Assembly: GCA_951406725.2 (NCBI GenBank)
Contig: OX597822.1
Location: 112,096,001 to 112,160,000, forward strand
DNA: 64,000 bases
Direction: 5' to 3'
Origin: Octopus vulgaris
Lineage: Eukaryota
A program made the position numbers and the translations under genes. Shown here piece by piece: positions 1 to 64,000 of this stretch. Each line of letters starts with the position of its first letter. Position 1 is the stretch's first letter. Under the pieces are notes generated by a model, which saw nothing but the letters and a program-made list of their open reading frames with translations, searched no databases and was not told the origin of the DNA.

Positions 1-443
1 TGAAGTACAAAACAGATCTTCATTACACATATGTTAATTTCTCAGAAATTTGCTTTGTATGGGATGAAATGATACACTTAATTATTAATCACTTGTTTAC
101 AAATGTCTGATTAGAAAAGTTAAAGCAATTATAGATTAAAGTTGGATGACATTAAGAGCAGTTAAAAGATCAGGTAAGAATGCAGTAGAATTGTTAGCAA
201 ACATAGGGGACAAAATCGGGTTAAAGTAGATACTAGGGGTCAGATGAAAAGTAGTTAAAGATTTTTGATTAGGTATAAATATTTCATCATCGTTTAACGT
301 CCGCTTTCCATGCTAGCATGGGTTGGACGGTTCAACTGGGGTCTGGGAAGCCCGAAGGCTGCACCAGGCCAGTCAGATGTGGCAGTGTTTCTACAGCTGG
401 ATGCCCTTCCTAACGCCAACCACTCCGAGAGTGTAGTGGGTGA

Positions 444-830
444 TTTTATGTGCCACCGACACAGGTGCCAGACGAGGCTGGCAGACGGCCACGCTCGGAT
501 GGTGTTTTTTATGTGCCACCGACACAGGTGCCAGACGAGGCTGGCAGACGGCCACGCTCGGATGGTGTTTTCTATGTGCCACCGACACAGGTGCCAGACG
601 AGGCTGGCAGACGGCCACGCTCGGATGGTGTTTTTTATGTGCCACCGACACAGGTGCCAGACGAGGCTGGCAGACGGCCACGCTCGGATGGTGTTTTTTA
701 TGTGCCACCGACACAGGTGCCAGACGAGGCTGGCAGACGGCCACGCTCGGATGGTGTTTTCTTATGTGTCACCGACACAGGTGCTAGACGAGGCTGGCGG
801 ACGGCCACGCTCGGATGGTGTTTGTTACGT
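444..830. repeat. 63-bp tandem repeat (about 6 copies) inside the RTE 3' UTR
   Basis: Unit ttttatgtgccaccgacacaggtgccagacgaggctggcagacggccacgctcggatggtgtt starts at 444, 507, 570, 633, 696 and ~760. It explains the 21-aa repeats in ORFs 310-936, 440-787 and 450-1139. Confidence 0.97.
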
Positions 831-1083
831 GCCCTCAGCACGGAGGCCAGTCATTGCGGTACTGGCTACGGTCACGTTCGGATGGTTTTCTTATGTGCCA
901 CCGGCACTGGTACCACAAGGATACAAATTCCATTGATGTTCATCTATTTTGATTTGGTTCGATTTGATTTGATACGATTCGATTCTCACTTGCCTCAACA
1001 GGTCTTCACAAGTGTCACAAGAAGGAAGGTATGCACAGGTGGACTGACTACGTCCCAGGTAGGGGCCACGGATTATGGCTTCA

Positions 1084-2812
1084 CTAGTCTTGCCGGGTCT
1101 TCTCACGCACAGCATACTTCCATAGGTCTCGGTCTCTAGTCATTTCCATGGTGAGACCTAACGTCCGAAGGTCATGCTTCACCACCTCGTCCCAGGTTTT
1201 CCTGGGTCTACCTCTTCCACGGGTTCCCTCAACTGCTAGGGATTGGCACTTTCTCACACACCTCTCTTCATCCATTCTCGCCACATGACCATACCAGCGC
1301 AATCGTCTCTCTTGCACACAACAACTGATGCTTCTTAGGTACAACATTTCTCTCAAGGTACTAACGCTCTGTCGAGTAAGTACACTGACATTACACATCC
1401 ATCGGAGCATACTGGCTTCGTTCCTCACGAGCTTACGCATGTCCTCAGCAGTCACGGCCCATGTTTCACTGCCATGTAGCATAGCTGTTCGTACACATGC
1501 ATCATACAGTCTGCCTTTTACTCTGAGCGAGAGGCCTTTAGTCACCAGCAGAGGTAAGAGCTCCCTAAACTTTGCCCAGGCTATTCTTATTCTAGCAGTT
1601 ACACTTTCAGCGCACCCACCCCCACTACTGACTTGGTCACCTAGATAGCGGAAACTATCAACTACTTCTAGTTTTTCCCCCGGAAAGTGACAGAAGTTGT
1701 TTTCTGCAGATTTTCGGAGGTCAGTGCTCCAGAGCACCTGCCACATACAAAAACTATCTTCCCAGTTAGCCTACCTTTGACATTGCTGCACCTCTTATGT
1801 GTCCATAGCTTACACTGGGTACATCTTATAGAGTTTCTACCTACACCTTTTCTACAGATCGAGCAGGGCCATCTTCCTGATGATATTTGTGGGTTTTCTA
1901 CCTTTCTACTTATTAGTACTTTGGTTTTAGCTAGGTTGACTCTAAGGCCCCTCGATTCTAAACCCTCCTTCCACACCTGGAACTTCTCCTCCAGTTCTGA
2001 TAGTGACTCAGCGATTAGAGCGAGGTCGTCAGCATAGAGGAGCTCCCAGGGGCAACCTGTCTTGAATTCCTCCGTTATTGCCTGGAGGACTATGATAAAT
2101 AGGAGGGGGCTGAGTACTGAACCCTGGTGGACCCCAACCTCTACTTTGAATTCTTCTGTGTACATGTTGCCAACTCTAACCTTACTTACGGCATCTCTGT
2201 ACATGGCTTGCACAGCCCTCACCAGCCATTCATCTATCCCTAGTTTCCTCATTGACCACCAGATGAGGGATCGGGGGACCCTATCAAAGGCTTTCTCCAT
2301 GTCAACAAAAGCCAGGTACAGGGGCTTATCCTTGGCTAGGTATTTCTCCTGCAGCTGCCTTACCAGGAATATAGCATCAGTGGTGCTTTTCCCTGGGACA
2401 AACCCAAACTGCATCTCATCTAAACTAACTCTCTCTCTAATTAGTTGGGCTAAGACCCTCTCCGTAACCTTCATTACCTGATCCAACAGCTTGATACCTC
2501 TGTAATTATTTGTATCCAGGGCATCACCTTTACCTTTGTAGCAGTTGACTAGTATGCTGCTACACCAGTCATTGGGTATGACTCCTTCGTGTATCACCTG
2601 GTTGACTATACGGGTGACTAGGTTATAGCCGACACTGCCAGATTTTGAGCATCTCTGCAGTAATTCCTGATGGGCCTGGGGCTTTCCCTGTCTTCATGCT
2701 TCTAATTGCCTTAGCTACCACGGAACTATCAACTCGGATAGCTGGTCCCTCTGTTGGGTCAACATTTGGCAGACTCTCTTTATCCCATTCATTTTCTTTA
2801 TTCAGCAACATG
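1084..2812 (-). pseudogene. Frameshifted RTE reverse transcriptase ORF with a PHD-type Cys/His cluster
   Basis: YADD-type RT in ORF 1668-2597. C4HC3 cluster at 1734-1871. No endonuclease domain because the copy is 5' truncated. Confidence 0.88.
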
Positions 2813-2858
2813 GTGCAACATTTATTAGTAATAAATGTTTCCAATATTTGCTTTACGC

Positions 2859-3164
2859 CAGGGGTTCTCAACCATTTTTTATCTATGGACCCCTTTGATT
2901 ACTATTTTATTTTGGTGGACCCTATAGCCATTCAGTCTTGAAAAACTTGTTTTATGGGAACTTCTTTCTAAATCTTTATTTTGTTTTTCACACATTAACT
3001 TGTGGAGGTTGAACTATGTAAAATGTTGGAGAAAGAAACCCAACTGTTTCTTGCCATACATACCAACACACATCAAATGCAAAATGTTTCCAAGGGCCCT
3101 TGAAATACTATTGTTTATCCCCAGTTTGCTATTTTGTTTCATGGACCCTGGTTCAGAACCACTG
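2859..3164. mobile_element. hAT/Charlie-like MITE
   Basis: TIRs caggggttctcaacc (2859-2873) and ggttcagaaccactg (3150-3164) match at 13/15. Both ends have subterminal atggaccc motifs. Degenerate 8-bp flanks ctttacgc / gcttacac. Confidence 0.7.
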
Positions 3165-3197
3165 GCTTACACCAAGTATTCCAGCACCCTTCTTTCT

Positions 3198-3405
3198 GGC
3201 AGTCGCCATGATAGATCGTTAGCCACTACACACATTTTTTTCTCTCCTTGTTGTTTCTGTGTCCCTTTCTGCAGAAGAGCGTAGGCTCAAAACATAAAAG
3301 ACTTTTTCTACTCCTGAGCGTTATACTAATACATCTGTTTGTTTTGTACATCACCTGTTTTCGTCTTTTTTTTTTTTGTGAGTTCTCCCTCTCTCTCTCT
3401 CTCAC

Positions 3406-3452
<47 letters not shown>

Positions 3453-3660
3453 ATCATGGCGACTGCCATGATAGATCGTTAGCCACTACACACATTTTTT
3501 CTCTCCTTGTTTCTTTTTTTCTGTGTCCCTTTCTGTAGAAGAGCGTAGGCTCAAAACATAAAATACTTTTTTCTATTCCTGAGCGTTATACTAATACATC
3601 TGTTTGTTTTGTACACCACCTGTCTTCGTCTTTTGTTGGGTTTTTTTCGTAAACTCTCCT
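3198..3660 (+). mobile_element. Tandem pair of ~200-bp Penelope pLTR-like units separated by a microsatellite
   Basis: 3198-3390 and 3458-3660 are direct repeats. Each holds a decayed hammerhead-like core: cttt-ctg(c/t)agaa-gagc-gtag-gctc-aaaacata-aaa(g). Confidence 0.6.
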
Positions 3661-3971
3661 TCTATTCAGTCTAGTTCAATATTGCCTTGTATTTTTTCAT
3701 AAGTATTGACACAATAAAGATATTAAGGAAAATTGATAAACCATTAGTTTCGTAATATTCTACTACTATCTGTTTTGTCCTTATTCAACATTGGTTGTGT
3801 GTTGTTATTACCTAGGATGCTCTCAACATTTTAATTATTGAATCTGTCATTTAATCAAGTATTGATTCAGTGCTTTGTCATTTGTTGATTTTTATTGTGT
3901 TAAAGAGTTTTAGTGCCTTCTCTAATGGTTTTATTGTATGATCTAATGACAGTAAATAATGATGATGGTTA

Positions 3972-4035
3972 TCTCTATATATATAAACGGCAAAATGTCT
4001 GTGTTTGTGTGCATGTCCTTTATATAAATCCACAA
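3972..4035 (+). mobile_element. Truncated Helitron-like 5' end
   Basis: a|tctctatatatataaacggcaaaatgtctgtg resembles the 5' end of the Helitron at 15756. It is cut by a SINE. Confidence 0.4.
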
Positions 4036-4261
4036 TGCTAGGGAGACAAAGACAGACACACAAACACACACACTCATATATATATATGTGCATATATACG
4101 ACAGGCTTCTTTCAGTTTCCGTCTACCAAATCCACTCACAAGGCATTGATCGGCCCGGGGCTATAGCAGAAGACACTTACCCAAGGTGCCACGCAGTGGG
4201 ACTGAACCCGGAACCATGTGGTTGGTAAGCAAGCTACTTACCACACAGCCACTCCTGCGCC
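4033..4261 (-). mobile_element. tRNA-derived SINE family B, 5' half
   Basis: Reverse complement of the ggcgcaggagtggctgtgtggtaag...gggttcagtccc head (A/B-box-like) seen in full at 4757-5156. Confidence 0.85.
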
Positions 4262-4272
4262 TATATATATAT

Positions 4273-4398
4273 ACATACAGCCATCTTCATGGGAACAGAT
4301 TGCCATGGACAGGACAGCCTGGAGAACTGCTATCCACAATAGAGGCAACTCCTTCAAGCAGAACAAACAGCAGAATGAGGAGGCAAAACACAGGAGAA
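4273..4398 (+). mobile_element. Short C-terminal fragment of a second RTE (BovB-like) LINE
   Basis: Translates to IQPSSWEQIAMDRTAWRTAIHNRGNSF, matching the WExxAxDRxxWR motif at the end of RTE ORFs. Confidence 0.55.
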
Positions 4399-4756
4399 GT
4401 ATATGTGTGTGTGTGTGTATCCATATATATGTATTTGTCACTTGGTTTTAATAGTGAACTTTTCTTCGTTAGTAATGTTTGGTTTGGAAAGTTTCAAAAA
4501 GTTTGCTATTAAAACCTAAGTGTAAAGCGAGGGATCGGTCAGTGCCTAAAGCATGGCCAAAGACTGTAAGTAGCGATCCTGACACACGCCACAAAGAAAC
4601 GATCAGGCTAAGAAATAATCTCCTGTGCAACAACTATTCAGAAAGTATACTATCCACTCCTGTTAGGAAGAGGAGAGAGAATGAAGCCCTATAAACTGAG
4701 CACAGTCTTTCTACCCTATGTCAAAGGCCTCTCACAAAAGATACAAAAGATATGCA

Positions 4757-5156
4757 AGCGCAGGAGTGGCTGTGTGGTAAGTAGCTTGTTTACCAACCTC
4801 ATGGTTTCGGGTTCAGTCCCACTGCGTGGCACCTTGGGCGAGTGCCTTCTACTATAGCCCCGGGCCGACCAAAGCCTTGTGAGTGGATTTGGTAGACAGA
4901 AACTGAAAGAAGCGCATCGTATATATGTATATATATGCATGTGTGTTTGTGTGTCTGTGTTTGTCCCCTTAGCATTGCTTGACAACCAATGCTGGTGTGT
5001 TTATGTCCCCGTTACTTAGCGGTTTGGCAAAAGAGGCCGATAGAATAAGTACTGGGCTTACAAAAGAATAAGTCCCGGGGTCGATTTGCTCGATTAAAGG
5101 CGGTGCTCCAGCATGGCCGCAGTCAAATGACTGAAACAAGTAAAAGAGTAAAGAGT
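4757..5156 (+). mobile_element. tRNA-derived SINE family B, full length (~400 bp)
   Basis: tRNA-like head, ccttgggc core-like segment, internal (TA)/(TG) microsatellite and aagtaaaagagtaaagag tail. Several copies in the window. It resembles described octopus tRNA-SINEs; the exact family is not verified. Confidence 0.9.
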
Positions 5157-5787
5157 TCATATGACATCAGGACAGTATTCAGAAGTAATACAACACTTTG
5201 CAAATATCTCCTTTGAGTAAAACTACACGTGGAAGAGAATATGTCCTAAAACTGCATCTGCTCCATCCCATGCAGTTGTAGGTTATACGAAGGCGAGACA
5301 TGCCACCTCCTTAAAGTAAGGGTAGAGGAACATCGTAAAACTGTGACACGAGGGGATGTTGAAAAATCAGGTACAGCCGATCATGTATGGAAAAGCGGAG
5401 CCCCACCTCCCACTGTGTGATGAAGTTTAAATAATGAACAGAGAACACCACTGGAAAAATACGAAAATTAAAAGAGTCTGCACATATTCTAGGACACAGT
5501 AACCCCCTCAGCAGACTTAGTGTAGATATGAATGTAATATGGGAACCAGTATTAAGAAAAAATAAAATGCTAGGTTTATAAGCCCTAAAATTCACTCTGT
5601 AATTGCCCACATGCATATAGCATAGTGGATAAGAGTGCGGGCTACTAACCCTCGGATTCTAAGTTCAGTCCCAGGTAGGGACTTGAAAAATAATATCAGA
5701 AAAATATAACATCAGCAACATACCTTAGGAATGAAACCAGTGTACCCTATTAGTTAAATAAAGGGTTGGGTGTGAAATTCTACCAGA

Positions 5788-5830
5788 ATACCTGATGAAG
5801 GCTGGAGAGTACATCAGCCGAAATGTTGTG
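5788..5830 (+). ncRNA. Minimal hammerhead ribozyme motif in the Penelope pLTR (probably decayed)
   Basis: CTGATGA at 5792-5798, stem II ggctg/cagcc (5800-5804 / 5815-5819), GAAA at 5820-5823. Stem III reads aatgtt where aacgtt is expected, consistent with CpG decay. Confidence 0.65.
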
Positions 5831-6011
5831 ATAACGAACAAGGTGAGGACACCTATCCATTCCTTGTAAATAATGTACATAATTCCTCGTCTCAAAAATA
5901 TAGAATAAGATGTTTTCTGACATCCTAGTTGCATTTAGTGACATTTGGAATTCTTCTTTTGGTGAGACATTGCAAACTGCTGTTGATATTAATTTTATAT
6001 ACATACATATA

Positions 6012-6417
6012 TCAGAATCGAAATCGATCAATGGAAATCGATCAATGGAAATTGCAGATGTGTTACCAGTGCCGGTGGCATGTAAGAGAACTTTCCGTTT
6101 CGCGACCGTTGCCAGCACCGCCCCGTTTCGTGTCCGTTGCCAGCCTCGCCTGGCCCTCGTGCCGGTGGCACATAAAAAGCACCATCCGTTCGTGGCCGTT
6201 TGCCAGCTCTGTCTGGCACCAGTGCGGGTGGCACGTAAAAAGCACCCACTACACTCACGGAGTGGTTGGCGTTAGGAAGGGCATCCAGCCGTAGAAACAC
6301 TGCCAGATTTGACTGGGCCTGATGAAGCCTTCTGGCTTCACAGACCCCAGCAGAACAATCCAACCCATGCTAGCATGGAAAACGGACGCTAAATGATGAT
6401 GATGATGATGATGATGA
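6012..6417 (+). mobile_element. RTE 3'-end copy (or SINE sharing the RTE tail) with (GAT)n tail
   Basis: Matches the reverse complement of 285-960: ggcgttaggaagggcatccagc...cccatgctagcatggaaa...gatgatgat. Confidence 0.88.
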
Positions 6418-6504
6418 CATATATATATATATATGCACACACACTTACTTACGAAAAAAAATTTTTTGGGAGCTAGAAAAAACAAAGAAGATTTGTTTTT
6501 TCTA

Positions 6505-7053
6505 GCCTCGAGCTGCAAAAACTAATAAGGAGAGTACAGGAGGTGGTCGAAAAAGCCAGCTTCTATATATGGCTGAAGCGGGAAGACCAAAAATGGCTTG
6601 AAAGTCATAACATGCCGGCGGGAAATAGCACCACTAGGAGAGACAGGCTGACACTGAATCAGCTTCACTGACTGACAGGTGACGGTCGTTTAGAGAATGC
6701 ATGGGCTAAGACTATGCGTCTTCACTGGTCAGTTAAGGTGAGACAGTGTCACGTGACAACTTGCTGGGGCTGCCTGCTGGAGCCTAACAGCAGGTATTTA
6801 AAGGGGAAAATTTGACAAGTCAATCAGTCACCTGCTGACACTCGCTCACAACACATCGAGCACCCAACACCAGAGCTGAAGACACCTCTGAAAGCGGGGG
6901 CCCCGCCACGTCAAAACGGTAGAGGAGTAGGGGCCGAAACCGGACATGGTTCCTCCTGATGATGTCTTGAGCTAACTGGATCCTATAAAGGAGCTGTTGT
7001 GGTAGCAAACCACGAAACACGGTTGTAATTCCTCAGGTAAAATTCAATAAAAC
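6505..7053 (+). mobile_element. 3' end of a restriction-like-endonuclease non-LTR retrotransposon (HERO-like) with 3' UTR
   Basis: ~6519-6608 translates to KLIRRVQEVVEKASFYIWLKREDQKWLESH, resembling the EKASFWLWLxRxDxxW C-terminus of HERO-type elements. A GC-richer UTR follows, with AATAAA at 7047-7052. The right boundary is uncertain. Confidence 0.5.
6795..7036 (+). promoter_or_regulatory. Candidate core promoter and non-coding first exon of cytochrome c
   Basis: TATTTAAA at 6795-6802 lies 31 nt upstream of the A of an Inr-like TCAGTC (6824-6829). An alternative TATAAA is at 6984. Donor-like CAG|GTAAAA at 7036/7037. Inference only. Confidence 0.3.
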
Positions 7054-7180
7054 TATGGAATTCCAGTTAGATGCACAAAATCACAAACATTATTTGGTTT
7101 GAAGATATGCAAATTTCATTCAGTTTATTATATTTAAGTCTGATAAATTCATTAATGATTTTAAAGTTTATAACAATTTA

Positions 7181-7209
7181 TACTGACTTGGCGTATTTCT
7201 TATTTCTAG
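7181..7209 (+). promoter_or_regulatory. Branch point and 3' splice acceptor immediately upstream of the cytochrome c ATG
   Basis: TACTGAC at 7181-7187, then pyrimidine tract tttcttatttctAG ending at 7209, then G-ATG. Confidence 0.7.
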
Positions 7210-7210
7210 G

Positions 7211-7391
7211 ATGCCAATTCCTGCTGGAGATGCAGCTAAGGGTAAAAGCATTTTCCAAAAGAAGTGTGCTCAGTGCCATACAGTAGATCCTGGTGGAAAA
7301 CACAAAACTGGACCAAATTTGTATTGTCTGATAGGACGTAAAACTGGCCAGGCACCTGGCTTTGCTTACACTGAGGCCAATAAAAACAAAG
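7211..7391 (+). CDS. CYCS: Cytochrome c, coding exon 1
   Basis: [60 protein letters not shown] plus 1 nt, with the CAQCH heme-binding motif. Donor G|GTAAGT at 7391/7392, phase 1. Confidence 0.96.
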
Positions 7392-7735
7392 GTAAGTGTT
7401 ACTGGAGAATTCTTGGCTCTTTACTAAGTGCTTCTGACAGTTCTGTGAATATGTTATAGTCTTCCTAATTTGTTTATTGTATGTTTTAGCAAAATGAATT
7501 TTCCTTGGCCTCTATTTGTAAGTCGTGTTAAAATTTCACCGATCTGCTCCAGTCCTATGAAATGGTATCACCATATCTCAACAAATGAAACGAGAACTGT
7601 TATATTCTTCCTTAGTACGCAAAATGTCTTAGAATGTCGGGAAGCAGGAGGAATAAAATTAGAAAATAGGATGAGCAATGGGAAATGACACAAGAAGTGG
7701 CGTTAAGCTTGCTCTTTTTTTTTTTTTTTTTTAAT

Positions 7736-7925
7736 CTTTTACTTGTTTCAGTCATTTGACTGCGGCCATGCTGGAGCACCGCCTTTAATCGAGCAACTCG
7801 ACCCCGGGACTTATTCTTTTGTAAGCCCAGTACTTATTCTATCGGTCTCTTTTGCCGAACCGCTAAGTAACGGGGACATAAGCACTAGGGGACAAACACA
7901 GACACACAAACACACACATGCATAT
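7736..7925 (-). mobile_element. SINE family B, internally deleted 3' half (intronic)
   Basis: cttttacttgtttcagtcatttgactgcggccatgctggagcaccgcc matches the reverse complement of the 4757-5156 tail. Confidence 0.85.
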
Positions 7926-7939
7926 ATATCCAGGAGTGT

Positions 7940-8325
7940 AGGCGCAATGGCCCAGTGGTTAGGGCAGCGGACTCGCAGTCACAGGATCGCGGTTTCGATT
8001 CCCAGACCGGGCGTTGTGAGTGTTTATTGAGCGAAAACACCTAAAGCTCCACAAGGCTCCGGCAGGGGATGGTGGCGAACCCTGCTGTACTCTTTCACCA
8101 CAACTTTCTCTCACTCGTCCTGTTTCTGTTGTACCTGTATTTCCAGCGGCTGGCCTAGTCACTCTCTGTGTCACGCCGAATATCCCCGAGAACTACGTTA
8201 AGGGTACACGTGTCTGTGGAGAGCTCAGCCACTTACACGTTAATTTCACGAGCAGGCTGTTCCGTTGATTCGGATCAACCGGAACCCTCATCGTCGTAAC
8301 CGACGGAGTGCTTCCATCCCATCCA
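7940..8325 (+). mobile_element. tRNA-derived SINE family D (intronic)
   Basis: Head ggcgcaatggcccagtggttagggcagcggactcgc...ggtttcgattcc has A/B boxes. Related copies at 12685-12961 (-) and 24367-24665 (+). Confidence 0.8.
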
Positions 8326-8417
8326 ATGACAGGAAGAGAATCTAACTGTAAATACTCTGCGTACTCATTCAACTTCTGCTGGCATGGGAAAAATGAATGT
8401 TAAATGAGCAAATGTTA

Positions 8418-8822
8418 ATCATCATCATCATCATCATTTAACGTCTGCTTTCCATGCTAGCATGGGTTGGACGAATGACTGAGGGCTGGCGAACCAGATG
8501 GCTGCACCAGGCTCCAATCTTGATCTGGCAGAGTTTCTACAGCTGGATGCCCTTCCTAACGCCAACCACTCCGAGAGTGTAGTGGGTGCTTTTACGTGCC
8601 ACCGGCACGGGGCCAGTCAGGTAGCACTGGCAACGACCTCGTTCAAATTTTTTACACATGCCACCGGCACAGGTGCCAGTAAGGCGATGCTGGTAACAAT
8701 CACGCTCGAATGGTGTTTTTTACGTGCCACCGGCACAGAGGCCAGATAGCCGCTCTGGCAACGATCACGCTCGTATGGTGCTCTTTGTACCCCGCTAGCA
8801 CAGACGCCAGTCATCGAATTTG
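8418..8822 (-). mobile_element. RTE 3'-end copy with (CAT)n on the + strand (intronic)
   Basis: Same sequence family as 285-960, with three to four diverged internal hairpin units. Confidence 0.88.
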
Positions 8823-8836
8823 ATATACAATTTTAA

Positions 8837-9161
8837 CCCCTTACCCAACAATTATTTTGAAAATAAATGTATTTTTTCAGACATATTTTTTAATTGTTTT
8901 ATTTTACTATGTTTTGAATGGTGATTTCGAGGTATATTTCAAACCTTACTTATTATGAATTTTAATTCAATAATATTGATTTTAAATTACCGCTTTGGGC
9001 AGAAACGAGTTAACCCGTTTTTAGACGAAGGAACTCGTTTGCTGTCGATTTTGGCGAGTCTATCTTTTGACGAGTCTATCTTTTGACGAGTTAACTCGCC
9101 AGAGATAGAAAAAAAACGATTTCAGTCAAAACGCATATATTCGTTTCTGCCGGGTAAGGAG
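8837..9161. mobile_element. piggyBac-like MITE (intronic)
   Basis: TTAA at 8833-8836 and 9162-9165 flank TIRs ccccttaccc / gggtaaggag (9/10). Internal gagtctatcttttgac doublet. Confidence 0.75.
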
Positions 9162-9391
9162 TTAATGTCCATTTTTACCTGGCCTGCATTTCCAAGCACA
9201 CCTGCTCCACACAGCAAGTTGCTAGTCATCTCTGCTAATTTATTCACTTTTACTCTTTTTAACATTTCATAATATTCTTCTTTTTTTTTTTTTTTTTTTT
9301 CTATTAGAAATATTCTGTTTAAGAATCTTAGAAAATGGTGTGTAACAAAATTATTGACTTTTTTTTTTTTTTTTTCATCTGTATTTTCCAG

Positions 9392-9540
9392 GTATTACTT
9401 GGACAAGGGAGACTCTTTTTATTTATCTAAAGAATCCCAAGGAATACATTCCTGGCACAAAAATGATATTTGCAGGTATTAAGAAAGAAAAAGAACGAGC
9501 CGATGTTATAGCCTATCTGGAAGAATGCTGTAAATCATAA
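9392..9540 (+). CDS. CYCS: Cytochrome c, coding exon 2 (absent from the supplied ORF track)
   Basis: Acceptor poly-T...ttttcCAG ends at 9391. The spliced frame gives [49 protein letters not shown], including the axial Met. Total CDS 330 nt (109 aa). Intron 7392-9391 is 2000 bp. Confidence 0.96.
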
Positions 9541-9580
9541 TGACAATTGACTTAGAGATCTCAAAATAATAGGATTAGAT

Positions 9581-9787
9581 AATAAAATAGAGAAAAATAT
9601 AATTTCGATTTTGTTCGGTTTGTATGTCTCATAAAATATTGTAAAAAAAATTACATTCTAAGAACATTGCAGGAAAATATCACAGACTATAATTAAAACC
9701 TTTTCTTTTTAAAACCATTGGAAAAAAAAAAAAAAAGATCTCAGAGTAACAGCATATATCGGTATTGTGAATAACGGTAATAATAAA
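9581..9787 (+). promoter_or_regulatory. Candidate polyadenylation signals for cytochrome c
   Basis: AATAAA at 9581-9586 and 9782-9787 in an AT-rich 3' region. Which one is used cannot be told from sequence. Confidence 0.4.
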
Positions 9788-10136
9788 CAGTATATGTCAC
9801 TCCTAGTTGATCCCTGTGTGTAGAATCAACAGAAACCAACTTTGAAAATTCGATTTACAAGATTAAATTAAGCCTGAGTATAAATGAACCCGGCTCTCAC
9901 TCAAGACCCTACTTTGTGATCATTTGATTATGAATGATACCCATTGTTGTTTAACCCCAGATTATCCCTGAACAAGCAGATTTGCTATGGAAAGCATTCC
10001 AGCCATGATCATTGTCCTTGTAGGGGTATAAAAACTTCTTTACTCAAAATCATATCAGTTAAATATCTCTCAAATGTATCAGAAAAATATTTCTAAACAA
10101 ATTACTGCTCTATCCTTGCGTGTATTTTTCATGTGA

Positions 10137-10470
10137 AGGCACATGGCTCAGGGGTTAGAGCGTCGAGCTTATGATCGTGAGGTTGTGAGCTCGAATCCCG
10201 GACCGGGTTGCGTGTTGTGTTCTTGAGCAAGACACTTTATTTCACGTTGCTCCAGTTCACTCAGCTGTAAAAATGAGTTGCAACATCACAGGTGCCAAGC
10301 TGTATCGGCTGTTGCCTTTGCCTTGGATAACATTGGTGGCGTGGAGAGGGGAGGCCGGTATGCATGGGCGACTGCTGGTCTTCCATAAACAACCTTGCCC
10401 AGACTTGTGACTAGGAAGGTAACTTTCTAGGTGCAATCCCATGGTCAGTGTCATGACCGAAGGGGGTCCC
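10137..10470 (+). mobile_element. tRNA-derived CORE-like SINE
   Basis: tRNA head (tggctcaggggttagagcg...ctcgaatccc) followed by gtgttcttgagcaagacactttatttc. Related copy at 25803-26038. Confidence 0.75.
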
Positions 10471-10504
10471 GATTTTTCCTCTACAGCTATCCATTATAAT
10501 TTCA

Positions 10505-11520
10505 TATTCCAGATGTGGAAGCAAAACTTGGAATCAAAAGGCCTTAACCTTTTAGTATTCTAACTGGTCATATCTGACCAATCTGAGAAAGTGGTGTTTG
10601 TATGTAGAAGATGCACAGGAGCCATGAAGACTACAAATATTCGGGAAATGGATTTAACTCAAATGTCCCTGAGGTTCTTTAGAGATAGTGGATAATTTCT
10701 GCTACATAAGGGGCCCTAATTAGCAGTGGGGGAGGATGTACTGAAACTATAGTTGCTGGAATAAGAATACGATGGAAAAAATTCAGTGTTTTTACCTTTG
10801 TTGGCAAGCAATGGTCTTTTTCTCCAGGTGAAAGGAAGATTGTATGAACAGCAATGCTACATGTTAGTGAGACATGAGCCCTGAATGCAGAGGACATGTG
10901 AATACTAGAGAAGAATGAAGCTAATATGCACTGGAATATGTTCATTGTCAGTGTATATGTACAACAGACTATGAGTGTATTGAGAGATAAGTTCGGCACG
11001 AGAAGAATTAGATGCAATTTGCAAGAGAGAAGACTGCACGGGTTTGTTCATGTGAAATCTAAATCGCTCAAAAATCAATAGAAATTGTAGTTGTGATATC
11101 AGTGCCGGTGGCATGTAAAAGAACCATCCGAACATAGCTGTTGCCAGCGCTGCCCCGACTGGCCTCCGTGCCGGTGACATGTAAAAAGCACCCACTACAC
11201 TTCACGGAGTGGTTGACATTAAGAAGGGCATCCAGCTGTAGAAACACTGCCTGATCAGACTGGAGCCTGGTGCAGCCTCCTGGCTTCCCAGACCCCGATC
11301 GAACCGTCCAACCCATGCTAGCATGGAAAGCGGACGTTAAACGTTGATGATGATATGTATGAATAAAGAGGTACTGATCCCTTAAAGTAGATGGAATCCA
11401 TGGAAGAAGGAGAGGCAAGGCATAACACACAGTACTAAAGACCAGTCTCAAGATACTGAGCCTTACAAACAAGGTGACAAAAGGGCCGAAATATCTGTTT
11501 CCTTGCTGTACTCAAGAAGA
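10505..11520 (+). mobile_element. Old, decayed RTE LINE fragment interrupted by a younger RTE-tail copy
   Basis: Similar to the reverse complement of 1100-1980 (for example aacagcaatgctacatgttagtgagacatg and tgcaagagagaagactgc), with many stops. Confidence 0.65.
11055..11353 (+). mobile_element. RTE 3'-end copy
   Basis: cagtgccggtggcatgtaaaa...ggaaagcggacgttaaacgttgatgatgat. Confidence 0.85.
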
Positions 11521-11770
11521 CCTGTTCACCACTGCAGAATTGATATCCCAAACTACCTTATGCTTGCCTGTGAGGGGCTCTGTCCCATGCACACCTGTAA
11601 TTTATCTGCCCCATGCCCACCTGCATTCTCTCTGTTCTGTTAAGTATTTCCCCTAACACCTATCACTTCTTTGTCACCTGAGAGCAGGACAGGTGTGTTC
11701 TACATCCCACTGCTTTCTCAGTTACCTCCTCCTCCTCCTCCCTGAACCACTTTCATTTCCCATTATCTTC

Positions 11771-12232
11771 CGAGCTGGCAGAAACGTTAGCATGCTGGGC
11801 GAAATGCGTAGCCGTATTTCATCTGCCGTTACGTTCTGGGTTCAAATTCTGCCAAGGTTGACTTTGCCTTTCATCCTTTCGGGGTTGATAAATTAAGTAC
11901 CTATTTCTTTATTACCCACAAACACAGAGTGGACAAACAAGGACAGACATAGGTATTAAGTCGATTGCATCAACCCCAGTGCGTAACTGGTACTTAATTT
12001 ATCGACCCCAAAAGGATGAAAGGCAAAGTCGACCTCGGCGGAATTTGAACTCAACGTAACGCAGACGAAATACCGCTAAGCATTTCGCCCGGCGTGCTAA
12101 CGTTTCTGCCAGCTCGCCGCCTTTATAAATTAAGTACCAGTTACACACTGGGGTCAATGTAATCGATTTAATACCTTCGTCTGTCCTTGTTTGTCCACTC
12201 TATGCTTAGCCCCTTGTGGGTAGTACAGAAAT
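11771..12232 (+). mobile_element. SINE family C host copy, interrupted by an antisense copy of the same family
   Basis: Head cgagctggcagaaacgttagc...ttcaaattc. The body resumes at 12125 and ends gccccttgtgggtagtacagaaata. Confidence 0.88.
11902..12124 (-). mobile_element. SINE family C, nested antisense copy
   Basis: Reverse-complement copy flanked by the 14-bp direct repeat ataaattaagtacc (11888-11901 and 12125-12138). Confidence 0.9.
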
Positions 12233-12684
12233 AATTATCTTCCCTGCCTACTGTCGCTATCGGTCACCTTTCTGTGCCTTCTCTCCTTTATGCTGTTCTC
12301 CATCATTGACACCTTACTTATTTGCTATCACCCTCAGTCTCCTCACATGCCTACCACAACCCCTGTCCTTGAGCCTCTCCTATATTTCATTCCATCATTT
12401 GCTTCAGTCCCCTCTATCCTGCCTACCCATCTTGTCTAAACTTCCGTATCACTATGCTTATTCTCACTATCCCCAATGTTCTTTGAGAGCATGTTCCAAC
12501 ACATCTTTGTCACCTTCCTTTCTTTTTCTACTGAAGTATTCAGGTATCTACTCAAAAACGACACCTGCCCCTGTCCCTCTATATTTCTTAATCTCCCATC
12601 AGCTGGTGCAATGTCACACCTCCACCTCACTGCTACTCTTCCACCTCCCACCTGAGGTGGTATTTGTCCTGCAAGTTACTTGGT

Positions 12685-12961
12685 GGCCTGGTTGTTTGAT
12701 CCTTCTCGAGCCATTCCTGGCTCGTAAGGGCCGGTTTCCCAGTTTCCTTGGCGTATAGGTTCCTCACCTGGACAGGACGCTGGTCCATTGCAGGTGAGCC
12801 GCAAGATGCAGGAGGAAAGAGTGAGAGAAAGTCGTGGCGAAAGAGTCAGCAGAAGTTCGCCATTACCTTCTGCCGGAGCCGCGTGGAACTTAGGTGTTTC
12901 GCTCATAAACACACACATCACCCAGTCTGAGAGTCGAACCCATAATCCCTAGACTGCGAGG
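12685..12961 (-). mobile_element. SINE family D-related copy
   Basis: Reverse complement of the element at 24367-24665. Confidence 0.75.
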
Positions 12962-13335
12962 CCATGTGGACTGGTTGGTGCTGGTGCCATGTAAAAAGCA
13001 CTGAAATGGGTGTAATTTGGAAGGGCATCCAACCTTAGAAAACCTGTCAAAACAGACGTTAGTGACTGATGCTGCTTCTGGCCTTACCAACCTCTGTCAA
13101 ACTTTTCAACCCATGGAAAACATGTCAGATGATGATATAAAAAGATTTCGTACCTACTCTGATATTGTATTTACAGATTGCTGTAAGGGCTAACTAATTT
13201 GTTTCAATAGTTCTAAGTTTATATTAGCTGTGTAATTGCTTTACTAAGCTTAAAAGTATTTCTTGTCCTTGCTGAATTTACAGGTTGTTTTATAAGGACA
13301 TTTAAAAGTATTAAGACAGAAAGGTAAAAATACTT

Positions 13336-13975
13336 TGTTGTATTTAGGAATGGTCATTTTGCCAGTTTAGCCAATAAAAACACACGCACTATTATATTTG
13401 GTGTTACTTTGCTTCAGCGTTATGTATTTTTTACATTAATCCTAATCTTATATAAACAAAACTAAAAACAATAAAATACACAGATAAATAAACAAAGGGA
13501 AATAAATAACTATACATTAAAAAAAATAATAATAAAAAAAATTATAATAATAAGGTGTAAACATGAACAAAATAAAAATAAACAAAAACAAATTACACGA
13601 ACGTATATAAATAGGAGATACAAATATTACAGGCACTCCCCCACACACTCACAAAACAGATATACATAGAGGTATACGCATGCGCAAATGAAGACATACA
13701 ATAGGAATACAAGATACAAAATGGCTGACCGTTAGTAAGGAGAGACACAAATAAGAAAGAAGAAAGCAAAGGACCACTGATGAGGTCACAGAAGTGTGAC
13801 GAAAGAACTCTGGCCGAAATAAGATTAAGATTAATGTAAAAAGTTAATAAAGCTGAAGCAAAGTAACACCAAATATATAGTGCGCGTGCTTTTATTGGCT
13901 AAACTGGCAAAATGACCATTCCGAAATACAACACATGATTTCACATCAAAAATCTTGCAAAACAAATATATAAAC
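13336..13975 (+). mobile_element. Non-autonomous Penelope-like insertion with inverted partial pLTR, hammerhead and 12-bp TSD
   Basis: Inverted arms 13336-13451 and 13819-13933. Direct repeat gtaaaaatactt at 13324-13335 and 13976-13987. Hammerhead at 13774-13813. Confidence 0.8.
13774..13813 (+). ncRNA. Minimal type I hammerhead ribozyme motif
   Basis: Stem I cca/tgg, CTGATGA at 13777-13783, stem II gtcaca/tgtgac (6 bp, gaag loop), GAAA at 13801-13804, 2-bp stem III, CUC cleavage triplet at 13808-13810. Confidence 0.75.
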
Positions 13976-14446
13976 GTAAAAATACTTATATTAAGTTCCA
14001 CATGAAACTGGTGTAATCAGAAAACATTAAACCATAGCCACTGTGATGGATGCTGGTGTCAGGAGAAAGAATTTCAAGTTAAAAAGATTGATTAAGTCTT
14101 GAATTGGTTGTATTGCAGAGATGATAAGGATAACAAAAAGTCAAGAACCATCTCAAGTTCTTGTCTATATCATTGACATTCACTCTTGAAAAATCAGATT
14201 GTTACCATTAAATTTAAAGGTTGCAGATCAAGTATTTTAATATAACCTATCTTTATCCAACTGCAATTTAAAATTGAGCATTCTACAAATAGATTATGGG
14301 TTAGCATAACTGAAAGTTCTTTTAATATTTTCTTCAGATTGTTAAATGAACTGTTCAGTAAAGAATGGGCTTTTTTTCATAAATTTACATTTCATTGTTG
14401 CTGTTGTAAAAATATGTGGTAAAACAGCATGAATGGTACAGGATAG

Positions 14447-14612
14447 GTGGGTGAGCTGGCAGAAACGTTGGCACGTCGGGCGAAATGCTTAGCTGTATTT
14501 CGTCTGTCGCGACGTTGTGAGTTCAAATTCCGCTGAGGTTGACTTTGCCTTTCAACCTTTCGGGGTCGATAAATAAAGTACCAGTTGCGCACTGGAGGGT
14601 CAATGTAATCGC
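14447..14612 (+). mobile_element. SINE family C, 3'-truncated
   Basis: ggtgagctggcagaaacgttggcacg...gactttgcctttcaacctttcggggtcgataaataaagtaccag. Confidence 0.85.
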
Positions 14613-15073
14613 TGGCTATTAACCCACAGTTTGTGTCCATATAGCATTTGCAAGGGAGGTCATCACTCCCATTTTTAGCCTTACATGATACAGACCTAGG
14701 TTTCTGGATGTTTCCCATCCTCAGTCTGAGACAACCACAAGTGATGAAAGCTCTCTCTCCACTTGCAAATACTATATATTCTTTAAGCGACACACAGTTG
14801 CTGATCTCATATAGAGAAAAACAACTTGTTTTAAATCTATGAGCAAGAGTAACAGTGCTGAATAGTATATGCCAACAGAATGTGGCAGTAGTATAAAGGA
14901 CGATGTTACTGCTGTTTTAGCCCCAGGAAAACATCTTTTCTAGCTGGCTATCAACATAGTTTGTATCTGTATAGCATTTGTATCATCCCTGTCTCTAGCC
15001 TTACATGCTTACATGATACTCACAGATCTAGGTTTCTGAACACAATCCATCCTCAACGTGAAACAACCACAAG
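14611..15073. repeat. Diverged ~130-bp direct repeat pair
   Basis: 14611-14740 and 14943-15073 share gctggctat...tatagcatttg...tagccttacatg...acaga(c/t)ctaggtttctg...acaaccacaag. Confidence 0.7.
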
Positions 15074-15755
15074 CTAGTGACAACAACAAAAAAAAGTAAA
15101 GTAATACACTACTAAATCAATGCTGAAGATTATGTCAGCAATTACTCTGGTAAAATAGTATTATCTGCTTAGCTGGCACCTTGAATTAAACTTTAGAATT
15201 GGAATCTAAAAAAAAAATATGGAAGCGGAAAATTGTGGCAAGAGTCAAGATATACCCTGTGAGAAGAGACTTGGCACAAACGACTATAAATAGTAGCAAT
15301 CTGAGAGACAGAGTCAGCATTTATCGCAGGAAGTCGTAAGGTGTTGTTTTGGTAATTTGTCGGAATATCATTTGCTGGTTTGTGGATTGTTATGTTGTTG
15401 TTCCCCTGCTTCGTTATGTTTTATTGTTACTACATGGTTATCGTGTAAAAAAGTTTTTATCATAACAATTGGCAATACGACAAAAATAAAGAATTATTAA
15501 TAGAAAATAAACACTTTTACCATCTCTCTCTCTCTCCCATGCAGGCAGTGAAGGAGCTTCTGTATAGTAGCTCAGCTATAGAAATAACAGTTAAATTTCT
15601 TTCAAATAACACCATGATTTCAAAGGAAGGACCTCTGGATCATCAATATAGAATGTCTGAAAGAAAAAAAAAGCCAAATGGTCACAGCTGGAATACTTTT
15701 GTTCAGAGCTCAGCAGCCACTCTCTTGCTATCCTAACCAAAATTGAAAATGTCAA

Positions 15756-16143
15756 TCTATATATATAAAGTTGAAGTTGTCTGTGTGTGTGTGTGGCAGT
15801 TTTGGTAGCCTTCAACTAACAATATCTCCTCCGAGACCCTGCGGCGCAAGTTGACCAAAATTGAGAGTATGATAGAAGAAGGCTTGCTCTTCATTCTGTA
15901 GAAGAAAAAATTCAAATCAGACCATGTTAACACCAAAAATTATTTACATCAAAAAGGTGCTTTTTTTTTTTAATGAAAATCCCTATTTTTTACGATCTTT
16001 TGACTGATATGTCACCATTTTGCAGAGTATTTCAATCAGAAAAATGTTCACTTAAAGAGAACATCAAGCTACATAATTCTTTTCAAAAATTCCAATTCTA
16101 AAGGGTCGAAACAAACCCGAGCAATGCCGGGCGATACTGCTAG
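15756..16143 (+). mobile_element. Non-autonomous Helitron
   Basis: Inserted between A and T. 5' end TCtatatatataaag. 3' subterminal hairpin cccgagcaatgccggg (16116-16131), then CTAG at 16140-16143. No TSD. Confidence 0.8.
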
Positions 16144-16234
16144 TCTTAGAATACACAAATGTACTTATGGCGTTTGAAGATATGATATTAAACTATTGCT
16201 AACCACTCAATCTTCAAGTACCACTGAAACCTGT

Positions 16235-16648
16235 ACTCTTTTCTCTCTTTTACTCTTTTACTTGTTTCATTCATTTGACTGCGGCCATGCTGGAGCATCG
16301 CCTTTAATCGAGCAACTCGACCCCGGGACTTATTCTTTTGTAAGCTCAGTACTTATTGTATCGGTCTCTTTTTTGCCGAACCGCTAAGTAACGGGGACAT
16401 AAACACACCAGCATCGGTTGTCAAGCAATGCTAGGGGGACAAACACAGACACACACATACACATACATATATATATACATATATACGACAGGCTTCTTTC
16501 AGTTTCTGTCTACCAAATCCACTCACAAGGCTTTGGTCGGCCCGAGGCTATAGTAGAAGACACTTGCCCAAGGTGCCATGCAGTGGGACTGAACCCGGAA
16601 CCATGTGGTTGGTAAGCAAGCTACTTACCACACAGCCACTCCTGTGCC

Positions 16649-16680
<32 letters not shown>

Positions 16681-16858
16681 GATAGATAGATAGATATACT
16701 GGCTTCTTTCAGTTTCCGTCTACCAAATCCACTCACAAGGCTTTGGTCGGCCCGAGGCTATAGTAGAAGACACTTGCCCAAGGTGCCATGCAGTGGGACT
16801 GAACCCGGAACCATGTGGTTGGTAAGCAAGCTACTTACCACACAGCCACTCCTGCACC
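16235..16858 (-). mobile_element. SINE family B with a tandemly duplicated head
   Basis: Full copy at 16235-16648, then (TA)n(GATA)n, then a near-identical repeat of its 5' ~160 bp at 16700-16858. Confidence 0.88.
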
Positions 16859-17190
16859 TGTATTGCTGTTTAGTTGTTGATCAGTCTTGAATCAATAGAA
16901 TTGTTGATTAAAGGTTGAAATGCTTTTAATCCCAACGTCTTGAGTGTAGGGAGCCCAGGCCCTGTTATCCAGCATATCCCTTTTAAGACTGTTGGATATC
17001 ATTTGAGGGAGATTTGGCTGTTTCTTCTAACAGGCAGAACAATTATATAAAGGCTCGCATGTTTTATAAAATTTATTTCTCAGGTGAACTGGAACAGAGT
17101 TATGCCCCTTGAATAACGACTAGCCAAGTCATTCTACCAGATTTCACTTCAGTCCTTTGAATTCTATCTCAAAACTTGAATTAAAATGTA

Positions 17191-17585
17191 CAGGAGTGGC
17201 TGTGTGGTAAGTAGCTTGCTAACCAACCACATGGTTCCAGGTTCAGTCCCACTGCGTGGCATCTTGGGCAAGTGTCTTCTGCTATAGCCCCGGGCTGACC
17301 AATGCCTTGTGAGTGGATTTGGTAGACGGAAACTGAAAGAAGCCTGTCGTATATATGTATATATATATATATGTGTATGTGTGTGTGTCTGTGTTTGTCC
17401 CCCTAGCATTGCTTGACAACCGATGCTGGTGTGTTTACGTCCCCGTCACTTAGTGGTTCGGCAAAAGAGACCGATAGAATAAGTACTGGACTTACAAAGA
17501 ATAAGACCCGGGGTCGACTTGCTTGACTAAAGGCGGTGCTCCAGCATGGCTGCAGTCAAATGATTGAAACAAGTAAAAGAGTAAA
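17191..17585 (+). mobile_element. SINE family B, full length
   Basis: Colinear with 4757-5156. Confidence 0.9.
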
Positions 17586-17709
17586 CCAGACACACCAGAC
17601 ACAAGATAGAATATTTGTGGTTAAAGGACCTTGAGAGAAGCCAAATATCCTTTGTGGTTCTTATAACTGAAAGAACAACAAATAAAAAAAAAAATGGTAG
17701 GCAATTTTT

Positions 17710-18990
17710 TAATCAGGGCTGAGTTTATGGTAAACAATGGAAAGTCTTAGTAAGCAGAAAAGCAGATGAATCACAGATCCCCACAGATAGATGGCCCTGC
17801 TTGATCTGTAGGAAAGGCATAGGTAGAAATTCCATGACATGTACCTGGTGTAAGCTATAGACACATAAGAGCTGGGGTGGCAGTTGCAAGAGCATAGCTG
17901 CTAAAATAAGAATAAGTTGGGCAAAGCTCAGAGAGCCCCTACCTCTGTTGGTAACAAAGGGCTTCTCCCTAAGAGTGAAAGGTTAGTTAGTTGGTTAATT
18001 CTTTGGCTCAAAAAGCAAAAAGCAAGGCCATGTAGGGGGACATGGAGTTATGTACAGGGTGGTGTTCATGTAAAGAGTTCAGGCCACTTGTGGTCAAGGG
18101 AGGCTTTGAACTGAGCAGTCGTCAGCATCTTCACCATCTCGTCTGGCAGCTTATTCCACGGATCTGCAACTCGGATGGAGAAAGCCCCTCTCCTTCAATT
18201 GAGATGAAATCGTCACAGATAGAGCTTTTCGGAATGACCCCGCAGCCGACGCTCTGGAGCAGGAGTGAAGAACAGCTCTTTCGAGAGGTTACACTTTCCG
18301 CTTATGATGTTGTGAGCAAGAATGAGATCTTCACGGCGTCGTCGTTTTTCTAGAGAATAAAGGTCGAGCGTCTTCAGCCTTTCTTCATAAGACAAATGCT
18401 TGAGACCAAGAACCATGCGAGTAGCCAGCTTCTGGACTCTTTCGAGATGCTGTATGTCTTTGAGGAGATAAGGAGAAGAGGCTTGAATCCCGTACTCCAA
18501 TATGGGTCTCACCAGCGTGACATTGAGTGGTAGGAATATGGCTGCTGTGAGCATTCCGAATGACCGTCAAATCAAGAACAGAACTCCGGATTGTATGTTG
18601 CTTGTGCAGGAACAGCCATGTTGCATGGCAGTTTAACATCGGCTGTAACTGCTGAGGACAAACTCAGGCTTGAAAGAAATGAAGCTAGTATGCTTCACTG
18701 GATATGTGTAATGTCAGTACAGTGCATGTACAACAGAGTGTAAACGTCTTAAGAGTAAAGTCGGGCATAAGATGTGATGTGCAGGAGAGATGACTGCATT
18801 GATGTGATGGATATAGATGTGGACAGCTGTGTGAAGTGCCAATCTCTACCAGTGGAAGAGGGAGGCCCAGGAAGACATGGGACAATGTGGTGCATCATGA
18901 TCTTCAAATGTTGGGTCTCATAGAGGCAATGACTAGTGATTGAGACCTTTGGTGATATATTGTGCTTTAGAAGACCCATCAAGTCATATG
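17710..18990 (+). mobile_element. Decayed RTE LINE fragment split by a CR1 insertion
   Basis: 17710-17982 ends ...gggcttctccctaagagtgaaagg and resumes ggattgtatg... at 18588, matching GLSLRVKG|RLYDAC of the element at 1084-1746. Confidence 0.75.
17983..18587 (-). mobile_element. CR1-clade LINE, 3' fragment
   Basis: ORF 18213-18554 reads TLVRPILEYG...LERVQKLATRMV..GLKHLSYEERLKTLDLYSLEKRR..DLI. (TAAC)n-like tail at 17983-17998. Confidence 0.9.
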
Positions 18991-19042
18991 TATTCATAGC
19001 TGTGGTCGTTGTCAGTGTCGTGTAATTAGCACCTGTGCTGTT

Positions 19043-19251
19043 ACTCTTTACTCTCTCTCTTTTACTCTTTTACTTGTTTCAGTCATTTGACTGCGGCCAT
19101 GCTGGAGCACTGCCTTTAGTCGAGCAAATCGACCCCGGGACTTATTCTTTGTAAGCCCAGTACTTATTCTATTGGTCTCTTTTGTCGAACCGCTAAGTGA
19201 CGGGGATGTAAACACACCAGCATCGGTTGTCAAGCAATGTTAGGGGGACAA

Positions 19252-19284
<33 letters not shown>

Positions 19285-19456
19285 CATATATACGACAGGC
19301 TTCTTTCAGTTTCCGTCTACCAAATCCACTCACAAGGCATTGGTCGGCCCGGGGCTATAGCAAAAGACACTTGCCCAAGATGCCACGCAGTGGGACTGAA
19401 CCCGGAACCATGTGGTTGGTTAGCAAGCTACTTACCACACAGACACTCCTGCGCCT
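19043..19456 (-). mobile_element. SINE family B, full length
   Basis: Reverse complement of 17191-17585. Confidence 0.9.
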
Positions 19457-19889
19457 ATATGTTAGCATGTAAAAAGCACTTTTCGAGCACTGGGCCTCAC
19501 GGTGGCCAGTGTTAATGTTACATAACTAGCAATCATGTAAGTGATGCATAACAAGCATTTTTCGAGCACTGGGCCTCATGGAAGCAATGACAAATGACTG
19601 AGACCTTTGGCAATATGCTGTACTTGAGAAGAAAGATCCATCAAGCCAAGTGAATTCATAGTGATGGCAGATACTGGTGTAGTTTGGCATTTGGAAGGAC
19701 ATCCAGACATAGAAACCATGCCAAATCAAACTGGAGTTCGTTGCTGCCTGTCATTGCCAGCCCTTGTCAAACTGTCCAACCCATACCAGCATGGATAAGG
19801 GATACTAAATGGTGATGATATATAGATCAAATACAGAAAATGGGATTCATGTGAGTCTTTATTCAAAACCACTACAATTGTTTCAACTC

Positions 19890-20249
19890 TAGAAAAACGA
19901 CGACGCCGTGGTGATCTCATTCTCGCTCACAACATCATAAGTGTAACCTCTTGAAAGAGCTGTTCTACACTCCTGCTCCAGAGCGTCGGCTGCGGGGTCA
20001 TTCCGAAAAGCTCTACCTGCGACGATTTCATCTCAATCGAAGGAGAGGAGCTTTCTCCATCCGGGTTGCGGATCCGTGGAACAAGCTGCCAGACGAGATG
20101 GTGAAGATGCCGACGACCGCTTTGTTCAAAGTCTCCCTTGACCTCAAGTGGCCTGAACTCTTTACATGAACACCACCCTGTACTTAACTCCATGTCCCCC
20201 TACATAGCTTTGCTTTTTGCTTTTGAGCCAAAAAATTAACTAACTAAGT
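19890..20249 (+). mobile_element. CR1-clade LINE, 3' fragment (same family as 17983-18587)
   Basis: ORF 19951-20169 reads ...RLRGHSEKL...FSIRVADPWNKLPDEMV. taactaact tail. Flanked by aactc at 19885-19889 and 20250-20254. Confidence 0.9.
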
Positions 20250-20388
20250 AACTCATCCTGCATCTGTACCTCACGGCTGAGATCCTGTACAATCAATTGT
20301 CTTGCATCACAGATGTAGATTGAAGCTCATCAGGTGACTTTTTAAACAATTACCTCATTTTTTCTTCTCCCCATTTCTTATTTTCATG

Positions 20389-21511
20389 CTAAAAATATTC
20401 TATTGGCAACGAAAAACATTCTATAGGCAACTAAAAATATTCTTTAGACAACTAAAAATATTCTATAGGCAACTAAAAATATTCTTTAGACAACTAAAAA
20501 TATTCTATTGGCAACGAAAAACATTCTATAGGCAACTAAAAATATTCTTTAGACAACTAAAAATATTCTATAGGCAACTAAAAATATTCTTTAGACAACT
20601 AAAAATATTCTATTAGCAACGAAAAACATTCTATAGGCAACTAAAAATATTCTTTAGACAACTAAAAATATTCTATAGGCAACTAAAAATATTCTTTAGA
20701 CAACTAAAAATATTCTATTGGCAACTAAAAATATTCTATTGGCAACGAAAAACATTCTATAGGCAACTAAAAATATTCTTTAGACAACTAAAAACATTCT
20801 ATAGGCAACTAAAAATATTCTTTAGACAACTAAAAATATTCTATTGGCAACTAAAAATATTCTATTGGCAACGAAAAACATTCTATAGGCAACTAAAAAT
20901 ATTCTTTAGACAACTAAAAACATTCTATAGGCAACTAAAAATATTCTTTAGACAACTAAAAATATTCTATTGGCAACTAAAAATATTCTATTGGCAACGA
21001 AAAACATTCTATAGGCAACTAAAAATATTCTTTAGACAACTAAAAATATTCTATTGGCAACGAAAAACATTCTATAGGCAACTAAAAACATTCTTTAGAC
21101 AACTAAAAATATTCTATTGGCAACGAAAAACATTCTATAGGCAACTAAAAACATTCTTTAGACAACTAAAAATATTCTATTGGCAACGAAAAACATTCTT
21201 TAGGCAACTAAAAATATTCTTTAGACAACTAAAAATATTCTATTGGCAACGAAAAACATTCTATAGGCAACTAAAAACATTCTTTAGACAACTAAAAATA
21301 TTCTATTGTCAACGAAAAACATTCTATAGGCAACTAAAAACATTCTTTAGACAACTAAAAATATTCTATTGGCAACGAAAAACATTCTATAGTCAACTAA
21401 AAATATTCTTTACACAACTAAAAATATTCTATTGGCAACGATAAACATTCTATAGGCAACTAAAAATATTCTTTAGACAGCTAAAAATATTCTATTGGCA
21501 ACGAAAAACAT
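20389..21511 (+). repeat. 21-bp satellite, outlier block (~53 monomers), inverted relative to the main array
   Basis: Monomers aaaaatattctattggcaacg / aaaaacattctataggcaact / aaaaatattctttagacaact. Confidence 0.97.
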
Positions 21512-21514
21512 ATG

Positions 21515-21759
21515 AAGTATGGAACAAACTGCCAGCATCAGTTGTTAGTTGTCGGAGCACTGCATCCTTCAAAACTTCCATGCTTCCTGAGATTCACCAA
21601 CACTACACCTGGTTTCCTCCCCTCTATATACACGCAAGCATGTATCTGACTCATACACTGATCATTTTCCAGACATTTGTACATTACTGCATATGCTTTA
21701 TATGCACTTTTGACAAGTTGTGGTGCACCTGAGCACTGTATACAATAATTTCATTATTA

Positions 21760-21790
<31 letters not shown>
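21515..21790 (+). mobile_element. CR1/L2-group LINE 3' end with (ATT)n tail (a different family)
   Basis: Translates to VWNKLPASVVSCRSTASFKTSML, followed by a UTR and an attattatt tail at 21754-21790. Confidence 0.75.
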
Positions 21791-22182
21791 GAAAACTGCT
21801 GCAATGTAGCAGACTACTTAAAAATATATCTTAATAAGTTGGAGATAAGAAAGAATGAGGTACTTGTTTAAAAAGTTACTTGAGGAGATGCAATCTGCAC
21901 CTATCATGCAAGAAAATTGATTATACTACCTGTGAGGTACAGATGCAGGATGGGTTGAAACAATTGTAGTGGATTTAAATAAAGAATCTTGTGAATTCCA
22001 TTTTTTATATCTGATCTATTTATATAAACGCCACAAACACCAAGAAATACCTCAAGTAAATCCAGTAGCATATGAATCACCAGATATTGACAAGAGGTCG
22101 CAAGTAAATATGGTTGGCACAGCATCCTTACAAGGTTTATATCCAAATATAATTTTAACTATATATGTGTGTGTTTATATGT

Positions 22183-22484
22183 ATCATCATCATCGTTTAA
22201 TGTCCATTTTCCATGCTAGCATGGGTTGGATGGTTCGACCGGGGTCTGGGAAGCCAGAAGGCTGCACCGGTGTTTCTACAGCTGGATGCCCTTCCTAACG
22301 TCAACCACTCCGTGAGTGTAGTGGGTGATTTTTACATGCCACTAGTACAAGTGCCAGGCGAGGCTGGCAATGGCCACAATCAGTTGGTGCTTTTTACGTG
22401 CCACCGGCACTGAAGTCAGTCAAGGCGGCACTGGCATCGGCCATGTTCGGATGGTGCTTTTTACATGCCACCGGCACAGGGATC
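22183..22484 (-). mobile_element. RTE 3'-end copy
   Basis: catcatcatcgtttaatgtccattttccatgctagcatggg... family. Confidence 0.85.
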
Positions 22485-22896
22485 ATATATACATATATAC
22501 TCAAGTATTCAAAAGTCACTTAAGTGATGTTGTTGGCACTTTTATCAATAACTCATCCGCATAGAATAAAAAATCAAAGCTGCATAGAATAAAAAATTTC
22601 TTACTTGAAGAACAGGTAAGGCTCAACAACTGGAAGGACATCAGGCTGGGAACCAGTGTCTCAGTACCATATTCGTCCACCCATACTAGCATAGAAAACA
22701 GATGTTAAAATGAACATATGACATTGCATATATTTTCTGTTTAATAAATCTGAAATTTTTGGGAACACAAATTTGTCAATAGCAGTTGGATCATGTGCAT
22801 AGATATATTAAGTTCACGAGACAGGAATTCTGATCTTACTGCAGAGTTTCATTATTGTTCTGGTGGAGAGAAAATCATATTTGGCCATTCTTTTAA

Positions 22897-23117
22897 CCCT
22901 TTCATTACCAACCCGGCTGAAACCACAACTGGCTCTGTAGTACAAATGTCTTGTTTTCATAAGTTCTGAATTAAAATCTTCCACCAAACCTTAGTCACAG
23001 TTTATGTTCCTAACACTAGCTGAACGATAACTAAGTTATTTTACTAAATTCTTTGTTATATTTAAAGTAATTCAAAGAAACACAGGGCATCACAAAATAA
23101 ATGCGGTAACAAAAGGG
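22897..23117. mobile_element. piggyBac-like MITE
   Basis: TTAA at 22893-22896 and 23118-23121 flank TIRs ccctttcattacc / ggtaacaaaaggg (11/13). Confidence 0.78.
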
Positions 23118-23800
23118 TTAAATACACTACTGAAAGCAAAACAGAAGTTGAAAACTGCCTTAGAGAAAGGACTTTTTAGAGATATTTTTGTAACTAAGTT
23201 CTCTAATAATGGAATTTGATTATTCAAATAAACACCAGGTATTAAATGTGAAAACTGGAAAGAAATGAGGCAAGCACAATATGGTAGATATGTAATGCCA
23301 TGAACAATGAAGTACATGAGCTGAGAGAAAAATATTTACAAATATATATAAATGTATACACACCAATCAGAATAGTAAAAAAGAGCTGAGTGACCCATAT
23401 GCATGAGAAAAAATGCAGGGGGTATTGTATTTATCACACTGTATATATAAACGTGTATTTTTTATGTCGATGCATTTACATGTTTATATTCATTATTATT
23501 ATTTTAAACATATCACAAAAGTGTGTGTGTGTGTGTGTGTGATAGAAAGACAGACAGACAGACAGATAGATAGATAGATTGATGGATAGATGGATAAAAT
23601 AGATATATATTATGCTTCCGACTGAGATGGGTGGGAGTTCTTGAGTATAACATATTTCCACTTATCATAGTCCTTTGTCTCCTGTGAAGTTTACAGTCCT
23701 AATATCCCACCTCACAACTTTGTCTCACACCAGTCATTTCATGATGATATAATTTAAACTTCAACAGTATTGATGAAGAAATCTTAGGAAATATCTTTCT

Positions 23801-23802
<2 letters not shown>

Positions 23803-23842
<40 letters not shown>

Positions 23843-24092
23843 GTTTAACATCCGTTCTCCATGCTAGCATGAGTTGGACGGTTTGACCGGGGATCTGGGA
23901 AGCCAGAAGGCTGCACCAGGCTCCAGTCTGATCTGGCAGTGTTTCTACAGCTGGATGCCCTTCCTAATGCCAACCACTCTGTGAGTGTAGTGGGTGCTTC
24001 TTACGTGCCACCGGCACAGGTGCCAGGCGAGGCTGGCAGCGGCCACGATCAGATTGGTACTTTTTATGTGCCACCGGCACGGAAGCCAGTCA
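23803..24092 (-). mobile_element. RTE 3'-end copy with a (CAT)13 tail
   Basis: Same family as 285-960. Confidence 0.85.
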
Positions 24093-24224
24093 AGGGACAA
24101 CAAATAAACGGTACCTCAAATGCCAATGACAACTAGTTGATTAGATTATCATCATCTTCCACTGACCGGAGCATCCAGTCATTGTAGTACTACTGCAGAC
24201 TCCCTAGCAGTCAGCAATCACCAA

Positions 24225-24317
24225 TTCATATTGGAGTACCACTCCAGACATCACTTCATATTGGGGTACCACCACTCCAGACATCACTTCATATTGGGGT
24301 ACCACTCCAGACATCAC
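24225..24317. repeat. 30/33/30-bp minisatellite, 3 copies
   Basis: Unit ttcatattgg(a/g)gtacc(acc)actccagacatcac starts at 24225, 24255 and 24288. Confidence 0.92.
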
Positions 24318-24366
24318 TCACAAGATACCCAACAATAAATAAGTAGCGAATATACACCAGTTAACA

Positions 24367-24665
24367 GGTGGCACATGGTCTAGAGGTTAGAGCAGCGAAC
24401 TCGCAGTCAAGGGATCATGGGTTTGAATCTCAGACCGGGCGGTGTGCGTGTTTATGAGCAAAACACCTAAGCTCCACGCAACTCTGGCAGAAGGTAATGG
24501 CAAACTTCTGTTGACTCTTTTGCCACAACTTTCTCTCGCTCTTTCCTCCTGCATCTTGCAGCTCACCTGCGATGGACTGGCGTCCCATCCAGGTGGGGAA
24601 CCTATACACCACGGAGACCAGGAAGCCGGCCCTAATGAGCCAGGCATGGCTCGAGAAGGAACAAA
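24367..24665 (+). mobile_element. tRNA-derived SINE family D-related
   Basis: tggcacatggtctagaggttagagcagcgaactcgc...ggtttgaatctcagaccgggcgg head. Confidence 0.78.
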
Positions 24666-24777
24666 CAACATAGATAACAGATGAGGGTTGGTAACAGGAA
24701 GAGCGTCGACTGGTAGAAAATCTGCCTCAACAAATTTCATCGGACCTACATAAGCATGAAAATCTGGTTGTTAAAAC

Positions 24778-25044
24778 GATGATGATGATGATGATGATGA
24801 CGACGAGGACGACGACGATGATGATGATGATGAAGATGATGATGATGATGATGATGATAATGATGACGATGACGAGGACGATGACGATGAAGATGATGAT
24901 GATGATGATGACGAGGACGATGAAGATGAAGATGATGATGGCGATGATGATGATGATAATGATGACAAGGACGTTGACGATGAAGATGATGATGATGATG
25001 ATGATAACGATGACGAGGACGATGACGATGAAGACGATGATGGC

Positions 25045-25088
<44 letters not shown>

Positions 25089-25116
25089 CGAGGACGATGA
25101 AGATGATGATGATGAA

Positions 25117-25149
<33 letters not shown>
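24778..25149 (+). repeat. Compound (GAT)n triplet expansion (~370 bp), tail of a degenerate RTE 3' end at ~24680-24777
   Basis: GAT repeats interrupted in register by GAC/GAG/GAA/AAT/GGC, directly after ...gcatgaaaatctggttgttaaaac. Confidence 0.92.
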
Positions 25150-25429
25150 CACAGCACAAAAAGGTAAACACAAAACAAAATTTACTGATTAAAAAAGGAA
25201 CTTCAATACTCTCCAGGTATCATATCTGCTCTCTGCACACAGCCCATCCCAATAACAGCCAAACTCCCTTCCAATCACATTCCCATTATCAAAGCATGTG
25301 CATTAACAAAGAAAACAAATTTCTGCAAAGCCAGGTGAAAATACCTGCACGAAAATACAGAATTACTGCCATAAATGCTGCAAGATGACATTGATGTGTA
25401 GTTCTTAGTGTGTAGCACTAATGTCCTCT

Positions 25430-25526
25430 GTTTCGGCAATACATATAGTAAAATTGGAACGATACAGAAAAGATTAGCATGGCCCCTGCACAAAGATGAC
25501 ACGCAAACTCATGAAGCGTTCCATAT
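25430..25526 (+). pseudogene. RNU6: U6 snRNA retropseudogene
   Basis: gtttcggcaatacatatagtaaaattggaacgatacagaaaagattagcatggcccctgcacaaagatgacacgcaaactcatgaagcgttccatat aligns to U6. The ACAGAGA box is mutated to ACAGAAA, the terminal U-tract is replaced by an A-run, and the first ~6 nt are missing. Confidence 0.92.
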
Positions 25527-25545
25527 AAAAAAAAAGGAAAAAGAA

Positions 25546-25777
25546 AGGCGGCGAGCTGGCAGAAACGTTAGCACACCGGACGAAATGAGTAGCTGTATTT
25601 CGTCTGCCGTTACGTTCTGAGTTCAAATTCTGCCGAGGTCAACGTTGCCTTTCATCCTTTCGGGGTTGATAAATTAAGTACCAGTTACGCACTGGAGTCG
25701 ATGTAATTGACTTAATCCCTTTGTCTGTCCTTGTTTGTCCCTTCTGTGTTTAGCCCCTTGTGGGCAGTAAAGAAATA
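25546..25777 (+). mobile_element. SINE family C, full length, directly downstream of the U6 copy
   Basis: ggcggcgagctggcagaaacgttagc...gccccttgtgggcagtaaagaaata. Confidence 0.9.
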
Positions 25778-25802
25778 ACTAATGACCTCTCTGCCCCTTG
25801 TG

Positions 25803-26038
25803 GAGGCACATGGCTTAGTGGTTAGAGTATTGGACTTATGATTTTAAGGTTGTGGTTTCAATCCCTGGACCAGGTGATGTGTTGTAGCCTGTTCTTGAGC
25901 AAAGCCCTTAATTTCACGTTGCTCCAGTCCACTCAGCTGGCAAAAACGAGTAACGCTGCGATGGACTGGCATCCGATCCAAGTGGGGAATTAATATGCCA
26001 TGGAAACCAACCGTTGTGAGTCAGCAGGACTCGAGAAG
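25803..26038 (+). mobile_element. tRNA-derived CORE-like SINE
   Basis: Head and core similar to 10137-10280. Confidence 0.7.
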
Positions 26039-26348
26039 GTAGCAAACTAATGGCACCCTGAAGATGGTGTGTTGTGATTTAAGGAAGAATATACTGCTGG
26101 GTTTAGTAGAACAAGATACAGTGCAGAGGGTCCTTTGTGACACATAACAAGAGTGCAGCAGCATTGTCTCTGAACACTTCTAAGATGCACACTGCCATGC
26201 TCTAAGCAAATTCAGCTCAACCTTCTCGATTGTGGCCATGACAGAGTGAGATCCACATAATATCCCAGGACAAAACCCCCTTAAGAAAGGTGTGAATGCA
26301 GTCAAAACAACCATGGTTATATTTTACGGATATTTTTTGTTTCCCTTA

Positions 26349-29300
26349 CTATAGAATGTTTTTCGTTGCCAATAGAATATTTTTAGTTGTCTAAAGAATG
26401 TTTTTAGTTACCTATAGAATGTATTTCGTTGCCAATAGAATATTCTTAGTTGTCAAAATGATATTTTTAGCTGCCTATAGAATGTTTTTCGTTGCTAATA
26501 GAATATTTTTAGTTGTCTAAAGAATATTTTTAGTTGCCTATAGAATGTTTTTCGTTGCCAATAGAATATTTTTAGTTGTCTAAAGAATATTTTTAGTTGC
26601 CTAGAATGTTTTTCGTTGCCTAGAATATTTTTAGTTGTCTAAAGAATGTTTTTAGTTGCCTATAGAATGTTTTTCGTTGCCAATAGAATATTTTTAGTTG
26701 TCTAAAGAATATTTTTTAGTTGCCTATAGAATGTTTTTCGTTGCCAATAGAATATTTTTAGTTGTCTAAAGAATATTTTTAGTTGCCTATAGAATGTTTT
26801 TCGTTGCCAATAGAATATTTTTAGTTGTCTAAAGAATATTTTTAGTTGCCTATAGAATGTTTTTAGTTGCCTATAGAATGTTTTTCGTTGCCAATAGAAT
26901 ATTTTTAGTTGTCTAAAGAATATTTTTAGTTGTCTAAAGAATGTTTTTAGTTGCCTATAGAATGTTTTTCGTTGCCAATAGAATATTTTTAGTTGTCTAA
27001 AGAATATTTTTAGTTGCCTATAGAATGTTTTTCGTTGCCAATAGAATATTTTTAGTTGTCTAAAGAATATTTTTAGTTGCCTATAGAATGTTTTTCGTTG
27101 CCAATAGAATATTTTTAGTTGTCTAAAGAATATTTTTAGTTGCCTATAGAATGTTTTTAGTTGCCTATAGAATGTTTTCGTTGCCAATAGAATATTTTTA
27201 GTTGTCTAAAGAATATTTTTAGTTGCCTATAGAATGTTTTTAGTTGCCAATAGAATATTTTTAGTTGTCTAAAGAATATTTTTTAGAATATTTTTAGTTG
27301 CCTATAGAATGTTTTTCGTTGCCAATAGAATATTTTTAGTTGTCTAAAGAATATTTTTAGTTGCCTATAGAATGTTTTTCGTTGCCAATAGAATATTTTT
27401 AGTTGTCTAAAGAATATTTTTAGTTGCCTATAGAATGTTTTTCGTTGCCAATAGAATATTTTTAGTTGTCTAAAGAATATTTTTAGTTGCCTATAGAATG
27501 TTTTTTCGTTGCCTATAGAATATTTTTAGTTGTCTAAAGAATATTTTTAGTTGCCTATAGAATGTTTTTAGTTGCCTATAGAATGTTTTTCGTTGCCAAT
27601 AGAATATTTTTAGTTGTCTAAAGAATATTTTTAGTTGCCTATAGAATGTTTTTCGTTGCCAATAGAATATTTTTAGTTGTCTAAAGAATATTTTTAGTTG
27701 CCTATAGAATGTTTTTCGTTGCAAATAGAATATTTTTCGTTGCCAATAGAATATTTTTAGTTGTCTAAAGAATGTTTTTAGTTGCCTATAGAATGTTTTT
27801 CGTTGCCAATAGAATATTTTTAGTTGTCTAAAGAATATTTTTAGTTGCCTATAGAATGTATTTCGTTGCCAATAGAATATTTTTAGTTGTCTAAAGAATA
27901 TTTTAGTTGCCTATAGAATGTTTTTCGTTGCCAATAGAATATTTTTAGTTGTCTAAAGAATATTTTTAGTTGCCTATAGAATGTTTTTAGTTGCCTATAG
28001 AATGTTTTTCGTTGCCAATAGAATATTTTTAGTTGTCTAAAGAATATTTTTAGTTGCCTATAGAATGTTTTTCGTTGCCAATAGAATATTTTTAGTTGTC
28101 TAAAGAATATTTTTAGTTGCCTATAGAATGTTTTTCGTTGCCAATAGAATATTTTTAGTTGTCTAAAGAATATTTTTAGTTGCCTATAGAATTTTTAGTT
28201 GCCTATAGAATGTTTTTCGTTGCCAATAGAATATTTTTAGTTGTCTAAAGAATATTTTTAGTTGCCTATAGAATGTATTTCGTTGCCAATAGAATATTTT
28301 TAGTTGTCTAAAGAATATTTTTAGTTGCCTATAGAATGTTTTTCGTTGCCAATAGAATATTTTTAGTTGTCTAAAGAATGTTTTTTAGTTGCCTATAGAA
28401 TGTTTTTCGTTGCCAATAGAATATTTTTAGTTGTCTAAAGAATGTTTTTAGTTGCCTATAGAATGTTTTTCGTTGCCAATAGAATATTTTTAGTTGTCTA
28501 AAGAATATTTTTAGTTGCCTATAGAATGTTTTCGTTGCCAATAGAATATTTTTAGTTGTCTAAAGAATATTTTTAGTTGCCTATAGAATGTTTTTCGTTG
28601 CCAATAGAATATTTTTAGTTGTCTAAAGAATGTTTTTAGTTGCCTATAGAATGTTTTTCGTTGCCAATAGAATATTTTTAGTTGTCTAAAGAATATTTTT
28701 AGTTGCCTATAGAATGTTTTTCGTTGCCAATAGAATATTTTTAGTTGTCTAAAAGAATATTTTTAGTTGTTGCCTATAGAATGTTTTTCGTTGCCAATAG
28801 AATATTTTTAGTTGTCTAAAGAATATTTTTAGTTGCCTATAGAATGTTTTTCGTTGCCAATAGAATATTTTTAGTTGTCTAAAGAATATTTTTAGTTGCC
28901 TATAGAATGTTTTTCGTTGCCATAGAATATTTTTGTTGCAAAGAATATTTTTAGTTGTCTAAAGAATGTTTTTAGTTGCCTATAGAATGTTTTTCGTTGC
29001 CAATAGAATATTTTTAGCTGTCTAAAGAATATTTTAATTTCCTATAGAATGTTTTTCGTTGCCAATAGAATATTTTTAGTTGTCTAAAGAATATTTTTAG
29101 TTGCCTATAGAATGTTTTTCGTTGCCTATAGAATATTTTTCGTTGCCAATAGAATATTTTTAGTTGTCTAAAGAATGTTTTAGTTGCCTATAGAATGTTT
29201 TTCGTTGCCAATAGAATATTTTTAGTTGTCTAAAGAATATTTTTAGTTGCCTAGAGAATGTTTTTCGTTGCCAATAGAATATTTTTAGTTGTCTAAAGAA

Positions 29301-32300
29301 TATTTTTAGTTGCCTATAGAATGTTTTTAGTTGCCTATAGAATGTTTTTCGTTGCCAATAGAATATTTTTAGTTGTCAAAATAATATTTTTAGTTGCCTA
29401 TAGAATGTTTTTCGTTGCCAATAGAATATTTTTAGTTGTCTAAAGAATGTTTTTAGTTGCCTATAGAATGTTTTTCGTTGCCAATAGAATATTTTTAGTT
29501 GTCTAAAGAATATTTTTAGTTGCCTATAGAATGTTTTTCGTTGCCAATAGAATATTTTTAGATGTCAAAATAATATTTTTAGTTGCCTATAGAATGTTTT
29601 TCGTTGCCAATAGAATATTTTTAGTTGTCTAATAGAATATTTTAAGTTGTCTAAAGAATGTTTTTAGTTGCCTATAGAATGTTTTTCGTTGCCAATAGAA
29701 TATTTTTAGTTGTCTAAAGAATGTTTTTAGTTGCCTATAGAATGTTTTTCGTTGCCAATAGAATATTTTTAGTTGTCTAAAGAATGTTTTTAGTTGCCTA
29801 TAGAATGTTTTTTCGTTGCCAATAGAATATTTTTAGTTGTCTAAAGAATATATTTAGTTGCCTATAGAATGTTTTTCGTTGCCAATAGAATATTTTTAGT
29901 TGTCTAAAGAATGTTTTTAGTTGCCTATAGAATGTTTTTAGTTGCCAATAGAATATTTTTCGTTGCCAAAAGAATATTTTTAGTTGTCTAAAGAATATTT
30001 TTAGTTGCCTATAGAATGTTTTTAGTTGCCTATAGAATGTTTTTTCGTTGCCAATAGAATATTTTTAGTTGTCTAAAGAATGTTTTTAGTTGCCTATAGA
30101 ATGTTTTTCGTTGCCAATAGAATATTTTTAGTTGTCTAAAGAATGTTTTTAGTTGCCTATAGAATGTTTTTCGTTGCCAATAGAATATTTTTAGTTGTCT
30201 AAAGAATGTTTTTAGTTGCCTATAGAATGTTTTTCGTTGCCAATAGAATATTTTTAGTTGTCTAAAGAATATTTTTAGTTGTCTAAAGAATATTTTTAGT
30301 TGCCAATAGAATATTTTTAGTTGTCTAAAGAATATTTTTAGTTGCCTATAGAATGTTTTTCGTTGCCAATAGAATATTTTTAGTTGTCTAAAGAATATTT
30401 TTAGTTGCCTATAGAATGTTTTTAGTTGCCTATAGAATGTTTTTCGTTGCCAATAGAATATTTTTAGTTGTCTAAAGAATATTTTTAGTTGCCTATAGAA
30501 TGTTTTTCGTTGCCAATAGAATATTTTTAGTTGTCAAAATAATATTTTTAGTTGTCTAAAGAATGTTTTTAGTTGCCTATAGAATGTTTTTCGTTGCCAA
30601 TAGAATATTTTTAGTTGTCTAAAGAATGTTTTTAGTTGCCTATAGAATGTTTTTCGTTGCCAATAGAATATTTTTAGTTGTCTAAAGAATATTTTTAGTT
30701 GCCTATAGAATGTTTTTCGTTGCCAATAGAATATTTTTAGTTGTCTAAAGAATATTTTTAGTTGCCTATAGAATGTTTTTCGTTGCCAATAGAATATTTT
30801 TAGTTGTCTAAAGAATATTTTTTGCCTATAGAATTTTTTAGTTGCCTATAGAATGTTTTTCGTTGCCAATAGAATATTTTTAGTTGTCTAAAGAATATTT
30901 TTAGTTGCCTATAGAATGTTTTTCGTTGCCAATAGAATATTTTTAGTTGTCTAAAGAATATTTTTAGTTGCCTATAGAATGTTTTTCGTTGCCAATAGAA
31001 TATTTTTAGTTGTCTAAAGAATATTTTTAGTTGCCTATAGAATGTTTTCGTTGCCAATAGAATATTTTTAGTTGTCTAAAGAATATTTTTAGTTGCCTAT
31101 AGAATGTTTTTCGTTGCCAATAGAATATTTTTAGTTGTCTAAAGAATATTTTTAGTTGCCTATAGAATGTTTTTCGTTGCCAATAGAATATTTTTAGTTG
31201 TCTAAAGAATATTTTTAGTTGCCTATAGAATGTTTTTCGTTGCCAATAGAATATTTTTAGTTGTCTAAAGAATATTTTTAGTTGCCTATAGAATGTTTTT
31301 CGTTGCCTATAGAATATTTTTAGTTGTCTAAAGAATATTTTTAGTTGCCTATAGAATGTTTTTAGTTGCCTATAGAATGTTTTTCGTTGCCAATAGAATA
31401 TTTTTAGTTGTCTAAAGAATATTTTTAGTTGCCTATAGAATGTTTTTCGTTGCCAATAGAATATTTTTAGTTGTCTAAAGAATATTTTTTAGTTGTCTAT
31501 AGAATTTTTTAGTTGCCTATAGAATGTTTTTCGTTGCCAATAGAATATTTTTGTTGCAGAATATTTTAGTGTCTAAAGAATGTTTTTAGTTGCCTATAGA
31601 ATGTTTTTCGTTGCCAATAGAATATTTTTAGTTGTCTAAAGAATATTTTTAGTTGCCTATAGAATGTTTTTCGTTGCCAATAGAATATTTTTAGTTGTCT
31701 AAAGAATGTTTTAGTTGCCTATAGAATGTTTTTCGTTGCCTATAGAATATTTTTAGTTGTCTAATAGAATATTTTTAGTTGCCTAAAGAATGTTTTTAGT
31801 TGCCTATAGAATATTTTTCGTTGCCAATAAAATATTTTTAGTCGTCTAAAGAATATTTTTAGTTGCCTATAGAATGTTTTAGTTGCCTAAGAATGTTTTT
31901 CGTTGCCAATAGAATATTTTTAGTTGTCTAAAGAATATTTTTAGTTGCCTATAGAATGTTTTTCGTTGCCAATAGAATATTTTTAGTTGTCTAAAGAATA
32001 TTTTTAGTTGCCTATAGAATGTTTTTCGTTGCCAATAGAATATTTTTAGTTGTCTAAAGAATATTTTTAGTTGCCTATAGAATGTTTTTCGTTGCCAATA
32101 GAATATTTTTAGTTGTCTAAAGAATATTTTTAGTTGCCTATAGAATGTTTTTAGTTGCCTATAGAATGTTTTTCGTTGCCAATAGAATATTTTTAGTTGT
32201 CTAAAGAATATTTTTAGTTGCCTATAGAATGTTTTTCGTTGCCAATAGAATATTTTTAGTTGTCTAAAGAATATTTTTAGTTGCCTATAGAATGTTTTTC

Positions 32301-35300
32301 GTTGCCAATAGAATATTTTTAGTTGTCTAAAGAATATTTTTAGTTGCCTATAGAATGTTTTTCGTTGCCTATAGAATATTTTAAGTTTTCTAAAGAATAT
32401 TTTTAGTTGCCTATAGAATGTTTTTCGTTGACAATAGAATATTTTTAGTTGTCTAAAGAATGTTTTTAGTTGCCTATAGAATGTGTTTCGTTGCCAATAG
32501 AATATTTTTAGTTGTCTAAAGAATATTTTTAGTTGCCTATAGAATGTTTTTCGTTGCCAATAGAATATTTTTAGTTGTCTAAAGAATATTTTTAGTTGCC
32601 TATAGAATGTTTTTCGTTGCCATAGAATATTTTTAGTTGTCTAAAGAATATTTTAGTTCTAAAGAATGTTTTTAGTTGCCTATAGAATGTTTTTCGCTGC
32701 CAATAGAATATTTTTAGCTGTCTAAAGAATATTTTTAGTTTCCTATAGAATGTTTTTCGTTGCCAATAGAATATTTTTAGTTGTCTAAAGAATATTTTTA
32801 GTTGCCTATAGAATGTTTTTCGTTGCCAATAGTATATTTTTAGTTGTCTAAAGAATGTTTTTAGTTACCTATAGAATGTTTTTCGTTGCCAATAGAATAT
32901 TTTTAGTTGTCTAAAGAATATTTTTAGTTGCCTATAGAATGTTTTTCGTTGCCAATAGAATATTTTTAGTTGTCTAAAGAATATTTTTAGTTGCCTATAG
33001 AATGTTTTTCGTTGCCAATAGAATATTTTTTAGTTGTCTAAAGAATATTTTTAGTTGCCTATAGAATGTTTTTCGTTGCCAATAGAATATTTTTAGTTGT
33101 CTAAAGAATATTTTTAGTTGCCTATAGAATGTTTTTCGTTGCCAATAGAATATTTTTAGTTGTCTAAAGAATGTTTTTAGTTGCCTATAGAATGTTTTTA
33201 GTTGCCTATAGAATGTTTTTCGTTGCCAATAGAATATTTTTAGTTGTCTAAAGAATATTTTTAGTTGCCTATAGAATGTTTTTCGTTGCCAATAGAATAT
33301 TTTTAGTTGTCTAAAGAATATTTTTAGTTGCCTATAGAATGTTTTCGTTGCCAATAGAATATTTTTAGTTGTCTAAAGAATATTTTTAGTTGCCTATAGA
33401 ATGTTTTTAGTTGCCTATAGAATGTTTTTCGTTGCCAATAGAATATTTTTAGTTGTCTAAAGAATATTTTTAGTTGCCTATAGAATGTTTTTCGTTGCCA
33501 ATAGAATATTTTTAGTTGTCTAAAGAATGTTTTTAGTTGCCTATAGAATGTTTTTCGTTGCCAATAGAATATTTTTAGTTGTCTAAAGAATGTTTTTAGT
33601 TGCCTATAGAATGTTTTTCGTTGCCAATAGAATATTTTTAGTTGTCTAAATAATATTTTTAGTTGCCTATAGAATGTTTTTCGTTGCCAATAGAATATTT
33701 TTAGTTGTCTAAAGAAAGTTTTTAGTTGCCTATAGAATGTATTTCGTTGCCAATAGAATATTTTTAGTTGTCAAAATAATATTTTTAGTTGCCTATAGAA
33801 TGTTTTTCGTTGCCAATAGAATATTTTATGTTGTCTAAAGAAAGTTTTTAGTTGCCTAGAGAATGTTTTTAGTTGCCTATAGAATGTTTTTCGCTGCCAA
33901 TAGAATATATTTAGTTGTCTAAAGAATATTTTTAGTTGCCTATAGAATGTTTTTCGTTGCCAATAGAATATTTTTAGTTGTCTATAGAATGTTTTTAGTT
34001 GCCTATAGAATGTTTTTCGTTGCCAATAGAATATTTTTAGTTGTCTAAAGAATGTTTTTAGTTGCCTATAGAATGTTTTTCGTTGCCAATAGAATATTTT
34101 TAGTTGTCTAAAGAATATTTTTAGTTGCCTATAGAATGTTTTTGTTGCCATAGAATGTTTTTCGTTGCCAAAGAATATTTTTAGTTGTCTAAAGAATGTT
34201 TTTAGTTGCCTATAGAATGTTTTTCGTTGCCAATAGAATATTTTAGTGTCTAAAGAATTTTTTAGTTGCCTATAGAATGTTTTCGTTGCCAATAGAATAT
34301 TTTTAGTTGTCTAAAGAATATTTTTAGTTGCCTATAGAATGTTTTTCGTTGCCAATAGAATATTTTTAGTTGTCTAAAGAATATTTTTAGTTGCCTATAG
34401 AATGTTTTTAGTTGCCTATAGAATGTTTTTCGTTGCCAATAGAATATTTTTAGTTGTCTAAAGAATATTTTTAGTTGCCTATAGAATGTTTTTCGTTGCC
34501 AATAGAATATTTTTAGTTGTCTAAAGAATATTTTTAGTTGCCTATAGAATGTTTTTCGTTGCCAATAGAATATTTTTAGTTGTCTAAAGAATATTTTTGT
34601 TTTTGTTGCCAGTTGTCTAAAAATTTTTTGTTGCCTATAGAATGTTTTTCGTTGCCAATAGAATATTTTTAGTTGTCTAAAGAATGTTTTTAGTTGCCTA
34701 TAGAATGTTTTTCGTTGCCAATAGAATATTTTTAGTTGTCTAAAGAAAGTTTTTAGTTGCCTATAGAATGTTTTTCGTTGCCAATAGAATATTTTTAGTT
34801 GTCTAAAGAATGTTTTTAGTTGCCTATAGAATGTTTTTCGTTGCCAATAGAATATTTTTAGTTGTCTAAAGAAATGTTTTTAGTTGCCTATAGAATGTTT
34901 TTCGTTGCCAATAGAATATTTTTAGTTGTCTAAAGAATATTTTTAGTTGCCTATAGAATGTTTTTCGTTGCCAATAGAATATTTTTAGTTGTCTAAAGAA
35001 TATTTTTAGTTGCCTATAGAATGTTTTTCGTTGCCAATAGAATATTTTTAGTTGTCTAAAGAATATTTTTAGTTGCCTATAGAATGTTTTTAGTTGCCAA
35101 TAGAATATTTTTAGTTGTCTAAAGAATATTTTTAGTTGCCTATAGAATGTTTTTAGTTGCCTATAGAATGTTTTTCGCTGCCAATAGAATATTTTTAGTT
35201 GTCTAAAGAATATTTTTAGTTGCCTATAGAATGTTTTTCGTTGCCAATAGAATATTTTTAGTTGTCTAAAGAATATTTTTAGTTGCCTATAGAATGTTTT

Positions 35301-38300
35301 TCGTTGCCAATAGAATATTTTTAGTTGTCTAAAGAATGTTTTTAGTTGCCTATAGAATGTTTTTAGTTGCCTATAGAATGTTTTTCGTTGCCAATAGAAT
35401 ATTTTTAGTTGTCTAAAGAATATTTTTAGTTGCCTATAGAATGTTTTTCGTTGCCAATAGAATATTTTTAGTTGTCTAAAGAATGTTTTTAGTTGCCTAT
35501 AGAATGTTTTTCGTTGCCAATAGAATATTTTTAGTTGTCTAAAGAATATTTTTAGTTGCCTATAGAATGTTTTTCGTTGCCAATAGAATATTTTTAGTTG
35601 TCTAAAGAATATTTTTAGTTGCCTATAGAATGTTTTTCGTTGCCAATAGAATATTTTTAGTTGTCTAAAGAATATTTTTAGTTGCCTATAGAATGTTTTT
35701 CGTTGCCAATAGAATATTTTTAGTTGTCTAAAGAATATTTTTAGTTGCCTATAGAATGTTTTTCGTTGCCAATAGAATATTTTGTTGCCTATAGAATGTT
35801 TTTCGTTGCCAATAGAATATTTTTAGTTGTCTAAAGAATGTTTTTAGTTGCCTATAGAATGTTTTTCGTTGCCAATAGAATATTTTTAGTTGTCTAAAGA
35901 ATGTTTTTAGTTGCCTATAGAATGTTTTTCGTTGCCAATAGAATATTTTTAGTTGTCTAAAGAATGTTTTTAGTTGCCTATAGAATGTTTTTCGTTGCCA
36001 ATAGAATATTTTTAGTTGTCTAAAGAATATTTTTAGTTGCCTATAGAATGTTTTTAGTTGCCTATAGAATGTTTTTCGTTGCCAATAGAATATTTTTAGT
36101 TGTCTAAAGAATATTTTTAGTTGCCTATAGAATGTTTTTCGTTGCCAATAGAATATTTTTAGTTGCAAAATTTTTGAATTTTTTAGTTGCCTATAGAATA
36201 TTTTTGTTGCCAATAGAATATTTTTAGTTGTCTAAAGAATATTTTTAGTTTAGCCTATAGAATGTTTTTCGTTGCCAATAGAATATTTTTAGTTGACAAA
36301 ATAATATTTTTAGTTGCTTGTAGAATGTTTTTCGTTGCCAATAGAATATTTTTAGTTGTCTAAAGAATGTTTTTAGTTGCCTATAGAATGTTTTTCGTTG
36401 CCAACAGAATATTTTTAGTTGTCTAAAGAATATTTTTAGTTGCCTATAGAATGTTTTTCGTTATGAATAGTATATTTATAGTTGTCTAAAGTATGTTTTT
36501 AGTTGCCTATAGAATGTTTTTTGTTGCCAAAAGAATATTTTTAGTTGTCTAAAGAATATTTTTTGTTGCCTATAGAATGTCTTTCGTTGCCAATAGAATA
36601 TTTTTAGTTGTCTAAAGAATGTTTTTAGTTGCCTATAGAATGTTTTAGTTGCCTATAGAATGTTTGTCGCTGCCAATAGTATACTTTTAGCTGTCTAAAG
36701 AATATTTTTAGTTGCCTATAGAATGTTTTTCGTTGCCAATAGAATATTTTTAGTTGTTTAAAGAATATTTGTAGTTGCCTATAGAATGTTTTTCCAATAG
36801 AATATTTTTAGTTGTCTAAAGAATATTTTTAGTTGCCTATAGAATGTTTTCGTTGCCAATAGAATATTTTAGTTGTCTAAAGAATGTTTTTAGTTGCCTA
36901 TAGAGTGTTTTTTGTTGCAAATAGAATATTTTTAGTTGTCTAAAGAATATATTTAGTTACCTATAGAAAGTTTTTCGTTGACAATAGAATGTTTTTAGTT
37001 GCCTATAGAATGTCTTTAGTTGCCTATAGAATGTTTTCCGTTGCCTATAGAATACTTTTAGTTGTCTAAAGAATGTTTTTAGTTGCCTATAGAATGTTTT
37101 TCGTTGCCAATAGAATATTTTTAGTTGTCTAATGAATGTTTTTAGTTGCCTATAGAATGTTTTTCTTTTCCAATAGAATATTTTTAGTTGTCTAAAGAAA
37201 GTTTTTAGTTGCCTATAGAATGTATTTCGTTGCTAATAGAATATTTTTAGTTGACAAAATAATATTTTTAGTTGCTTATAGAAGGTTTTTCGTTGCCAAT
37301 AGAATATTTTAAATTGTCTAAAGAATTTTTTTAGTTGCCTATAGAATGTTTTTAGTTGCCTATAGAATGTTTTTCGTTGCAAATAGAATATTTTTAGTTG
37401 TCTAAAGAATATTTTTAGTTGCCTATAGAAAGAATGTTTTTAGTTGCCTATAGAATGTTTTTCGTTGTCAATAGAATATTTTTAGTTGTCTAAAGAATGT
37501 TTTTAGTTGCCTATAGAATGTTTTTCGTTGACAATAGAATATTTTTAGTTGTCTAAAGAATGTTTTTAGTTGCCTATAGAATGCTTTTCGTTGCCAAGAG
37601 AATATTTCTAGTTGTCTAAAAAATGTTTTTATTTGCCTACAGAATGTTTTTCGTTGCCAATAGAATATTTTTAGTTGTCTAAAGAATTTTTTTACTTGCC
37701 TATATAATGTTTTTAGTTGCCTATAGAATGTTTTTCGTTATCAATAGAATATTTTTAGTTGTCTAAAGAATGTTTTTAGTTGCCTATAGAATGTTTTTCG
37801 TTGCCAATAGACTATTTTTCGTTCCCTAAAGAATATTTTTAGTTGCCTATAGAATGTTTTTCGTTGCCAATAGAATATTTTTAGTTGTCTAAAGAATATT
37901 TTTAGTTGCCTATAGAATGTTTTTAGTGGCCTATAGAATGTTTTTCGTTATCAATAGAATATTTTTAGTTGTCTAAAGAATATTTTTAGTTGCCTATAGA
38001 ATGTTTTTCGTTGCCAATAGAATATTTTTAGTTGTCTAAAGAATATTTTTAGTTGCCTATAGAATGTTTTTCGTTGCCAATAGAATATTTTTAGTCGTCT
38101 AAAGAATATTTTTATTTGTCTAAAGAATGTTTTTAGTTGCCTATAGAATGTTTTTCGTTATGAATAGTATATTTATAGTTGTCTAAAGAATGTTTTTAGT
38201 TGCCTATAGAATGTTTTTCTTTGCCAATAGAATATTTTTATTTGTCTAAAGAAAGTTTTTAGTTGCCTATAGAATGTATTTCGTTGCCAAGAGAATATTT

Positions 38301-41300
38301 TTAGTTGACAAAATAATATTTTTAGTTGCTTGTAGAATGTTTTTCGTTGCAAATAGAATATTTCTAGTTGTCTAAAAAATGTTTTTATTTGCCTACAGAA
38401 TGTTTTTCGTTGCCAATAGAATATTTTTAGTTGTCTAAAGAATTTTTTTAATTGCCTATATAATGTTTTAGTTGCCTATAGAATGTTTTTCGTTATCAAT
38501 AGAATATTTTTAGTTGTCTAAAGAATGTTTTTAGTTGCCTATAGAATGTTTTTCGTTGCCAATAGACTATTTTTCGTTCTCTAAAGAATATTTTTAGTTG
38601 CCTATAGAATGTTTTTCGTTGCCAATAGAATATATTTAGTTGTGTAAAGAATATTTTTTATTGCCTATAGAATGTTTTTAGTGGCCTATAGAATGTTTTT
38701 CGTTATTAATAGAATATTTTTAGTTGTCTAAAGAATATTTTTAGTTGCCTATAGAATGTTTTTCGTTGCCAATAGAATATTTTTAGTTGTCTAAAGAATA
38801 TTTTTAGTTGCCTATAGAATGTTTTTCGTTGCCAATAGAATATTTTTAGTTGTCTAAAGAATATTTTTATTTGTCTAAAGAATGTTTTTAGTTGCCTATA
38901 GAATGTTTTTCGTTATGCCAATAGTAATATTTATAGTTGTCTAAAGAATGTTTTTAGTTGCCTATAGAATGTTTTTCGTTGCCAAAAGAATATTTTTAGT
39001 TGTCTAAAGAATATTTATTGTTGCCTATAGAATGTCTTTCGTTGCCAATAGAATATTTTTAGTTGTCTAAAGAATGTTTTTAGTTGCCTATAGAATGTTT
39101 TTCGTTGCCTATAGAATGTTTGTCGCTGCCAATAGAATACTTTTTAGCTGTCTAAAGAATATTTTTAGTTGCCTATAGAATGTTTATCGTTGCCAATAGA
39201 ATATTTTTAGTTGTCTAAAGAATATGTGTAGTTGCCTATAGAATGTGTTTCGTTGCCAATAGAATATTTTTAGTTGTCTAAAGAATGTTTTTAGTTGCCT
39301 ATAGAATGTTTTTAGTTTCCTATAGAATGTTTTTCGTTGCAAATAGAATATTTTTAGTTGTCTAAAGAATATTTTTAGTTGCCTATAGAAAGTTTTTCGT
39401 TGACAATAGAATGTTTTTAGTTGCCTATAGAATGTCTTTAGTTGCCTATAGAATGTTTTCCGTTGCCTATAGAATACTTTTAGTTGTCTAAAGAATGTTT
39501 TTAGTTGCCTATAGAATGTTTTTCGTTGCCAATAGAATATTTTTAGTTGTCTAATGAATGTTTTTAGTTGCCTATAGAATGTTTTTCTTTGCCAATAGAA
39601 TATTTTTAGTTGTCTAAAGAAAGTTTTTAGTTGCCTATAGAATGTTTTTCGTTGCTAATAGATTATTTTTAGTTGACAAAATAATATTTTTAGTTGCTTA
39701 TAGAAGGTTTTTCGTTGCCAATAGAATATTTTAAGTTTTCTAAAGAATATTTTTAGTTGCCTATAGAATGTTTTTCGTTGACAATAGAATATTTTTAGTT
39801 GTCTAAAGAAAGTTTTTAGTTGCCTATAGAATGTTTTTCGTTGCCAATAGAAAAATTTAGTTGTCTAAAGAATGTTTTTAGTTGCCTATAGAATGTTTTT
39901 CGTTGCCAATAGAATATTTTTAGTTGTCTAAAGAATGTTTATAGTTGCCTTTAGAATGTTATTTCGTTGCCAATAGAATATTTTTAGTTGTCTAAAGTAT
40001 ATTTTGAGTTGCCTATAGAATATTTTTAGTTGCCTATAAGAATGTTTTTCGCTACCAATAGTATATTTTTATCTGTCTAAAGAATATTTTTAGTTGCCTA
40101 TAGAATGTTTTTCGTTGCCAATAGAATATTTTTAGTTGTCTAAAGAATATTTTTAGTTGCCTATAGAATGTTTTTCGTTGCCAATAGAATATTTTTAGTT
40201 GTCTAAAGAATGTTTTTAGTTGCCTATAGAAAGTTTTTCGTTGAAAATAGAATATTTTTAGTTGTCTAAAGAAAGTTTTTAGTTGCCTATAGAATGTTTT
40301 TCGTTGCCAATAGAATATTTTTAGTTGTCTAAAGAATGTTTTTAGTTGCCTATAGAATGTTTTTCGTTGCCAATAGAATATTTTTAGTTGTCTAAAGAAT
40401 ATTTTTCGTTGCCTATAGAATGTTTTTCATTGCCTATAGAATATTTTTAGTTGTCTAGATGATATTTTTAGTTGCCTATAGAATGTATTTCGTTGCCAAT
40501 AGAATATTTTTAGTTGTCTAAAGAATTTTTTTTGTTGCCTATAGAATGTTTTTCGTTGACAATAGAATATTTTTAGTTGTCTAAAGAAAGTTTTAGTTGC
40601 CTATAGAATGTTTTTCGTTGCCAATAGAATATTTTTAGTTGTCTAAAGAATATTTTTAGTTGCCTATAGAAAGTTTTTAGTTGCCTATAGAATGTTTTTC
40701 GTTATCAATAGAATATTTTTAGTTGTCTAAAGAATGTTTTTAGTTGCCTATAGAATGTTTTTCGCTGCCAATAGAATATTTTTAGCCTTCTAAAGAATAT
40801 TTTTAATTGCCTATAAAATGTTTTTCGTTGCCAATAGAATATTTTTAGATGTCTAAAGAATATTTTTAGTTGCCTATAGAATGTCTTTAGTTGCCTATAG
40901 AATGTTTTCCGTTGCCTATAGAATACTTTTTAGTTGTCTAAAGAATGTTTTTAGTTGCCTATAGAATGTTTTTCGTTGCCAATAGAATATTTTTAGTTGT
41001 CTAATGAATGTTTTTAGTTGCCTATAGAATGTTTTTCTTTGCCAATAGAATATTTTTAGTTGTCTAAAGAAAGTTTTTAGTTGCCTATAGAATGTATTTC
41101 GTTGCTAATAGATTATTTTTAGTTGACAAAATAATATTTTTAGTTGCTTATAGAAGGTTTTTCGTTGCCAATAGAATATTTTAAGTTTTCTAAAGAATAT
41201 TTTTAGTTGCCTATAGAATGTTTTTCGTTGACAATAGAATATTTTTAGTTGTCTAAAGAAAGTTTTTAGTTGCCTATAGAATGTTTTTCGTTGCCAATAG

Positions 41301-44300
41301 AAAAATTTAGTTGTCTAAAGAATGTTTTTAGTTGCCTATAGAATGTTTTTCGTTGCCAATAGAATATTTTTAGTTGTCTAAAGAATGTTTATAGTTGCCT
41401 TTAGAATGTTATTTCGTTGCCAATAGAATATTTTTAGTTGTCTAAAGTATATTTTGAGTTGCCTATAGAATATTTTTAGTTGCCTATAGAATGTTTTTCG
41501 CTACCAATAGTATATTTTTATCTGTCTAAAGAATATTTTTAGTTGCCTATAGAATGTTTTTCGTTGCCAATAGAATATTTTTAATTGCCTATATAATGTT
41601 TTTAGTTGCCTATAGAATGTTTTTCGTTATCAATAGAATATTTTTAGTTGTCTAAAGAATGTTTTTAGTTGCCTATAGAATGTTTTTCGTTGCCAATAGA
41701 ATATTTTTAGTTGTCTAAAGAATATTTTTAATTGCCTATAGAATGTTTTTAGTGGCCTATAGAATGTTTTTCGTTATTAATAGAATATTTTTAGTTGTCT
41801 AAAGAATATTTTTAGTTGCCTATAGAATGTTTTTCGTTGCCAATAGAATATTTTTAGTTGTCTAAAGAATGTTTTTAGTTGCCTATAGAATGTTTTTCGT
41901 TGCCAATAGAATATTTTTAGTTGTCTAAAGAATATTTTTATTTGTCTAAAGAATGTTTTTAGTTGCCTATAGAATGTTTTTCGTTATGAATAGTATATTT
42001 ATAGTTGTCTAAAGAATGTTTTTAGTTGCCTATAGAATGTTTTTCGTTGCCAAAAGAATATTTTTAGTTGTCTAAAGAATATTTATTGTTGCCTATAGAA
42101 TGTCTTTCGTTGCCAATAGAATATTTTTAGTTGTCTAAAGAATGTTTTTAGTTGCCTATAGAATGTTTTTCGTTGCCTATAGAATGTTTGTCGCTGCCAA
42201 TAGAATACTTTTAGCTGTCTAAAGAATATTTTTAGTTGCCTATAGAATGTTTATCGTTGCCAATAGAATATTTTTAGTTGTCTAAAGAATATGTGTAGTT
42301 GCCTATAGAATGTGTTTCGTTGCCAATAGAATATTTTTAGTTGTCTAAAGAATGTTTTTAGTTGCCTATAGAATGTTTTTAGTTGCCTATAGAATGTTTT
42401 TCGTTGCAAATAGAATATTTTTAGTTGTCTAAAGAATATTTTTAGTTGCCTATAGAAAGTTTTTCGTTGACAATAGAATGTTTTTAGTTGCCTATAGAAT
42501 GTCTTTAGTTGCCTATAGAATGTTTTCCGTTGCCTATAGAATACTTTTAGTTGTCTAAAGAATGTTTTTAGTTGCCTATAGAATGTTTTTCGTTGCCAAT
42601 AGAATATTTTTAGTTGTCTAATGAATGTTTTTAGTTGCCTATAGAATGTTTTTCTTTGCCAATAGAATATTTTTAGTTGTCTAAAGAAAGTTTTTAGTTG
42701 CCTATAGAATGTATTTCGTTGCTAATAGATTATTTTTAGTTGACAAAATAATATTTTTAGTTGCTTATAGAAGGTTTTTCGTTGCCAATAGAATATTTTA
42801 AGTTTTCTAAAGAATATTTTTAGTTGCCTATAGAATGTTTTTCGTTGACAATAGAATATTTTTAGTTGTCTAAAGAAAGTTTTTAGTTGCCTATAGAATG
42901 TTTTTCGTTGCCAATAGAAAAATTTAGTTGTCTAAAGAATGTTTTTAGTTGCCTATAGAATGTTTTTCGTTGCCAATAGAATATTTTTAGTTGTCTAAAG
43001 AATGTTTATAGTTGCCTTTAGAATGTTATTTCGTTGCCAATAGAATATTTTTAGTTGTCTAAAGTATATTTTGAGTTGCCTATAGAATATTTTTAGTTGC
43101 CTATAAGAATGTTTTTCGCTACCAATAGTATATTTTTATCTGTCTAAAGAATATTTTTAGTTGCCTATAGAATGTTTTTCGTTGCCAATAGAATATTTTT
43201 AGTTGTCTAAAGAATATTTTTAGTTGCCTATAGAATGTTTTTCGTTGCCAATAGAATATTTTTAGTTGTCTGAAGAATGTTTTTAGTTGCCTATAGAAAG
43301 TTTTTCGTTGAAAATAGAATATTTTTAGTTGTCTAAAGAAAGTTTTTAGTTGCCTATAGAATGTTTTTCGTTGCCAATAGAATATTTTTAGTTGTCAAAA
43401 GAATGTTTTTAGTTGCCTATAGAATGTTTTTCGTTATCAATAGAATATTTTTAGTTGTCTAAAGAATATTTTTAGTTGCCTATAGAATGTTTTTCGTTGC
43501 CAATAGAATATTTTTAGTTGTCTAGATAATATTTTTAGTTGCCGATAGAATGTATTTCGTTGCCAATAGAATATTTTTAGTTGTCTAAAGAATTTTTTTT
43601 TGTTGCCTATAGAATGTTTTTCGTTGACAATAGAATATTTTTAGTTGTCTAAAGAAAGTTTTAGTTGCCTATAGAATGTTTTTCGTTGCCAATAGAATAT
43701 TTTTAGTTGTCTAAAGAATATTTTTAGTTGCCTATAGAAAGTTTTTAGTTGCCTATAGAATGTTTTTCGTTATCAATAGAATATTTTTAGTTGTCTAAAG
43801 AATGTTTTTAGTTGCCTATAGAATGTTTTTCGTTGCCAATAGAATATTTTTAGCCTTCTAAAGAATATTTTTAATTGCCTATAAAATGTTTTTCGTTGCC
43901 AATAGAATATTTTTAGATGTCTAAAGAATATTTTTAGTTGCCTATAGAATGTCTTTAGTTGCCTATAGAATGTTTTTCGTTGCCTATAGAATACTTTTAG
44001 TTGTCTAAAGAATGTTTTTAGTTGCCTATAGAATGTTTTTCGTTGCCAATAGAATATTTTTAGTTGTCTAATGAATGTTTTTAGTTGCCTATAGAATGTT
44101 TTTCTTTGCCAATAGAATATTTTTAGTTGTCTAAAGAAAGTTTTTAGTTGCCTATAGAATGTATTTCGTTGCTAATAGATTATTTTTAGTTGACAAAATA
44201 ATATTTTTAGTTGCTTATAGAAGGTTTTTCGTTGCCAATAGAATATTTTAAGTTTTCTAAAGAATATTTTTAGTTGCCTATAGAATGTTTTTCGTTGACA

Positions 44301-47300
44301 ATAGAATATTTTTAGTTGTCTAAAGAAAGTTTTTAGTTGCCTATAGAATGTTTTTCGTTGCCAATAGAAAAATTTAGTTGTCTAAAGAATGTTTTTAGTT
44401 GCCTATAGAATGTTTTTCGTTGCCAATAGAATATTTTTAGTTGTCTAAAGAATGTTTATAGTTGCCTTTAGAATGTTATTTCGTTGCCAATAGAATATTT
44501 TTAGTTGTCTAAAGTATATTTTGAGTTGCCTATAGAATATTTTTAGTTGCCTATAGAATGTTTTTCGCTACCAATAGTATATTTTTATCTGTCTAAAGAA
44601 TATTTTTAGTTGCCTATAGAATGTTTTTCGTTGCCAATAGAATATTTTTAGTTGTCTAAAGAATATTTTTAGTTGCCTATAGAATGTTTTTCGTTGCCAA
44701 TAGAATATTTTTAGTTGTCTGAAGAATGTTTTTAGTTGCCTATAGAAAGTTTTTCGTTGAAAATAGAATATTTTTAGTTGTCTAAAGAAAGTTTTTAGTT
44801 GCCTATAGAATGTTTTTCGTTGCCAATAGAATATTTTTAGTTGTCTAAAGAATGTTTTTTAGTTGCCTATAGAATGTTTTTCGTTGCCAATAGAATATTT
44901 TTAGTTGTCTAAAGAATATTTTTCGTTGCCTATAGAATGTTTTTCATTGCCAATAGAATATTTTTAGTTGTCTAGATAATATTTTTAGTTGCCTATAGAA
45001 TGTATTTCGTTGCCAATAGAATATTTTTGGTTGTCTAAAGAATTTTTTTTGTTGCCTATAGAATGTTTTTCGTTGACAATAGAATATTTTTAGTTGTCTA
45101 AAGAAAGTTTTAGTTGCCTATAGAATGTTTTTCGTTGCCAATAGAATATTTTTAGTTGTCTAAAGAATATTTTAAGTTGCCTATAGAATGTATTTAGTTC
45201 CCTATAGAATGTTTTTCGTTGCCAATAGAATATTTTTAGTTGTCTAAAGAATGTTTTTAGTTGCCTATAGAATGTTTTTCGTTGCCAATAGAATATTTTT
45301 AGCCTTCTAAAGAATATTTTTAATTGCCTATAGAATGTTTTTCGTTGCCAATAGAATATTTTTAGATGTCTAAAGAATATTTTTAGTTGCCTAAAGAATG
45401 TTTTTCTTTGCCAATAGAATATTTTTAGTTGTCTAAAGAATGTTTTTAGTTGCCTATAGAATGTTTTTAGTTGCCTATAGAATGTTTCTCGTTGCCAATA
45501 GAATATTTTTAGTTGTGTAAAGAATATTTTTAGTTGCCTATAGAAAGTTTTTCGTTGACAATAGAATGTTTTTAGTTGCCTATAGAATGTCTTTAGTTGC
45601 CTATAGAATGTTTTTCGTTGCCTCTAGAATACTTTTAGTTGTCTAAAGAATGTTTTTAGTTGCCTATAGAATGTTTTTCGTTGCCAATAGAATATTTTTA
45701 GTTGTCTAAAGAATGTTTTTAGTTGCCTATAGAATGTTTTTCGTTGCCAATAGAATATTTTTAGTTGTCTAAAGAAAGTTTTTAGTTGCCTATAGAATGT
45801 ATTTCGTTGCCAATAGAATATTTTTAGTTGTCAAAATAATATTTTTAGTTGCTTATAGAATGTTTTTCGTTGCCAATAGAATATTTTTAGTTGTCTAAAG
45901 AATGTTTTTAGTTGCCTATAGAATGTTTTTCGTTGCCAATAGAATATTTTTAGTTGTCTAAAGAATATTTTTCGTTGCCTATAGAATGTTTTTCGTTGCC
46001 AATAGAATATTTTTAGTTGTCTAAAGAATATGTTTAGTTGCCTATAGAATGTATTTCGTTGCCAATAGAATATTTTTAGTTGTCTAAAGAATACTTTTAG
46101 TTGCCTATAGAATGTATTTCGTTGCCAATAGAATATTTTTAGTTGTGTAAAGAATGTTTTTAGTTGCCTATAGAATATTTTTAGTTGCCTATAGAATGTT
46201 TTTCGCTGCCTATAGAATATTTTTAGCGGTCTAAATAATATTTTAGTTGCCTATAGAATTTTTATCGTTGCCAATAGAATATTTTTAGTTGTCTAAAAAA
46301 TATTTTTAGTTGCCTATAGAATGTTTTTCGTTGCGAATAGAATATATTTTGCCGTCTAAAGAATGTTTTTAGTTGCCTATAGAATGTTTTTAGTTGCCTA
46401 TAGAATATTTTTTGTTGCCCATAGAATGTTTTTCGTTAACTATAGAAAGTTTTTAGTTGCATATAGAATATTTTTTGTTGCCTATAGAAAGTTTTTAGCT
46501 GCCTATGGCATATTTTTAGTTGCCTATATAATGTTTTTAGTTGCCTAGAGAATGTTTTTTGTTCCTATAGGATATATTTTGTTGCCTATAGAATGTTTTT
46601 AGTTGCGTATAAATAGTTTTTAGTTGCCTATAGAATGGTTTAATTGCCTATAGAATGTTTTAGTTGCCTATAGATTATATTTTTTGTTGCCTACAGAAAG
46701 TTTTAGTTGCCTTTAGAATGATTTTAGTTGCCTATAGAATATTTTTTGTTGACTATAGAAAGTTTTTAGTTGACTATAAAATGTTTTTGGTTGCCTATAG
46801 AATATATTTTGTTGCCTATAGAATGTTTTTACTTGCCGATAGAATATTTTATGTTGACTATAGAATGTTTTAGTTGCCTATATAACACAATTTGTTGCCT
46901 ATAGAATGTTTTTATTTGCCTATAGAATATCGTCCGTTGCCTAAAGAATGTTTTTATTTGCATATATAATGTTTTTAGTTGCCTATAGAATATACTTTGT
47001 TGCCTATAGAATGTTTTCATTGCCTATAGAATGTTTTAGTTGCCTATAGATTATTTTTGTTGCCCATAGAAAGTTTGTAGTTGCCTATGCAATGATTCTC
47101 TTTGCCTATTGAATATTTTTTGTTGCCTATAGAATATTTTTAGTTGGCAATAGAATATTTTTAGTTGCCTATAGAATGTCTTTATTTAACTATAGAATAT
47201 TTTTTGTTGCCTATTGAATGATTTTAGTAGCCTATAGAATGATTTTAGTTAACTTTTGAATATTTTTTGATGCCTGCAGAATGTTTTTAGTTGTCTATAG

Positions 47301-50300
47301 AATGTTTTTTGTTGCCTATAGAATAGTTTTTAGTTGCCTATAGAAAGTTTTTAGTTGCCTATAGAATGTTTTTAGTTGCCTATAGAATGTTTTTAGTTGC
47401 CTATAGAATGTTTTTGGTTGCCTATAGAATATTTTTAGTTGTCTAAAGAATGTTTTTAGTTGCCTATAGAATGTTTTAGTTGCCTATAGAATGTCTTTAG
47501 TTGCCTATAGAATTTTTGTAGTTGCCTATAGAATATTTTTAGTTGCCTATAGAATATTTTTGTTGCCTATAGTATGATTTTAGTTGCCTATAGAATTATT
47601 TTAGTTGCCTATTGAATATTTTTGTTGCATATAGAATATTTTTTGTTGCCTATAGAATGTTTTAGTTGCCTATAGATTATTTTTTGTTGCCTATAGAATG
47701 TTTGTAGTTGTCTAGAGATTATTTTTATTGCCTATAGAATGCTTTTTAGTAACGTATAGAAATTTTTTAGTTGCCTATAGAATATTTTTTGTTGCCTATA
47801 GAATGTTTTTAGTTGCCTATAGAATGTTTTTAGTTGCCAATAGAATGGTTTTGTTGCCTATAGAATATTATTAGTTGCCTATAGAATATTTTAGTTGCCT
47901 ATAGAATATCTTCTGTTGCCTATAGAATGTTTTTGGTTGCCTATAGAATATATATTGTTGCCTATAGAATGTTTTAGTTGTCTAAAGAATATTTTTAGTT
48001 GCCTATAGAAAGTTTTTAGTTGCCTATAGAATGTTTTTCGTTATCAATAGAATATTTTTAGTTGTCTAAAGAATGTTTTTTAGTTGCCTATAGAATGTTT
48101 TTCGTTGCCAATAGAATATTTTTAGCCTGTCTAAAGAATATTTTTAATTGCCTATAGAATGTTTTTCGTTGCCAATAGAATATTTTTAGATGTCTAAAGA
48201 ATATTTTTAGTTGCCTAAAGAATGTTTTTCGTTGCCAATAGAATATTTTTAGTTGTCTAAAGAATGTTTTTAGTTGCCTATAGAATGTTTTTAGTTGCCT
48301 ATAGAATGTTTCTCGTTGCCAATAGAATATTTTTAGTTGTGTAAAGAATATTTTTAGTTGCCTATAGAAAGTTTTTCGTTGACAATAGAATGTTTTTAGT
48401 TGCCTATAGAATGTCTTTAGTTGCCTATAAAATGTTTTTCGTTGCCTCTACTTTTAGTTGTCTAAAGAATGTTTTTAGTTGCCTATAGAATGTTTTTCGT
48501 TGCCAATAGAATATTTTTAGTTGTATAAAGAATGTTTTTAGTTGCCTATAGAATGTTTTTCTTTGCCAATAGAATATTTTTCGTTGTCTAAAGAAAGTTT
48601 TTAGTTGCCTATAGAATGTATTTCGTTGCCAATAGAATATTTTTAGTTGTCAAAATAATATAGTTTTAGTTGCTTATAGAATGTTTTTCGTTGCCAATAG
48701 AATATTTTTAGTTGTCTAAAGAATGTTTTTAGTTGCCTATAGAATGTTTTTAGTTGCCTATAGAATGTTTTTCGTTGCCAATAGAATATTTTTAGTTGTC
48801 TAAAGAATATTTTTAGTTGCCTATAGAATGTTTTTCGTTGCCAATAGAATATTTTTCGTTGTCTAAAGAATACTTATACTTGCCTATAGAATGTATTTCG
48901 TTGCCAATAGAATATTTTTAGTTGTCTAAAGAATACTTTTAGTTGCCTATACAATGTATTTCGTTGCCAATAGAATATTTTTAGTTGTGTAAAGAATGTT
49001 TTTAGTTGCCTATAGAATATTTTTAGAAAGAATTGCCTATAGAATGTTTTTCGCTGCCTATAGAATATTTTTAGCGGTCTAAATAATATTTTAGTTGCCT
49101 ATAGAATTTTTATCGTTGCCAATAGAATATTTTTAGTTGTCTAAAAAATATTTTTTGTTGCCTATAGAATGTTTTTCGTTGCGAATAGAATATATTTTGC
49201 CGTCTAAAGAATGTTTTTAGTTGCCTATAGAATGTTTTTAGTTGCCTATAGAATATTTTTTGTTGCCCATAGAATGTTTTTCGTTAACTATAGAAAGTTT
49301 TTAGTTGCATATAGAATATTTTTTGTTGCCTATAGAAAGTTTTTAGCTGCCTATGGCATATTTTTAGTTGCCTATATAATGTTTTTAGTTGCCTAGAGAA
49401 TGTTTTTTGTTCCTATAGGATATATTTTGTTGCCTATAGAATGTTTTTAGTTGCGTATAAATAGTTTTTAGTTGCCTATAGAATATAGAATGTTTTTAGT
49501 TGCCTATAGAATGTTTTTAGTTGCCTATAGATTATATTTTTTGTTGCCTACAGAAAGTTTTAGTTGCCTTTAGAATGATTTTAGTTGCCTATAGAATATT
49601 TTTTGTTGACTATAGAAAGTTTTTAGTTGACTATAGAATGTTTTTAGTTTTTAGTTGACTATAAAATGTTTTTGGTTGCCTATAGAATATATTTTGTTGC
49701 CTATAGAATGTTTTTACTTGCCGATAGAATATTTTATGTTGACTATAGAATGTTTTAGTTGCCTATATAATACAATTTGTTGCCTATAGAATGTTTTTAT
49801 TTGCCTATAGAATATCGTCCGTTGCCTAAAGAATGTTTTTATTTGCATATATAATGTTTTTAGTTGCCTATAGAATATACTTTGTTGCCTATAGAATGTT
49901 TTCATTGCCTATAGAATGTTTTAGTTGCCTATAGATTATTTTTGTTGCCCATAGAAAGTTTGTAGTTGCCTATGCAATGATTCTCTTTGCCTATTGAATA
50001 TTTTTTGTTGCCTATAGAATATTTTTAGTTGGCAATAGAATATTTTTAGTTGCCTATAGAATGTCTTTATTTAACTATAGAATATTTTTTGTTGCCTATT
50101 GAATGATTTTAGTAGCCTATAGAATGATTTTAGTTAACTTTTGAATATTTTTTGATGCCTGCAGAATGTTTTTAGTTGTCTATAGAATGGTTATGTTGCG
50201 TATAGAATATTTTAGTTAGCTATAGAAAGTTTTTAGTTGCCTATAGAATATTTTTGTTGCCTATAGAATGTTTTTAGTTGCCTGTAGAATGTTTTTGGTT

Positions 50301-53300
50301 GCCTATAGAATATTTTTAGTTGTCTAAAGAATGTTTTTAGTTACCTATAGTATGTTTTAGTTGCCTATAGAATATCTTCTGTTGCCTATAGAATTTTTGT
50401 AGTTGCCTATAGAATATTTTTAGTTGCCAATAGAATATTTTTGTTGCCTATAGTATGATTTTAGTTGCCTATAGAATTATTCTAGTTGCCTATTGAATAT
50501 TTTTGTTGCATATAGAATATTTTTTGTTGCCTATAGAATGTTTTAGTTGCCTATAGATTATTTTTTGTTGCCTATAGAATGTTTGTAGTTGTCTAGAGAT
50601 TATTTTTATTGCCTATAGAATGCTTTTAGTAACGTATAGAAATTTTTTAGTTGCCTATAGAATATTTTTTGTTGCCTATAGAATGTTTTTAGTTGCCTAT
50701 AGAATGTTTTTAGTTGCCAATAGAATGGTTTTGTTGCCTATAGAATATTATTAGTTGCCTATAGAATATTTTAGTTGCCTATAGAATATCTTCTGTTGCC
50801 TATAGAATGTTTTTGGTTGCCTATAGAATATATATTGTTGCCTATAGAATGTTTTAGTTGCCGATAGAATATTTTTAGTTGATTATAGAATGTTTTTAGT
50901 TGCCTATAGAATATTTTTTGTTGCCTATAGAATATTTTTTGTTGCCTATAGAATATTTTTTGTTGCATATAGAATGATTTTAGTTGCCTTTTGAATATTT
51001 TTTGATGCCTGCAGAATGTTTTTTATTGCCTATAGAATATATTGATTTGCCTATAGAATATTTTTCGTTGCCTATAGAATGTTTTAGTTGCCTATAGAAT
51101 GTTGCCTATAGAATGTTGCCTATAGAATGCTTTTTGTTGCCTATAGAATATTTTTTGTTGCCTATAGAATGTTTTCAGATAACTATAGAATATTTTTTGT
51201 TGCATATAGAATGATTTTAGTTGCCTATAGAATGATTTTAGTTGCCTTTTGAATATTTTTTGATGCCTGCAGAATGTTTTTTATTGCCTATAGAATATAT
51301 TTAGTTGCCTATAGAATATTTTTTGTTGCCTATAGAATGTTTTAGTTGCCTATAGAATGGTTATGTTGCCTATAGAATATTTTTAATTGCCTATGGAATA
51401 TTTTTAGTTGCCTATAGAATATATTTTGTTGCCTATAGAATGTTTTTAGTTGCCTATAGAATGTTCTTGGTTGCCTATAGAATGTATTTAGTTGCCTATG
51501 GAATGTTTTTAGTTGCCCATAGTATATATTTTGTTGCCTATAGAATGTTTTTAGTTCCCTTTAGAATGGTTTTGTTGCCGATAGAATATTTTTCGTTGCC
51601 TATAGAAAGTTTTTGTTGCCTATAGAATATTTTTGTTGCCTATAGAATGTTTTTAGTTGCCTATAGAATGATTTTGTTTGTTTATTGAATGTTTTCAGTT
51701 GCCTATAGAATGTTTTTCGTTGCCTATATAATATTTTAGTTGCCTAAAGAATGTTTTTAGTTGTATATAGAATGTTTTTAGTTGACTATAGAATATTTTT
51801 TGTTGCCCATAGAATGTTTTTAGTTGCCTATATAAAGTTTTTAGTTTTCTATAGAATATATTTTGTTGCCTATAGAATATTTTTTTGTTGCCTATAGAAT
51901 GTTTTTTGTTGCCTACAGAATGTTTCTAGTTGCCTATAAAAAGTTTTTAGCTGCCTATGGAATATTTTTAGTTGCCTATATAATGTTTTTAGTTGCCTAG
52001 AGAATGTTTTTAGTTGCCCATAGGATATGTTTTGTTGCCTATAGAATGTTTTTATATGCCTATAGAATGATTTTCCTTGCCTATTGGACATTTTTAGTTG
52101 CCTATAGAAAGTTTTTAGTTGCCTATAGAATGATTTTTGTTGCCTATTGGATATTTTTTGTTGCCTATAGAATGTATATAGTTGCCTAAAGAATGTTTTT
52201 AGTTGCCTATAGAATATTTTTTGTTGCATATAGAATATTTTTTGTTGCCTATAGAATGTTTTTAGATAACTATAGAATATTTTTTCTTGCATATAGAATG
52301 ATTTTAGTTGCCTTTTGAATATTTTTTATGCCTGCAGAATGTTTTTATTGCCTCTAGAATATTTTTTGTTGCCTATAGAATGTTTTAGTTGCCTATAGAA
52401 TGTTGCCTATAGAATATTTTTAGTTAGCTATAGAAAGTTTTTAGTTGCCTATAGAATATTTTTTGTTGACTATAAAATGTTTTTAGTTGCCTATGGAATG
52501 TTTCTAGTTGCCTATAGAATATATTTTGTTGCCTATAGAATGTTTTTAGTTGCCTATACAATGTTTTTAGTTTCCTATACAATGTTCTTGGTTGCCTATA
52601 GAATGTTTTTAATTGCCTATGGAATGTTTTTATTTGCCTATAGAATATATTTTTTTGCCTATAGAATGTTTTTAGTTGCCTATAGAATGGTTTTGTTGCC
52701 GATAGAATATTTTTCCTTGCCTATAGAAAGATTTTAGTTGCCTATATAATGTTTTTCGTTGCCTATAGAATGTTTTTAGTTGTCTAAAGAATGTTTTTAG
52801 TTGCATATAGAATGTTTTTAGTTGACTATAGAATATTTTTTGTTGCCCATAGAATGTTTTTAGTTGCCTATAGAAAGTTTTTAGTTGCCTATAGAATATT
52901 TTTTGTTGCTTATAGAATGTTTTTAGTTGCCTATAGAATATTTTTGTTGCCTATAGAATATTTTTTGTTACCTATAGAATGTTTTTAGATAACTATAGAA
53001 TTTTTTTGTTGCATATAGAATGATTTTAGTTGCCTATAGAATGATTTTAGTTGCCTTTTGAATATTTTTTATGCCTGCAGAATGTTTTTTATTGACTATA
53101 GAATATATTTAGTTGCCTATAGAATATTTTTTTTGCCTATAGAATGTTTTAGTTACCTATAGAATGGTTATGTTGCCTATAGAATATTTTTAGTTAGCTA
53201 TGGAAAGTTTTTAGTTGAATATAGATTATTTTTTGTTGCCTATAGAATGTTTTTAGTTGTCTATGGAATGTTTTTAGTTGCCTATAGAATATATTTTGTT

Positions 53301-56300
53301 GCCTATAGAAAGTTTTTAGTTGCCTATAGAATATTCTTGGTTGAATATAGAATGTTTTTAGTTGCCTATGGAATGTTTTAGTTCCCTATAGAATATATTT
53401 TGTTGCCTATAGAATGTTTTTAGTTGCCTATAGAATGATAATAGTTTTCTATAGATTTTTTTTGTTGCATATAGAAAGGTTTTGTTGCCTATAGAATATT
53501 TTTGTTGCCTATAGAATGTTTTTAGTTGCCTATAGAATGATGAATTTGGTTGTTTATTGAATGTTTTTCGTTGCCTATAGAATGTTTTTTGTTGCCTATA
53601 GAATATTTTTAGTTGTCTAAAGAATATTTTAGTTGCATATAAGAATGTTTTTAGTTGACTATAGAATATTTTTAGTTGTCTATAGAATGTTTTTAGTTGC
53701 CTATAGAATGTTTTTTAGTTGCCTATAGAATGTTTTTGGTTGCCTATAGAATGGTTTTGTTGCCTATAGAATATTTTTCGTTGCTTATAGAAAGTTTTTG
53801 TTGCCTATAGAATATTTTTGTTGCCTACAGAATGTTTTTCGTTGCCTATAGAATGTTTTTTGTTGCCTATAGAATATTTTTAGTTGTCTAAAGAATATTT
53901 TAGTTGCATATAAGAATGTTTTTAGTTGACTATAGAATATTTTTTGTTGTCCCTAGAATGTTTTTAGTTGCCTATAGAAAGTTTTTTGTTGCCTATAGAA
54001 TATTTTTGTTGCCTATAGAATGTTTTTTGTTGCCTGTAGAATGTTTCTAGTTGCCTATAGAATATTTTTAGTTGCCTATATAATGTCTTTAGTTGCCTAT
54101 AGAATGTTTTTAGTTGCCTATAGAATATTTTTTGTTGCCTATAAAATTTTTTTAGTTGCCTATAGAATGATTTTAGTTGCCTATAGAATATTTTTTGTTG
54201 CCTATAGAATGTTTTTAGTTGCCTATAGAATATTTTTGTTGCCTATAGAATATTTTTTGTTGCCTATAGAATGTTTTTAGTTGCCTATAGATTATTTTTT
54301 GTTGCCTATAGAATGTTTTTAGTTGTCTATGGAATGTTTTTAGTTGCCTATAGAATATATTTTGTTGCCTATAGAATGTTTTTTGTTGCCTATAGAATGT
54401 TTTTAGTTGCCTAAAGAATGTTTTTGGTTGCCTATAGAATGTTTTTAGTTGCCTATGGAATGTTTGTAGTTGCCTATAGAATATATTTTGTTGCCTATAG
54501 AATGTTTTAGTTGCCTATAGAATGGTTTTGTTGCCTATAGAATATTTTTCGTTGCTTATAGAAAGTTTTTGTTGCCTATAGAATTTTTTTGTTGCCTATA
54601 AAATTTTTTTTAGTTTCCTATAGAATGATTTTGGTTGTTTATTGAATGTTTTTAGTTGCCCATAGAATGTTTTTAGTTGCCTATAGAATATTTTTTGTTG
54701 CCTATAGAATATTTTTTGTTGCCTATAGAATGATTTTGTTGCCTATAAAAAGTTTTAGTTGCCTTTAGAATGGTTTTACTTGCCTATAGAATCTTTCGTT
54801 GCCTATAGAATATTTTTGTTGCCTATAGAATGTTTTTAGTTAACTATAGAATTTTTTTGTTGCCTATAGAATGATTTCATTTGACTATAGAATGATTTTA
54901 GTTGCCTTTTTGAATATTTTTTGATGCCTGCAGAATGTTTTTGTTGCCTATTGAATATATTTAGTTACCTATAGAATATTTTTTTTGCCTATAGAATGTT
55001 TTTAGTTGCCTATAGAATGGTTATGTTGCCTATAGAATATTTTTAGTTAGCTATAGAAAGTTTTTAGTTGCCTATAGAGTATTTTTTTGCCTATTAAATG
55101 TTTTTAGTTGCCTATAGATTGTTTTTGGTTGCCTATAGAATATTTTTAGTTGTCTAAAAAATGCTTTTAGTTACCTTTATAATGTTTTTAGTTGCCTATA
55201 GAATATTTTTGTTGCCTATAGAATATTTTTGTTGGCTATAGAATGATTTTAGTTGCCTATAAAAAGTTTTTAGTTGCCTATAGAATGGTCTAAGTTGCCT
55301 ATAGAATATTTTTCGTTGCCTATAGAATATTTTTTGTTGCCTATAGAATTATTTTTGTTGCCTATGAAAAGTTTTTAGTTGCCTATAGAATGATTTTAGT
55401 TGCCCATTGAATATTTTTCTTGCCTATAGAATGTTTTTTGTTGCCTATAGAATGTTTTTAGTTGCCTATAGATTATTTTTTGTTGCCTATAGAATGTTTT
55501 TCGTTGCCTATAGATTATTTTTATTGCCTATTGAATGTTTTAGTTGCGTATAGAAAGTTCTTTGTTGCCTATAGAATATTTTTTCTTCCCTATAGAATGT
55601 TTTTAGTTGCCTATAGAATGTTTTTGGTTGCCTATAGAATATTTTTGTTCCCTATATAATGTTTTTAGTTAACTATAGAATATTCTCTTGTTGCCTATAG
55701 AATATTTTTTGTTGCCTATAGAATGTTTTTAGTTGCCAATAGAATGGTTTTGTTGCCTATAGAATATTTTTAGTTGCCTATAGAACGTTTTTATGTCCCT
55801 ATAGAATATTTTAGTTGCCTATAGAATATCTTATGTTGCCCCTAGTATGTTTTTAGTTGCCCATAGAATGCTTTTAGTTGCCAATAGAATGCTTTTATTT
55901 GTCTATAGAATGTTTTTAGTTGACCCTAGAATGTTTTTAGTTGCCCCTAGAATATTATAGTTGATCTCTGAATGTTTTTAAGTGACCCAAGAATGTTCTT
56001 AGTAGTCCCTAGAATATTTTTAGTTGCCTATAGAATGTTTTGAGTTGCCTAAAGAATATTTTCAGTTGCCCTTAGAATGTTATTATTTGCCTACAGCATG
56101 TTTTTAGTTGCCCATAGAATGTTTTTAGTTGAACCTAAAATGTTTAGTTTCCCCTAGAATGTTTTTAGTTGACCTTATATTGTTTTTAGTTGACCCTAGA
56201 ATATCTTTAGTTGACACTAGAATGTTTTAGTTGCCCCCAGAATGTTTTTAGGTGCCCCTAGAATTTTTTTAGTTGCTTATATAATCTCTTCAGTTGCTCA

Positions 56301-57543
56301 TACATTTTTTTAGTTTCCCCTAGTATGTTTTTAGTTAACTCAAAATGTTTTTAGTTGACCCTAGAATGTTTTTAGCTGACCCTAGAATGTTCTTAGTTGA
56401 CCCTAGAATGTTTTATTTGACTCTAGAATGTTTGTAGTTGCACATAGAATGTTTTTTTGTTGACCCTAAAATATCTTTAGTTGACCCTAGAATGTTTTTA
56501 GTTGACCCTAGAATGTTTCTAGTTGACACTAGAATGTTTTTAGCTTACCCTAGAATGTTTTTAGTTGCCCCTAGAATGTTTTTAATTGCCCATAGAATGT
56601 TTTTAGTTGACTGTAGAATGTTTTTAGTTGACCCTAGAATGTTTTTAGTTGCCCCTAGAATATTATAGTTGCCTATTGAATGTTTTTAGTTGACCGTAGA
56701 ACGTTTTTAGTTGCCCATAGAATGCTTTTAGTTGCCCATAGAATGTTTTTAGTTGCCCATAGAATGCTTTTAGTTGCCCATAGAATGTTTTTAGTTGTCT
56801 AGAATGTTTCTAGTTGACACTAGAATGTTTTTAGCTGACCCCAGAATGTTTTAAGTTGCCCCTAGAAGTTTTTAGTTGCCCATTGAATGCTTTTAGTTGC
56901 CCATAGAATGTTTTTAGTTGACCCTAGAATGTTTTTAGTTGCCCCTAGAATATTATAGTTGCCCATTGAATGTTTTTAGTTGACCGTAGAATGTTTTTAG
57001 TTGCCCATAGAATGTTTTTAGTTGCCCCTAGAATGTTTTTAGTCGACCCTAGAATGCTTTTAGTTGCCCATAGAATGTTTTAAGTTGCCCCTAGAATGTT
57101 TTTAGTTGACCGTAGAATGCTTTTAGTTGCCCATAGAATGTTTTTAGTTGCCCCTAGAATGTTTTTAGTCGACCCTAGAATGCTTTTAGTTGCCCATAGA
57201 ATGTTTTTAGTTGACCGTAGAATGTTTTTAGTTGACCGTAGAATGTTTTTAGTTGCCCATAGAATATTATAGTTGCCCATTGAATGTTTTTAGTTGACCG
57301 TAGAATGTTTTTAGTTGACCCTAGAATGTTTTTAGTTGACCCTAGAATGTTTTTAGTTGCCCATAGAATGCTTTTAGTTGCCCATAGAATGTTTTTAGTT
57401 GCCCATAGAATGTTTTTAGTTGCCCCTAGAATATTATAGTTGCCCATTGAATGTTTTTAGTTGACCGTAGAATGTTTTTAGTTGACCCTAGAATGTTTTT
57501 AGTTGACCCTAGAATTTTTTTAGTTGACCCTAGAATGTTTTTA
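26349..57543 (-). repeat. 31-kb 21-bp satellite array with a 63-bp trimeric higher-order repeat
   Basis: The + strand trimer is tagaatgtttttcgttgccaa / tagaatatttttagttgtcta / aagaatatttttagttgccta. It is homogeneous to ~36.2 kb, variant-marked to ~46.3 kb and mostly monomeric to ~55.8 kb. A gaccc/gccc variant runs to 57543. Confidence 0.98.
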
Positions 57544-58164
57544 TTTTCTTACTTGTTTCAATCATTAGAATGTGGCCATGCTAGGGCACTGCCCCGAAGA
57601 ATCTTTAGTCACAGAAAAATCAGCATTTTAGAATTTAGATTTAAAGTCTTTTTATTTTCTTCACTCTGCACATTATTGAGAATGAGCTGATCCTTTGAAC
57701 TTTCTCTGGTTGTTGAAGGTCTAACAGAATTATGGCACCGAAGGCTAGTCATTCAAGCATACATCTTATCATTCTTAAAATTTTTTGGAGTAAATGCTTT
57801 CCCTTTTGTTAGAATTCAGGCAATGTTTACATTGAGTAGTAAAGAATCTTGTGTTCCGTTATTTTATTCTACTTATTTTCAATTGAATATATTTTTGTTT
57901 CCTTAAAAATTGGAAAATAAAAGTTTTTTTACAACTACAATTTGTTGTTGTTTATGTGAAATTATAAAAAAATTCAAGAGATTTGTCTATTATTTCTAGC
58001 ATGTGGAAAGACCACCTAGGCTTAACTTCACTTAATAGTTGAAAATTACGTAAAAAAAATTCTTGGGCTGATACATTCAACTAAAATTTCTTCAAGGCGG
58101 TGCCTCAGCATGGCCGCAGTCTAATGATTGAAACAAGTATAAATAAATAAAAAAGAGAAATATA

Positions 58165-58503
58165 TCAAATGGAAATTGTAGATGTGATCCCTGTGCCAGC
58201 GGAACGTAAAAAGCAACATCCGAACGTGGCCGATGCCAGCGCCGCCTTGATTGGCTTCTGTGCCGGTGGCATGTAAAAAGCACCAACTGATCGTGGCTAC
58301 TGGCACCTGTGCCAGTGGCATGTAAAAAGCTCCCACTATACTCATGGAGTGGTTGGTGTTAGGAAGAGCATCCAGCTGTAGAAACACAGCCAGATCAGAC
58401 TGGGGCCTGGTGCAGCCTCCTGGCTTCCCAGACCCCTGTTGTACGGTCCAACCCGTGCTAGCATGGAAAACAGATGTTAAACGATGATGATGATGATGAT
58501 GAT
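58165..58503 (+). mobile_element. RTE 3'-end copy with (GAT)n tail, among short SINE-B tail fragments
   Basis: gtgccggtggcatgtaaaaagc...gctagcatggaaaacagatgttaaacgatgatgatg. SINE-B tails at ~57545-57595 (-), 58094-58140 (+) and 58660-58706 (+). Confidence 0.85.
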
Positions 58504-59095
58504 CACTGAGGTTGTTTTGATCGGGCTTAAAAAAAATTCTGGGTTCAATACAGTTGTCTAAAGATTCTTCAAGATAATGCCCCAACATCCCTGCAGTCTA
58601 ATAACTGCAATAAGTAAAAAGGGAAAAACAATTCTGGGAGTTCAACAAAATATTCTTCAAAGCAATACTCTAGCATGGCCACAGTTTGATGACTGAAACA
58701 AGTAAACAGGGGAAAAAAACCTAAAAATATAACTGAAGTGGTTTTGTCCACTTTCACACTTTAACTATGGGGGTTGTCCTGGGGGTGGAGGTCCTAGTGG
58801 GGGTTTTGTCATACACTCAAACAGAGCTTACAGAGAGAGCCTCTACAAGGTCATTCAACCTATCAGAAACAGCAGCAAAATCTCTCTCTCAAGTCACACA
58901 GTAGTTATTTGTTTCCTGTTTACTTTGATAACAACACACTTCATATTTAAAGTGACATAAATAAACAACACATTATATGACATAGTTCTAAATACATCCA
59001 AAAGGACAGAATGGTCACAGCTGTGACTGACCGATCAGACTCGATGGGAAGTTAAAAATAAATAAATAAAAATCCAGTATGTTCTAATTTTATTC

Positions 59096-61409
59096 AATCC
59101 ACTTATAATTAAAGGCCTTCCAACCTTGACCATCGCATCTTTTCTATATCCAAAAACTTCTTATCTTCTGTAATTTTCTTTTCCATTTTATTTTATAAAA
59201 ATGTAAAAATTACAATGTCACTGAAAATATAAAATTTGCCAATCCAAATATAATTAAAGGCCTTCCAACCTTGACCATCTCATCTTTTCTATATCCAAAA
59301 ACTTCTTATCTTCTGTAATTTTCTTTTCCATTTTATTTTATAAAAATGTAAAAATTACAATGTCACTAAAAATATAAAATTTGCCAATCCACTTATAAAG
59401 GCCTTCCAACCTTGACCATCTCATCTTTTCTATATCCCAAAATCTTCTTATCTTCTGTAATTTTCTTTTCCATTTTATTTTATAAAAATGTAAAAACTTA
59501 CAATGTCACTGAAAATATAAAATTTGCCAATCCACTTATAATTAAAGGCCTTCCAACCTTGACCATCTCATCTTTTCTATATCCCAAAACTTCTTATCTT
59601 CTGTAATTTTCTTTTCCATTTTATTTTATAAAAATGTAAAAATTACAATGTCACTGAAAATATAAAATTTGCCAATCCACTTATAATTAAAGGCCTTCCA
59701 ACCTTGACCATCTCATCTTTTCTATATCCAAAATCTTCTTATCTTCTGTAATTTTCTTTTCCATTTTATTTTATAAAAATGTAAAAATTACAATGTCACT
59801 GAAAATATAAAATTTGCCAATCCACTTATAATTAAAGGCCTTCCAACCTTGACCATCTCATCTTTTCTATATCCAAAAACTTGTTATCTTCTGTAATTTT
59901 CTTTTCCATTTTATTTTATAAAAATGTAAAAATTACAATGTCACTGAAAATATAAAATTTGCCAATCCACTTATAATTAAAGGCCTTCCAACCTTGACCA
60001 TCTCATCTTTTCTATATCCCAAAACTTCTTATCTTCTGTAATTTTCTTTTCCATTTTATTTTATAAAAATGTAAAACTTACAATGTCACTGAAAATATAA
60101 AATTTGCCAATCCACTTATAATTAAAGGCCTTCCAACCTTGACCATCTCATCTTTTCTATATCCCAAAACTTCTTATCTTCTGTAATTTTCTTTTCCATT
60201 TTATTTTATAAAAATGTAAAACTTACAATGTCACTGAAAATATAAAATTTGCCAATCCACTTATAATTAAAGGCCTTCCAACCTTGACCATCGCATCTTT
60301 TCTATATCCAAAAACTTCTTATCTTCTGTAATTTTCTTTTCCATTTTATTTTATAAAAATGTAAAAATTACAATGTCACTGAAAATATAAAATTTGCCAA
60401 TCCACTTATAATTAAAGGCCTTCCAACCTTGACCATCTCATCTTTTCTATATCCCAAAACTTCTTATCTTCTGTAATTTTCTTTTCCATTTTATTTTATA
60501 AAAATGTAAAAATTACAATGTCACTGAAAATATAAAATTTGCCAATCCACTTATAATTAAAGGCCTTCCAACCTTGACCATCTCATCTTTTCTATATCCC
60601 AAAACTTCTTATCTTCTGTAATTTTCTTTTCCATTTTATTTTATAAAAATGTAAAAATTACAATGTCACTGAAAATATAAAATTTGCCAATCCACTTATA
60701 ATTAAAGGCCTTCCAACCTTGACCATCTCATCTTTTCTATATCCCAAAACTTTTTATCTTCTGTAATTTTCTTTTCCATTTTATTTTATAAAAATGTAAA
60801 AATTACAATGTCACTGAAAATATAAAATTTGCCAATCCACTATAATTAAGGCCTTCCAACCTTGACCATCTCATCTTTTCTATATCCAAAAACTTCTTAT
60901 CTTCTGTAATTTTCTTTTCCATTTTATTTTATAAAAATGTAAAAATTACAATGTCACTGAAAATATAAAATTTGCCAATCCACTTATAATTAAAGGCCTT
61001 CCAACCTTGACCATCTCATCTTTTCTATATCCAAAATCTTCTTATCTTCTGTAATTTTCTTTTCCATTTTATTTTATAAAATGTAAAAATTACAATGTCA
61101 CTGAAAATATAAAATTTGCCAATCCACTTATAATTAAAGGCCTTCCAACCTTGACCATCTCATCTTTTCTATATCCAAAAACTTCTTATCTTCTGTAATT
61201 TTCTTTTCCATTTTATTTTATAAAAATGTAAAAATTACAATGTCACTGAAAATATAAAATTTGCCAATCCACTTATAATTAAAGGCCTTCCAACCTTGAC
61301 CATCTCATCTTTTCTATATCCCAAAACTTCTTATCTTCTGTAATTTTCTTTTCCATTTTATTTTATAAAAATGTAAAAATTACAATGTCACTGAAAATAT
61401 AAAATTTGC
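59096..61409. repeat. 145-bp tandem repeat, 16 copies
   Basis: Unit starts (aatccacttata) at 59096, 59241, 59386, 59529, 59674, 59819, 59964, 60109, 60254, 60399, 60544, 60689, 60834, 60977, 61121 and 61266. Copies differ at only a few positions. Confidence 0.98.
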
Positions 61410-62029
61410 AATAACGTCATTGGAAGTATGATGTATGTTCTTATCAAAGCAGACAGGAAATGAATAACCAATGAAACTAGGACAACAGAAGAAGACAAGT
61501 TAATGTAATTGGTAACAAAGAATTTTTCACACAAGTTACTTTAGAGTCTCTTTTGCTTTGCTTTCCTAAACTGCTGTAAAATACTGCAGCAGAAAGAAGA
61601 AGTTTTAACATAAACTTCCAAGTTACTGGATAGCCTCTGCTCAGCTGACCTGTCAAAGTGAGTTTTTAATTTAGTTTACACATTCAGTGTTGACTTATTT
61701 TCTTTTATATTTGTCCTTTTCACACACACACACACACACATACACACACATTCTCTTGCTATTTTATTTAGTACTATGAGTGACCGAAAGAAACAATGTC
61801 CATAACCTACGTCCTTAGATTATTATATATCGAAATTTAAGCAGTGATTTTACAAACTAAATATATTACTTAAATTGGGTAATCTGGGGACTTAATCAGG
61901 AGATGAGATGGAGCAACAATGGCCCTTTTTTTTCAGGCCTTGGAAATTACTAATGTAATTGGTATGTCTTTAAACCTGGCCCCAATACTTGCAACACACT
62001 GAACTCCACTAAAGAAACTCAAAGGCCTA

Positions 62030-62236
62030 GTGGTGGCAAAATTGTTAGAATGCTGGGCAAGACACTTGGTGGAATTTTACCCATCTTTATATTCTAAGTT
62101 CAAATCCCACTGATGTTGACTTCACCTTTTATCTTTTTTGGGGGTCAATGAAATAAATACCAGTTGATCACTAGGGTTGATGCAACCAACTTACCCCGCC
62201 CCTAAAATTGCTGGCCTGGTGCCAAAATTTGAAACC
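62030..62236 (+). mobile_element. Diverged SINE family C-related copy with a different tail
   Basis: tggcaaaattgttagaatgctgggcaag...gttcaaatccc...ggggtcaatgaaataaataccag. Confidence 0.6.
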
Positions 62237-62586
62237 AATATGATACTATGAGTTTGGCAAAACAAAAAGTTTCTGATTTCTTTTTTAATATTGCAATTTA
62301 TTAAAGATTTTGACAGAGCACTTTATATTAGGGAAACATAAAATATTCTTTATATATTTTCCTATGCCTCTTGCCATAGAGATTGAGGAGTGTTCTTGAA
62401 AGATTATTGAAATATATCAATTAACAAGGAATCAAAACGTCGATATTTTTGTAGATTAGAATTGGATTTTCCAAGTATGGGGGATCCCCAACCCACCACC
62501 TAAATGTGAGTTATCAATCAAGTTGGTTCAGTTACCTCAAAATTGTTGTCCCTTACAAGAGATCAATATGTTTGTACCATCAAGAT

Positions 62587-62806
62587 CAGTGGTTCTCATC
62601 TCCTTTTGGCCTGTGAACCACTTTAATACCTATTTTATTCAGGTGGACCCTCATAGCGATTTGATGTTTAAAATGTCCTATTATATCTCTATGATTATAT
62701 ATTATCAGGTACCAAAATATTTTGTGTATTGTAGAATTATAAGCAATTTCTTGCGCACAATTTTTAACAAACAAAATCTTCTATGGACCCCAGTTGAGAA
62801 CCACTG
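62587..62806. mobile_element. hAT/Charlie-like MITE
   Basis: Perfect 12-bp TIR cagtggttctca / tgagaaccactg. 8-bp flanks atcaagat / atctacat (6/8). TIR related to that of 2859-3164. Confidence 0.8.
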
Positions 62807-63489
62807 ATCTACATAGGTGGTTTATTTGAGAAAAGTACTTGAGTTAGAATTCATTTCCCCACAGCATTTTCCTAGGCTCTTATAAATGGTGCCATTTTCT
62901 CAATGTAACCAAGTATGAGCTTTTTTTTTTTTTTTTTTTGTTTGAGAGACTGAGAAATTTATTAATTTGCATAGAAACAGGAAAGGGTTGGCATAAAGAA
63001 GGGTTTCTGGCCTTAGAAAACTCTACCACAAGGTGGTCTCATGTGATTGAGCATGGAAGAGTAGATGTTAAAACAAGGGTGATGATGACAACGACAACGA
63101 CGACGATGATGATGACAATAACAGTAATAACAATGAGAATGATGATGATGAATTACTTGTATTTCATACAATTAGGAAGAAAATCAAATTATGAAACACT
63201 TAATTAAACAATCCCAACATTTAAAGGATGGTCTATTCATACTGTTTTTCTGCTAAGGAACCACAAATATAGGTCTCTCAAGATGTATGTTAAGATTAAA
63301 CATTTGTACAGGATGTGACATTGATAGCAAAGAAGTATGGAACTATCACAGGACCACTAATAATGAGAAGAAGTGACCATATCATTCTCAGACTCTCTCT
63401 CAAAATGGAGAAGTTTATTCCATTTATAATGAGTCGTAGAAAAATGGCAAAAAGAAAGAATAAACATAATGATGATTTGAATTAAGGTT

Positions 63490-64000
63490 CATCATCATCA
63501 TCATCATCATCGTTTAACGGCCGCTTTCCATGCTAGCACGGGTTGGATGGTTCAACTGGGATGTGGGAAGCCAGAAGGCTGCACCAGGCCAGTCAGATCT
63601 GGCGGTGTTTCTACAGCTGGATGCCCTTCCTAACGCCAACCACTCCATGAGTGTAGTGGGTGCTTTTTATGTGCCACCGAGACAGGTGCCAGACGAGGCT
63701 GGCAAACGGCTATGCTCGGATGGTGTTTTTTTTTGTGCCACCGACACAGGTGCCACGCTCGGATGGTGTGTTTTTTTGTGCCACCGACACAGATGCCAGA
63801 TGAGGCTGGTGAACGGCCACGCTTGGATGGTGTTTTTTACGTGCCACCGGCACAGAGGCAAGGCAAGGCTGGCAAGGCAAGGCTGGCACGGCCACGATCG
63901 GATGGTGTTTGTTACGTGCCACCAGCACGGAGGCCAGTTGATGCGGTGCTGGCTAAGGCCACGTTCGGATGGTTTTCTTATGTGCCACCGGCACTGGTAC
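63490..64000 (-). mobile_element. RTE 3' UTR copy (runs off the window end)
   Basis: Colinear with 285-912, with a different number and composition of the internal ~63-bp units. Confidence 0.92.

What the first reader, a model, noticed from the sequence alone, without database searches (positions are those of the whole stretch)
13324..13987. Complete non-coding ribozyme-bearing foldback element with a perfect TSD
Seen: a 640-bp insert between perfect 12-bp direct repeats, with no long ORF and ~115-bp inverted arms. A well-formed minimal hammerhead has its CUC cleavage site (13810) 8 nt before the start of the right arm. So the inverted copy covers only sequence downstream of the predicted cut. 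Established: Penelope-like elements carry hammerheads in pLTRs and often insert with inverted partial pLTRs, and non-autonomous retrozymes exist. Inference: a snapshot of a self-cleaving non-autonomous retro-RNA in which the cleavage site defined the end of the second cDNA.
Basis: partly seen in the sequence, partly recalled or inferred. Interest (0 to 1): 0.7.

Follow-up and report, generated by a model that had tools for sequence, protein, structure and literature searches.

The report
Fold-back stub of Penelope-like retrotransposon
This 640-base insert is a cut-short, mirror-ended copy of a very common protein-coding jumping gene (a Penelope-like retrotransposon) that carries a predicted self-cutting RNA motif; the layout is the ordinary one for such elements, and its mirrored arm stops 8 bases short of the predicted cut, so the ribozyme likely did not set its end.

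Summary
The anatomy is real: a 12-bp target duplication, 117-bp inverted arms, and a minimal type I hammerhead with its predicted cut after 13810. It is not a separate non-coding element. Other copies run 5' into a GIY-YIG/RT reading frame, and nine intact 1,307-1,309-aa parents (99.2-99.97% alike) were found. The insert is the last ~525 bp of that Penelope-like element (Nematis-type linker), broken ~30 nt after the stop codon, plus an inverted partial copy. Thousands of copies exist. In 75 of 79 fold-back insertions one arm ends at +25 and the other at +79-81 of the ORF, as here; this fits two target-primed cDNAs joined by microhomology (inferred). Breakpoints are scattered: 91 of 158 arms read through the ribozyme. 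This arm ends at -93, not at the cut (-101). Genome-wide there is a small excess of ends exactly at the cut (17 vs 29 at five control positions; ~2% of arms), which microhomology may explain. The youngest intact copies carry a non-canonical ribozyme core. The scan reported similar Penelope stubs elsewhere in this genome. Verdict: new member of a known kind, low interest.

The parts
13324..13335 (.). Left target-site duplication (12 bp)
   Evidence: family duplications of similar length in 14 of 18 non-microsatellite pairs
13335..13451 (-). Inverted, 5'-truncated pLTR copy: -93 to about +23/+25 relative to the ORF ATG; ends at the family's short 3' end
   Evidence: 97% identical to L014
13450..13451 (.). 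2-nt microhomology (AT) at the head-to-head junction
13452..13977 (+). 5'-truncated main copy: 3' UTR starting ~30 nt after the ORF stop codon, pLTR, and tail (long 3' end, about +79)
   Evidence: 85% identical to intact parent L156, 86-88% to older-subfamily copies
13771..13815 (+). Minimal type I hammerhead motif; predicted cut after 13810 (first base after the cut is -101)
   Evidence: activity not tested
13874..13896 (+). TATA-like box (13874) and the family's strongest 5'-end hot spot (-25 to -16); candidate internal promoter start (inferred)
13912..13977 (+). Start of the element's ORF carried in the pLTR and tail, with a 15-bp deletion in this copy
13976..13987 (.). Right target-site duplication (12 bp)

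Best explanation
The insert is a 5'-truncated, fold-back copy of the 3' end of a high-copy autonomous Penelope-like retrotransposon, likely made when the element's RT-endonuclease cut both target strands about 12 bp apart and primed two cDNAs that were then joined head to head. Shown: identity with the parent's 3' UTR, pLTR and tail; intact 1,309-aa RT + CX4CX2C linker + GIY-YIG parents; two fixed 3' ends (+25 and +79-81); one of each in 75 of 79 fold-backs; variable 5' breakpoints with short microhomologies; short TSDs and (AT)n targeting. Inferred: the two ends are two internal RT start sites, one used on each target strand, and the unfinished cDNAs were joined by microhomology. The hammerhead is a passenger in the pLTR that did not set this copy's breakpoint.
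For: Copies extend 5' of 13452 into GIY-YIG and RT coding sequence. Nine loci picked for long frames hold 1,310-1,312-residue stop-to-stop frames flanked by this repeat, 99.2-99.97% alike. Motifs are at residues 611 DKSG, 761, 894, 932 YVDD, 1183 CX4CX2C, 1222 YVGET. Exact 27-mer counts at the 3' end are 1,676 and 3,123. Of 79 distinct inverted pairs, 72 were called short+long by script and three more by hand (L001, L002, L160); 2 are short+short and 2 ambiguous. Junction overlap of 1 nt or more occurs in 55 of 79. 55 of 73 scored pairs are microsatellite-flanked; 14 of the other 18 show a duplication scoring 10 or more, against 1.3% of 306 mismatched controls. 3,823 exact 30-mers read through the cut site. 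All 20 hammerheads in the nine intact-ORF loci have CUGAUGC and CUU in place of CUGAUGA and CUC. Literature agrees: inverted pLTR, tail at one end, 8-10-bp TSD, ORF start within the pLTR (PMC3846280 passages; PMC8557442 passages); both strands cut and extended, two internal RT starts, ribozyme mutants still insert (PMC11167929).
Against: The two-primer mechanism is inferred from end statistics; nothing was assayed. PMC3846280 offers self-priming on an antisense template for head-to-head structures, and 10 of 79 pairs have near-symmetric breakpoints (4.7 expected, p=0.014), which fits that or palindromic annealing. Ends at the exact cut are enriched genome-wide, so ribozyme-cut templates may contribute to some copies. 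Pfam gave no hit for the full parent and only sub-threshold RVT_1 and GIY-YIG hits for fragments. No empty site was seen. The window copy belongs to an older subfamily; no intact ORF of that exact subfamily was found.
Confidence: 0.9

Rival explanations
1. The arm was copied from a ribozyme-cleaved RNA, and 8 nt were lost before joining.
For: True 5' ends genome-wide: 17 at -101 and 14 at -102, against 1, 10, 1, 4 and 13 at -107, -104, -100, -99 and -93 (weighted 65 and 36 against 3-32; binomial p about 6e-5). The arm stops just 3' of the motif, and this older subfamily has a canonical core.
Against: This arm ends at -93, a background-level position. Only 3 of 151 at-risk arms ended in -96..-105, against 31 of 204 in -16..-25 and 12 of 113 in -196..-205. 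The main copy of the same insertion reads through an uncut ribozyme. 7 of the 17 ends at -101 share one TGG microhomology junction, and 6 of the 10 that could be typed are young-type copies, whose intact members carry the altered core.
Confidence: 0.07
2. It is a member of a non-autonomous retrozyme family that spreads as its own unit through a circular or tandem RNA.
For: A 326-nt tandem unit made of this pLTR plus a 112-nt spacer, with a hammerhead in most units, exists at three loci on C30, so the family does spawn retrozyme-like derivatives.
Against: The window insert has one hammerhead, no tandem unit and no spacer. None of the other 78 distinct pairs has both its breakpoints. Its 5' end falls inside the parent's 3' UTR. 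No back-joint was listed in four RNA-like contig sets (a weak test).
Confidence: 0.02
3. It is a fold-back DNA transposon or MITE with terminal inverted repeats.
For: Inverted arms and a perfect TSD.
Against: Arm lengths vary freely, the two outer ends differ by a ~55-nt tail, and the parent encodes RT and GIY-YIG.
Confidence: 0.01

Closest known systems
Endonuclease-bearing Penelope-like elements, Nematis-type (CX2-5CxxC linker, short spacer) as defined in PMC8557442
   Same: RT followed by C-terminal GIY-YIG; CX4CX2C linker with a 7-aa spacer before the next Cys, like Nematis_C4/Pp/Cr and unlike the ~20-25-aa spacer of Neptune (Fig. S2 alignment, compared by eye); two Cys inside GIY-YIG; 5' truncation, partial tandems, inverted copy, tail at one end, (TA)n targeting.
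   Different: Longer ORF (1,309 aa) with an Asn-rich block (33% N over residues 245-510); DKS in place of DKG; tail of ~55 nt rather than 30-40. No tree was built, so the clade is provisional.
Pen2a_Av and relatives of Adineta vaga (PMC3846280)
   Same: Inverted 5' pLTR, optional tail at one end, 8-10-bp TSD, ORF start inside the pLTR, TATA box near an initiator, Asn-rich inserts.
   Different: Few copies in the rotifer, thousands here; the Asn-rich block lies upstream of the RT here.
PAc (Poseidon of Anolis carolinensis; PMC11167929)
   Same: Two fixed 3' ends inside the ORF start that define a tail; AT-rich targets; hammerhead in the pLTR region that is not needed for insertion in vitro.
   Different: In PAc the cut is 26 nt after the start codon; here it is 101 nt before. 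Penelope/Poseidon elements lack the linker Zn-finger (PMC8557442).
Metazoan minimal hammerheads of PLEs (PMC4209133) and non-LTR retrozymes (10.64898/2026.07.22.740005)
   Same: Type I motif with a longer helix II, an unpaired base before G10.1, short helices I and III; that paper already notes dual motifs 100-700 bp apart on opposite strands.
   Different: Not a tandem array, so not a retrozyme by that preprint's definition; the stem III sequence AGAACU is only partly self-complementary.

Membership tests
EN+ Penelope-like element | Single ORF with PLE-type RT and C-terminal GIY-YIG endonuclease in the parent | tested here: met
   (motifs); Pfam hits weak and on fragments only
EN+ Penelope-like element | pLTRs or partial tandems that include the ORF start | tested here: met
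EN+ Penelope-like element | 5'-truncated copies with an adjacent inverted copy and a tail at one end | tested here: met
   75 of 79 pairs
EN+ Penelope-like element | Short variable TSD, AT-rich or microsatellite targets | tested here: met
EN+ Penelope-like element | Hammerhead motif in the pLTR | tested here: met
   (descriptor match; no Rfam hit)
Nematis clade | CX2-5CxxC linker with short spacer plus CCHH motif | tested here: met
   comparison by eye
Nematis clade | RT phylogeny groups with named Nematis elements | not tested
   no named reference sequences were available as tool inputs
Non-LTR retrozyme | Tandem repeat units, each with a type I hammerhead | tested here: not met
   one motif, no tandem unit in the insert
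Non-LTR retrozyme | Independent non-coding family with its own fixed boundaries | tested here: not met
   continuous with the coding parent; breakpoints unique
Non-LTR retrozyme | Circular RNA form | tested here: inconclusive
   no back-joint listed in 4 contig sets whose RNA status is a guess
Active hammerhead ribozyme | Self-cleavage as monomer or dimer | not testable with these tools
   needs an in vitro assay; the cofold gave only a weak intermolecular helix
MITE / fold-back DNA transposon | Fixed terminal inverted repeats and fixed TSD length | tested here: not met

The most novel reading that the evidence does not exclude
This family preserves a genomic footprint of in vivo hammerhead cleavage: about 2% of cDNA arms stop exactly at the scissile bond, on top of a near-invariant rule that the two target strands are primed from different RT start sites (+25 on one, +80 on the other). 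That would be in vivo evidence for ribozyme-cut templates and for asymmetric twin priming in Penelope-like elements.
Probability: 0.3. Interest if true: 0.5.

Novelty: new member of a known kind. Interest (0 to 1): 0.24.

Why it matters
The single insert is ordinary. The family is useful: it is young, has near-identical intact parents and thousands of fold-back insertions, so it can test two open points of Penelope-like transposition. One is whether the two RT start sites seen in vitro are used one per target strand. The other is whether hammerhead cleavage ever shapes the template in vivo. The altered core in the youngest intact copies suggests that canonical cleavage is dispensable.

Tried and rejected
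Rfam found no hammerhead at gathering or E 10 thresholds. A GIY-YIG family search returned 148 places; its 20 fetched loci had no match to the insert. Pfam found nothing on the full parent. ARAGORN found no tRNA in L156, L040 or L001, so the tRNA-headed reading that the scan gave other Penelope families was not adopted. Empty site: three contig sets from three studies run from both flanks into the element and no skipping joint was among the 15 shown (60 more not shown); the raw-read run laid nothing, so it was no test. Circular junctions: three joints listed in four RNA-like contig sets, none a back-joint; contigs show presence, not absence. In one search, 9 of 15 listed joints fell at 13802-13821; I set this aside because joints further right can map onto the left arm. 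A paper search for twin priming with Penelope gave one unrelated review. A look-up of earlier scan notes by sequence returned nothing. No tree, structure prediction or covariance model was run.

Full report
Observation. The sequence shows an exact 12-bp direct repeat at 13324-13335 and 13976-13987 and inverted arms at 13335-13451 and 13819-13933, about 91% complementary. The longest ATG frame inside is 34 aa. A minimal type I hammerhead lies at 13771-13815 with the predicted cut after 13810. Rfam misses it and its fold z-score is -1.5. A descriptor of my own found it and found 0 hits in 20,000 shuffled 640-mers. Its layout matches the minimal PLE hammerheads of PMC4209133 (parts 1-2 of 4 read).

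What it belongs to. The insert is highly repeated: 2,941 candidates in the first look, 424 exact copies of the canonical-core 34-mer, and 1,676 plus 3,123 exact copies of two variants of a 27-mer at the 3' end. Copies chosen by the insert's 5' part run upstream into GIY-YIG and RT coding sequence; 18 of 30 share such upstream sequence. The window copy breaks about 30 nt after the stop codon. A protein search showed many long frames. I fetched ten stretches chosen for long frames; nine distinct loci hold 1,310-1,312-residue stop-to-stop frames bordered by this repeat and are 99.2-99.97% alike. [quoted passage not shown] Pfam support is weak. A 99%-identical protein is labelled Octopus vulgaris. 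The window body is 85% identical to the parent's 3' UTR and pLTR, and the last 66 bases are the ORF's own start with a 15-bp deletion. The short spacer after the linker cysteines resembles Nematis rather than Neptune in Fig. S2 of PMC8557442 (passages and supplement parts). This is by eye, with no tree.

How copies are built. Positions are relative to the ORF's ATG (window 13912); the first base after the predicted cut is -101. Among 237 distinct arms from loci sampled in genome order by three anchors (all 100 places of the first list were held but two sat in loci outside this tally, about 87 of 100 of the second, 30 of 100 of the third), 3' ends cluster at +21-25 and +75-84. Among 79 distinct head-to-head pairs from all loci held at that point, 72 were called one short plus one long end. 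L001, L002 and L160 are the same on inspection, giving 75; two are short+short and two ambiguous. The window insert follows the rule. Junctions overlap by at least 1 nt in 55 of 79, are blunt in 4 and have extra bases in 20. Of 73 pairs with scorable flanks, 55 sit in microsatellites; 14 of the other 18 show a duplication scoring 10 or more, against 1.3% of 306 mismatched controls. The 'perfect TSD' is therefore typical. The same layout is described for rotifer elements (PMC3846280, passages) and for PLEs in general (PMC8557442). PMC11167929 (parts 1-2 of 4) shows in vitro that an anole element cuts and extends both strands, starts RT at two internal sites that define the tail, and inserts without an active ribozyme.

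Does the ribozyme set the breakpoint? Mostly not. Of 158 arms in pairs, 91 read through the motif, 59 end 3' of -90 and 8 end in -105..-90. In the sampled arms 3 of 151 at risk ended in -96..-105, against 31 of 204 in -16..-25, 9 of 160 in -86..-95 and 12 of 113 in -196..-205. Genome-wide, 3,823 exact 30-mers cross the cut. I then counted copies that begin at a set position, using patterns with three non-matching leading letters, and inspected all 73 hits. True ends were 17 of 18 at -101, 14 of 21 at -102, 10 of 10 at -104, 1 of 1 at -107, 1 of 2 at -100, 4 of 7 at -99 and 13 of 14 at -93. Weighted for the filter these are 65, 36, 25, 3, 4, 15 and 32. So there is an excess at the exact cut (p about 6e-5 against five controls), about 2% of arms. 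This result goes against a pure 'passenger' reading and I report it as such. It has a plain rival. Seven of the 17 share one TGG microhomology junction; setting them aside removed significance in the first, three-control test (p=0.18). T-containing positions are favoured throughout this A-rich element, as the hot spots at -21 and -88 show. All 20 motifs in the nine intact-ORF loci have CUGAUGC and CUU, which by established hammerhead rules (my own knowledge) should impair cleavage, yet 6 of the 10 typable -101 ends are young-type. The window's own arm ends at -93 with a 2-nt microhomology, at a background-level position.

Other checks. The insertion is present in three contig sets from three studies and two species labels; no empty site was shown. 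RNA-like contig sets hold family sequence but listed no circular joint. A 326-nt tandem derivative of this pLTR at three C30 loci looks retrozyme-like (definition from 10.64898/2026.07.22.740005, part 1 of 5 read), but the window insert is not such a unit. Earlier scan notes describe other Penelope stubs in this genome; none matched this sequence. The bioRxiv preprint's supplements were not seen, and Repbase-type libraries were not searchable, so the family may already be named. Four paper searches showed no count of end pairing or of breakpoints against the ribozyme cut; that is a narrow search.

Verdict. An ordinary fold-back stub of an abundant Penelope-like element: a new member of a known kind, interest 0.24. 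The family-level end statistics are the only part worth following.

Noticed in passing
L156-L164 (intact-ORF loci): All 20 hammerheads in the nine near-identical intact loci have CUGAUGC and a CUU site, while older copies keep CUGAUGA and CUC; the recently active lineage may have lost canonical cleavage.
   Followed up: partly
L371:2940-5045, L372:1295-2142, L374:1402-2217 (G000:C30): A 326-nt tandem unit (this pLTR plus a 112-nt spacer) at three loci with different flanks; one array is itself a fold-back with one long and one short end. It looks like a nascent retrozyme-like derivative.
   Followed up: partly
window 13874-13896: The family's strongest 5'-end hot spot (-16 to -25; 31 of 204 arms) lies about 15-20 nt after a TATA-like box; possibly cDNA run-off at the element's transcription start.
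   Followed up: partly
window 5300-5840: A second hammerhead motif at 5792, after what looks like a GIY-YIG remnant and a tRNA-box-like stretch near 5660; probably a stub of another Penelope family like the tRNA-headed one in earlier scan notes.
   Followed up: no
P0003 residues 245-510 (L156): Asn-rich block (33% N) upstream of the RT, recalling the Asn-rich inserts reported for rotifer Penelope elements.
   Followed up: no
L067, L072 and other places: A different GIY-YIG-bearing family with many 781-residue open frames, apparently also young.
   Followed up: no
window 25423-25530: U6 snRNA copy with several substitutions followed by an A-run; likely a processed pseudogene.
   Followed up: no
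window 26349-57543 and 20389-21511: A 31-kb satellite of 21/42/63-bp period, with a 1.1-kb related array in the opposite orientation upstream; a 145-bp array of 16 copies at 59095-61409.
   Followed up: no
window 1084-2693 (-): Frameshifted non-LTR retrotransposon RT remnant in two overlapping frames.
   Followed up: no
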